A DNA stretch of 19,643 bases from contig JBGSTX010000176.1 in NCBI GenBank assembly GCA_041736305.1, forward strand, positions 1 through 19,643, in the 5' to 3' direction. Origin of the DNA: Oligoflexus sp. Lineage in GTDB: Bacteria > Bdellovibrionota_B > Oligoflexia > Oligoflexales > Oligoflexaceae. Within the stretch, counting starts at the first letter, position 1. Each line of letters starts with the position of its first letter. A model generated the notes under the pieces. It was not told the DNA's origin. It saw nothing but the letters and a program-made list of their open reading frames with translations, and did not search any database. Shown piece after piece: positions 1 through 19,643 of this stretch. The position numbers and the translations under genes were made by a program.

Positions 1-1
1 T

Positions 2-1927
2 TGGGCGGAGCGCTCGGGCTATAAAAGCCGCATCATGGCTTGTTATGATCAGCACTACACGCTGCAAAAGGCAGCTGGGCATCGGCTGAATCTCTCGCAG
101 GAAAAGAATCTGCATTCGATATGCGTCAATCACTACAGAAACATTAATAACAATATCGTTCAGCTTGTGACGCAGAATAAGACGAGCTACTTCGTAAAAG
201 CCCGAGACGGTGATTCGAACGCTACTTCAACTGCTATAGTCGGCAAAGGCGCTATCGATAACTATGTCCGAACGCTTCGGCTGAATAAGACTAATCGAAT
301 GGCCGTCCTGACGGCGCTCGTATGCCAAGAAGCATTTTTCTATGTTCCTTGGGATAGAGGAGCTGGCAGGAGGATCGCGATTGGTGACAGCTTTGTTTCG
401 TCCGGCGATAGCGTAGTCGAAGTTTTAACGCCGCTACATGTGGCGCGTAACCCACGGGCAAAGACGCAGAAATGGTATATCGTCGCGACGAGAAAGAATA
501 AGTACGATCTAGCCTCGCAGTTTGCTGCGGATCGTCCTGATTTTGCAGAGTACATCGAAGGTCTAAGCGACAAAGAGGACGACTTTAACTTTCTGAATCG
601 GCTGAATTTCGGGGCTAGCGAGAGTGGCTGTTTCGATGATGAGATCTGGCAATTTACCTTTCTTCACGAAGCAAGTGATGTGCTCCCAAGGGGTAGGATT
701 GTTACTTATGTTGGCAATCAGGCTATCGAAGAAGAGAATGATCTCATCAAAAGATATGAGCGAATTCCAGTCTTTCGAGTCTCGGGCGGGGATGTTATTG
801 AATCGATCACAGCTCACTCGCCAGCGATTGATACGCTGAGCCTACAAGAAGCGCTTGATAAGATTTATACGGCGATAGTTACAAATGCGATAAACCTATC
901 AACAATACAGCTCTATTCTTCTGATCCGAAAACAGCTGTAAACCCGATAAAGCCGGGCACCAATCTCTGGACAGGAGCTCAGGCTCCACAGGCTCTGGAT
1001 CTGCATAACGCGAGCCCATCGGTGCTCAATGTAATAAACCAGCTGCAAGGCCAGCAGACACAGCTCTCGGGGCTCAATGATGTGGTGCGGGGCACTGTTC
1101 AAAACGCGCCAAATCTAAAGTCAGGGACGGCGCTAGCGCTGGTCTTAACGTCAGCTATCCAATATGTATCAGAGCTTCAAGAAGAGATATCGTTCGCTCA
1201 AGAAGGGGTAGGCAATCAGCTCATTGTGAATCTTAAACTAAATGCTACTGAGTCCCACGTCGCTTTGCTTGGAGGGCCTGGCGCCGAAACCTATACGAAA
1301 GATTTCACGAAGCAAGAGATCTCCGGGGTAGAGCGTGTGACGGTGGAGCTGCAAAATTCGGTGATGGCTACTCAAGCAGGCAGAATGCAGGTTGGCGAGA
1401 CGATGCTTAATCAAGACGCCGGAAACTTTGACGACTACCTGGCGCTTGTGACTACGGGTGAGACGCCGCCGAGCGCTCAGCGGGCTACAAAGATTAGGCG
1501 CCAAGTACAGGCCGAAAACGAGGCTCTAAGACGCGGTGAGCAGGTTCCTGTCCTTGCCTCTGACAAACATGAAAACCATTATCCTGAGCATCTTGATATC
1601 CTCTCGGAGCCGGAAACAAGGAAAAACCCAGTTATCGTTGCAAATATTCTGGAGCACTGTAAATGGCATTTTGATAATTGGCTCGCCATGAATCCAGCGG
1701 AGGCGATGCTTTTAGGCCACATGCCTCCTCCCGGGCAAGGCAATGTTCCGCCACCGGCATCCGGGGATATGGGAGAGGGAGAGCCCATGGATGCAGCGGA
1801 GGCTATGGAGATTTCCGATCCAACTATGCCTAGGCTTCCAAATATGCCTGAAGGCACTCCAGCCGCTTATCAGAACGCAATGGACTCGTACAAAAGTGAT
1901 CTAGCCCTCGAGGGGGCTCTTCAATAA
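2..1927 (+). CDS. Portal (head-tail connector) protein, P22-like; 5' end truncated by the window
   Basis: The frame is open from position 2 (TGG GCG GAG...), so the true start probably lies upstream of the window. Size is >640 aa. It has a portal-like 'QLSGLNDVVRG...KSGTALALV' segment and a Pro-rich C-terminus, and sits before scaffold and capsid genes. Confidence 0.85.
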   Translation, partial: WAERSGYKSRIMACYDQHYTLQKAAGHRLNLSQEKNLHSICVNHYRNINNNIVQLVTQNKTSYFVKARDGDSNATSTAIVGKGAIDNYVRTLRLNKTNRMAVLTALVCQEAFFYVPWDRGAGRRIAIGDSFVSSGDSVVEVLTPLHVARNPRAKTQKWYIVATRKNKYDLASQFAADRPDFAEYIEGLSDKEDDFNFLNRLNFGASESGCFDDEIWQFTFLHEASDVLPRGRIVTYVGNQAIEEENDLIKRYERIPVFRVSGGDVIESITAHSPAIDTLSLQEALDKIYTAIVTNAINLSTIQLYSSDPKTAVNPIKPGTNLWTGAQAPQALDLHNASPSVLNVINQLQGQQTQLSGLNDVVRGTVQNAPNLKSGTALALVLTSAIQYVSELQEEISFAQEGVGNQLIVNLKLNATESHVALLGGPGAETYTKDFTKQEISGVERVTVELQNSVMATQAGRMQVGETMLNQDAGNFDDYLALVTTGETPPSAQRATKIRRQVQAENEALRRGEQVPVLASDKHENHYPEHLDILSEPETRKNPVIVANILEHCKWHFDNWLAMNPAEAMLLGHMPPPGQGNVPPPASGDMGEGEPMDAAEAMEISDPTMPRLPNMPEGTPAAYQNAMDSYKSDLALEGALQ

Positions 1928-1940
1928 AGGAGGATTGAGG

Positions 1941-2828
1941 ATGGCAGGGGAAATGGAAGAAATTGATATGAATGTTGGTGGGGGAGCTGATGAAGACTCG
2001 CAAGAGACGGGTGAAGAGTCCAATGATGAATTTAGCGAGAACACGCAGGATAGCAAAGGCAAAGATCTAGCGAAGGTTAATATTTTTGGCGAAGAGGAAG
2101 ACCTTCCGCCGATAGAAGAGATGAAGCGAGACTATCAAAAGTATCGTGCAGCTCAGAAGATGTTTCAGGAAGCCTCTCAGATTAAAAAGCAAATGCAGTC
2201 GTTTATTCGCGAGATAAAGAAAAACCCTGACATCCTCTCCGATCCCCGGCTCGGGATTGATCTCGATAACTACGCCGAGCAGAGGATGCTCCGAAAGCTA
2301 CAAGATAGGATGCTATCGCCGGAGGAAAAGGAAAAGCTCACGCTAAAGGAAAAGCTGCAAAGCTACGAGGAACGTGAAAAGAAAGAAAAGGAGCGAGAAG
2401 CTACTATCGAGCACCAAGAGCGGGTTCAGCGCCAGAGAGGGGAGATCAGCGAAGTAATCGATAAGGCGCTGTCCGGAACGGACATTGAAAAAGATGCCTA
2501 CGCTTTGAGGACGGGGGCCGTGTTTCTCAAGAGCTGCCTTCAGCAGGGGTATTGGCCTGATCCCGAAGAGATCAAGGAGTATGTCGAAGGGCGCGTCATG
2601 AAAGACTACGGGGCAGCACTGAGAAAGCTGCGAGGCCCGGCTCTTTTGAAGTTTCTGGGAGATGAAGGACTCAAAGAAATAAGGAAAGCTGATCTTCAGC
2701 GGCTCACAGGTAGGCTTCAGGAACAAAGGCCTATTCCGAAGATGACCGAGGGGGGCGGAAGAAAAGAGCCCGAAAAACTCGATCGCTGGGCACTTCAAGA
2801 AAAAGTAAACCGTTGGGCAGAATCATAG
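1941..2828 (+). CDS. Capsid scaffolding protein
   Basis: RBS AAGGAGG (1927-1933) lies 7 nt before ATG 1941, which is preferred over TTG 1935. Very acidic, disordered N-terminus, then a charged coiled-coil (EEREKKEKEREATIEHQERVQRQR). Located between portal and capsid genes. Confidence 0.75.
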   Translation: MAGEMEEIDMNVGGGADEDSQETGEESNDEFSENTQDSKGKDLAKVNIFGEEEDLPPIEEMKRDYQKYRAAQKMFQEASQIKKQMQSFIREIKKNPDILSDPRLGIDLDNYAEQRMLRKLQDRMLSPEEKEKLTLKEKLQSYEEREKKEKEREATIEHQERVQRQRGEISEVIDKALSGTDIEKDAYALRTGAVFLKSCLQQGYWPDPEEIKEYVEGRVMKDYGAALRKLRGPALLKFLGDEGLKEIRKADLQRLTGRLQEQRPIPKMTEGGGRKEPEKLDRWALQEKVNRWAES

Positions 2829-2869
2829 TTGTCTTAAAGCTCACAATGAGAATAGAGTAATGGCTAAAG

Positions 2870-3080
2870 GCGATACCTCCCGAGAGATTCGCGCTAGGCG
2901 CTGACGATACCCGCGCAGTCGGATTCAATAAAGGATAGGTTCAAGCGATACCTCGTGAGAGATTCGTTCTATCTTTTTCAGATACCCGCGAAGAGATCGG
3001 ATTCGAAGCGATAGAAAGAGATCCCGTTTTTATTTTTCTCCTTGATACCCGCAAAGAGTACGGATTCAAGAAAAGAAAAA
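2870..3080 (+). repeat. Array of five (plus one degenerate) hairpin repeats, consensus GA-TAC-[stem-loop]-AT-TC; candidate cis-regulatory RNA
   Basis: GATAC starts at 2872, 2906, 2947, 2981 and 3044, each followed by CTC..GAG or CCG..CGG and then ATTC. A degenerate GATAG..GAGATCC copy starts at 3010. Confidence 0.85.
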
Positions 3081-3135
3081 GAGAATTGTTTTTCAATTTA
3101 TCACTCATAATCCAATTTATTCGCGGGAGCCCTTC

Positions 3136-4359
3136 ATGGGAACTACTAATACTGCTGCTACGCTTACCTCATATGTAAAAGAAGTCTATCCTTCAGGTAT
3201 CGGTCAGGTGATTCCTCGTAAGACGATGTCACTTGATACGATGAAATATAAAAACGATCTCGAAATCGGGCAAAAAGCCAAAATCCCCATTCAAGTTACA
3301 GATGAGCACGGGTTTTCATACAAAGACGGCCCTGGGACGATTGCATTAGCAGCGGCCGTAGCCCATGAAGGCGTTCACCTTGAGGTAGGCCCTTATCAGC
3401 TTGCACTTAGAATACGGATTTCGTATGACCTTGCAGCTCAGGCTTCAAGCAGCAAGAAAGCCTTTGCTGTATGGAATGAAAAACGCTTCATTCCTGCTAT
3501 CGAATCTGCTCAAAAACGGCTCAATGTTCTTGCTACATACGGCCGAGATTCTCTCGCTGAAGTCGAATCCGTCAGCACAAACGATATAGTCATCAAAGCT
3601 GGATCTTGGGCGCCTTGGATTTGGCTCGGAGCTAAGGGAGCTCCCATCGACATCTTTTCAGCCAAAACAGCAGGCACACAGAGAAACACTGGGGCCCTGA
3701 CGATTGCCGGAATCAATTCGAGCACTCGAACTATCACTGTGTCGGGGACTCACAGCGGCGTCGCTCCCGGAGATTTCCTCTTTTACTTCCAGGCTCGGGG
3801 CCAAGAACAGTTTGGAATCTTTGGCGCTGCAAAGCAAAGCCTCGTAGGCAGTATCTATAACCTTAATCACTCTACTTATGAAGCTTTGCAGGCGAACTAC
3901 TACCTTGTAACGGGCCGACTTACTATCGGCCAGCTGTTGGAAGCTGCTGCTTACAGCATGGATAAGGGCTGCGATGAAAAGCTTGCTGTCCAGATTCCGA
4001 GTACCTGTTTTGCGAATATGGTGAATGATCAATCGGCGCTTAGAAGTCATGGCGCAGAGATGAAACTCAGAAACGGCGCTAAGTCTCTGGAATTTTCTCT
4101 GGGCGATGTCGAGCTTGAGATCATGCCAAGCGGTGTCGTAAAGCGCGGGGAATTCATCATGTATCCCGAGCGCTATACGCACAGGATCGGCTCGACAGAC
4201 TGGACGAATACCCTTCCCGGCACAGACTCTGAGGAGCTCGTGCTGCATGTTCCCGATGCTACTGAGTATGAAATGCGATTCTATACGGCTCAAACTGTCG
4301 TCCCTGAGAAAATGTCTTGGGTTACCTACGGAAGCCGCGCTGATGGCGGAATCCTGTAA
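3136..4359 (+). CDS. Major capsid protein (HK97 fold inferred) with a beta-rich insertion domain
   Basis: 407 aa, RBS GGGAG at 3125-3129. N-terminal 'LTSYVKEVYP' is typical of capsid N-arms. It follows the scaffold gene and is followed by a terminator-like hairpin. Confidence 0.85.
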   Translation: MGTTNTAATLTSYVKEVYPSGIGQVIPRKTMSLDTMKYKNDLEIGQKAKIPIQVTDEHGFSYKDGPGTIALAAAVAHEGVHLEVGPYQLALRIRISYDLAAQASSSKKAFAVWNEKRFIPAIESAQKRLNVLATYGRDSLAEVESVSTNDIVIKAGSWAPWIWLGAKGAPIDIFSAKTAGTQRNTGALTIAGINSSTRTITVSGTHSGVAPGDFLFYFQARGQEQFGIFGAAKQSLVGSIYNLNHSTYEALQANYYLVTGRLTIGQLLEAAAYSMDKGCDEKLAVQIPSTCFANMVNDQSALRSHGAEMKLRNGAKSLEFSLGDVELEIMPSGVVKRGEFIMYPERYTHRIGSTDWTNTLPGTDSEELVLHVPDATEYEMRFYTAQTVVPEKMSWVTYGSRADGGIL

Positions 4360-4378
4360 AAGTTTCCTCCTAAATAAT

Positions 4379-4407
4379 AGCCCTGACTCTCCCCGGTCGG
4401 GGCTTTC
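4379..4407 (+). terminator. Probable leaky intrinsic terminator or stabilising hairpin after the capsid gene
   Basis: AGCCCTGAC (4379-4387) pairs with GTCGGGGCT (4396-4404), with one G-U pair, and ends in only a short TTTC tract. Confidence 0.6.
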
Positions 4408-4424
4408 AGCTCGAGGTGGGCACC

Positions 4425-4934
4425 ATGGGAAGTTTAACAGTTTTATTTGAGTCGAACGAAGATCTAGCTACGCTCCAAAAGGTAGATCAGAATATTCACC
4501 TTTCCAACTATGTGAAAAAGGTCATCCTTGGCGCTGCCTGGGGATCGGTTCGCGCGTACTATGACGCTTCGAATCCTGTGGCAGCGAGCGGGACAGCTAC
4601 GCTCGTGAGCGTTCCAGCTGATGACACTATTACGATCGGCGGCGTTACGCTTACGGCCAAAGCTTCACCGGCCAATGAAAATCAATTCAATCAGTCGGGT
4701 AACGATGGCGCTGATGCTACTAGTCTAGCCGCTATCATTAGCGCTCATTCGGTGCTCGGAAAGTTTGTGTCGGCGAGTGCTAACTCTAACGTTGTTACCA
4801 TAACCTCTAGGCTTCTCGGACAGATTGGGAACCTGCTTACGCTTGCCCGGACAGGCACAGCCATAACCCTTTCAGGCGCTACACTTGCAAACGGAACGGG
4901 GGGCCCTGCTTCCGCTCCCGTGGTCTTGGATTAA
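4425..4934 (+). CDS. Accessory virion (decoration-type) protein with a domain resembling the surface domain of Mu-like tail sheath proteins
   Basis: RBS GAGGTGG (4413-4419) precedes ATG 4425. Pattern 'AASGTATL..TITIGGVTLTA..ATSLAAIISA..VSASANSNVVTITSR..G..GN..TLSGATLANG'. Immediately downstream of the capsid gene. Confidence 0.6.
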   Translation: MGSLTVLFESNEDLATLQKVDQNIHLSNYVKKVILGAAWGSVRAYYDASNPVAASGTATLVSVPADDTITIGGVTLTAKASPANENQFNQSGNDGADATSLAAIISAHSVLGKFVSASANSNVVTITSRLLGQIGNLLTLARTGTAITLSGATLANGTGGPASAPVVLD

Positions 4935-4936
4935 GC

Positions 4937-5521
4937 ATGAGAAACACCGAAAAGCAGCTCTCCGAAGAATGGGCGTCTACAAAGACGTGGAAGTTTGATC
5001 TCAAAGCGATCGAAAAGGCGATATCTGTCCAAGTGAATTATTCGAATGCGGCTCCCTCTGCAAAGGCATTTGCGTTTTCTGATGTCGATGTCGCTGCAAA
5101 CACGATTACCGAAGCGAGCCACGGGTATAAGACTGGACTTAAAGGCCAGCTCACGACGAGCGGAGGCCTTCCTACAGGACTTTCAGCAGCGACAGATTAC
5201 TTTGTGATCTACATCGATGCAAACACCTATAAGCTTGCAAGCTCACTCGCGAACGCCGAGGCAGGGACAGCGGTAGATATTACAGCTCAGGGCACTGGAA
5301 ACCATACCTTCACTCCGACAGCAGCAACGGGGAATGTCCTTAAGCTCCAAGCGTCAAACGATGACACCAACTATAAAGACATATCTGGGAAGACGGTGAC
5401 AATCGGAACCAGCTCTGGGACTGAGCTCTGGGAGCTTGGGGAAGTGAGCTATCGCTACCTGCGAGCTCTCTACACGCCGTCAGCGGGACAGATTCGTGTA
5501 GAAATTTGGCCTTCATATTAG
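4937..5521 (+). CDS. Accessory virion protein: jelly-roll-like domain with an inserted FCCH-like beta-barrel
   Basis: The insert 'DVAANTITEASHGYKTG..LPTGLSAATDYFVIYIDANTYKLASS..GTGNHTF' resembles the FCCH-like modules common in phage structural proteins. The flanking 'LKLQASNDDTNY..YRYLRALYT' is jelly-roll-like. Confidence 0.6.
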   Translation: MRNTEKQLSEEWASTKTWKFDLKAIEKAISVQVNYSNAAPSAKAFAFSDVDVAANTITEASHGYKTGLKGQLTTSGGLPTGLSAATDYFVIYIDANTYKLASSLANAEAGTAVDITAQGTGNHTFTPTAATGNVLKLQASNDDTNYKDISGKTVTIGTSSGTELWELGEVSYRYLRALYTPSAGQIRVEIWPSY

Positions 5522-5536
5522 AGCGGGAGTCCTTCC

Positions 5537-7528
5537 ATGGGCGTAGCAAAGACCTGGGCAAATGTCGGCTATACCGTCCCCGAGGCAGGTGATCCCAGGG
5601 GAACCTGGGGCCGCACGACATCACTCTTTCTTCAGGCTTTGGCTGACAAAGCGATGTCAACCTATGGAGGAAACCAGGCTCTCACTGGGGCCGATCTTGA
5701 TCTCGGCGGATCGTTTGGAGTTAAGGCCCAGTATCTAAAGTCTCGCTCAAGCAATATTGCTCAGAGTCAGATTGTTAGGCTTGCGAATAACGAAGGATTT
5801 GCATGGCGAAACGCTGGGAACAGCGCAGACCTTGCTTTCAAGGTCAATGCATCGGACGCCTTGGAATTTGATGGCAAGGTGCTTAGCTCCAGCACTGGAG
5901 ATCTCAATGGGATTAGCTCTAATGGTATCGTCGCGAGGACGTCAGCAAACAATTATGCTCCGAGGACGCTGACGGCTGGTTCTAGCAAGCTAAGTATTAG
6001 CAATGGTAGTGGAGCCTCTGGCAATCCCACTATTGATGTCGTTGAAGGAAACCTTACGCTTGATAATATCGGCGGGACGCTGAGCGGAAGTAAGATTAGT
6101 CCTGCATTCGGTGCTCAGAACATCAGCACTACGGGGACTTTGGCCAGCGGAGTACCTACTCTAGGTATCTCAGGAGTAAACACGGCTCACACTCATAACA
6201 CTCAAAGGATGGTGGTAAGGTCAGCTGCGACTTCAGATTTCACATACATTGATCTTCGAAGTTCAACCGATCTGAACGGGTTTATCGGCGTCAACGGTAC
6301 CAGTGGTACGAAGCTTATAACAGGCAGTGCAGATAAAGCGCTTGCCCTCGGCGGAGTGGGAGGCATCTCTCTTTCCGGGAACAATGGCACAACTGAGCAC
6401 GTAACTATCAGCACAGTAGGCGCGGTGACGCTTGGTCCAACTAACACAGACACTGCTTCAGGCCCAAGCCACATACGGAACGGCTACACATCGAGTGGTG
6501 CAACCGGCACAGGCGACGCTCAGAAGCGCTTTATGTGGAATGTAAACGGTTACAGCTCTGGCTATTCAGGCTTCCCAGCAAGAACTGGTGTAGGCTCTTT
6601 AGGCGGCGCTATGCTTGAAATGTTCGCAAGAACATCAAATAGTAGCAACGCATTTACATTCAGTACTAGCCAGACTGGCGATGGCGCAACGACTACCATG
6701 ACGCCAGTCTTAACAATGACCCAAGCAGGTGCCTTAACGCTCGGTCCTCCCGCTACCAATACCACGCATTTTGTTAACGGTAATATGCAGTATAAAGGCT
6801 CAAATACAACAAACTCCGTTACTACCGAATACCGAAACTCAGATGCCTCAAGATTTTCGTATGTCGGTCTTAATAACAGCGCGGGCACTGCCTTAATCAC
6901 TGGTACTGATCCAAGTGCGCTTTGTATTGCTGGCAGCAATGGTATTGCGTTTAGCGGTAACGCTAGTGCTTTACACGGCAGCATTTCCCCAACAGGCGCG
7001 CCGACATTTGGGTCTACTACTACGGGTGTTGCAGCGACATTTAACGCTTCAAATATCAATCTTAACGCTATTGCAAGCGCCACTACCATTAACTTTATAA
7101 TGTCTCTTGCAGGCGCACAAAAGTGGCGAATATTTAATGATGTAACGATAAGCGATAGGCTCTACATATATGATGCAGACCAATCGGCTGGCGTGTATTT
7201 AGCTCAAAACGCTACCGCCTGGGCTTCGGCTTCTGATGTACGGGTAAAGAAAAATATCACTCCCATTTCTAAGGGTCTAGCTGATCTTAATAAAATCAAT
7301 GTTGTTGAATTCCATTATCTAACCGACGAAGACCAGAGGATGAAGCGGCTTGGCTTTATTGCTCAAGAGCTTAATGAAATTCTGCCAGAAGCGGTTGATG
7401 TATCTGACGTGGGCATGTGGGGTGTAACTGCTGCCGATCTAATACCAGTACTTGTTAAAGCTATTCAAGAACAACAAGCCCTCATTGAGTCCCTAAAGAC
7501 AAGAATAGAAGCACTCGAAGTAGTCTGA
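5537..7528 (+). CDS. Tail fibre / receptor-binding protein with C-terminal S74 intramolecular chaperone (auto-cleaving) domain
   Basis: 663 aa, Gly/Ser/Thr/Asn-rich. C-terminal 'SDVRVKKNI...[15 protein letters not shown]...[27 protein letters not shown]' (7232-7528) is the canonical S74 pattern with terminal coiled coil. RBS GGGAG at 5525-5529. Confidence 0.92.
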
Positions 7529-7552
7529 AAATACTATGAAGGAGCGATCATT

Positions 7553-7783
7553 TTGACAGAAGAAATAAAAGCTGCACGATTAGCATTAAGCGATTTCTAT
7601 CAGCTAACCCGCACAGCTCAAGCGACAGCGGATGTACATGAGGTCTACAAAAAGCATCAAGAATCAATCGCAAAAGTATTTGACGCATATGAGCGAGTCC
7701 TTGATGCATACGAGACGCTGATGGACGAAAGAAGTAATTCGAGAGTGATAAGCCTGGAGGCTTCACAACCTTCCCCTTTGTAA
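7553..7783 (+). CDS. Small helical hypothetical protein (possible fibre assembly helper)
   Basis: RBS AAGGAG (7539-7544) lies 8 nt before TTG. The gene fills the gap after the fibre gene and the product has an amphipathic helical composition. Confidence 0.6.
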   Translation: MTEEIKAARLALSDFYQLTRTAQATADVHEVYKKHQESIAKVFDAYERVLDAYETLMDERSNSRVISLEASQPSPL

Positions 7784-7805
7784 CGAGCGAGAAAGGAGGT
7801 GTCCC

Positions 7806-8066
7806 TTGCGATTTATCGAAGATGAAGACGAGCTGGAAGCTAAAAAGGTTGCTCTGGATGATCTGGTTAAAATGTGTGAGACCATAATCGGAAAGCCCGG
7901 CGCAGAAAAGCGGCGTAAGAAAAAAGAAGAGTCTATGATGTCAATCATGCCAGAGAAATCCTCCAAGGCGCTTGTCATCGCTGAAAGCGGGGAAAGCGAG
8001 GACGAGGAAATGAGTGAGGAAGAGATGAGAAAGCTTAAAGAGCTCTATGAAAAAATGATCGGATAA
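7806..8066 (+). CDS. Small highly charged hypothetical protein
   Basis: Strong RBS AAAGGAGG (7792-7799) before TTG 7806. Glu/Lys-rich, 86 aa, ending 4 nt before the next gene. Confidence 0.7.
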   Translation: MRFIEDEDELEAKKVALDDLVKMCETIIGKPGAEKRRKKKEESMMSIMPEKSSKALVIAESGESEDEEMSEEEMRKLKELYEKMIG

Positions 8067-8070
8067 AACG

Positions 8071-8925
8071 ATGTTTAACGGAGATGAGCTCCCGGAGGAG
8101 CTTAGAAAAAAGCTTTCTTTGCCCAATGGGCGCTTCGAGCCCGACACGATTCGAGGCTTTTGCACGAATGCTCTGATGTATGATCTCATGCCTATACTGA
8201 TTCGGGCGCGGCGTAGTTATTATGTCAAAGTTAGCGATATCTCGTTTGTTGCTGGTAAAGAACGATATCGACTCCCCTCAAGAGCATACGCCGGAGGCTT
8301 TCAGAGTCTTCAGAGAATTATCGATCAGCAGGTATCTAAGCTTATTCAGATCGAGTGTGGGCGTGTGGACTCGATCACAAGCGGATTACCGACATCCTAC
8401 TACCTCGAGGGCGGGGACATCCTTTTTTATCCCAAGCCTCAGGATGCGCTGGGCTTCGCACGGCTCAGGTATTGGCTCCAGCCCTCAAAGCTTGTATCTG
8501 TGGCGGAGTGTGCGCTTATTGAGTCAGTCGCAGGAGCTACGATAACGACGAGTGCAATTCCCGCAGCTTGGACGACTGCAAATCGCTTCGATCTTGTGCG
8601 CGGGACATCGGACTACGAGCCATACTCGCGGGATCTGACGGCTATCAACCTGACTGGGACGACGATCGAATTCAATCAAGATGTCGATACTACTTGGGAA
8701 GTCGGCGACTATGTGACGCTTCGAGCTCAAAGCCCCTACCCTTATCTCTATTCAGCATTCTTTGGGGCCCTCATGCAGTTTGCAGCAAGCTATGTGCACG
8801 AAGCGCTCGGCGATCTAGCGCAGAAACAAGCGTCCGACATGAAAGCTGCATCGCTAGTCCAAGAGACGCTCGATATCATGCTGATGCGGACGCAAGAACC
8901 GATTCCGATCGAATCTCCCCTGTGA
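8071..8925 (+). CDS. Head-tail adaptor (tail tubular protein A / gatekeeper-like)
   Basis: 284 aa with an N-terminal helical segment, 'ISFVAGKERYRLPS', 'YYLEGGDILFYPKP...LRYW' and C-terminal helices, as in podovirus adaptors. Directly precedes the nozzle-sized gene. Confidence 0.7.
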   Translation: MFNGDELPEELRKKLSLPNGRFEPDTIRGFCTNALMYDLMPILIRARRSYYVKVSDISFVAGKERYRLPSRAYAGGFQSLQRIIDQQVSKLIQIECGRVDSITSGLPTSYYLEGGDILFYPKPQDALGFARLRYWLQPSKLVSVAECALIESVAGATITTSAIPAAWTTANRFDLVRGTSDYEPYSRDLTAINLTGTTIEFNQDVDTTWEVGDYVTLRAQSPYPYLYSAFFGALMQFAASYVHEALGDLAQKQASDMKAASLVQETLDIMLMRTQEPIPIESPL

Positions 8926-8938
8926 GAGGTAGAAGCCT

Positions 8939-11413
8939 ATGCCAGCGCAGACTATAGAGCTATCGATAAGGGGCCTACACACATATAACTCAGAGCTATC
9001 TGGCGTTCCGAAGGGGGCACTCAAACGAGGCCGGAATATCAGTATCAATCGACTGAATCTGGCGGAGCCCAGAAGAGGCTTCAATTTCCTCACGCATAAT
9101 CTTCCGAACAATTCGGATCGAGCCCAGCGCCTTATCGACTTTAAAGACTCCCTCTGGGCGCACACGGGAACAGAGCTTTTCTACTCGGACGGCTCGAGCT
9201 TTGTGTCTCGAGGCACGATCTCAGCGCCTTCTGGGCAGAAGCTTCGGCACGCTATCGGAAACCAGAATCTCTATCTTTCGACATCGAACGGGATCTATAA
9301 GACGGACGCAGTAAGTAGTTCCGTTACTCTAGCGGGCGTTCCCAAAGCTATTCATTTAACAGGCGCACTTACAGGCGCGTCAGGTTATCTTACTGACGCC
9401 GGGACTGTGGCTTATCGCTATCTCTTCGGACGATATGACCTAAACGGCAACCTCATCCTGGGCGGTGCATCCCAAAGAATCACGGTCTCAAATAATGTTG
9501 GCGGTGGTGCTACGCGAAATGTCCAGCTACGGCTCTATATCCCATCGGGCATTCTTGCTGGCGATTTCCTTCAGCTCTATCGAACGATCATCTTCGCGAC
9601 GGGCGTTCCCGACGAAGAGTATCAGCTCTCATATGAGCTTACTTTGACGTCCGGAGATATTAGCGCTGGCTACGTTGACATTACCGACATCGTCCAAGAT
9701 GATCTGCTCGGAGCATTTCTTTATGTCTCTACAAGCCAGGGAGGCATCGCAGAAAACAATGAGAATATGCCTTTTGGCAAATCGATTGAGATCTATAAAG
9801 AACATCTTTTTCTTGGGAACCTTCGTTACCGCCATAAGATCCTTGTCACGCTTCTTGCTACCGGGACGAATGGCCTTCAAAATAACGACACGATTACTTT
9901 TACTCGGGGCGTGACGACTGTCACCTACACGGCTAAGAGCTCCCCTACTCTCTCAACAGATTTTCAGCTCACAACAGGGGGGACTGCTTCGACAGATATC
10001 CGGGATACAGCGCTAGCTTTTGTCGCGAAGGTGAATCAGAACGCTTCAGATTTTCTCTATGCTTACTATATTTCGGGCTCGGATGATCTTCCCGGCAAGA
10101 TCCTGCTCGAGGCTAGGGATCTTTCATCGAGCTCTTTTACTGTCACTTCAACGCGTGCCAGTGCCTTTCAGCCGAGCCTTACCTCTCCCGCTGCGACACT
10201 CAATACAAGCTCCTCTAGCTCCTACAAAAATGGATTGGCATTCTCGAAGTATGGTCAATCGGAGCACTTCGCTCTGAAGAATCTTATTTTTATAGGCAGG
10301 GCCGACAAAGAACTATTGAACATCAAGGCCTTGCGGGACGCGCTTTTGGTATTCAAAGAAGACGGAACCTTCGTCCTCCGCGGCGATAATGAATTCAATT
10401 TTACTGTGCAGGAAGTCGATACAAATGCCGTGCTTCTTGGAGTCGATTGTTTGTGTGTCGGAAACAATACTGCCTACTGCTACCTGGAGACTGGCTTTGC
10501 AGCAGTGACCGACGCCGGTACAGAGACGATTTCGATACCGATCAAAGACGAGCTCCTCGCGATCCAGGGCCCTGCACTGGCGGAGATTGAAGCCTACTCG
10601 CACGCAGTGGCATACGATGCAGAGGGGAAAATTCTTTTCTGGGTGCCAGAGGCCGAAGGAGATACGACAGCGACGAAAGTCTACGTCTATGACTTTTATA
10701 ACGAGTCATTTGTCGATTGGCCTATCCGCTCTGATGCAGCTGTCATCTTTCAAAAGCGGCTCTACGCAGGGGTTTCAGATATCAATAAGATCCGAGTCGA
10801 ACGCAAGGCCTTGGACTTTTCAGACTATGTTGACTATGGCTCCTCTCTGACAATTTCTGATGTATCAAGTTATACGCTTACTCTTAACGACACGTCCGAC
10901 ATACTTCCTGGCGATGTCATCGCTCAGGATGATCTATACGGCTACGTTGAATCTGTGAATCCCGATCTTGATACGGTCACGCTCGATGTCGCTGAAGCTT
11001 GGGACACGGGGCTTCCGGTCGATCATCTAAAGGGTATTGATGTCGATGTCGCGTTTAATCCCGAGTTTGCGGGAAATCCTGGAGGCTATAAGAATTGGCT
11101 TGAGTGCCTTTTGATGTTCAAGCGTGGATTTATAAAAAACGCCACAATATCTTTTTATACTGACCTTTACTCTGGGCTCACTGAAGTACCGGTCGAACAA
11201 CCTGCAGGGACAGGAGCCTTCGGCGAATTTGACTTCGGCGATGCGACATTCGGAGGGGATCCAGCTCAAGCTCCAATCAGGCTTCTTGTGCCTCGAGACG
11301 CATCAAAATCAACACTGCTCTTTGTTAGCTTTAGTCAGCGCGTGGCTTTCTCCGACTTCCAGCTCAATGGCCTGAGCCTGATCTATGAGCCGATTTCTAC
11401 GAGGTTCATATGA
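8939..11413 (+). CDS. Tail nozzle (tail tubular protein B / P22 gp10-like), beta-propeller-rich
   Basis: 824 aa, beta-rich. N-terminal 'IRGLHTY..GAL..GRNISI..EPRRGF' and internal 'LAFSKYGQSEHF..IKALRDALLVFKEDGTFVLRG' are typical of nozzle proteins. Synteny agrees. Confidence 0.78.
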   Translation: MPAQTIELSIRGLHTYNSELSGVPKGALKRGRNISINRLNLAEPRRGFNFLTHNLPNNSDRAQRLIDFKDSLWAHTGTELFYSDGSSFVSRGTISAPSGQKLRHAIGNQNLYLSTSNGIYKTDAVSSSVTLAGVPKAIHLTGALTGASGYLTDAGTVAYRYLFGRYDLNGNLILGGASQRITVSNNVGGGATRNVQLRLYIPSGILAGDFLQLYRTIIFATGVPDEEYQLSYELTLTSGDISAGYVDITDIVQDDLLGAFLYVSTSQGGIAENNENMPFGKSIEIYKEHLFLGNLRYRHKILVTLLATGTNGLQNNDTITFTRGVTTVTYTAKSSPTLSTDFQLTTGGTASTDIRDTALAFVAKVNQNASDFLYAYYISGSDDLPGKILLEARDLSSSSFTVTSTRASAFQPSLTSPAATLNTSSSSSYKNGLAFSKYGQSEHFALKNLIFIGRADKELLNIKALRDALLVFKEDGTFVLRGDNEFNFTVQEVDTNAVLLGVDCLCVGNNTAYCYLETGFAAVTDAGTETISIPIKDELLAIQGPALAEIEAYSHAVAYDAEGKILFWVPEAEGDTTATKVYVYDFYNESFVDWPIRSDAAVIFQKRLYAGVSDINKIRVERKALDFSDYVDYGSSLTISDVSSYTLTLNDTSDILPGDVIAQDDLYGYVESVNPDLDTVTLDVAEAWDTGLPVDHLKGIDVDVAFNPEFAGNPGGYKNWLECLLMFKRGFIKNATISFYTDLYSGLTEVPVEQPAGTGAFGEFDFGDATFGGDPAQAPIRLLVPRDASKSTLLFVSFSQRVAFSDFQLNGLSLIYEPISTRFI

Positions 11414-11790
11414 AGCTTTCAAACGTAAAGATATTCCGGGAAGAGGATTTTCAGGATCAAATGCCTTGGATTAGGCGGCTATTGACGCCGATCAGCCAAT
11501 TTTTCACCGATGTGACTAATATGCTCAACGGCGGTCTGGTCACAGCCGACAATTTCAAGTGGCAGACTTTTGAGCGAAAGCTCCAGGCGGGCGTGACCAG
11601 CTTTAACTTTCGATGGCTTCGAAACGAGCCGCCAATCGGAGTGATTCTTTTGTATCTCAAAGAGATTGGCAGCAGCAGCGTTCCGGCGACAGGTATTTAC
11701 TGGGAGTATAGCGATGGCTCTGTGAGTGTAGAGCTCACGGGGCTTGATCCGGCGAAGGAATATCAAATTAGAGTGCAGGGGATAGTCTAG
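11410..11790 (+). CDS. Small tail-associated virion protein
   Basis: ATGA overlap with the nozzle stop suggests translational coupling. N-terminal helix followed by a beta domain. Confidence 0.65.
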   Translation: MKLSNVKIFREEDFQDQMPWIRRLLTPISQFFTDVTNMLNGGLVTADNFKWQTFERKLQAGVTSFNFRWLRNEPPIGVILLYLKEIGSSSVPATGIYWEYSDGSVSVELTGLDPAKEYQIRVQGIV

Positions 11791-11791
11791 T

Positions 11792-13009
11792 ATGCCATAC
11801 GCAAAGTATCTGACGGAAGAGGATCTGAGAAAAAAAAACCAAATTGATCCAAATGCCAATCCGGCTAGTGCGCAAACTCCTGGATACGTGGCTCCATCGG
11901 CTGGCGGCGGCGGCGGCGGGGCACCTTCTCCGACAGCGCCGCGGGGGGGAACCGGCTGGACGAACCTTCAGAAGTATCTTGATGCGAACCAAGGCAAGGG
12001 CCAGCAGTCGGCCGAAACGCTTTATAACGCGGGTGAGTCGAAGATCGCAGGAACTACGGCTCCTCTAAAGGCTGCTGTTGAGAAGGGAACAGTCAAACGT
12101 AACGAGGAGCTAGAAAAAACGCTCAAAAATGAAGCAGAGAATGTGGATAAGTCCAAATTCTCTGAATATGTGGGTTCGAGCTACACAGGCCCGAAAGCCG
12201 CGGACGAAGTGCAGGACTACAAGAGCATTCTAAATCAGTACAATTCAGCTAACCGTGATATCGAGCAGCTTTCGGATAGAGATAAACGAGCTGCTGTTTT
12301 CAAAAAGAATCTGAATGATCCGACTTATAGCTCAGGTATGGGAGCTCTCGATAACTTTCTTCTAAATACAGAAGGTGAAGGCTGGCTTAATGGCAAAGTA
12401 GCTGCACGAAAGACAGATCCGAAATTGTCGAGATCGCTTGACGATCAGTTCAGAGACTGGGCTGCCGATGGTAGCATTCGCTCTCAGCAAAACGTAATGT
12501 CAGCGCTGAAAACGGCTCGGGACACGAGGCAAGGCCTTTACGATCAGAATCAGCTCGAGTACGGCGCGCACCAAACAACGGGCAGAGCGAAAAAGCTCGG
12601 GGACGTGCTCAATACGTCCGATCGTTCTCGAATGGCAGCTCTCTCTGAAATGCTCGGCGAAGAGAATCTCTTCAAAGACGCTGATATCGATCCTCCTGAA
12701 AGATTCCCTGAGCCTACCGGCCCTTCGGGTGCTCCTCCTCCCCTGTCGGACATCTTAGGCGATAGACCTAGTATTGATGATCTTCACTTACCAGGGGCAG
12801 TCGGCGGAATGACAGGCACTCCAGGGCTCCCAAGGTCTCCCGACGATATCAATCCGATCGTGTCGGGTGCACCAAAAACCCCTCCCAGACTTCCACGTCC
12901 TTCGCTGCCTGATCTAGAAGGTCCTAAGATTCCATTCCCTGTGACGCCTACGGGGCCAGTCGATCCATATGAAGAGCTAATGCGTAAGTACGGCGGCCGC
13001 TACGTTTAA
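11792..13009 (+). CDS. Internal virion / ejection protein 1 (inferred)
   Basis: 405 aa, no Cys, helical core, Gly/Pro-rich N-terminus and long Pro-rich C-terminus. Position after the tail genes matches podovirus ejection genes. Confidence 0.6.
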   Translation: MPYAKYLTEEDLRKKNQIDPNANPASAQTPGYVAPSAGGGGGGAPSPTAPRGGTGWTNLQKYLDANQGKGQQSAETLYNAGESKIAGTTAPLKAAVEKGTVKRNEELEKTLKNEAENVDKSKFSEYVGSSYTGPKAADEVQDYKSILNQYNSANRDIEQLSDRDKRAAVFKKNLNDPTYSSGMGALDNFLLNTEGEGWLNGKVAARKTDPKLSRSLDDQFRDWAADGSIRSQQNVMSALKTARDTRQGLYDQNQLEYGAHQTTGRAKKLGDVLNTSDRSRMAALSEMLGEENLFKDADIDPPERFPEPTGPSGAPPPLSDILGDRPSIDDLHLPGAVGGMTGTPGLPRSPDDINPIVSGAPKTPPRLPRPSLPDLEGPKIPFPVTPTGPVDPYEELMRKYGGRYV

Positions 13010-13023
13010 AAAAGGGGGCTGAG

Positions 13024-14304
13024 ATGGGTTTTTGGGACGATCTAAAAAACGCGAATAAAAAATTTATTACTGCATCGCATGGGGGCGATGAGGATACGGC
13101 AAGGATATTCATCGATCCTCTTAATCTAGGAGTGTCGGATGCACTACTTGGAAAGAGAGGCGGCCCTCCTAGCTATGAGGATCATGACGCAAAACAAGAT
13201 GAGATTCTTGCAAAGCTAGAAGCCGGAATGCCTCTTGAATATGAGGAGGAGGCCTGGCTTGAAGACTACGCTCCTGATCTCCTGGGACAGGCTGAGGCTC
13301 TCGGGCCTTCCGCGGTGTCTAATATCAAAGAGGACGAAGATCTTAAGCGGATCAGAATGGAGGCCCTTTCAGCTCTCGAGGAGCAAGCGGAAACTGGTTT
13401 TTCTCCAGCCGACTTTGCTCAGCAAGTGCGAGAGCAAAAGGCTCTCAGGCAGCAAACGCGTGGCCAGCTGGGTGCAATCGAGCAGAATATGGCTTCTAGG
13501 GGGATCGGAGGATCTGGACTCGAGCTAATGGCGCAATTGGGTTCGGCCCAAGCCTCTGATTCAAGAGCCGCCGACATGGCCCTGGAACGAGAAGCACGGG
13601 GCTATGAAAACCGGATGCGGTCGAGGCAAGCGGCCGGGGGAATGGCTGGCGAGATGTCTCGGGATGACTATCAGCGGGAGCGTGACGCTGCAATGGCGAG
13701 AGACTCCATTGAGCGCTATAACGTGGAAAATAGGGCTAGACGTGAGGAATATAATAATCGCCTTGGAAATGAAGCGAAAGCGGGTAACTTGCAGGGCAGA
13801 CAAACCGTCGCTAGCAACAATAGTAGGGGCAGAAACAATTTCGGGCAGCAGCGATACGGGAACCAGGCCGCGGCAGCTCAAATAAGATATAACCAAAATT
13901 CTGAGAGGCAAAACCGAAGTATTCAGCAGTATGCTGACCAAGAAGACGCCTACAATCGAAAGCGCGAGGGCGTAGTGAATGGGGCTGGTAGCGTATTTGG
14001 TGCGATATTATCTGACGAGAGAGTAAAGACGGACATAGAAGAAATACCCGAACAAGAAATCGAAGCATTTCTTCAGAGCATCGTCCCTTCGAGCTTTAGT
14101 TATAAGGACGGCCGTAGCGAGGGGCAGCATGTCGGCGTTATGGCTCAAGACATAGAGCGCACGCCGATAGGAAAGACGATCGTCGATAAACGTGGGCCTG
14201 AAAGTATCCGATCAATGGATAAAGATGATCTGATAGGTGCACTGCTCGGCTCGGTTTCCTACCTTTACCGTAAGCAAAAAGAAAGGGATAGCTATGGATC
14301 CTAG
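13024..14304 (+). CDS. Internal virion / DNA-ejection protein 2 with C-terminal S74-like domain
   Basis: Ala/Gln/Arg-rich helical body with 'MASRGIGGSGLELMAQ' and hydrophobic 'GVVNGAGSVFGAIL', followed by 'SDERVKTDI...FSYK...GVMAQDIE' (14011-14304). Confidence 0.75.
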   Translation: MGFWDDLKNANKKFITASHGGDEDTARIFIDPLNLGVSDALLGKRGGPPSYEDHDAKQDEILAKLEAGMPLEYEEEAWLEDYAPDLLGQAEALGPSAVSNIKEDEDLKRIRMEALSALEEQAETGFSPADFAQQVREQKALRQQTRGQLGAIEQNMASRGIGGSGLELMAQLGSAQASDSRAADMALEREARGYENRMRSRQAAGGMAGEMSRDDYQRERDAAMARDSIERYNVENRARREEYNNRLGNEAKAGNLQGRQTVASNNSRGRNNFGQQRYGNQAAAAQIRYNQNSERQNRSIQQYADQEDAYNRKREGVVNGAGSVFGAILSDERVKTDIEEIPEQEIEAFLQSIVPSSFSYKDGRSEGQHVGVMAQDIERTPIGKTIVDKRGPESIRSMDKDDLIGALLGSVSYLYRKQKERDSYGS

Positions 14305-15424
14305 ACTCGAAGACGAGCTCATGAAGAAATACTATCCTGAAATGTATCGGGCTCGAACCGAAGGCCAAACAGAGATAGATGACGCAAGGAGCATGCAAAA
14401 ATATACGAATATGGCTCCAGGCATAGGCCAAGTGATCGGTTCAATAACAGCGCCGAAGTATAATTCGCTCCCCTTTGTTGGCGGCTGGGGCGATTCCATG
14501 GCTAAGAGTGCTCCTGCTCAAATCAGGCCTACGCAAATCGACTTTTCGGCAATTAAAAATGCTGGCGATGAGAGATTAAAAAGGGCCGAATCTGATCGTG
14601 ACAAGGGTATGGAAGAGGGATTGGCGGTCGATCAGCTGGGGCTGAAGGCGCAGGATATGCACGATGAGACTGATCCAGAGAATCCCAGGGCGATCATGAT
14701 GAGAGACTCGGTGAAAGCGGCGCTTCCCGAGCTTGCGGCTAAGATTCCTAATTACGAAAAAATGACTTTAAAGGATTTTAAAACGAGTTTCCCCGTTGCT
14801 TACAAGTCTTACATGGATTACGCGGAGCTTAGTTCGAAGAATACTACTGAGAGAAGGAAAGAAGCAAAGGAAGAGAAAAAATCTGGACACGATCGCTATA
14901 AAAGATCGGTCGATATCAGAAAAGAGCTTTCCAACAATCCCTCTTTTAAGAATGCGCGGGAAACGGACGGCCGTCTTTCGCAAGTCGACGAGCTCATGAA
15001 AAATCCGGGCGGTGTCTCGGACGAAGCAATCCTCGTTATGTATCAGAAGGCCCTAGATCCTGGATCAGTCGTTCGTGAGGGCGAATTTGCACGAACGGCC
15101 GAAGGCCAAGCTCTCCTGTCTCGTGTCGATACAATCATGCAGAGCTACATGAAGGGCAATCGGATGACTCCGGAGCTCAGAAATCAGGTAGTCGGCACGA
15201 TGCGGGCCTTGAGAGACGGTAACAGAGTGCAGTTACAAAAAATTCTTGTGCCGTACGAGAGAGAGATACGGGATTACCAGCTAGATCGAGGGATTATACT
15301 TGGCGAAGATGAAGAGGGCGGCGGAGGTAATGCAGGGCCCTCCCCTGCTGGCGCCGGAAGTAGGCCTTCAGGTAGCCCGCCGCCGAAAAAAGGCGGAAAG
15401 TTTGACGGAAGGACTCTGCCATGA
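14294..15424 (+). CDS. Internal virion / ejection protein 3
   Basis: ATG 14294 follows AAAGGGA and overlaps the upstream gene end by 11 nt. Helical, containing 'YQKALDPGSVVREGEFA', a motif I recognise from podovirus internal virion proteins. Confidence 0.7.
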   Translation: MDPRLEDELMKKYYPEMYRARTEGQTEIDDARSMQKYTNMAPGIGQVIGSITAPKYNSLPFVGGWGDSMAKSAPAQIRPTQIDFSAIKNAGDERLKRAESDRDKGMEEGLAVDQLGLKAQDMHDETDPENPRAIMMRDSVKAALPELAAKIPNYEKMTLKDFKTSFPVAYKSYMDYAELSSKNTTERRKEAKEEKKSGHDRYKRSVDIRKELSNNPSFKNARETDGRLSQVDELMKNPGGVSDEAILVMYQKALDPGSVVREGEFARTAEGQALLSRVDTIMQSYMKGNRMTPELRNQVVGTMRALRDGNRVQLQKILVPYEREIRDYQLDRGIILGEDEEGGGGNAGPSPAGAGSRPSGSPPPKKGGKFDGRTLP

Positions 15425-18400
15425 GAGTCACAAAAAACTTTCAAGATTTCTATGACATCGATGAAAGTGATGAGAGTGTCGAAGGAGCCTTTGCCAAGGG
15501 CTATAAGCCTGTCATCACTGTGACGAAAGATGGGGCGGAAACGTACGATCTTGATGCATCCGATACCGGCTCAGTGCGGGCTGCCTTCGACAAAGGTTAC
15601 TTCGAAGTCGATGCTCTCAAAAATCTTGATGAGTCTAGACAAGAGGCCCGTAGGCCTTCGAAAGCAAGAGTAGCGCTGCGCGGCGGCTTGCAGGGATCCT
15701 TCTTTGGTTTCCCTGATGAGCTTGCAGGCGGAACAGAAGCAGTCATGTCTCTAGCAGGGGATGAGCCTTTTAAGGAGGCCTACAAGCGGGGCCGAGACGA
15801 GTGGCGGGCCGAGGATAAGAGAGCGGAGGCAGAGAATCCTTTGCTCTACAAGGGGGCTGAATTTGTAGGCAGTGCAATAGTGCCTCTTGGGGCCGGAGCC
15901 GCGGCGAAAACTCTCGGTGGCGCTTTTTTGAAAGGAGCGGGAGCCGGAGCTCTCCAGGGGACGCTAGCCGGAGTCGGGACGAGTGAAGATGAAACGGCGT
16001 CAGGGCTTGCTAAGGATGCAGCGCTAGGCGGCGCACTTGGCGGGGTTCTCGGCGGGCCATTGGGTGTTACGGGAAGTGTCATAGGACGGGCTTTAACAAA
16101 GGGCGGAAGGGAAAGCCTCGAGGCCGAAGCCAGAGCTCTCCAAAGGGGGTTTTCGAAGCCTGTGGACGGGGCCGGGTATCTGGAGCCTTTGAAGCGAGTA
16201 CGAGAAGCCTTTAATGAAGCTGGGGCTACGGAAGAATTTCTCGGAGAGTTTAAAAATCTCATAGGTAAGTCAAAAAATAACTTAATAAGTCGAATGGTCG
16301 AAGAGGGAGGATCGAAGGATCAGATCGAGGGCGCTCGATCGATGCTTCGCAAGATGTCGGATGACGACTTTGTGAAGCGGATGCTCCTCGAGGACGGGCC
16401 GAACGAAGTTAAAGACTGGGTGACAAAAAACGCGTCCGCTACTGGAGGACGTTTCCAGCCTGAGCACTATGCTTCTGTTCTGAACGACTCTGCTTCCCAG
16501 CGATCTGAAGCTCGTCGATTCAGCGCTAGAGAGCGCGGGGCAGAGCTTTTAGATCCAGCAAAGAAGGCCGAAGACAGCTTTATGCCCGCCAACATGTCTA
16601 AAGTCAGGGAGCTTACCGAGAAGGGTGCTCCTGAGTTTGGGGGGGATTCCGAGGCCGTAGATCGTGCACTCTGGGCAATTCAAGGCGCCTATGAAGATAG
16701 CCAAAGCCTGAGTAGTATACCGTCCGGAGTAGGGAAGCGAATTCGTGACGTGCTCAATATCATAGAAAAGGGCAAGGGCCCGGCCCATATGAAGCTGAAG
16801 GAAGGCGACTATACGGGAACTATTCGCTCGAGTGATCGCTTTTTCCGGTTCCAGAAGGCAAGGGAACACCTTGACGAGGGGATCGACTGGGAAAAGATCA
16901 CCAAGGGCGTTCGGCCAATGACCAGCGGCGAAAAGGTGCTAGCGGGCCTTCGCGATGAGTTTGACACTCTTCTAAAAGAGGTACCTGGAAAGCGTGAAGC
17001 TGATGAAGTCTGGCAGGCAGCTGCGAGGATCGAAAAGAGCGTCTTCGATAAGAGCTCCTACGGGGGAGGCATTGATAAATATAAGCTGGCTCAGCTTCTT
17101 TCAAACAGCGATCAGTCGCAGCGTTTTTTCGACGATCTAAACAGCCTAAAGGCGTGGTCGGAGGATCCCCAGTTCGATTCGGCATCGCGGGAGTATGCAA
17201 AAAACTTTGTCGATGAATTTACAAAAGCTGTCGATGTAGCGCAAAGAAAGCGAAAGATTGACGCTTTTGATTACAAGCAGGGCCCGAGCTCGGCGGCGAT
17301 CGAGAGGCTTGGTAATCAGGTAAAAGACAGGGATACGATTCAGACATTCATCGAGGCACCGGCTACAGCTGTCCAAGGCATGGATAATTTTCTCGATAAA
17401 TATGTACCAATGGCTGCTGGAAAGTCCTTCAAAGAGCTCGGAGATAAGGAAAAGGGTGCGGTAGTCGATCTTTGGACGTGGTTCAATAAGAACGCGAAAG
17501 AAGGCAGAGGCATCACCGATGAATCGGTCATAAACAACTATAGAAAGTTTTTGGAAACACGCGGGGGCGGAGGCCCTGACGGCGGGCCTGGCGGAGGTGG
17601 AGGCTCAGGGGGCGGTGGAGGATCAAATTTTTCTGGCGCGGGAATGCCTCCCGCGATTGAGAAGGCGTTTCGAGGGTATCTGCAATCGAAAGGTGAGGGC
17701 TTTGTTGCAGAGCAAATGTCTCGAGCGATGGGAATGGAAAACGGGCTTGATGTGTTCGAGCCCTACAAAGAGGAATTCCGGGAGTATCTGAAAAAGAACC
17801 ACGGCTTTTCGGAGAATGAAGCAAAGATTGCAGCCGGGCTCTTGCCTAGTAATCCTCTTGAGATTCCTGGATTAAGAGGGATCCCCTCAAAGCGAGATAT
17901 GGGGGATGTCTATGACTTCAAGAAGGCAAAAAAGGCCCTTGAGGCTGGTGAGAAACCTAAAGCTTTAGGCAAGGTGGGAATCAGTAAGCTTGATGGCACT
18001 ACTGAGGACCTTGGGCTTCTGGACAAGATCAGAGCCAGGCTGGATGACGGTCCAGAGCACAAGGCAACACACAAATGGATCGATCAGGTCGAAAAGTATG
18101 GAGCAGATGAACCGTATGTCGGACGGGACTATTCAAGCGTAGCTGCTTTGCGTAGGATCAAAAAAAGTGATCCTATGCAGCCTATTCCTGTGCCTGTCGA
18201 GAAGATCGGCGATCTAAAAGGTGTGTTAGGCAAAGGCGTTTTGAAGGGCGAAAGTGATCCCTTTGGTTGGTTGGATACTAAATATGGGGTTTCAAAGGAT
18301 CTGCTCGCGCGCGAGAAAAATAACCCTCTTAAAATATTTACAAGGTCTGATCTAATCGCTCACGATGATTACATCGCCAATTTAAACCCTGAAAAGCATG

Positions 18401-18717
18401 AGATCAATATAGTCATAAGCACTGCGAATAACGGGATCAGCAGATTGCTCGAGCCAGGTGCTCCAAGCATCAAGAGGAGGTTGACAGCTGCAAACAAGCT
18501 TGCAGAGCAAGGCTACAAGGTAAATATTTTGTATCATAATTACACAAATAAGGGCCTTGATGATAAATTTTATAATGTGGTTCAGCCTGACCAGTTGACG
18601 ACTTTTAAAGAGCTAAAACGGATGGGTTTAGGAAAAGGGATCGGTTTTGAAGCTATTTCCCAATCTATTGACGATGAAGCTGTTAAAAGAATAAATAGGA
18701 TCCTAGGATCTGAGTGA
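15421..18717 (+). CDS. Large internal virion / ejection protein with Gly-rich membrane-inserting segments and a C-terminal radical-SAM-like cargo domain
   Basis: 1098 aa, ATGA-coupled to the previous gene. 'RGGLQGSFFGFPDELAG' and GxxxG-rich hydrophobic stretches lie near the N-terminus. Gly linker at 17563-17625. C-terminal SPL-like motifs from 18247. Confidence 0.8.
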   Translation: MRVTKNFQDFYDIDESDESVEGAFAKGYKPVITVTKDGAETYDLDASDTGSVRAAFDKGYFEVDALKNLDESRQEARRPSKARVALRGGLQGSFFGFPDELAGGTEAVMSLAGDEPFKEAYKRGRDEWRAEDKRAEAENPLLYKGAEFVGSAIVPLGAGAAAKTLGGAFLKGAGAGALQGTLAGVGTSEDETASGLAKDAALGGALGGVLGGPLGVTGSVIGRALTKGGRESLEAEARALQRGFSKPVDGAGYLEPLKRVREAFNEAGATEEFLGEFKNLIGKSKNNLISRMVEEGGSKDQIEGARSMLRKMSDDDFVKRMLLEDGPNEVKDWVTKNASATGGRFQPEHYASVLNDSASQRSEARRFSARERGAELLDPAKKAEDSFMPANMSKVRELTEKGAPEFGGDSEAVDRALWAIQGAYEDSQSLSSIPSGVGKRIRDVLNIIEKGKGPAHMKLKEGDYTGTIRSSDRFFRFQKAREHLDEGIDWEKITKGVRPMTSGEKVLAGLRDEFDTLLKEVPGKREADEVWQAAARIEKSVFDKSSYGGGIDKYKLAQLLSNSDQSQRFFDDLNSLKAWSEDPQFDSASREYAKNFVDEFTKAVDVAQRKRKIDAFDYKQGPSSAAIERLGNQVKDRDTIQTFIEAPATAVQGMDNFLDKYVPMAAGKSFKELGDKEKGAVVDLWTWFNKNAKEGRGITDESVINNYRKFLETRGGGGPDGGPGGGGGSGGGGGSNFSGAGMPPAIEKAFRGYLQSKGEGFVAEQMSRAMGMENGLDVFEPYKEEFREYLKKNHGFSENEAKIAAGLLPSNPLEIPGLRGIPSKRDMGDVYDFKKAKKALEAGEKPKALGKVGISKLDGTTEDLGLLDKIRARLDDGPEHKATHKWIDQVEKYGADEPYVGRDYSSVAALRRIKKSDPMQPIPVPVEKIGDLKGVLGKGVLKGESDPFGWLDTKYGVSKDLLAREKNNPLKIFTRSDLIAHDDYIANLNPEKHEINIVISTANNGISRLLEPGAPSIKRRLTAANKLAEQGYKVNILYHNYTNKGLDDKFYNVVQPDQLTTFKELKRMGLGKGIGFEAISQSIDDEAVKRINRILGSE

Positions 18718-18969
18718 AATCAAAAAGGTGACAAATTCAATCAAGATCAGAGCGCCTATCAAAGGCACGAAATAATACTCTACAGTCGATCGAAATTATT
18801 TTCTTTGATCCGATAGCTCAGCGTGTATTTCGTGCAGTATAGCGTTTTGCTCCACCATTAGTGCAAGAAAAGCAGTGTCAAGTTTTGAGTGTTCGTTTTT
18901 TTTCTTAATGACGTCTTGTATATCGAAGCGAGTCTGATCGCGTTTATAACATGAGGGATTTTTTATCAA
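18703..18969 (-). pseudogene. Antisense small gene (helical region plus C-terminal transmembrane helix) interrupted by an in-frame TAA
   Basis: Manual translation: MIKNPSCYKRDQTRFDIQDVIKKKNEHSKLDTAFLALMVEQNAILHEIHAELSDQRK*FRSTVEYYFVPLIGALILIEFVTFLISLRS*. Internal TAA at 18798-18796. No clear RBS. Confidence 0.45.
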
Positions 18970-19022
18970 TTATGTCATATTGCGAATATTTATCTGCGCG
19001 TAAGTCCCCGGAATGCCTTGCC

Positions 19023-19200
19023 TCCCAGCTCTTTGGTGATTTCATTCATATCCGAAAGGCTCTGCGTGCGTAGCCTGAAAGGGCTCAGAGGTTATGGTAA
19101 GGAAGCTGATCGAGCGTAAATAAGCCTCAGAGCTGAGGCAGCTCTTACCCTACTTTCGATGCTTTCCCAAAGCAAGAACGCAATAGAGCCCAGCCTGGGA
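19023..19200 (+). ncRNA. Candidate structured RNA or 5' leader of unknown family
   Basis: Several nested stems and two GAAA tetraloops found by eye (see findings). No ORF of 60 aa or more in this interval. Confidence 0.35.
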
Positions 19201-19253
19201 AGCTCTCAAATGCTCTTTTCCAAGCTAAAATGAAAGGAAGAGGTATACGAGCA

Positions 19254-19580
19254 ATGATTGTTCCCGCTGGCTTTGCGAGAGAGAACGGCTGCGAGTGTGG
19301 CATAAATCAGCAAAGGCTCGATCCGATTCCTGACACGATCCTAGGTCTGAATATCAAGGAGGCGTGTTGCATTCACGACTGGATGTATGGGCTAGGAAAC
19401 TCCGAATCGGATCGAAGTAAAGCTGACAAAGTGTTCCTCTGGAACCTTCTGTATCTCATCCAACTAGACAAAGATGCGAGCTGGAAAAAGACGATAGCGC
19501 GACGGGCCATGGCGTATCACTACTACGCTGGGCTAGTCCTGTTTGGCGGCGTGGTATACTGGAGAAAGCGTCTAACGTAG
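19254..19580 (+). CDS. Phospholipase A2-like / DUF1353-like phage protein
   Basis: 'NGC.CG', 'ACCIHDWMY' (C-x-x-HD-x-x-Y), 'ADKVFL' and 'YYAGLVLFGG..YW' match the prokaryotic PLA2-like pattern. RBS GAGGT (19240-19244) favours ATG 19254. Confidence 0.75.
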   Translation: MIVPAGFARENGCECGINQQRLDPIPDTILGLNIKEACCIHDWMYGLGNSESDRSKADKVFLWNLLYLIQLDKDASWKKTIARRAMAYHYYAGLVLFGGVVYWRKRLT

Positions 19581-19592
19581 GAGCTTGAAGAT

Positions 19593-19643
19593 ATGCAGCT
19601 ACCGGAGCCAGAAGTAATCGGTCTCTTTGCAACCTTTCTCGGG
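19593..19643 (+). CDS. Start of a probable membrane protein (holin candidate), truncated by the window end
   Basis: AGGAG at 19579-19583, ATG 19593, MQLPEPEVIGLFATFLG... begins a hydrophobic segment. Only 17 codons are visible. Confidence 0.35.
   Translation, partial: MQLPEPEVIGLFATFLG

What the first reader, a model, noticed from the sequence alone, without database searches (positions are those of the whole stretch)
2870..3080. Array of covarying RNA hairpins with an invariant UAC/AU internal loop between scaffold and major capsid genes
Seen: five hairpins share one architecture, outer stem-GA-[UAC]-inner stem-loop-inner stem-[AU]-UC-outer stem. H1 2870-2892: GC GA TAC CTC ccga GAG AT TC GC. 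H2 2906-2926: GA TAC CCG cgcagt CGG AT TC. H3 2944-2968: AGC GA TAC CTC gtga GAG AT TC GTT (GNRA loop). H4 2977-3007: TTC a GA TAC CCG cgaagagat CGG AT TC GAA. H5 3041-3070: CTT GA TAC CCG caaagagta CGG AT TC AAG, extended by TTTTTCT/AGAAAAA. The stems change sequence but keep pairing (CTC/GAG vs CCG/CGG; GC/GC, AGC/GTT, TTC/GAA, CTT/AAG), the apical loops vary, and the 3x2 internal loop is invariant. G-U pairs and the GNRA loop favour an RNA on the + strand. Inference: a multivalent protein-binding RNA operator, for example for scaffold or capsid protein, that sets the scaffold:coat ratio. P22 scaffold is known to autoregulate post-transcriptionally. Alternatives are processing sites or an assembly-related ncRNA. 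I do not recognise it as a named family.
Basis: partly seen in the sequence, partly recalled or inferred. Interest (0 to 1): 0.9.

Follow-up and report, generated by a model that had tools for sequence, protein, structure and literature searches.

The report
Conserved hairpin array before phage capsid gene
Five small hairpins with the same unpaired UAC/AU bulge sit just before the major capsid gene of an uncultured tailed phage and recur in two related phages, so they are probably a new RNA control element, though what binds them is unknown.

Summary
Five same-strand hairpins (outer stem, GA-UAC, 3-bp stem, loop, stem, AU-UC, outer stem) lie at 2870-3070, in the only long spacer (2829-3135) of a podophage-like structural module. 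The pattern GATACC..GATTC hits 5 times against 0.12 expected. It is not spread through the 5-Mb assembly or 130 related genomes. No Rfam family matches.

The motif recurs upstream of the capsid gene in two relatives. One, at 57% capsid identity, has 2 copies with different paired stems. The other has 2 copies of a variant that keeps only UAC-C..G-AU. Stems covary. Near-identical variants in other runs carry about 19 third-codon changes in the flanking genes but one change in the spacer.

My best reading (0.4) is a new cis-acting RNA motif in the capsid mRNA leader that serves as repeated binding sites for an unidentified sequence-specific factor. In one relative the hairpins stay with the capsid gene, not the scaffold gene.

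Weak points: each hairpin is thermodynamically feeble, only three lineages could be compared, and there is no expression data.

The parts
35..1927 (+). Portal-like gene (630 aa from the ATG; the frame is open from base 2)
   Evidence: No Pfam or PHROG hit. The nearest protein-atlas clusters, at score 0.97, carry SU10_portal or P22_portal on 14-81% of members. This is a lead only.
1935..2828 (+). Scaffold-like gene (297 aa)
   Evidence: It lies between the portal-like and capsid genes. It has no Pfam, PHROG or PDB sequence match. The nearest atlas clusters are unnamed viral proteins of 280-307 aa; a 'scaffolding protein' cluster scores only 0.88. All 12 listed differences from near-identical variants fall on third codon positions, so it is a real coding gene (my arithmetic).
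2829..3135 (+). 307-nt spacer, the only long non-coding gap in the structural module
   Evidence: ORF list. It holds no + strand ORF of 30 aa or more, no sigma-70-like promoter or terminator on the + strand, no tandem repeat by TRF and no Rfam match.
2870..2892 (+). H1: GC GA-UAC-CUC ccga GAG-AU-UC GC
   Evidence: It folds as drawn at -6.7 kcal/mol and scores 31.7 bits with model R2.
2906..2926 (+). H2: GA-UAC-CCG cgcagu CGG-AU-UC (weakest copy; the outer stem is 2 bp only)
   Evidence: Only the inner stem is predicted, at -2.3 kcal/mol. R2 scores it 25.9 bits. The loop change C2916U is seen in three other runs.
2944..2968 (+). H3: AGC GA-UAC-CUC guga GAG-AU-UC GUU (a G-U pair in the outer stem)
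   Evidence: (-6.3 kcal/mol). It is 85% identical to H1 over 27 nt at an offset of 75 nt.
2977..3007 (+). H4: UUC a GA-UAC-CCG cgaagagau CGG-AU-UC GAA
   Evidence: (-1.9 kcal/mol). It lies 75 nt from H2 and belongs to the same repeat family.
3026..3087 (+). H5 (core 3041-3070: CUU GA-UAC-CCG caaagagua CGG-AU-UC AAG) on top of an A/U-rich lower stem
   Evidence: inverted repeat I3. The 62-nt fold is -11.9 kcal/mol, z -2.25.
3125..3129 (+). GGGAG, a Shine-Dalgarno-like sequence 6 nt before the capsid ATG
   Evidence: Read. It is 8/9 complementary to CUCCCGAGA inside H1 (inverted repeat I5). Whether this matters was not tested.
3136..4359 (+). Major capsid protein gene (407 aa, HK97 fold)
   Evidence: phrog_14242 'major head protein', E 5.4e-7. 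The AlphaFold model has pLDDT 86.2. Foldseek finds 261 PDB matches at E<=0.001; the top ones are phage capsids (PhiTE, cyanophage A-1(L), SU10).

Best explanation
The array is a previously undescribed structured RNA motif in the leader (intercistronic region) of the late mRNA that encodes the major capsid protein.

Each unit is a short hairpin. Its helix is interrupted by a 3x2 internal loop (5' UAC / 3' AU) that abuts an invariant C-G pair. Stems and apical loops are free to vary.

I infer that each unit is a binding site for one sequence-specific trans-acting factor, most likely a phage or host protein. That factor would recognise the internal loop and thereby set the translation or lifetime of the capsid message. 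The ancestral state would be two sites, as in both relatives. This phage expanded them to five by duplicating a 75-nt two-hairpin unit.

Shown: the motif, its covariation, its conservation in position and strand, its restriction to this phage clade, and purifying selection on the spacer.

Inferred: that it acts as RNA, that a protein binds it, and that the output is capsid expression.
For: (1) Non-random and local. There are 5 hits against 0.12 expected. Elsewhere in the assembly the pattern sits at control level: 12+13 hits including these 5, against 15+13 for the backwards control. This is the only cluster among 460 descriptor hits. With covariance model R2, only G000 of 131 genomes in the phylum has more than one hit; 13 other genomes have single hits at E 0.04-0.95.

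(2) Conserved in relatives at the same place and on the same strand.
- L009 (capsid 57% identical) has GUGA-UAC-CCG ccu UGG-AU-UCAC and GUGA-UAC-CCC gcuc GGG-AU-UCAC in its 161-nt scaffold-capsid spacer.
- G057 has two copies of C-UAC-CCA uuauu UGG-AU-G. Its second copy aligns with L009b, including the GUG/CAC outer stem.
- The gap from the last hairpin to the ATG is 65, 57 and 58 nt in the three phages.

(3) Covariation on the 7 canonical copies. 85.4% of cells are paired against 74.4% in shuffles (2 of 500 shuffles reach that). The covariation score is 0.34 against 0.18 (5 of 500). Partners slid by 1-3 columns give 14-52% paired. Across all 9 copies, inner pair 3 is C-G, G-C, G-U or A-U.

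(4) Strand. The G-U pairs in H3 and L009a would be A-C mismatches on the other strand. All genes run on the + strand.

(5) Selection. In contigs of four other runs that are 90-100% identical (7 of the 10 pieces 95% or more), 19 of the 21 listed coding differences are third-codon changes. The spacer shows one listed change, C2916U in the H2 loop. For run X2 that is 1 change in about 247 covered spacer bases against 18 listed in about 730 coding bases (my arithmetic).

(6) Not coding. Minus-strand ORFs over the array read the two boxes in different frames in different copies, and they are not conserved in length.

(7) The centre-to-centre distance between the two boxes varies from 12 to 18 nt. 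That does not suit a rigid double-stranded-DNA site.
Against: - Each hairpin is weak: -1.9 to -8.5 kcal/mol at 37 C, with z-scores from -1.4 to +1.4. H2 and H4 are absent from the minimum-energy fold of the spacer.
- By energy the minus strand of the spacer folds at least as well: z -2.50 against -1.58.
- Only three lineages could be compared. Copies within one phage are duplicates, so independent compensatory events are few.
- More distant capsid relatives (G060, G130) lack the motif.
- No RNA run holds the region, so transcription, RNA ends and any binder are unobserved.
- No candidate RNA-binding protein was recognised among the 16 window proteins scanned.
- In G057 the hairpins lie in a 153-nt divergent gap. 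There they could be upstream of the capsid promoter and so not transcribed from it.
Confidence: 0.4

Rival explanations
1. Processing or stability element without a dedicated binder. The hairpins would be cut by, or block, host ribonucleases. This would uncouple capsid mRNA abundance from the upstream portal and scaffold genes. Intercistronic REP hairpins in E. coli operons and the RNase III sites between T7 genes work this way (recalled knowledge).
For: The array lies in an intercistronic position in a same-strand gene block with no promoter or terminator consensus in the spacer. Copy number varies (2, 2, 5). H5 sits on a longer A/U-rich stem followed by a U-rich stretch.
Against: A pure exonuclease barrier needs stability, not an invariant internal loop, and these hairpins are weak. 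The helices are 5-8 bp in total, far short of the roughly two helical turns RNase III needs (recalled). Sequence invariance of GAUAC/AUUC at 57% capsid identity points to specific recognition.
Confidence: 0.2
2. A DNA-level element: repeated binding sites on double- or single-stranded DNA for a transcription activator or repressor of a capsid-gene promoter, or for a replication or packaging protein.
For: The boxes GATACC and GGATTC are an imperfect inverted repeat (GAWWCC). The last site lies 57-65 bp before the ATG in three phages, which leaves room for a promoter. In G057 the sites lie in a divergent intergenic gap. The minus strand folds as well by energy.
Against: Half-site spacing varies from 12 to 18 bp, and site-to-site spacing is 34, 41, 34, 63, 47 and 51 bp, with no helical phasing. 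Compensatory changes in the inner and outer stems have no role in duplex recognition. G-T pairs imply one strand. Stems of 3+2 bp are too short for cruciform extrusion (inference). No sigma-70-like promoter was found after the array, although the host's promoter type is unknown.
Confidence: 0.12
3. A free-standing or excised non-coding RNA that acts in trans as a decoy or sponge. Examples would be an anti-defence RNA (a mimic of a type III antitoxin or of a CRISPR repeat) or a mimic of a ribosomal RNA site.
For: It is a multi-copy array of one motif, like sponge RNAs and ToxI (recalled). Read circularly, GG-AUU-C[helix]G-AUAC-CC repeats 12 of the 13 letters of the 16S helix-24 apex GG-AUUAGAUAC-CC, which is present in genomes of the same genus and family.
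Against: The units are not regular tandem repeats: TRF finds none and the spacings are unequal. No genome of the 131 in the phylum has an array-like set of R2 hits, as a matching CRISPR repeat would give. No CRISPR array is assembled in G000. The rRNA likeness is post hoc: GATTNGATACC occurs 15 times outside rRNA in the 7.6-Mb genome G073. That puts the chance of an rRNA match of this kind at roughly 0.04 once order and gap are left free (my estimate). The G057 copies keep only GGAU/UACCC. The fixed position before the capsid gene fits a cis role better.
Confidence: 0.1
4. Functionless or selfish palindromic repeats (REP/MITE-like) that happened to land and duplicate in the only free spacer.
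For: Copies within the window arose by duplication of a 75-nt unit. Copy number varies between phages.
Against: No copies occur elsewhere in the assembly, in G057, or in 130 related genomes. The motif keeps the same position and strand in three diverged phages. The spacer is far more conserved than synonymous sites in close variants.
Confidence: 0.08

Closest known systems
Coat-protein operator hairpins of RNA phages (MS2, PP7) and other phage translational operators (recalled knowledge)
   Same: A small hairpin in which a few unpaired nucleotides are sequence-fixed while the stem pairs may change, read by a phage protein to control translation.
   Different: Those are single sites that overlap the start codon of the regulated gene in ssRNA phages, and the fixed bases include the apical loop. 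Here there are 2-5 copies lying 57-65 nt or more upstream of the start codon of a dsDNA phage capsid gene. The apical loops are free, the fixed part is a 3x2 internal loop, and no binder is known.
Iron-responsive elements (five IREs in the transferrin-receptor 3' UTR) (recalled knowledge)
   Same: Several copies of one short hairpin in one mRNA, each with a conserved bulge or internal loop in the stem. Stems covary. The hairpins are bound by a protein that changes translation or mRNA stability.
   Different: IREs are eukaryotic and also have a conserved apical loop. There is no sequence likeness. This is an analogy of design only.
REP/BIME intercistronic palindromes of enterobacteria (recalled knowledge)
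   Same: Arrays of imperfect hairpins in spacers inside operons that can alter the relative expression of neighbouring genes.
   Different: REPs occur in hundreds of copies per genome and often alternate in orientation. This motif is confined to one spacer and one strand.
RNase III processing sites between genes of podophage T7 (recalled knowledge)
   Same: Hairpins with a conserved asymmetric internal loop in intergenic spacers of late or early polycistronic phage mRNAs.
   Different: T7 sites have about 20 bp of helix, while these have 5-8 bp. There is no sequence likeness and no Rfam hit.
Autoregulation of the P22 scaffolding protein gene (Wyckoff & Casjens, J Virol 1985; seen only as an entry in the reference list of PMC2115188; the paper itself is not held)
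   Same: Precedent for post-transcriptional feedback in a podophage head-assembly module with the same portal-scaffold-coat gene order.
   Different: There the regulated message is the scaffold's own, and as far as I recall no repeated hairpin operator is described. Here the element travels with the capsid gene. No homology to P22 proteins was found.

Membership tests
Any Rfam 15 family | Score at or above the family's gathering threshold | tested here: not met
   There are 0 matches at gathering thresholds in the window, L009 and L011. The best sub-threshold matches in 2700-3250 are E 3.1-6.7 at 11-14 bits, against thresholds of 48-130 bits.
REP/BIME-type repetitive extragenic palindromes | Many copies dispersed through the intergenic regions of the host genome | tested here: not met
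   The pattern is at control level outside the window. The only cluster among 460 descriptor hits is this one. With R2, other genomes give single hits only.
REP/BIME-type repetitive extragenic palindromes | Association with a RAYT (TnpA-REP) transposase | not tested
   No search for RAYT genes was made. None of the 16 window proteins scanned hits a transposase family.
CRISPR repeat / phage solitary repeat mimic (RNA anti-CRISPR) | Repeats of constant length and spacing, or likeness to a host CRISPR repeat | tested here: not met
   Start-to-start spacings are 34, 41, 34 and 63 nt. No CRISPR array is assembled in G000. No array-like multiple R2 hits occur in any of the 131 genomes (strict filters, and arrays are often unassembled in draft genomes).
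Type III antitoxin arrays (ToxI-like) | Head-to-tail tandem repeats of one unit length next to an endoribonuclease toxin gene | tested here: not met
   TRF finds no tandem repeat at a minimum score of 30. The neighbours are the scaffold-like and capsid genes.
Intrinsic terminator | G+C-rich stem directly followed by a U run | tested here: not met
   No + strand terminator-like site occurs in 2600-4700. Only H5's A/U-rich lower stem is followed by a U-rich stretch.
Kink-turn | Three-nucleotide bulge followed by tandem sheared G-A / A-G pairs | tested here: not met
   Read from the sequence. Neither strand orientation places GA opposite AG next to the 3-nt side of the loop. The definition of the motif is recalled.
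tRNA / tmRNA | Cloverleaf detected by ARAGORN | tested here: not met
   There are 0 genes in the window.
Protein-binding RNA operator (functional class, not a family) | Conserved unpaired nucleotides in a covarying helix, in cis to the regulated gene | tested here: met
Protein-binding RNA operator (functional class, not a family) | A demonstrated binding protein and an effect on expression | not testable with these tools
   No RNA holder is listed among the sequencing runs, and no RNA-protein docking tool was available.

The most novel reading that the evidence does not exclude
Each hairpin is a circularly permuted copy of the apex of 16S rRNA helix 24 (the '790 loop', GG-AUUAGAUAC-CC), with the loop tip replaced by the outer helix. 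The capsid mRNA leader would then display 2-5 mimics of a ribosomal platform site. They could capture a factor that normally reads that site, such as an initiation factor, a platform ribosomal protein or an rRNA-modifying or assembly enzyme. That would favour capsid translation or titrate the factor late in infection. The roles of the 790 loop are recalled, not tested here.
Probability: 0.05. Interest if true: 0.85.

Novelty: new variant of a known kind. Interest (0 to 1): 0.5.

Why it matters
Tailed phages must make hundreds of capsid subunits per particle from operons that also encode proteins needed in a few copies. How this ratio is set is known for only a few model phages.

A sequence-specific, multi-copy RNA site in the capsid leader would be a new handle on that problem. 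It is conserved across phages whose capsid proteins are only 57% identical, and it is under stronger constraint than synonymous sites. It could also be a compact new RNA-protein recognition module.

It is equally a caution. The clade is uncultured, only three lineages were available, and the binder and the output are inferred.

Tried and rejected
- **Cultured phages.** blastn of the spacer and tblastn of the capsid protein against 50,697 phage records gave no match.
- **IMG/VR, protein route.** No capsid relatives were found with a single protein or with alignment A2.
- **IMG/VR, DNA patterns.** Four DNA patterns were scanned. The hits were chance matches, or coding sequence: collagen-like repeats in L145/L177 and a conserved G-D-T-Q-C-I-A-W-I-H stretch inside a 291-aa ORF in six contigs. 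No hairpin clusters turned up.
- **GTDB genome contigs.** Nothing was found.
- **Alignment A1.** It was too diverse for locus search (searches returned errors), so I repeated the searches with the closer set A2.
- **Covariance models.** Model R1, built from 3 copies, was too narrow: it gave H5 only a marginal match (10.9 bits, E 1.9) and missed H2 and H4. Model R2 replaced it. MAFFT misaligned the 3' halves in A3.
- **Sequencing runs.** No RNA holder is listed, so nothing can be said on expression.
- **CcrM/HinfI idea.** GATTC is a GANTC site. I rejected this: there are 93 GANTC sites in the window against 75.5 expected, at the same density as the genome, and the G057 copies lack the site.
- **Cyanobacterial host.** One capsid relative is labelled Allocoleopsis sp. 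by its source. This is not supported for this assembly: no PsaA/PsaB hit at 92.7% completeness, and only 244 HIP1 octamers.
- **GATTCGATACC in G073.** The nine sites are in unrelated contexts.
- **PDB sequence searches** gave nothing for the portal-like, scaffold-like and capsid proteins.
- **Earlier findings of this scan.** Nothing was found.
- **Literature.** Full-text searches for scaffold/capsid intergenic stem-loops, for 790-loop mimicry and for P22 scaffold autoregulation returned no paper on such an element. I saw listings and abstract openings only. Two further searches failed on term format and were not repeated. Supplementary files were not consulted.

Full report
**What is there**

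The window is a whole 19,643-base contig (C127) of a 5.0-Mb, 392-contig draft genome. All long ORFs run on the + strand and are tightly packed. In order they are:
- a portal-like gene (35-1927; atlas lead only);
- a 297-aa gene with no family (1935-2828);
- a 307-nt gap;
- the major capsid gene (3136-4359);
- tail-fibre, SU10-adaptor-like and other structural genes.

The capsid call is solid. It has a PHROG 'major head protein' hit at E 5.4e-7. An AlphaFold model built on a 76-sequence alignment has pLDDT 86.2. Foldseek finds 261 PDB matches at E<=0.001, led by phage capsids. 'Scaffold' for the upstream gene is an inference from position and size.

**More than chance, and local**

GATACC-N6-16-GATTC occurs 5 times against 0.12 expected, and 0 of 200 shuffles reach 5. 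In the rest of the assembly the pattern is at the level of its backwards control: 12+13 hits including these five, against 15+13.

A looser descriptor gives 460 hits in the genome, and the only pair of hits within 100 nt is here. A covariance model built from 7 copies (R2) scores the five copies at 25.9-31.7 bits; the next best hit in the window is 14 bits. Across all 131 genomes of the phylum, only G000 has more than one hit.

So this is not a host REP-like family. Rfam has nothing. ARAGORN, TRF and the promoter/terminator scan find nothing in the spacer on the + strand.

**Relatives**

The capsid protein has 18 relatives in the large protein database and 869 representatives at E<=0.001. It has none among cultured phages or IMG/VR. 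DNA could be obtained for only a few relatives.

- **L009.** This is a 2,351-base metagenome contig with a capsid 57% identical. It has a homologous upstream gene and a 161-nt spacer. That spacer holds two copies: GUGA-UAC-CCG ccu UGG-AU-UCAC and GUGA-UAC-CCC gcuc GGG-AU-UCAC.
- **G057.** This genome is in the same family (capsid match E 3e-175). It has two identical copies of C-UAC-CCA uuauu UGG-AU-G, found nowhere else in that genome. The second copy aligns with L009b, including the GUG/CAC outer stem.
- **G060 and G130.** These more distant relatives lack the motif.

The last hairpin ends 65, 57 and 58 nt before the capsid ATG in the three phages. In G057 two opposite-strand ORFs with no family separate the scaffold-like gene from the capsid gene, and the hairpins stay with the capsid gene.

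**Structure**

On the 7 canonical copies, 85.4% of cells pair against 74.4% in shuffles (2 of 500 reach it). The covariation score is 0.34 against 0.18 (5 of 500). Slid partners give 14-52% paired.

Across the nine copies:
- Inner pair 2 is U-A or C-G.
- Inner pair 3 is C-G, G-C, G-U or A-U.
- Outer pairs beyond GA/UC differ in almost every copy yet mostly pair.
- UAC, the adjoining C-G pair and AU are present in 9 of 9 copies.
- GA/UC is present in 7 of 9 copies.

Two G-U pairs fit the + strand only.

Against this, the hairpins are weak: -1.9 to -8.5 kcal/mol, with z-scores from -1.4 to +1.4. H2 and H4 are not in the minimum-energy fold of the spacer. The minus strand folds at least as well by energy. 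If they form, they probably need a partner or non-canonical pairs in the loop.

**Origin of the five copies**

H1/H3 and H2/H4 are each 75 nt apart and 85-92% alike. A two-hairpin unit was therefore duplicated and a further B-type copy (H5) added. Two copies, as in both relatives, is probably the older state.

**Selection**

Contigs from four other public runs match at 90-100% identity (7 of the 10 pieces 95% or more). Of the 21 differences listed in coding sequence, 19 fall on third codon positions: 12 of 12 in the scaffold-like gene and 7 of 9 in the capsid gene (my arithmetic). The spacer shows one listed change, C2916U in the H2 loop, shared by three runs.

For run X2 that is 1 change in about 247 covered spacer bases against 18 listed in about 730 coding bases. 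The whole spacer is therefore under stronger constraint than synonymous sites at this short distance. At long distance only the hairpin core survives.

**Not coding**

Minus-strand ORFs of 55 and 65 aa (41 aa in L009) cover the copies. They read the first box in one frame and the second box in differing frames, because the loop lengths differ by non-multiples of three. They are not conserved in extent.

**Mechanism**

My best reading has confidence 0.4. The design is an invariant asymmetric loop, free stems and loops, and several copies in cis to one highly expressed gene. That is the design of a protein-recognition site on RNA.

I therefore read it as a multi-copy operator in the capsid mRNA leader that sets translation or stability. 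The binder is unknown; scaffold and capsid proteins are candidates only.

The rivals are:
- nuclease processing or a stability element (0.2);
- DNA-level sites (0.12), disfavoured by the variable half-site spacing of 12-18 bp and by covariation;
- a trans-acting decoy RNA (0.1);
- selfish repeats (0.08).

**A speculative likeness**

Read circularly, GG-AUU-C[helix]G-AUAC-CC repeats the apex of 16S helix 24, GG-AUUAGAUAC-CC. That sequence is confirmed in a genome of the same genus and in one of the same family.

The 10-letter core occurs 15 times outside rRNA in a 7.6-Mb genome. Allowing for order and gap, I estimate the chance of such an rRNA match at about 0.04. H1 also resembles the anti-Shine-Dalgarno tail (recalled), which shows how cheaply such likenesses arise. 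I keep the helix-24 likeness only as the novel case (0.05).

**Verdict**

This is a real, conserved, clade-restricted candidate RNA motif with no described family. Its kind of design is known and its function is unproven. It is moderately interesting, not the 0.9 first given.

Noticed in passing
L011 2877-3846 (G057:C15, strand opposite to the capsid gene): In relative G057, two A/T-rich ORFs (203 and 121 aa, no Pfam family) are inserted on the opposite strand between the scaffold-like and capsid genes. This looks like a moron-type insertion.
   Followed up: partly
L012 3030-3341 (G060:C34, capsid strand): The more distant relative G060 has a 103-aa ORF with a weak SprT-like (zinc-protease motif) hit between the scaffold-position gene and the capsid gene. 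About 150 nt before the capsid ATG it has a perfect 9-bp hairpin, GAGGUACAU-UUUC-AUGUGCCUC, instead of the motif.
   Followed up: partly
window 3094-3101 and 3113-3120: The direct repeat CAATTTAT occurs twice, 19 nt apart, between H5 and the capsid ribosome-binding site. It is unexplained and could be part of a promoter of an unknown type.
   Followed up: no
window 2877-2885 and 3121-3129: CUCCCGAGA inside H1 is 8/9 complementary to UCGCGGGAG, which covers the capsid Shine-Dalgarno sequence. This allows a possible long-range anti-SD pairing. No equivalent was seen in G057.
   Followed up: partly
window 18718-19229: A second gap of about 510 nt without a listed + strand ORF of 50 aa or more lies near the end of the contig. 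It was not examined.
   Followed up: no
L145 617-739 and L177 1258-1380 (IMG/VR contigs): Collagen-like triplet repeats (81-nt period) in two viral contigs matched the DNA pattern by chance.
   Followed up: yes
G000 as a whole: The phage contig is binned with a genome that has no PsaA/PsaB and no assembled 16S rRNA. Capsid relatives occur in 2 of the 21 other genomes of the same family but in only 1 of the 109 genomes of other families in the phylum, which supports that family as host range. One database relative is labelled as coming from a cyanobacterial MAG, which may be a binning artefact.
   Followed up: partly

Follow-up and report, generated by a model that had tools for sequence, protein, structure and literature searches.

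A cysteine-free, radical-SAM-related domain carried as a C-terminal module on a presumed phage ejection protein

The window, i.e., the whole 19,643-nucleotide stretch of Oligoflexus sp. DNA that was analysed (contig JBGSTX010000176.1), carries a structural gene module of podovirus type, the last large gene of which encodes a 1098-aa protein. The features of this gene and of its surroundings are the following:

3136–4359: major head protein (phrog_14242)
5537–7528: tail fibre
8071–8925: SU10-type adaptor (PF24175)
8939–11413: 824-aa gene after the adaptor, followed by four genes, the last of them at 15421–18717
15421–18717, + strand: whole gene for the 1098-aa Cys-free protein, last large gene of the structural module
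15421–17562, + strand: body, aa 1–714, helical, of acidic pI (5.4), containing a hydrophobic stretch rich in Gly/Ala; presumed to be an internal virion/ejection protein
17563–17625, + strand: Gly-rich linker GGGGPDGGPGGGGGSGGGGGS, aa 715–735; a similar Gly/Pro/Ser linker occupies the equivalent position in the relative P0003
17650–17838, + strand: small helical module in the model, aa ~744–806, in the interval between linker and domain; conserved in P0003
17899–17925, + strand: short conserved motif MGDVYDFKK, aa 827–835 (alignments A2 and A7)
18058–18714, + strand: modelled domain, aa 880–1098, a truncated radical-SAM-type barrel, basic (pI 9.2), GC 42.5%
18106–18150, + strand: vestigial [4Fe-4S] loop DEPYVGRDYSSVAAL, aa 896–910, aligned with DTYGRGCxHNCxYCYA of Cys-bearing relatives
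18247–18531, + strand: conserved core, strands 2 to 5, with GESDPFGW.D.KY, TRSDLIAHDDY, and EPGAPSIKRR (invariant columns of alignments A1, A4, and A7)
18340–18372, + strand: TRSDLIAHDDY, within the conserved core
18451–18480, + strand: EPGAPSIKRR, within the conserved core; its loop EPG..S..R aligns with SPL
18718–19229, no strand: low-GC intergenic gap (GC 0.428) that closes the structural gene run

The gene lies 3' of the adaptor and nozzle genes of the structural module, the position of a podovirus ejection-protein gene. Its body aligned (aa 29–715) with the 706-aa orthologue P0172 at 38% identity (E 2e-122) and matched phrog_5880 at aa 73–222, and its nearest Pfam-bearing Atlas cluster was P22 gp16 (0.93), a lead only, such matches being often due to chance. 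We infer the label of ejection protein from the gene order, the composition, and this one weak lead. No relatives of the body or of the major head protein were found among GenBank phages, and sequence searches of PDB, run for the body and the neighbouring 824-aa protein, yielded no significant match. Synteny in the related loci L003 and L037 comprised a fibre-like gene, a phrog_13634-like gene, and then a large protein with the C-terminal domain.

The Gly linker joins the domain to the body as an added module, since P0172 ends where the linker of the window protein starts and the GC content of the domain differs from that of the body. The composition of the domain is foreign to the remainder of the gene, with GC and GC3 values both of 0.425 versus 0.524 and 0.527 in the body (0.49–0.52 GC in other genes). 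The frame is open across all its 1098 codons and encodes no Cys at all, versus approximately 4.7 residues expected from the Cys content of the 13 remaining ORFs in the window (0.43%), with a Poisson probability of ~0.009. A frameshift or assembly artefact as the origin of this absence was ruled out, as the frame is open and Cys is likewise absent from 18 of the 22 long homologues. The initial annotation had thus rightly described a Cys-free protein with cargo after a linker and an AT-richer gene end, and its quoted linker (17563–17625) and motif block (18247–18531, GESDPFGW...KVNIL, aa 943–1037) were recovered by translation. Delivery of the domain by ejection is probable.

The C-terminal domain (aa ~896–1098) is homologous to radical SAM enzymes of the SPL/PA0069/Rv2578c type, the family to which it had been provisionally ascribed from its motif order. 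Searched alone against NCBIfam, it matched the PA0069 family NF033668 (E 1.5e-8, profile positions 121–221 of 348) and the Rv2578c family NF038135 (E 4.6e-8, positions 131–225 of 317), both of which we take to belong to COG1533; the cluster-loop part of both profiles was unmatched. In Pfam, the SPL model (PF20903) scored below its cut-off on the window protein (E 0.0078, 15.6 bits versus 27) and Radical_SAM (PF04055) gave no match at E ≤ 1; the latter was matched by 12 of the 19 family members of alignment A1 (E ≤ 0.1, best E 3e-9). The AlphaFold model of aa 880–1098 (pLDDT 89.3, pTM 0.87) showed a partial (beta/alpha) TIM-barrel core, cut short after strand 5/6. The structural search that the initial annotation had called for placed six SPL entries on top (Foldseek against PDB, E 2e-5 to 8e-5), the best with 22% identity across 154 columns and a TM (query) of 0.45–0.47, followed by SkfB, RimO, BlsE, SuiB, PFL-AE, viperin, RlmN, and MoaA. 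The best matches at E ≤ 1e-3 were radical SAM enzymes exclusively, as were the confident matches in BFVD, and a search of the ESM Atlas with the domain gave no usable match. Compositional chance as the source of the similarity was ruled out by the Foldseek and NCBIfam E-values. The homologous unit starts at approximately aa 896 (window position 18106), so that the motif block noticed earlier is indeed present but does not mark the start of the homology, which lies upstream. In the model of aa 736–1098, helices occupy model residues 9–71, a block with pLDDT from 56 to 87.

The absence of the CxxxCxxC motif, also noted at the outset, holds, though the loop itself survives as a vestige. The segment DEPYVGRDYSSVA lines up with DTYGRGCxHNCxYCYA of Cys-bearing bacterial relatives of ~450–490 aa, and the part opposite CxHxCxYC reads GRDYSSVA, with S-S where other members have H-N; many members carry an Asp at the site of the first cluster Cys. 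This comparison was taken from alignment A7, since in A4, made with MAFFT, the viral radical SAM proteins had their cluster motifs out of register. Upstream, MGDVYDFKK aligns with the N-terminal motif NVI.F of stand-alone members and Cys-bearing parents; the model predicts it to be flexible (pLDDT 44–57). The family alignment holds 19 invariant columns at ~35% pairwise identity, and the D of SDP, D.K, TRSD, HDD, the E of EPG, and RR are invariant or near-invariant charged residues.

As it has no Cys, the domain can neither hold the cluster nor cleave SAM, which rules out radical chemistry; SAM binding of the canonical kind is unlikely. This bears on the proposal of the initial annotation that the dead barrel could act as a sponge or decoy, binding S-adenosylmethionine and starving SAM-dependent defences. 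The S-D pair within GESDPF, like the basic TRSD residue, would fall, as mapped by motif order and not by superposition, at the sites of Ser142-Asp143 and Lys174, which in SPL hold the methionine part of SAM (PMC3467042), and one polyvalent relative, P0056, bears a DUF3293/SAM-lyase-like N-terminus, with its lyase match below threshold (25.6 bits versus 28). However, the amino and carboxylate groups of SAM normally ligate the unique iron of the cluster (PMC3467042) that the domain lacks, the column at the position of SPL Ser195 varies, and the adenine pocket (strands 5 and 6) is incomplete in many members, as strand 6 is absent and they end right after strand 5. The sponge is accordingly very unlikely.

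The nearest active relatives are the unnamed Cys-bearing radical SAM proteins of ~450–490 aa mentioned above, found in genomes of the same phylum and in metagenome contigs, and three of them (from loci L038, L043, and L044) share 37–45% core identity with the domain. Parents and domain are colinear along NVI.F, RFG..P.GG, the former cluster loop, WN.P.P.P, SD.F.W.D.KY, TRSDLIAHD(D/E)Y, and EPGAPS..RRL, whereas the parents keep C..C plus CxHxCxYC, are ~25 residues longer in the region of helix 1, and continue C-terminally for ~200 residues that include further Cys. A gene of ~130 aa, ASCH-like, adjoins the Cys-bearing relatives in 14 of the 15 loci with visible flanks; it was found neither in the window nor in the Cys-less loci. 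Its product matched TTHA0113 (E 4e-4) and, more weakly, EOLA1/CXorf40, proteins that we take to be of the ASCH type. ASCH/PUA domains are described as binding nucleic acids (PMC7641849). A genome may have up to four copies of this two-gene cassette, which lies next to Z1 and MmeI/Eco57I-type genes and is also present in the genus of the MAG that carries the window. A complex prediction for the window domain with the ASCH-like partner from a genome of the same genus gave no answer (score 0.00, mark 0.32), which is no evidence either way. Among 92 ORFs around 20 loci (the three Cys-bearing loci L038, L043, and L044 and 17 Cys-less ones), Eco57I matches were found at L038 and L044 and Z1 and DUF2779 matches at L044, all of them thus beside Cys-bearing members. 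Matches to ArdA, PARP, and peptidases were also seen among these neighbours, pooled over Cys-bearing and Cys-less loci and not assigned to a locus.

The dense set of charged residues (SDP, D.K, TRSD, HDD, EPG, RR) would suit a barrel re-tooled for non-radical, perhaps metal-dependent chemistry, e.g., a hydrolase or nuclease directed against host targets, as would the Asp in place of the first cluster Cys in many members and the TatD_DNase matches over the TRSD region in two relatives (E 0.0014 and 0.0046, both below cut-off). Nevertheless, the domain took over nearly all of this charged set unaltered from its Cys-bearing parents, so that it does not amount to a new catalytic set; furthermore, the barrel is truncated, and the window protein departs from the others (S-S versus H-N) in the old cluster loop, so such a new enzyme seems unlikely.

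The domain family is large, undescribed, and phage-borne, and its members either stand alone or form part of big virion or polyvalent proteins. The search returned 1826 clusters (50% identity) at E ≤ 1e-3, 451 at ≤ 1e-10, and 176 at ≤ 1e-30. The domain was Cys-free in 98 of the 171 members examined, CxxxCxxC being present in only two of them, and 104 of the 171 were stand-alone proteins, in heterogeneous gene contexts. In a FastTree phylogeny of 179 cores, a single clade of 31 leaves (support 0.93) contained all the 25 labelled Cys-bearing members, with ~148 Cys-less leaves outside it. The pI of the family has a median of 9.0 and exceeds 8 in 77%. Fusions to Peptidase_S74, CarD, and L5 gp82 were found among the relatives, as well as a 2933-aa protein carrying mCpol plus DUF3293/SAM-lyase-like domains and a member set in an Imm5-like array. 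The criterion of a polyvalent protein, at least two domains of disparate activity in one phage or plasmid polypeptide, fits P0056, P0005, and P0007; the window protein consists of one body, with no activity assigned, and one cargo module. No relatives of the domain were detected in 50,697 GenBank phage records with the C-terminal 363 aa, P0032, and P0040 as queries; a search with the gene DNA likewise found nothing, as did one with the domain among PLSDB plasmids. None of Pfam, PHROGs annotation, and NCBIfam includes a model dedicated to the family. The literature search found no description of a cluster-less domain or of this fusion, in agreement with the initial annotation. Still, the fusion is not a one-off: it belongs to a family that comprises 176 clusters or more and most of whose examined members stand alone.

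This breadth also weighs on two further explanations. Because the domain forms the C-terminal end of the final structural gene, both in the window and at loci L003, L005, L006, L037, and L042, and is basic on an acidic body, it might serve within the virion only, gripping the packaged genome or the portal, for instance by holding the DNA end for ejection. We regard this as improbable, given the number of small stand-alone members, the non-structural settings of others (the CarD fusion, the mCpol polyvalent protein, the Imm5-like array), and the orthologous body P0172, which works without the module. Alternatively, the loss of all catalytic Cys and the truncation of the barrel might be those of a functionless relic of a fused enzyme, a reading made extremely improbable by the size and age of the family with its invariant columns, by a dN of 0.23 with saturated dS versus a same-genus relative, and by the intact frame.

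The analysis establishes the homology and fold of the ~200 C-terminal residues, the loss of their cluster, and their modular addition, along with the size and conservation of the family; they are a cluster-less descendant of a COG1533-type radical SAM enzyme from the clade of SPL, PA0069, and Rv2578c. We give about even chances to the explanation that they form an injected substrate-binding pseudoenzyme. Compared with its parents, the domain lacks the cluster Cys, ~25 aa in the region of helix 1, and ~200 aa at the C-terminus, and it retains their N-terminal motifs as well as the loops that follow strands 2, 3, and 4, a pattern from which a pseudoenzyme still binding the ligand of the parents is proposed. 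Joined through the Gly linker to an internal or ejection protein, the module would enter the cell with the DNA, and may serve at an early stage of infection as a binder that protects or counters defences, with nucleic acid as its most likely ligand. The domain most likely works by binding and not by radical chemistry. That it binds nucleic acid, or else the substrate or partner of the parents, is a more tentative claim, to which we give somewhat less than even chances; the lean towards nucleic acid comes from SPL and gp53 of phage M6, which act on DNA, from the ASCH/PUA domains, and from the pI of 9.2. Some observations count against this explanation: the minimal family does not extend to the lesion-contacting elements of SPL, the retained motifs could equally be SAM-side residues, useless once the cluster was lost, and neither in the window nor at the Cys-less loci was the ASCH-like partner found, with heterogeneous contexts around the stand-alone members. 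A more specific version, in which the radical SAM plus ASCH-like cassette would be a nucleic-acid-directed defence or modification system and phages would inject a catalytically dead mimic of the host radical SAM enzyme that blocks it by occupying its substrate or partner, is unlikely; if true, it would be the first anti-defence pseudoenzyme derived from radical SAM enzymes.

What sets radical SAM enzymes apart by definition is their iron–sulfur cluster, and a pseudoenzyme reading, if correct, would add to phage–host conflict a new class of cluster-less pseudoenzymes carried on virion or polyvalent proteins. The domain also points to its active parents, whose radical SAM plus ASCH-like pair, multi-copy in bacterial genomes and adjoining restriction-type genes, makes a candidate system for modifying nucleic acids or for defence. 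The domain is invisible among the cultured phages of GenBank under the queries above and, having no dedicated model, currently receives at best the annotation of a weak radical SAM match, a label that would mislead towards Fe-S chemistry.

Among known systems, SPL (PDB 4FHE and others; PF20903) is the best structural match, with equal motif order and a shared loop EPG(A/T)(P/S)S...R(R/L) after strand 4. In contrast to SPL, the domain has no CxxxCxxC and ends soon after strand 5/6, thus lacking the regions of Arg273, Lys309, and Tyr339; there is no counterpart of the catalytic Cys140 (PF20903/TIGR04070), and the positions of the Tyr96/Tyr98 radical relay fall within the lost cluster motif or next to it. 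SPL repairs DNA, and its beta-hairpin and C-terminal elements, including those three residues, are reported to contact the lesion (PMC3467042). Regarding the PA0069 and Rv2578c equivalogs, the domain falls far below both cut-offs (34.1 bits versus 360 and 32.5 versus 430, respectively).

The window protein resembles T7 gp16, an ejection protein with a transglycosylase domain, in that a large internal virion protein serves as the vehicle of a functional domain. The same likeness extends to the virion RNA polymerase of N4, a phage ejection protein described as carrying an enzyme (PMC13434306), although no sequence relation to either was found, and the cargo of the window protein is a putative pseudoenzyme. 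Relatives of the domain share with polyvalent proteins their large multi-domain build with unrelated modules (mCpol, DUF3293, CarD, L5 gp82), and delivery of effectors together with DNA is an idea present in the survey of these proteins (Iyer et al. 2017, PMC5512222), in whose main text, the supplementary domain list aside, the terms "radical", "TIM barrel", and "photoproduct" do not occur. Finally, gp53 of phage M6, described as an SPL-like radical SAM isomerase that acts on DNA (PMC8989533), is set apart by that description as an active cytoplasmic enzyme with its CTVGCAFC cluster motif kept, while having in common with the domain a phage-encoded, SPL-like barrel tied to DNA.

The C-terminal domain of the window protein is, by its sequence and predicted fold, a relative of radical SAM enzymes, and the spore photoproduct lyase (SPL)/Rv2578c-like identity proposed in the initial annotation held in NCBIfam, in the Pfam matches of relatives and in Foldseek. 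In NCBIfam, the domain matched the PA0069 (E 1.5e-8) and Rv2578c (E 4.6e-8) families with scores far under the equivalog cut-offs (34 vs 360 bits and 32.5 vs 430 bits, respectively), and the Pfam SPL match of the domain alone was sub-threshold (E 0.0078, 15.6 bits vs a cut-off of 27). Among 19 aligned members (alignment A1), Radical_SAM was matched by 12 (best E 3e-9) and SPL by three. Modelled with AlphaFold2 on this alignment (pLDDT 89.3, pTM 0.87), aa 880-1098 retrieved SPL entries as the top six Foldseek matches in the PDB (E 2e-5 to 8e-5, TM(query) 0.43-0.47, 20-22% identity across 150-154 columns), followed by SkfB, RimO, BlsE, SuiB, PFL-AE, DesII, NifB, viperin, RlmN, and MoaA, and every confident match in BFVD was a radical SAM protein. 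A sequence-profile search of the PDB gave SPL as its sole match, across the loop EPG(T/A)(S/P)S...R(L/R) (E 0.17).

Translation bore out the linker, the motif block and the Cys-free protein, as they had been quoted, within a window that reads as a podovirus-type structural module:

3136-4359: major head protein (phrog_14242)
5537-7528: tail-fibre gene (663 aa; matches to 14 PHROG tail-fibre families, best E 2e-20), placed after the head genes and before the adaptor gene
8071-8925: SU10-type adaptor (PF24175), followed by an 824-aa gene, three more genes and then the window protein gene
15421-18717, + strand: window protein gene (1098 aa, no Cys)
17563-17625, + strand: Gly-rich linker GGGGPDGGPGGGGGSGGGGGS (aa 715-735)
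18247-18531, + strand: GESDPFGW...KVNIL motif block (aa 943-1037)

A second fibre-like gene lies at 13024-14304, overlapping by 68 bases, as called, the ORF at 14237-15424; the latter is called from a GTG at 14237 but probably starts downstream of it. The Cys share of the other 13 window ORFs (0.43%) predicts about 4.7 Cys in a protein of 1098 aa (Poisson P ~0.009). The gene end is indeed AT-richer, with GC and GC3 both of 0.425 in the stretch that encodes the domain (18058-18714) vs 0.524 and 0.527 in the body (aa 1-714) and a GC of 0.49-0.52 in other window genes. The window is one complete 19.6-kb contig of a 5.0-Mb MAG of 392 contigs, and no relatives of the head protein or of the window protein gene were found in 50,697 GenBank phage records.

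The modular nature of the domain was also confirmed, as the orthologue P0172 (706 aa; 38% identity to aa 29-715, E 2e-122) stops at "...FLGTPG", where the window protein runs on into the Gly linker. Another family protein, P0003 (1317 aa), shares with it the later body (from ~aa 355), a Gly/Pro/Ser linker, a small helical module and the domain. Modelling of aa 736-1098 (pLDDT 82.3) gave a helical bundle (aa ~744-806) and the barrel, together with flexible segments, the MGDVYDFKK motif among them (pLDDT 44-57). The helical module follows the pattern "VF.P.K..L..YL....G......A......LPS.P", and in the orthologue P0004 (1377 aa) this post-linker module occurs twice, near aa 340 and near aa 985. 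Viral contigs L003 and L037 carry homologues of the window genes at 13024-14304 and 14237-15424 followed by a domain-bearing protein, and in loci L005, L006, L037, and L042 the domain-bearing gene is the final large one in a series of co-directional genes. The body has an acidic pI (5.4) and a hydrophobic stretch rich in Gly and Ala (aa 73-222, phrog_5880); in the ESM Atlas it was closest to viral hypothetical proteins, and the nearest Pfam-bearing cluster, a lead only, was P22 gp16 "DNA transfer protein" (0.93). It is thus reasonable to regard the window protein as a putative ejection protein. A purely virion-internal role of the domain is a rival to its action on a substrate after delivery.

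When 1.84 billion representatives were searched by profile, 1826 clusters matched at E<=1e-3, of which 451 reached <=1e-10 and 176 reached <=1e-30; the best 150 were listed individually. Among 171 family proteins, the domain was stand-alone in 104, C-terminal in 51, N-terminal in eight and internal in eight, with fusions to L5 gp82 (P0007) and Peptidase_S74 (P0011). In P0005 (657 aa), an N-terminal cluster-less domain precedes a CarD RNA-polymerase-interacting domain (RID, E 3.9e-7) and CarD_C (E 2.5e-17), which hints at a tie to host transcription in some members. The polyvalent-type metagenomic protein P0056 (2933 aa) carries DUF3293 with a sub-threshold S-AdoMet lyase match, DUF5661, and mCpol; the cluster-less domain follows at aa 405-662, and after it come ~2270 unannotated residues. 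No match was found in GenBank phages with the window C-terminal 363 aa, P0032, or P0040 as queries, nor in PLSDB plasmids with the window domain.

Only two of the 171 family proteins (P0113 and P0155) have CxxxCxxC, which aligns exactly at the window EPYVGRDYSSVAAL; the domain is Cys-free in 98 and the full-length protein in 88. The [4Fe-4S] cluster loop of the window domain is a vestige, not a mere absence. In same-phylum bacterial genomes, proteins of ~450-490 aa with C(I/V/L/M/F)H(N/D)C.YC were found in the seven loci inspected, and these putative parents are colinear with the phage domain across the whole unit:

parent N-terminal "NVI.F": window MGDVYDFKK, aa 827-835
parent cluster loop "DTYGRGC.H.C.YCYA": window DEPYVGRDYSSVA
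parent "YWN.P.P.P": window PMQPIPVPV
further colinear motifs: "RFG..P.GG", "SD.F.W.D.KY", "TRSDLIAHD(D/E)Y", "EPGAPS..RRL"

Therefore, almost all conserved residues of the Cys-less family were inherited and not newly evolved. Alignment A1 (~35% identity) has 19 invariant columns. A functionless relic is a rival reading here; against the same-genus relative L051 (69% identity), dN was 0.23 with dS saturated, so that no ratio could be given, values that fit purifying selection. For 179 core segments (115 aa), a midpoint-rooted FastTree with low deep support grouped 31 leaves in a clade (support 0.93) that contained every one of the 25 leaves labelled Cys-bearing, P0113 and P0155 lying close to its base; ~148 Cys-less leaves fell outside. 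Six leaves inside it were labelled Cys-less (L012, L017, L045, P0046, P0132, and P0141), a label that in L012, L017, and L045 stems from the 130-aa segment used for labelling or from truncation (L045 is truncated).

Other Cys-bearing relatives were observed. Viral contigs L007-L024 encode a radical SAM family of ~420-510 aa and 9-15 Cys, whose C-terminal region is conserved and rich in Cys (CSTFD.GN.P.N....CC.VGDWF). Two motifs, INTKSDLV and LEPGAPS..RR, are common to this family and the window domain. In two Cys-bearing viral genes (L008:6777-8048 and L021:7629-8906), an intein C-terminal splicing region abuts the first Cys of CPFxCxYC, which would make the first ligand of the cluster also residue +1 of the extein; an "intein-containing Rv2578c" model is already present in NCBIfam. 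On a 155-kb metagenome contig (L048:4181-8503; also L047), a 240-aa member with six Cys and no CxxxCxxC lies within a paralogous array of five genes (~200 aa each), the largest such group in the 92-ORF neighbour set and the likely source of its four Pfam Imm5_like matches.

The bacterial parents gave sub-threshold NCBIfam matches only, to PA0069, Rv2578c, and "mobile pair B" models, and no equivalog exists there for their cassette with an ASCH-like gene. Cassettes were found in bacterial genomes and metagenome contigs (L060-L068, L055-L057, L038, L044, and L045), the ASCH-like gene adjoining the parent in 14 of the 15 loci with visible flanks (exception, L062). This ~130-aa neighbour has invariant G.K..ETR, ETPG, and PKWGW motifs, and its profile matched TTHA0113 (2dp9, E 4e-4) and, less strongly, EOLA1/CXorf40, which we take to be ASCH-domain proteins. 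Genes for a Z1-domain protein and MmeI/Eco57I-type methylases lie near cassettes, and one 2.2-Mb genome had four matches (up to four cassette copies), one broken by a stop. The family profile matched 14 of 131 same-phylum genomes (G000 counted) and four of the 13 other same-genus genomes: two had phage-like copies without Cys, and one of them had parent-length frames as well; a third had parent-length frames and a fourth a shorter frame. In the source MAG (92.7% complete), the window copy was the sole match; the reading in which the phage domain acts as an inactive mimic against a host radical SAM and ASCH-like system has a low probability.

Radical chemistry by the window domain is excluded because the protein has no Cys, and a re-tooled non-radical enzyme is a rival to the binding role. 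Canonical SAM binding is unlikely. In SPL, the SAM amino and carboxylate groups ligate the unique iron, and further contacts involve Ser142/Asp143, Lys174, Ser195, the Ala234 backbone, and Arg273, as described in PMC3467042. By motif order, not superposition, S-D of GESDPF would correspond to Ser142/Asp143 and R of TRSD to Lys174. The earlier proposal of a SAM sponge is probably wrong: the cluster is gone, the column at Ser195 varies in A1, and the adenine pocket is incomplete because many members end after strand 5. What is retained is the half of the parents' barrel bearing the subfamily-specific loops. We therefore favour a substrate-binding pseudoenzyme that would be delivered with the phage genome, and lean towards nucleic acid as its target, since both SPL-like enzymes of known function, SPL and phage M6 gp53 (likened to SPL by its authors in PMC8989533), act on DNA, the parent neighbour is ASCH-like, ASCH/PUA domains bind nucleic acids, modified bases included, as stated in PMC7641849, and the domain has a basic pI of 9.2 (the median in the family is 9.0, with 77% of members above 8).

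Full-text literature searches turned up no account of a radical SAM domain without its cluster on the ejection or polyvalent proteins of phages. The N4 ejection-protein paper names radical SAM only alongside an HExxH motif, and "radical", "TIM barrel", and "photoproduct" are absent from the main text of PMC5512222, although the domain may appear under another name among its 40 "novel uncharacterized domains", listed outside that text. This large and conserved family lacks annotation and leads to an uncharacterised bacterial gene pair. In conclusion, the domain is a pseudoenzyme that branched off from COG1533-type radical SAM enzymes and is employed as phage cargo, with a function that we infer. 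In comparison with its parents, the phage form lacks the Cys residues, ~25 residues around helix 1, and everything beyond strand 5/6, ~200 residues that include further Cys.
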